DNA from: Oligoflexales bacterium
Lineage (GTDB): Bacteria > Bdellovibrionota_B > Oligoflexia > Oligoflexales > Bog-1112
Assembly: GCA_045105515.1 (NCBI GenBank)
Contig: JBGCDR010000280.1
Span: forward strand, 1 to 10,774
Direction of reading: 5' to 3'
DNA length: 10,774 bases
In this document: positions 1 to 10,774 of the stretch, piece by piece
Numbering within the stretch: the first letter of the stretch is position 1
Layout of the letters: every line of letters starts with the position of its first letter
Translations under genes and position numbers: made by a program
The notes under the pieces: model-generated
Seen by the model: the letters and a program-made list of their open reading frames with translations, nothing else
Told to the model about the DNA's origin: nothing
Databases searched by the model: none

Positions 1-95
1 ACGCAGCTTCTTCAAAGTTAAGAGTCAGAATTGATAAGCTTCGTGATGAAATAGGTTACGCAGCAGCAGGTCTTTGGAACTATAAAATAACATAA
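1..95 (+). CDS. Probable 3' end of a gene running in from the left edge (unknown product)
   Basis: Frame starting at 3 is open (AASSKLRVRIDKLRDEIGYAAAGLWNYKIT) to TAA at 93-95. The other two + frames stop within 35 nt. It ends about 30 nt before the convergent stop of the receiver gene. Confidence 0.5.
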   Translation, partial: AASSKLRVRIDKLRDEIGYAAAGLWNYKIT

Positions 96-124
96 ATTAA
101 GCTACCAAAGGGTTTTATCAATTG

Positions 125-580
125 TTAGACAACTCTAATACTCTTGGTTATGGTTACTTGTTGCTTCTTATACCAAACACAATCTTGATATAGGTTGCTG
201 ATAGCTTGCAAAAACGCTTGTTCTTGCAAAGGTTTTTCATAAATACCCGTTAAAGGAAACTCTTCCACAATTGAAAATTCTTTTTTTGATAAAAAACCTG
301 AAATCACTAGTACTGGAATATCGCAGTAAAATCGATGTTGTCTAAAGCGATTAACCAAAGCAAGTCCATCTAATTTTCCGTCTATCTTCCAGTCAAGTAC
401 TATAAAATCGTAGTGAAAACCTTGTGCTGTTTTCCATGCTTCTTCGCCATTATGGGTGCAGTCCACTTTCACATGATCATTCTGGCTGAACCAATGATTC
501 ATAAGGTAGCCGAGATCTTCTTCATCATCTACAAACAGGATTGATTTTGGTAAGTTTAGTTTTTTGTTTCCTGCAACCAT
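125..580 (-). CDS. Response regulator, stand-alone receiver (REC/CheY-like) domain with short C-terminal tail
   Basis: ILFVDD (D18/D19), FIVLDW (phosphoacceptor D63), LDGLAL, IPVLVISG (S94) and EKP (K116) are all present. No output domain. Confidence 0.92.
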   Translation of the reverse strand: MVAGNKKLNLPKSILFVDDEEDLGYLMNHWFSQNDHVKVDCTHNGEEAWKTAQGFHYDFIVLDWKIDGKLDGLALVNRFRQHRFYCDIPVLVISGFLSKKEFSIVEEFPLTGIYEKPLQEQAFLQAISNLYQDCVWYKKQQVTITKSIRVV

Positions 581-616
581 TTGGCTCAGCCCTTACTGCT
601 AACTTCTTAAGAACCA

Positions 617-643
617 TGCTCGGCGGTAATCCATCAAATATTA
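617..643 (-). promoter_or_regulatory. Sigma28 (FliA)-like promoter for the receiver gene
   Basis: Minus strand reads TAATATTT-N11-GCCGAGCA versus consensus TAAAGTTT-N11-GCCGATAA, with correct spacing, 36 nt before the ATG. Confidence 0.6.
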
Positions 644-769
644 AAATAAATCTGCAGATAATTTGAGATTAGGCTAAATATTATCGCTAAGAGGCTTGAA
701 ACATTGTTTAATTACTTAATATCATGAATTATTTGTTTGTTATTTTACAGTTAATTTAAACAAAAATGT

Positions 770-796
770 TAAAGTTTTGCTAAGATTTTCCGAAAT
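770..796 (+). promoter_or_regulatory. Sigma28 (FliA)-like promoter for the 506-aa lipoprotein
   Basis: TAAAGTTT-N11-TCCGAAAT: perfect extended -35, correct spacing, CCGA core, 36 nt before the ATG. Confidence 0.68.
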
Positions 797-832
797 CACA
801 ATTGACGCAAACCCAGATTTTTATGGTTTTTT

Positions 833-2353
833 ATGTATCTACTCTTGATTACAACAATAATTTCTTTAGCTTTTGGAATTGGCTGTAAAACTAAGAAGGT
901 CAATACCCCTAGTACTTATATAAAACCAATTGAACCGGAAGAACCAAAAGAAGAAAAAATTATTAGCCCAATATCCCCATTGCAGCCTAGGGAAGAGGTT
1001 TTGGGTGAAAATTTGCAGACTCAGGAAGCAAAATTTGAAGAAAAAGAAACCGGAAAACATAAGTCTCTAAAAATATTAGCAGAACCTGATCCAGATGCAG
1101 ACTATGTTCAGTTTGCAATCTGCCAAAAAGAAAATTCCAAAAACTGTAACCCTTCTGTCAAAAACCCTTTAGCCTTTGCTGCACACATGCATACCTTTCC
1201 AGATCCCCCCGAAGGGGAGCTTGAAGTCTATATTCGTTCATGTGTTGCTCCAAATCGCGCAGTCAATTACCAGCGCCCTTGCGGAAACTGGCTGATTGAA
1301 CCCTACGTCCAAACTTACAATTATAACGGCGAAATACGTAAGCTACTCATAGACAATTATATTGCCAGCCAACACATACTAAAGGAATGTCATAAAATTC
1401 AAGAAGCACTAGAAGAGTATCAAAGCAAGAATAGCAAATCACAATCACAGTTTGATACCCTGGTTGCCAATTATTTGAACCATATTCCTCCTGAAACCTG
1501 CAAAACCTTGATGCTTTCCCAAGAATGGCAAGCGCTGGAAGAGCAGATTGCTAGGGAAAGTGAAAATATTGATTCGCAAAAAGAAAAAGAAGGTTCGACA
1601 ATTCTGCTATCTTTGGGAGTCCCAGCTTTTATTTTTGGAATTGTTTCTTATTCTACTGGTGTGGTTTACAAAAATCGTTTTGATAAAGATGTAGCAAAGT
1701 ACTGGACCCATTTAATTAGAACTTACGCTGAAGAGACACCAAGACTTAAACCTTATGATTCCCTAAAAGAGATCAACAGTAGGCTGACAGAAGTAGATGC
1801 CTATATTGAAGCTATTGAGCGAAAATCGGATGCTGATAAAGTAGTTTATGAAAAGCAGCTAAAATCATTAGAAACAGAACAAGGTTTCCTAAAAGCCTAT
1901 CAGGAATTCGCAGAACTTAATGGTCTTCAAATCCTGACAAAGGATGATGAAAAGCTAAAGATAAAGATAGAAGAACTTGCGAAAAATACCAACAGCGAAA
2001 AAATGTCTATAGAGTCAAAATGGGTCAGACAAGCTGAGATCAATAAGATCACCGAGATTGATTCTCGCCTTAACGGCGGTGGACTAATAAAGGGGATAGA
2101 ACCGTTTGCAATCAAAAAGCCTGATCTGAAGCCCAAGAAATCGTTTTTTAGCGACCTTAAATATGCAGGTATTATCAGTACTGCCATAGGAGCAATTCTA
2201 ATCGGAGTCGAGGTCTTTGGCTTAGAAGTGCGAACTGTTTCAGATATAGATACGACTAAAAAGAAACTCGATTTAATCTATGAAAAGATCAATGCTATCC
2301 GATCAGAAATCAAAGATAGGCAAAACCAAATCAATAATCTTACTCAGAACTAG
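833..2353 (+). CDS. Hypothetical lipoprotein with Cys-containing N-terminal domain, two internal hydrophobic helices and coiled-coil segments
   Basis: 506-aa ORF. Hydrophobic leader ends FGIG-C18, followed by a Pro/Glu-rich linker and paired Cys. Hydrophobic stretches at about aa 256-279 and 444-464; E/K/L-rich helical segments. Confidence 0.8.
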   Translation: MYLLLITTIISLAFGIGCKTKKVNTPSTYIKPIEPEEPKEEKIISPISPLQPREEVLGENLQTQEAKFEEKETGKHKSLKILAEPDPDADYVQFAICQKENSKNCNPSVKNPLAFAAHMHTFPDPPEGELEVYIRSCVAPNRAVNYQRPCGNWLIEPYVQTYNYNGEIRKLLIDNYIASQHILKECHKIQEALEEYQSKNSKSQSQFDTLVANYLNHIPPETCKTLMLSQEWQALEEQIARESENIDSQKEKEGSTILLSLGVPAFIFGIVSYSTGVVYKNRFDKDVAKYWTHLIRTYAEETPRLKPYDSLKEINSRLTEVDAYIEAIERKSDADKVVYEKQLKSLETEQGFLKAYQEFAELNGLQILTKDDEKLKIKIEELAKNTNSEKMSIESKWVRQAEINKITEIDSRLNGGGLIKGIEPFAIKKPDLKPKKSFFSDLKYAGIISTAIGAILIGVEVFGLEVRTVSDIDTTKKKLDLIYEKINAIRSEIKDRQNQINNLTQN

Positions 2354-2875
2354 GTGCATGAACTTTGGTATGCCAAGCCACCTGTTTTAATTTCAAAATC
2401 TGACTGAATACACGAGCTCTGCATAGATACCCTTGTATGCGATTGCTAGAATTCACTACTGGTAAAAAATTTCGATCATTTATTTCTGCAAAATAATCGA
2501 TAGCCAAGCCTAAAGAATCTGTTTCATTGACAGTTTCAATTCGTTTATCCATAAGCTGTCCCACCTGAGTAGCGGTCGAGTTTTGAAACCCGTAATCCAA
2601 CACATACTGAAAGCACTTTTGTACAGATAAATAGCCTACAGGGATCAAGTTTTTTTTACTAAAATTAAATCAGCGAAGCCATTTTTTGTAAGCAATTCCT
2701 CAACTTTCCACAGAGAATCAGTATCAAAAATCGGCTTAAAAGATTTGCTCATAATTTTTTTGATATTTTGGTATCCGCTCAAGTATTCTTTTTTAACCAA
2801 CCAGTTAGTACGGCTACAACTTACTTGGGAACTACCAATTAAGTTGCTTCCTTTCAGCATTGTTTCGCTAAGCAT
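2340..2875 (-). pseudogene. CBS-pair (Bateman module) protein split by a single-base frameshift at an A8 run; pseudogene, recoded gene or assembly error
   Basis: ORFs 2645..2890 and 2340..2648 join when one A is added at the run (T8 at 2650-2657 on +). This gives IKKIMSK..PIFDTDSLWKVEELL..ADLILVKKNLIPVGYLS and VGQLMDK..TVNETDSLGLAIDYF..FLPVVNSSNRIQGYL, two CBS repeats, about 178 aa from ATG 2875. Confidence 0.82.
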
Positions 2876-2897
2876 CGTATTTCCATCCAATAAAAAA

Positions 2898-3260
2898 CTA
2901 ATAGTACTCAGAGTAGTAATAAGGATAAAAAGAATCCCTATTATATTCCAACGCCTTGTTTTCGCTTATTTTTTTGATTTGAATTTTTAGATTCTCTACC
3001 ATGCTATTTATCGAATCAAGCATCTTATGTGAATTGCCCTGACATTTGATGATAGACCCATCTGCTTTTGCTAATACTCCCTCAACCGTAAAGCCCTCAC
3101 CTTCACCCTCGTTTACTTGTTTATAAAATAATAGTCTAAGCGATACCGCTTGCAGATGATCAAGCAAACCACTCTCTTCTAAAACCACAAGCTTTAGTTT
3201 GGCATAATCTTCACAAAACTCGGGATTATCGATGTGTTTAAAAGAAAATACCTTTTCCAT
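2898..3260 (-). CDS. Divergent HPF/RaiA (S30AE) ribosome hibernation factor-like protein, copy 1
   Basis: FSFKHID..EDYAKLKL..FTVEGVL..IKCQGNSHKMLDSINSMVENLKIQIKK follows the HPF pattern (beta strand-helix..VE..DMYxAIDxxxxKLxxQLxK). SD AGGGGGAG lies 6 nt before ATG 3260 (GTG 3263 is an alternative start). Confidence 0.72.
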   Translation of the reverse strand: MEKVFSFKHIDNPEFCEDYAKLKLVVLEESGLLDHLQAVSLRLLFYKQVNEGEGEGFTVEGVLAKADGSIIKCQGNSHKMLDSINSMVENLKIQIKKISENKALEYNRDSFYPYYYSEYY

Positions 3261-3310
3261 CACAAGCTCCCCCTGTAGGGCATCTAAGCAAAACCCCTAA
3301 CTATAGGCCA

Positions 3311-3326
3311 TGCATATTATATGCCA
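3311..3326 (-). promoter_or_regulatory. Sigma54 (RpoN) -24/-12 promoter for HPF copy 1 and the CBS gene
   Basis: Minus strand TGGCATATAATATGCA: GG-N10-GC with the TGGCA head; predicted +1 near 3300. Confidence 0.8.
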
Positions 3327-3535
3327 TAATCATTCATTGTACATCTACAAAGTAGTTTTAGGGAGAGTTGAAATCTTAAACATAGACCCAGGTTTTCATT
3401 GCCAGTAAAATCGGTATATCCTCTTCTCGGAAATGCACGCTGAGCAAAGAAAAGCTAAAACAACAATGTTTAAAATCAGTTTAAAAAACCCACAACACCA
3501 CCTTTTACCAGCTTATTAAGAAAGAATAATCGACA

Positions 3536-3590
3536 AAGAAAACTTTTCTTAGTCTGTGTGATTTGATCATATAAGAGTTAAATTTCACAG
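3536..3590. promoter_or_regulatory. Candidate upstream activator (enhancer) sites
   Basis: Perfect palindrome AAGAAAA-C-TTTTCTT (3536-3550), TGTGAT-N3-ATCATA (3557-3571), and imperfect inverted repeat CTGTGtgATTTg / tAAATttCACAG (3554-3565 / 3579-3590), all between the two sigma54 promoters. Confidence 0.4.
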
Positions 3591-3653
3591 GACAACCATA
3601 CAATGGCCGCTGGAATCAGCCAAGAAGCCTATTTCGCACAATAGGTTTCGCTT

Positions 3654-3669
3654 TGGCATATACTTTGCT
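3654..3669 (+). promoter_or_regulatory. Sigma54 (RpoN) -24/-12 promoter for HPF copy 2
   Basis: TGGCATATACTTTGCT: GG (3655-3656)-N10-GC (3667-3668), matching TGGCA-N7-TTGCW-type consensus spacing; predicted +1 near 3680. Confidence 0.88.
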
Positions 3670-3743
3670 AATGTTCCCAAGTAGAGCGGCATGCTGAACC
3701 TGAGTCATTGCCATAAGCGGAGATAAACCTGAAAGGAAGCTCC

Positions 3744-4178
3744 ATGAGTATTGAATTTTTCAACAAAGGTATGGAACCATCTGAGTATCTTAACCAGACG
3801 ATCAGTCAAAAGCTTGAAAAAACAGTCAACAAATATTTTAATACCCCAGTCAGCATCCATGTCACGTATCATGTTGAAAACCATGACCACATGATTAATC
3901 TAAAAGTTTTTGTAAATAAGCAAGTTGATTTCACCATCCAGGCTGCTACAGCGAATATGTATCAGACCACTGAAAAAGTCATTGAAAAGCTTAATGCGAA
4001 ACTTCACAAACTAAAGGAAATTCGGGCAAACAAAGATCATCGCAGTATACGTGCCTTGAGCCCCGAGACAAAAATTTCAGATGATGACTCACGAGATTAT
4101 ATCAGTGCTGAAGATATTATAAAATTTGAGCAGGCCAAAAGAATTCAAGAAGAGATACCTGGAGCAAGCAAAGGCTAA
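3744..4178 (+). CDS. hpf: HPF/RaiA (S30AE) ribosome hibernation factor-like protein, copy 2, with non-canonical C-terminal extension
   Basis: IEFFNKGMEPSEYLNQTISQKLEK..KYF..IHVTYHVE..IQAATANMYQTTEKVIEKLNAKLHKLKE matches the HPF N-terminal domain. SD AAGGA precedes the ATG. Confidence 0.85.
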   Translation: MSIEFFNKGMEPSEYLNQTISQKLEKTVNKYFNTPVSIHVTYHVENHDHMINLKVFVNKQVDFTIQAATANMYQTTEKVIEKLNAKLHKLKEIRANKDHRSIRALSPETKISDDDSRDYISAEDIIKFEQAKRIQEEIPGASKG

Positions 4179-4227
4179 TAGCGACCGGTAATACTATCCC
4201 CTCTTTTCCTAACCGAAATTTTGTCCT

Positions 4228-4264
4228 CACAATTTAATCAACTCTAATGAAATTGTGTTAGACT
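4228..4264 (+). promoter_or_regulatory. Extended -10 promoter overlapped by an inverted-repeat operator candidate
   Basis: TG-N-TAGACT at 4256-4264; CACAATTT (4228-4235)-N14-AAATTGTG (4250-4257). Confidence 0.45.
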
Positions 4265-4299
4265 GAAAATGCACTACCCCACAAAAATGAGCAAAATAA

Positions 4300-5421
4300 A
4301 TGCAAGTAGCACCAAGTTATTCGCGTACCAAGATGTTCGGTTCAATTCGTTCTCTCTATGTGGATCGATTTGACTATCCTAATAATCAAAAAGTTTGCGT
4401 TCTTGCCAACGGATTCATTGAAAACGGGCATTGGTATCAAGTCAAAATAAACGGTAAATCCTTTTGCGATTTTCTAACAAAGCTTGGTTATGATGTCCAT
4501 GTTCTCAGCTTTTATCCACAAAAACTCCTATTTGAATCCAAAAGTCAAACTACAGACGTCAGCTTTAATAAAATCGTATGCAAGCTCTTACCTGCTTACC
4601 ACAAACGTCTAAGCCAGAAATACAAACACATCCACTATTTAGGCCATAGTTATGGAGCCACGCTGATTCTGGCTTTTTTAATGGGTTATGAACCCATAGA
4701 TAAGCCTATTAATAAAGCCAACTTCACTGCTAACAGAAGCATCGCAAAGTGCAATCAAGAAAATGTTGAATCCTTTACGAGTCTATCAGGGTTTTACGGA
4801 CTCAACTGGGATTTTTTTGAAACTAATTATTTCTCTCCAATTAATTTAATCAAGAGTCTTGGATTGAATCGCAAAAAATTAACTTTTGAAGGTGCAATTA
4901 TAAAGCCGATCATAAGAAAACTTCCCAATATGGTTCCTTACCTTCCTACAGATTTTTTATACGCTATCAAATACTTCCCACTGAAATACAGTGTAGGAGA
5001 AATTTTGAATAGATTCGTCCCTCAGACTATGGTCCCTTTTATTTACAGAAAAAATGTTGATATCAAAGCTTTCACCGAAGCTATCACCTACGGATCTTAT
5101 AGAGAATCATGGGAAACCATTGACACCATGCTTAGTATCGAAAAAAACAGAAATTTTGCCAAACCCTGGAAAAGCAATGCCCTTCGTTCTTTTAATAAAG
5201 ATTTAAAGAACTTGCGCCTACCAAGCTTGTTTGTCCAAGGGGACAAAGATATTATCACTCCTGTTAGCATCATAGAGAAGAGAGCTTTTGAACTAATAGG
5301 AAGTCGCAAGAAGGAGTTTATAACCCTCAAAGAGACAGGCCATCAAGACATCCTCACACCCAGGGATCCTAGGCCTCTACAACAAATCCTCGGCAATTGG
5401 TTCTCTGATGTTGAAGCCTAA
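4300..5421 (+). CDS. Alpha/beta-fold hydrolase (esterase/lipase-like), cytoplasmic
   Basis: GHSYG nucleophile elbow (S117), QGDKDII (D317) and TGHQD (H348) give an intact triad. No signal peptide. Confidence 0.9.
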   Translation: MQVAPSYSRTKMFGSIRSLYVDRFDYPNNQKVCVLANGFIENGHWYQVKINGKSFCDFLTKLGYDVHVLSFYPQKLLFESKSQTTDVSFNKIVCKLLPAYHKRLSQKYKHIHYLGHSYGATLILAFLMGYEPIDKPINKANFTANRSIAKCNQENVESFTSLSGFYGLNWDFFETNYFSPINLIKSLGLNRKKLTFEGAIIKPIIRKLPNMVPYLPTDFLYAIKYFPLKYSVGEILNRFVPQTMVPFIYRKNVDIKAFTEAITYGSYRESWETIDTMLSIEKNRNFAKPWKSNALRSFNKDLKNLRLPSLFVQGDKDIITPVSIIEKRAFELIGSRKKEFITLKETGHQDILTPRDPRPLQQILGNWFSDVEA

Positions 5422-5653
5422 GAATATTGATAAAAATGAATTAGCTTAATCAAAAAGACCAGTAGGCAGTTTTTGTTAATAATTCGCTAGAGCTTCACAA
5501 GCCTATTTCTATCTTTTCAAAATATGTATCACTTTCCTTAGTTTTAAAGCAAATATTAATAGGCACTTACAGCCCTGCAAAAAAGTCCCTTTCTATTCAA
5601 CCATAAACTGTCGATCAGGAGATAAGCGCAATCTGTATAGGGATCTACTGACT

Positions 5654-8600
5654 ATGAAGTACTTGCCGATTCGATTTTTTTTCCTGGTATCTTTCCTAAC
5701 TCTAGGCATAGCTTGTTCATCAAAGAATAAGAGTGATCGAGAAAATGTTTCTTTTGAAGATATTGATAGCCCAGTTGATGGCAGTGGACCAGGTGGAGGG
5801 GATACCCCTTACGAAGAGGTAACCGATGTAGTTTCAGAGCCTATTGCCGTAGAGGAAAACCAATCAATACAGATTGAAGCCTCGGAAAATCAAACCTTAG
5901 TAAACCTCGTTTTCAAGACGAGTGACGCTTTTCAAGAAGGCCGTTACCTCTCAGAGCACATGCTGGTAATCAAAGCTGATGAAGAGTCTTGTATCAAACT
6001 AGAAGTGAGGGCTGACGTCGATTCTCTTGAAGATGTTTTAGCAAATGTAAGCAATTCAGAAACTGGTGAATTTTGCCGCGGCACCGAACCCAAGGTTGAA
6101 ACTGCGGAGGAAGATGATGAAGAGGACAAAGACGAAGATGAAGGTGATGATGAGAGTGAAGAAGGGAATAATGAAGAGAATGAGAACAATGAAGACGACT
6201 CTGTAGCCCTAACCCTGATGAGCCAAACTCCAGACCTATGTCATCAGCGTTTATTTCGACTAAAGACAAATGAAGCGGATGAACTAGGCGACCCCTTTGG
6301 GCTTGAGCCAATCGTAACCAAAACAGCTTGGCTCGTATATAAAACAGGGAATATTAATGTTTGGGCTGATGCTGAAATTGGCAATCCTTGCTTCGGTGGT
6401 GTCCCCACTAGCAGAGGTAAAACCAAGCTCATCCTGGAAAGCGTCTTGGACACCTTAATCAATTATTATTCATTACTTTTTCCTGATGCCCAAGACCAGA
6501 TAGTAGTAGAACATTACAAAAATATAGGTGACGAGGCAGCAAAAATTTATGCTCGTTTAACAACCCTTTACGGCCCAGTAAGCGACGTAAATGCCAATGG
6601 GGCTGTTGATATTCTAATCAGCCCTGAAATCAACCGTTTAATGTTTTCAGATTTAAGGACCAATAGGCATGATGATTTTGTTTCCGGCCTTATTGTCAAA
6701 CCTGAAGATTTGGATGCCTATGATAATGTAAGCAATCCGGAAAGCAATGAATCAGAGGTCGTCTACCTCTGGGCTCCTGATCCTGCAGGGCTCTATAAAT
6801 ACAGTCAATACCCAACAGCAAATAGTATTACCAGTAATTACCAAAAAGGCTATGTGGCCCAGCAAATTATGTCTTTAATCATCGCTAATGCCCGAATGAT
6901 TTCGAGAAAACTCCAGCCTGAGAAATTATGGCTAACTCAAGGCTTATCATTACTAGCTTCAGCCTACACGGCGGGAAATGACTATAGTTTTCAATACTTA
7001 GCAGAATACCTATCAACCCGTCATCACTATTTGAGCTTGACCGATAACTTTGACCAAAGCATGGTTGCAGAAGCATTTAAAAGTCGCCACTATGATGCAA
7101 CAGTAGGTTACCGCGCTATGTTTGCCTGGTTCCTTCACACCAAACTGTGTGGTCAAACGGTAGAACCTTGCGCAAGAATCAAGGAATTGGTTGATACAGA
7201 TAAGCACGGAATCGAAAATGTTGAAACTGTACTGGGCCAAGCAATAGATGAGATCTTAGCTGAATTTGGCCACTCAGTAGGAGTGGAAATGGCTTTCGAT
7301 AAAGATCGCGTCAGAACAGTCTTAGGTTTGCCAGAAAATAGCACACTCACCCATCATATTATGCCAGGATTGCAAGAGGTTTACCCAAGTGAAATCCCGC
7401 AAACTTATGAGCATGACAAAAATGCTGACCCTATTGCCGGAAGTGCAGATGATCGCGCATTTGCTGGTCCCTTCCCTGGGCGTGACACCTTATTTTACCA
7501 AACGCTGATGCCAGACTCTAACATCAATATACGTCTAGCAAAAAATTCTGTGACCTATGTGCTTCTCACTGGCCTTCTGCGCAAAGAAACCGTTACAACA
7601 GCCTTTATTGGAAAAAATGTGAGTGTAACTAGCATACCCTTTGGAGATCGTAACATTGCTCAAAGACAGATTCATATCGAGAAAACTTCGGAGATGGCGC
7701 ACTTGGACCAAAGACCAATAAACCTAAGTAGCCAGATAGATCCGCAGAAAACTTACTATAATCCGCAAGAGTACTCTAACTCATTCCTAGTCGATAAAAA
7801 CCGCGACCTTTATATTCTTGGTTCAATCGATAATTCTGATGTCAATCTTAGAGGTTCTCGCTACACAGTGGGAGATGTGGACTCATTTAACATCGAGGTG
7901 GACCCTTGCAAGGAAGAAGCTGACGAAGCAGCTTGCCGTGCTGAGGGTAGTAGAAGTATTTTATTGCAGGTGATTCCTAGGGATCACAACAAGGAACTGA
8001 TTCCGTCCTTGCTGGTTACCCAGACATCTCTTGAAATGTTCCGAGCCAACAAATTTCTTAACCGCCTCAAAAATATTGATGGAGAGGTATTCAAGGATGT
8101 CCCTGAAACTGGAACTGTATATGTGGGCTGCTTTTCATCAGCAGTATACCAAGATGCCTCAGCTCCAGATTTTACAACTTTCGATGAGTGTGCTAACGGT
8201 GGCTTAACTGAGGAAAACTATCAGACCGAGGTATGCGATCAATTTACCGGTGCTTGTGTGCCTGGAATGCCTGATCAAGCAATCTCATTTAACGCTTATA
8301 CATCTGCCTTTATTAAAAAATCCCAAGCTGATTTTGTACCTCCACTTTATGATAATTTCTTTCATGCTGGGCCTGACGGCTTTCCTTTTTTCAATAACTG
8401 GACAATCAGGTACCCGGATGTAGAGCTAGATGAACGTCCTGGCCCAAGACCCTTTATCCAGGAGGAGATAGACCGTCAATTTTTTGAATTCGCTTACAAA
8501 GAGGACCTTAAAGCTAAAACATACAGCGTGCACCCACTTTTTGCAGGTATAGAATCGTTTGAAAACATAAATCTTGATAATGAACTTGAAGTGATAAGTG

Positions 8601-9490
8601 ATGAGGCAATTTTAACTTTAGAAACACTTAGACTTCGGATTGCTGATGGAGCTGCTGTTTCCGAGGAAACCAGAGATGCATGTGGAGCTCTCGGTATTTC
8701 AGCGACATTCTGTGCCGACCCTTTTACCAATAGAGTTGCATTGTCTTCTGCTGTCAACGCTTATACATCTGATAAACGGATAGTGTGCATTATCGGTCTG
8801 AGTGATGTGGAAGATATGGATTATATTTTAAACCTATGTCCAGGGGCCTCTTTCACCCGGACATCTACTATTAATGGAATCCCAGAAGCGACGGAATCAG
8901 TTCCAGAATGGCTAAAAGACGAACAGTTGATTATTATTTCCAGCTCTTCTGCAGGTAGTTACCGGACCTATTATAAGCCAATCTTTCCTGTGGTCAAAAA
9001 AACTGAGAGTTACTGCCTTGGAAATGCTGAGAAAGATTTAAATGGTTTTGCTGGCACTGATTATCCTCCCTGTTTGATAGAAAATTCGGAAGGCGAAGGA
9101 GGAGATATCCGAACCCAACTCAATATGCCTGCTACCCAATTTTCTAGTTCTGATTGGTGCGGAGGAGTCTTTGAGGAGAATTTTCTTGCCTGTGCTGACC
9201 ATTATAGCTACTATATAAGTGCTCATTCAAACGAGAAACGAAAATTAGTTCCCACCCTCAACTACAAGCGGTTTACGGGGCAGAGAACTCGCTCCTTTCT
9301 TCCCTTTAGCATTGCACGCAGTGCAGGTGAGTATATTGGCAAGCAAGAACAGCTACATCATGTCCGATTTAATGTATCAACAGCATCATCAACCATTATT
9401 CATGTCATGGTTGGTGGACTTAAAAAATCCCAGGGAAAATATCTACTCCGAGTGAAAACCAAAGATTTTGAGGAAGTCATCACACCTTAA
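5654..9490 (+). CDS. Giant lipoprotein with acidic linker, degenerate M30-like gluzincin domain and Cys-rich C-terminal half
   Basis: 1278-aa ORF. Lipobox LGIA-C21; D/E/N tract near 6105-6200; IY..L...YG..SDVNANG.V.IL, SNESEVVY and E.LWLTQGLS.LA resemble M30-type peptidase motifs; many Cys after aa 750. Confidence 0.82.
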   Translation: MKYLPIRFFFLVSFLTLGIACSSKNKSDRENVSFEDIDSPVDGSGPGGGDTPYEEVTDVVSEPIAVEENQSIQIEASENQTLVNLVFKTSDAFQEGRYLSEHMLVIKADEESCIKLEVRADVDSLEDVLANVSNSETGEFCRGTEPKVETAEEDDEEDKDEDEGDDESEEGNNEENENNEDDSVALTLMSQTPDLCHQRLFRLKTNEADELGDPFGLEPIVTKTAWLVYKTGNINVWADAEIGNPCFGGVPTSRGKTKLILESVLDTLINYYSLLFPDAQDQIVVEHYKNIGDEAAKIYARLTTLYGPVSDVNANGAVDILISPEINRLMFSDLRTNRHDDFVSGLIVKPEDLDAYDNVSNPESNESEVVYLWAPDPAGLYKYSQYPTANSITSNYQKGYVAQQIMSLIIANARMISRKLQPEKLWLTQGLSLLASAYTAGNDYSFQYLAEYLSTRHHYLSLTDNFDQSMVAEAFKSRHYDATVGYRAMFAWFLHTKLCGQTVEPCARIKELVDTDKHGIENVETVLGQAIDEILAEFGHSVGVEMAFDKDRVRTVLGLPENSTLTHHIMPGLQEVYPSEIPQTYEHDKNADPIAGSADDRAFAGPFPGRDTLFYQTLMPDSNINIRLAKNSVTYVLLTGLLRKETVTTAFIGKNVSVTSIPFGDRNIAQRQIHIEKTSEMAHLDQRPINLSSQIDPQKTYYNPQEYSNSFLVDKNRDLYILGSIDNSDVNLRGSRYTVGDVDSFNIEVDPCKEEADEAACRAEGSRSILLQVIPRDHNKELIPSLLVTQTSLEMFRANKFLNRLKNIDGEVFKDVPETGTVYVGCFSSAVYQDASAPDFTTFDECANGGLTEENYQTEVCDQFTGACVPGMPDQAISFNAYTSAFIKKSQADFVPPLYDNFFHAGPDGFPFFNNWTIRYPDVELDERPGPRPFIQEEIDRQFFEFAYKEDLKAKTYSVHPLFAGIESFENINLDNELEVISDEAILTLETLRLRIADGAAVSEETRDACGALGISATFCADPFTNRVALSSAVNAYTSDKRIVCIIGLSDVEDMDYILNLCPGASFTRTSTINGIPEATESVPEWLKDEQLIIISSSSAGSYRTYYKPIFPVVKKTESYCLGNAEKDLNGFAGTDYPPCLIENSEGEGGDIRTQLNMPATQFSSSDWCGGVFEENFLACADHYSYYISAHSNEKRKLVPTLNYKRFTGQRTRSFLPFSIARSAGEYIGKQEQLHHVRFNVSTASSTIIHVMVGGLKKSQGKYLLRVKTKDFEEVITP

Positions 9491-9500
9491 ATGCACCATC

Positions 9501-9528
9501 CCTCTCATGTCTAAGAGGTTTATTATTT
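9501..9528 (+). terminator. Possible weak intrinsic terminator
   Basis: CCTCT-N8-AGAGG followed by TTTATTATTT, 10 nt after the stop codon. The stem is only 5 bp. Confidence 0.25.
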
Positions 9529-9710
9529 AGCTCTCAGCGCAAGATAATCAATTTTAACATCCAAATATTTGAAACTGTCGAAAGATTACCAGGCAGGCTA
9601 TTATCATATCAGTTTATGGACGTATTTTTAGAGGTATTGACTTTTGCAAGGCCGTGAATCATTAGAATACCTAGGGATGAACAAATCAATTTAAAATAAG
9701 GGTACTTAAG

Positions 9711-10010
9711 ATGAGAAAAATACTTTTTTCAATCGTTTTAGGAATGACTGCAAGTCTAGGGTACGGACAAACACTTAATTGCAGTTCTGCTGAAATCACG
9801 TTTGTCGCAGATTTTGATGCAAAAACGCTCAATACCAGTAAAAACACAGAAATCACAATCAAAGGATATTCAATAAACACGGATGGCGCTGGCGCAGTTG
9901 TTCTTGAGTCTGGAAATTTAGTCACTTTGATTGATGATGAGGGGTCTCTAATGGGAGAGCTATTTGTCGACGGCAAGACCTATCCAGCATTAGAATGTTC
10001 GTTCAACTGA
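9711..10010 (+). CDS. Small secreted hypothetical protein
   Basis: Signal peptide MRKILFSIVLGMTASLGYG; beta-rich mature part with one Cys near each end (LNC, LEC); SD-like AAGGG upstream. Confidence 0.78.
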   Translation: MRKILFSIVLGMTASLGYGQTLNCSSAEITFVADFDAKTLNTSKNTEITIKGYSINTDGAGAVVLESGNLVTLIDDEGSLMGELFVDGKTYPALECSFN

Positions 10011-10080
10011 GCCTAAAAATTCGAAAATATGCTCATTCAAATTAGGTTTGTAAAGAACCTCATTGCAACCATACCAAGCA

Positions 10081-10191
10081 ACTTAGGTCATATCGACCAT
10101 AAGTCATTTAGATCATCTCGACGAAGTGAGTAGTGAGATCCCCTGTGTTTTTCATCGAGATTTCTCGACTTCTCTTTCGAAATGACTAAGT
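10081..10191. repeat. Degenerate REP/MITE-like palindromic repeat (GTCAT...ATGAC type)
   Basis: ATCATCTCGAC GAAG..GAGATC ... GAGATTTCTCGACT..TCGAAATGAC. Outer inverted repeat ACTTAGGTCATATCGA / TCGAAATGACTAAGT; internal TCGAGA-TT-TCTCGA (10155-10168). Confidence 0.62.
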
Positions 10192-10225
10192 ACTGATAGC
10201 AATCAATTAACTTTGCATACTCACC

Positions 10226-10252
10226 TACATTTTTATCTTTTTTAACCGAAAC
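10226..10252 (+). promoter_or_regulatory. Sigma28-like promoter candidate for the 116-aa gene
   Basis: TACATTTT-N11-ACCGAAAC, correct spacing, 35 nt before the ORF start. Confidence 0.45.
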
Positions 10253-10287
10253 ATTAACAAAAGGGATATTATTCTACACTTGGTTAT

Positions 10288-10638
10288 TTGATGAAAATTT
10301 TTCTTTATATTGCTGGTATATTAGCGGTCTTGATTTACATGAAAATCGATACCATTAAGTATTATAAGATCCTATATGGCCATTTAGAGCAACTTGACAA
10401 TCTCCCAACCCTCAACAGCTTTGAAAACCTCAATATTCACTACTCCTTTATCTCTTCAAATAAGGACCTTCTCAAAGACATGTCATTATTGACTCCTATG
10501 GATAAGGAAGGAAAAATCCTTGTTTGTATCATCCCGCAAGTAGATTTATCTGCTTCTACTCAAGATAAGATTGAAACTCTTACTGATGAAGCTATAAATA
10601 GCTGGAATAAGCTATTAGACTCACCAGGTGTGCCATGA
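10288..10638 (+). CDS. Hypothetical protein with N-terminal membrane anchor
   Basis: 116-aa ORF (ATG 10291 is an alternative start); KIFLYIAGILAVLIYMK hydrophobic helix; no recognised family. Confidence 0.6.
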   Translation: MMKIFLYIAGILAVLIYMKIDTIKYYKILYGHLEQLDNLPTLNSFENLNIHYSFISSNKDLLKDMSLLTPMDKEGKILVCIIPQVDLSASTQDKIETLTDEAINSWNKLLDSPGVP

Positions 10639-10774
10639 GCATTGACCGAAATGCTTTTATTTCTTAATTGAGTCAGTATAACTACTTGTTTAAATTTTCC
10701 GACACATCAGTTAATTCAACTATTTCGTACTAATTTATTTTTGTCCTATCAAGGCCAACTTGATGCTTTATAAA

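Follow-up and report, generated by a model that had tools for sequence, protein, structure and literature searches.

A divergent pair of HPF-like genes and a frameshifted CBS-pair gene in an Oligoflexales bacterium: a possible two-gene counterpart of CBS-HPF fusions

We analysed a 10,774-nt stretch of DNA from an uncultured Oligoflexales bacterium (contig JBGCDR010000280.1 of assembly GCA_045105515.1; hereafter, the window), which carries two HPF-like genes, HPF1 and HPF2, and a CBS-pair gene, CBS1, placed directly after HPF1. The reading that we favour, at a probability of roughly 0.4, is that the window contains an accessory divergent HPF pair, and that the HPF1-CBS operon would be a split counterpart, acting in trans, of the CBS-HPF fusions. 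In this genome, CBS1 is interrupted by a frameshift.

Organization of the locus

An earlier sequence-only reading of this DNA had proposed an energy-sensing hibernation module, and all three genes lie where it placed them:

2340..2875, minus strand: CBS1, a CBS-pair gene (PF00571 in both halves; intact 178-aa orthologues P0004-P0006)
2650..2657, minus strand: A8 run with the frameshift, T8 on the plus strand (orthologue alignment; contigs of three runs)
2898..3260 (3263 from GTG), minus strand: HPF1 (PF02482, hhalign, AlphaFold2 model and Foldseek)
3264..3743: control region of 480 nt that separates the divergent HPF1 and HPF2 genes
3311..3326, minus strand: sigma-54-type promoter match TGGCATATAATATGCA, one mismatch
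3654..3669, plus strand: sigma-54-type promoter match TGGCATATACTTTGCT, exact consensus match
3744..4178, plus strand: HPF2 (PF02482; orthologue in the same-genus genome G001)

The two HPF genes are divergent, that is, head-to-head and not tail-to-tail, and stand 480 nt apart. CBS1 begins on the strand of HPF1, 7 nt past its stop if TTG 2890 is the start and 22 nt past it if ATG 2875 is used, exactly the spacing given before. Scanning of the region 2000-4500 returned no terminator-like site between HPF1 and the CBS gene, in line with the earlier reading. It is also correct that the HPF genes lie outside the rpoN context: in this genome, rpoN belongs to an lptB-rpoN-rapZ cluster on another contig (C82) that has no hpf.

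Two dissimilar HPF paralogues

By its sequence, HPF2 (144 aa) ranks as a normal short paralogue of hibernation-promoting factor. It matches PF02482 with 40.9 bits, over the curated cut-off of 23.7 bits, and TIGR00741, the NCBIfam HPF equivalog, with 38.6 bits, slightly below the cut-off of 40.9 bits. Its S30AE domain is basic, with a pI of 9.2 for the first 100 aa, whereas its acidic tail (…DYISAEDIIKFEQAKR…) resembles that of the canonical HPF of the lineage. The orthologue in G001 still has the hydrolase gene downstream. By analogy with HPF/RaiA proteins, HPF2 would most likely plug the 30S decoding channel.

HPF1 comprises 120 aa from its ATG, which is preceded at 6 nt by a strong SD (GGGGGAG), or 121 aa from the GTG at 3263. 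Its PF02482 score of 24.0 bits (E 6.4e-5) is marginally above the cut-off and its TIGR00741 score of 15.7 bits far below, leaving it outside the equivalog. When the HPF1 family (A3) was aligned by hhalign with 12 canonical HPFs of the same order, the match reached 95.7% (E 9.2e-9) over 92 columns. An AlphaFold2 model, built on a 3-sequence alignment, has a pLDDT of 66, with core blocks at 64-87 and the first strand (residues 1-10) under 50, and consists of the elements H14-30, E39-51, E55-66, E71-78 and H81-103. All 11 of its best Foldseek matches in the PDB are HPF/RaiA/pY proteins (E values from 4e-4 upwards and TM of at most 0.66/0.75), so that the HPF fold is not absent from 2898..3260. 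The earlier claim of two HPF-like ORFs thus holds for family and fold (Pfam and hhalign, with AlphaFold2 and Foldseek for HPF1), and profiles and predicted structure together describe HPF1 as a very divergent HPF-fold protein.

Just three homologues of HPF1 were found among billions of proteins (P0002, P0003 and P0007), an orphan-like distribution that goes together with very fast divergence; a search reading proteins of all lengths gave no fused relative. Several invariant or near-invariant residues of the canonical HPFs of the order, for example at the TKP and GGDG positions, have been lost; the fold is retained, as are the C-terminal helix and the Lys residues in it. In terms of net charge only, HPF1 is acidic (pI 5.2, about 5 for the domain, 4.8-5.4 over three family members), whereas the five other HPFs examined are all basic (pI 8.4-10.2). 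Such acidity of the domain would argue against rRNA binding. The Tyr-rich C-terminal tail (...DSFYPYYYSEYY) is invariant in three of the four family members while the domain varies; P0003 ends in ...YYYTEYS.

CBS1 and its frameshift

If read through, CBS1 has 178 codons. A -1 frameshift in the A8 run cuts it into the ORFs 2645..2890 and 2340..2648, and the stop of the N-terminal one (2645-2647) overlaps the TTG start (2648-2646) of the C-terminal one. Together, the pieces cover the three intact orthologues over all 178 columns; both are 77-78% identical to an intact orthologue and contain no other stop. Placing A9 instead of A8 restores ...LILVKKNLIPVGY... and a 178-aa product. PF00571 finds CBS motif 2 in the C-terminal piece (27 bits) and, with 36.9 bits, motif 1 in P0005, an intact orthologue; both motifs are therefore present, although the frameshift in the A8 run denies this genome an intact two-motif chain.

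The contigs of three sequencing runs (X1-X3) are identical at the A8 run, with 0 gaps at a depth of 11-38, and four relatives (P0004-P0006 and G001) are intact at this site. In the zero frame, the run reads A_AAA_AAA; the poly-A site is unconserved in the orthologues (VDKQL, VNKDL, VDKKL, VDKNL), and no stable structure was found downstream of it (z -0.40). Since the lesion is in the DNA of three runs, the HPF1-CBS1 system may be dead here. More generally, a one-base deletion in the poly-A tract could have crippled the module in this organism, or leave it with a low-level slippage product or with two half-proteins.

CBS motifs usually bind ribose through an Asp, and of the 27 CBS domains in this genome, 23 have it. 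Both CBS1 motifs, GYLSVQK and GYLCRA(R/K), lack it in the window as well as in the three orthologues, which makes adenylate sensing doubtful for CBS1. The protein is basic (pI 8.7-9.3) and has a conserved N-terminal extension of about 35 residues; no longer relatives were found among proteins of 143-2000 aa. The best NCBIfam match of P0005 was the c-di-AMP-binding CbpB (NF041630), likewise a stand-alone CBS pair, but membership in CbpB was rejected, since 36.7 bits were reached against the required 125. Overall, the HPF folds and the operon layout of the proposed energy-sensing module stand, but the frameshift in CBS1, its two Asp-less motifs and the acidity of HPF1 all weaken the sensing part.

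Putative sigma-54 control

The element TGGCATATACTTTGCT (GG-N10-GC) is an exact match to TGGCAYN5TTGCW, with 74 nt between its 3' end and the ATG of HPF2. Genome-wide, there are 27 exact matches, against about 9 expected from composition by a rough estimate. The second element, TGGCATATAATATGCA, is situated about 50 nt before the HPF1 start and mirrors the first; an inverted repeat (I1; 15 nt, 87%) joins the two, and a sigma-70-like site (3343..3316, 10/12) overlaps the one ahead of HPF1. Such promoter sequences suggest that the divergent HPF pair is probably under sigma-54 control. In G001, the last ~70 nt ahead of HPF2 are conserved and the sigma-54 element is not; no sigma-54 activator (bEBP) gene was found within the 10.8-kb window, whose response regulator gene (125..580) encodes just a receiver domain.

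As a separate observation, accessory HPF paralogues of the order tend to adjoin sigma-54 promoter matches or activator genes. Activator genes are immediate neighbours of weak HPF-like paralogues in two genomes (G035 and G032) and stand two genes off in a third (G017).

Distribution of the HPF/CBS pairing

The 6.29-Mb genome under study has three HPF-like matches and about 17 CBS-containing genes (29 domain matches). Two of its three HPF-like genes, in the window and on contig C302, are followed directly by a stand-alone CBS-pair gene on the same strand, an adjacency that exceeds chance (about 1e-4 by a rough estimate). The tandem on C302 consists of HPF3 and then CBS3 with a gap of 72 nt. A third one, again an HPF-like gene followed on the same strand by a CBS-pair gene, with a gap of 54 nt, was found in G022, a genome from another family. 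The sequences of both are unrelated to HPF1/CBS1. In all three pairs, the partners have opposite net charges: the acidic HPF1 goes with the basic CBS1, HPF3 (pI 9.1) with CBS3 (4.85), and the G022 HPF (9.4) with its CBS protein (6.1).

HPF1 and CBS1 are tiny families. The CBS orthologue P0004 and the HPF1 homologue P0003 have a longest contig of 52085 nt in common, and P0005 and P0002 one of 39225 nt; solely from these equal longest contigs do we infer adjacency in the two metagenomic pairs. No HPF1 partner was identified for P0006. In G001, contig C516 opens with the CBS orthologue, which converges with the orthologue of the 506-aa gene of the window, and contig C448 ends with the HPF2 orthologue. 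Such positions suggest that the layout is kept there and that HPF1 falls in an assembly gap. On this evidence, close relatives appear to have retained the HPF1-CBS pair.

This speaks for the conservation of the adjacency that the earlier reading had looked to, but only within a narrow clade: among 45 HPF-like loci re-found in 40 relatives, just one has a stand-alone CBS-pair neighbour. The pairing is not general for the HPF genes of the order, where, at 22 of the 30 loci that score highest, the canonical hpf adjoins a RecD2-like helicase gene. Flanks of 1.5 kb around 29 non-self CBS3-like loci contained no HPF-like ORF, and only two of the six closest CBS3 orthologues have an HPF-like gene nearby, at 2.7 kb in G017 and at 5.9 kb in G049. 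More distant CBS1-like genes (24-33% identity, five genomes) showed no HPF neighbour.

Comparison with known systems

The archaeal literature on Dri and HibA to which the sequence-only reading referred does exist. HibA has four CBS motifs and then a C-terminal HPF/RaiA domain (PMC13324472), and AHA follows the same design, with Dri/Sri being CBS-only factors (PMC13728122). According to these papers, the fusions are experimentally shown hibernation factors, their HPF domain fills the 30S mRNA/tRNA channel, and their CBS module is in contact with the large subunit and prefers AMP to ADP or ATP as a ligand (PMC13324472, PMC13728122). The window offers the same two building blocks, an HPF/RaiA fold and CBS motifs, with kinship seen at the level of the domain families only. 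Unlike the single HibA/AHA polypeptide, in which the CBS motifs are N-terminal to HPF, there are two genes here, with that for HPF upstream, and the CBS protein carries just two motifs, so that a dimer would be needed to give four. The acidic HPF1 and the Asp-less CBS1 motifs are further differences.

Bacterial HPF isoforms fused to CBS domains are reported in a preprint (10.1101/2025.11.04.686544). Like these chimeras and the HibA-type fusions of CPR bacteria, our system is bacterial and accessory to a canonical HPF and has a patchy distribution at variable genomic sites. In the described chimeras, the HPF part precedes the added domain, which matches the gene order here, but the parts are fused. 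It is thus possible, by analogy, that HPF1-CBS represents a split, trans version of both HibA/AHA and the bacterial chimeras. The archaeal ARC (ARC-P/ARC-A) shows that unfused CBS proteins encoded by neighbouring genes can work as a two-protein, ATP-responsive complex that silences ribosomes (10.64898/2026.01.19.700304); it differs in that each partner has four CBS motifs and an occlusion element of its own, and HPF domains play no part in it. From the short HPF/RaiA (YfiA) of Proteobacteria, the locus differs in having no rpoN or raiA-type context and in its acidic HPF1 with the Tyr-rich tail.

Possible explanations

Several lines of evidence lead us to the split-operon reading: the HPF homology of both ORFs, the 22-nt same-strand spacing without a terminator, the retention of the pair in relatives and the tandems on C302 and in G022, the opposite charges in each of the three pairs, the fusions known in archaea and reported in bacteria, the tail of HPF1 that stays invariant in most members of a varying family, and the mirrored sigma-54-type elements before both HPF genes in a genome that has rpoN. 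According to this scenario, HPF1 and the CBS-pair gene would form a two-gene operon limited to a narrow Oligoflexales clade. A CBS-pair dimer might associate with a ribosome-bound HPF1 through complementary charges and the conserved tail and tune ribosome silencing, possibly by sensing a ligand with the CBS part. Counting against it are the frameshift in CBS1, the single pairing in 45 loci, the CBS3 loci and distant CBS1-like genes without an HPF neighbour, the unpaired P0006, the TIGR00741 shortfall and acidity of HPF1, the missing Asp in CBS1, and, for sigma-54, the unconserved element in G001 and the window's lack of an activator gene.

HPF paralogues, CBS-pair proteins, universal stress proteins and response regulators might simply be gathered in starvation/dormancy clusters, the CBS protein acting on another target or as a small-molecule buffer or sensor. 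The DosR dormancy regulon of M. tuberculosis is a parallel, as it includes both the S30AE protein RafH/Rv0079 and the CBS-pair-only Hrp1/Rv2626c, between which no contact is known. In keeping with co-regulated but physically independent genes, CBS3 orthologues in G049 and G048 adjoin tandem Usp genes, HPF-like genes are kilobases away in G049 and G017, most CBS3 orthologues are without the pairing, and the tandem of G022 has response regulators and a BLUF sensor around it. We nevertheless consider such independence rather unlikely, given the tight spacing (22, 54 and 72 nt) on the same strand in three unrelated pairs, the opposite charges inside each of them, and the existence of fusions of exactly HPF and CBS domains.

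The acidity of HPF1, its lost canonical residues, its fast, orphan-like evolution and the basic CBS partner with its conserved N-terminal extension could also mean that HPF1 has left the ribosome for another regulatory role, with or against CBS1. For instance, a basic CBS dimer might bind RNA or the ribosome with HPF1 as its antagonist, or HPF1 might be a decoy of HPF2; archaeal CBS-only Sri, Dri and ARC are described as binding ribosomes unaided (PMC13728122, 10.64898/2026.01.19.700304). Such neofunctionalization seems improbable to us: the fold and the Lys-bearing helix are retained, the divergent neighbour of HPF1 is a normal HPF gene whose promoter element is mirrored ahead of HPF1, and there is no positive sign of another target. 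Least credible is that the operon is an accessory cassette being lost, with the frameshift as the first lesion. The presence of the frameshift in three runs, the accessory and patchy nature of the modules, the lack of a stimulatory structure and the unconserved poly-A site would fit decay, but the lesion is single, the CBS1 halves keep their high identity to an intact orthologue, and HPF1 is undamaged, having both a strong SD and a conserved tail. Moreover, a TTG start overlapping the stop of the first half, together with the slippage-prone A8 tract, means that some CBS1 product is possible.

Returning to the split-operon reading, it is tempting to extend it and to suppose that Oligoflexia repeatedly evolved such systems, in which a CBS-pair dimer would dock non-covalently on an HPF-fold protein and so reconstitute, with two genes, the architecture of HibA/AHA. 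For HPF1 and CBS1, the roles would be swapped: the basic CBS1 dimer would bind the ribosome and the acidic HPF1 would gate it by means of its Tyr-rich tail, with a sigma-54 switch and poly-A slippage as a toggle. This extension is speculative, and we hold it to be a long shot.

Significance

It was reportedly only in 2025-26 that CBS-HPF fusions were shown to be widespread archaeal hibernation factors. The case presented here is narrow at present, with few metagenomic relatives and one partner broken in this genome. If the split-operon reading is true, a bacterial two-gene version would make the HPF and CBS parts separable genetically and biochemically, and CBS modules would have become coupled to HPF domains more than once. 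The sigma-54 link of accessory HPF paralogues provides a testable regulatory route for condition-specific hibernation factors and may be of wider use.

Organization of the HPF and CBS genes

The two HPF-like genes and the adjoining CBS-pair gene that the sequence-only reading had placed in the window are present there, as confirmed by the ORF layout and Pfam:

HPF1: 2898..3260, minus strand, divergent HPF-fold ORF, 120 aa counted from ATG
CBS1: 2340..2875, minus strand, CBS-pair gene, start 22 nt 3' of the HPF1 stop
HPF2: 3744..4178, plus strand, short HPF paralogue, 144 aa, head-to-head with HPF1 with 480 nt between them

The window (GC content 38.6%) is an entire contig (C280, 10,774 nt) of the Oligoflexales genome G000, which comprises 6.29 Mb in 461 contigs and is 90.9% complete; sequencing runs containing this stretch carry the label plant metagenome. 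The 3' ends of CBS1 (stop at 2340-2342, minus strand) and of a 506-aa ORF (833..2353, plus strand) converge with a 14-nt overlap at 2340-2353, and the same convergent pair is retained in the same-genus genome G001 (L086). Neither the 506-aa protein nor a predicted 1278-aa lipoprotein with an acidic low-complexity stretch (5654-9490, plus strand) has a match in Pfam, NCBIfam or PADLOC. A defence-system interpretation was rejected, as PADLOC gave no meaningful match for any of ten proteins. Rfam returned nothing at gathering level over the window, only three weak matches at chance level.

HPF1 and HPF2 as members of the HPF family

Against the S30AE family (PF02482, Pfam cut-off 23.7), HPF2 scores 40.9 bits and HPF1 24.0 bits; both fall short of the NCBIfam HPF equivalog (cut-off 40.9), HPF2 by little (38.6) and HPF1 by a wide margin (15.7). 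HPF2 is the best-scoring HPF of G000. A tblastn search of this 91%-complete genome for an orthologue of the RecD2-linked HPF that is canonical in the order was negative; the canonical gene may be absent from G000 or missing from the assembly.

Three independent lines, namely profile alignment, an AlphaFold2 model and Foldseek, indicate that HPF1 is an HPF-fold homologue, which bears out the fold proposed for ORF 2898..3260. A profile of HPF1 and two homologues aligned with 12 canonical HPFs of the order at 95.7% probability (E 9.2e-9, 92 columns), the alignment starting at the FSFKH motif common to both. The AlphaFold2 model, built without templates from three close sequences only, had a pLDDT of 66, with 64-87 in the core blocks and <50 at the termini, the first strand included. 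When the PDB was searched with this model, the top 11 Foldseek matches were all HPF, RaiA or plastid pY (E from 4.2e-4; TM up to 0.66 by query and 0.75 by target). For the plain HPF1 profile searched against PDB sequences, the HPF/RaiA matches stayed below significance (E 0.47-1.5).

The HPF1 family is tiny. Besides the protein itself, a word-indexed search of 5.8 billion clusters returned the homologues P0002 (77% identity) and P0003 (64%). When 1.84 billion representatives were searched exhaustively with the profile, 27 proteins reached E <=1e-3, among which P0007 (123 aa) was the only family member, the other 26 being repeat proteins of 405-2562 aa that match the last helix of HPF1 only. 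As a single-protein query, HPF1 found no homologue in 40 relatives. The HPF domain is acidic in three family members (pI 4.8-5.4) and basic (pI 8.4-10.2) in HPF2, in HPF3 (from a second HPF/CBS tandem of G000), in the paralogue of G022 (a genome of another family) and in the canonical HPF of G001. HPF1 also carries an acidic, Tyr-rich tail of 18 residues (residues 103-120, window 2901-2954) ending in DSFYPYYYSEYY. This tail (…EYNxDSFYPYYYSEYY) is invariant in three of the four known members, P0003 ending in …YYYTEYS, while the HPF domain itself diverges.

The interrupted CBS-pair gene

In G000, CBS1 is split into two ORFs, 2645..2890 and 2340..2648, which jointly span all 178 columns of the intact 178-aa orthologues P0004-P0006 with 77-78% identity to P0005; Pfam recognizes CBS in the C-terminal piece (27 bits). 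The break lies at an A8 run (2650-2657), where one additional A would restore ...LILVKKNLIPVGY... and exactly 178 codons. Logan contigs from three runs (three samples of one study, possibly the source of the window DNA itself) are identical across 2300-3800 without gaps, at depths of 11, 36 and 38, so the break is not a one-off assembly slip. With the sequencing platform off record, the break might instead be a systematic homopolymer miscall at A8. Across G000, there is no pervasive ORF splitting at homopolymers: the split-ORF signature occurs at 21 of 4710 strand-wise A/T runs of at least 8 vs 9 of 3742 control positions. Long ORFs flank each of these 21 runs (e.g., C87:943, C177:53080, C341:6668; 20/21 are sense-strand poly-A) in frames that differ from one side to the other; additional homopolymer frameshifts may account for some of the runs, and normal boundaries between genes for others.

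We also considered a programmed frameshift at A8. The G001 orthologue is intact across the site (VVDKNLQP), CBS1 orthologues have no poly-A there, and the 100 nt 3' of A8 show no more folding than shuffled sequences do (z -0.40), giving no stable downstream structure; this makes a conserved programmed frameshift improbable. Given that the zero frame at A8 reads as the heptamer A_AAA_AAA and that the TGA of the first ORF overlaps the TTG start of the second, some slippage or re-initiation is conceivable.

In the window and in the three orthologues, the CBS1 motifs are GYLSVQK and GYLCRA(R/K). Asp, which contacts the ribose of adenosyl ligands, closes the motif in 23 of the 27 CBS domains of G000; both CBS1 motifs lack it and are non-canonical. 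Adenylate sensing, predicted for the HPF1/CBS1 pair, is the weakest part of the sequence-only reading. The top NCBIfam match of P0005 is CbpB, at 36.7 bits vs a cut-off of 125. For a structure search with CBS1, the quality of the orthologue's AF2 model was too low (pLDDT 50.5).

Pairing in close relatives and recurrence of HPF/CBS tandems

The longest contig and the contig counts are equal for the CBS1 orthologue P0004 and the HPF1 homologue P0003 (52085 nt), and likewise for P0005 and P0002 (39225 nt). The partners thus appear to share contigs, on which we infer, rather than prove, their adjacency. In G001, the CBS1 orthologue begins contig C516, convergent with the orthologue of the 506-aa gene, and contig C448 ends with the HPF2 orthologue, with a hydrolase gene behind it. 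With this arrangement the layout is kept, and HPF1 would fall into the assembly gap. We take this as evidence for an HPF1-CBS pairing probably conserved inside a narrow clade. P0006 (19,412-nt contig) had no HPF1 partner assigned; the HPF1 alignment found no match in genome or metagenome contigs, and the CBS1 alignment none in metagenome contigs. For a predicted complex of two P0005 chains with P0002 (3-row alignment each), the score was 0.01 and the mark 0.32, which counts neither for nor against a complex.

Two more tandems were found within the order:

HPF3: G000 contig C302, HPF-like, 113 aa, PF02482 28.6 bits
CBS3: G000 contig C302, 72 nt after HPF3, intact, canonical CBS pair, 140 aa, PF00571 85.6 bits
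G022 tandem: another family of the order; response regulator, then HPF-like (38.5 bits), then 54 nt on a CBS pair (33 bits)

The HPF-like proteins compared (n=3) have 19-24% identity to HPF1, and BLASTP detects no kinship among the CBS proteins of the pairs; the tandems are thus not copies of one cassette. Partner net charges are opposite in all three pairs. HPF3, too, is rare: three homologues are all that the search of 5.8 billion clusters gave. Around HPF3/CBS3 (L002, C302 ~25.1-27.7 kb) lie a CBS-tailed 473-aa open frame, a cNMP-binding protein and a Tyr-phosphatase-family protein, which looks like a small signalling cluster. The G022 tandem (L048, G022:C622) stands in a one-strand row with three receiver-domain genes and a BLUF blue-light sensor gene.

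Adjacency of hpf and CBS genes in related genomes, which the sequence-only reading had led us to survey, holds at clade level and in these two tandems but is not general among the HPF loci surveyed. The survey covered 30 family-search loci from 40 relatives and 19 regions around weaker matches, the weak HPF-like paralogues of the other 54 genomes lying outside this sample, and an HMM regained the HPF ORF in 45 of the 49. Pfam CBS occurs in 2 of the 86 ORFs flanking these 45 loci (the G022 pair and a CNNM-CBS-CorC transporter), and an in-house scan found no CBS at the four non-regained loci (L036, L041, L042, L054). A RecD2-like helicase gene adjoins the canonical HPF in 22 of the 30 top-scoring loci. 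Seen from the CBS side, 29 non-self CBS3-like loci were devoid of HPF-like ORFs in their 1.5-kb flanks. When the regions were extended to 4-12 kb around the six CBS3 orthologues nearest in sequence (42-48% identity), an HPF-like gene turned up for two of them, 2.7 kb away in G017 and 5.9 kb away in G049. Tandem Usp genes stand beside the CBS3 orthologues of G049 and G048.

Sigma-54-type elements

Mirrored within the 480-nt divergent region are two sigma-54-type elements, one per HPF gene:

TGGCATATACTTTGCT: 3654-3669, plus strand, exact TGGCAYN5TTGCW match, 3' end 74 nt 5' of the HPF2 ATG
TGGCATATAATATGCA: 3311-3326, minus strand, one mismatch, ~50 nt 5' of HPF1

In the whole of G000, 27 exact TGGCAYN5TTGCW matches were observed vs ~9 expected from a base-composition estimate. 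The earlier remark that the genes lie outside the usual rpoN-hpf context proved right, rpoN of G000 standing in the row lptB-rpoN-rapZ without hpf. The HPF family was once named 'sigma-54 modulation protein'; on the strength of these elements, the HPF genes of the window look like targets of sigma-54 and not like neighbours of rpoN. Divergent NtrC-type sigma-54 activator genes adjoin weak HPF-like paralogues at L039 (G035:C49) and L045 (G032:C125), the G032 paralogue having a GG-N10-GC match 53 nt 5' of its start, and such an activator is found two genes away from the weak paralogue of G017 (L129, G017:C8). However, three observations count against sigma-54 control: the window holds no activator gene, a sigma-70-like site overlaps the HPF1 element, and the G001 HPF2 orthologue has not kept the element upstream, though it keeps the 70-nt leader. 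These ~70 nt directly 5' of the HPF2 start (window 3674-3743; L035, G001:C448) are conserved between the same-genus genomes, and the sequence further upstream is not; they may represent a leader element.

Interpretation

The archaeal hibernation factor HibA carries four CBS motifs, followed at the C terminus by an HPF/RaiA domain; this domain occupies the 30S channel, and the CBS module sits on the 50S subunit. Its Kd for AMP is 12 uM, and nucleotides had no clear effect on ribosome binding (PMC13324472). AHA shares this design, and a few AHA-like sequences are noted in bacteria, mainly in Patescibacteria (PMC13728122). According to a preprint, some bacterial HPF isoforms are CBS fusions without the long-HPF C-terminal domain; they coexist with a canonical HPF and occupy variable loci (10.1101/2025.11.04.686544). 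ARC is an ATP-responsive, CBS-only complex of two proteins (10.64898/2026.01.19.700304). Unlike the fusions, HPF1 and CBS1 are two separate genes, and a search of full-text literature found no paper on a bacterial operon of hpf and a stand-alone CBS-pair gene.

The energy-sensing module first proposed survives in part: the HPF-fold ORFs, the CBS-pair gene and the narrow-clade pairing speak for it, while the non-canonical motifs, the broken CBS1 and the lack of general pairing speak against it. We favour, with a probability of roughly 0.4, a scenario in which HPF2 would be an ordinary accessory short HPF, HPF1 and the CBS-pair gene would form a clade-restricted two-gene analogue of CBS-HPF fusions, and the poly-A frameshift would disable or attenuate this module in G000. 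We are more doubtful that these are dormancy genes, co-regulated but independent of each other. HPF1 might also have been neofunctionalised, which its acidic domain would allow; beside it stands its predicted HPF fold, and we hold this to be unlikely. Even less probable, in our opinion, is a decaying remnant, which the frameshift would fit.

A better test object than the pair in the window is the intact HPF3/CBS3 tandem on C302 with its canonical CBS motifs.
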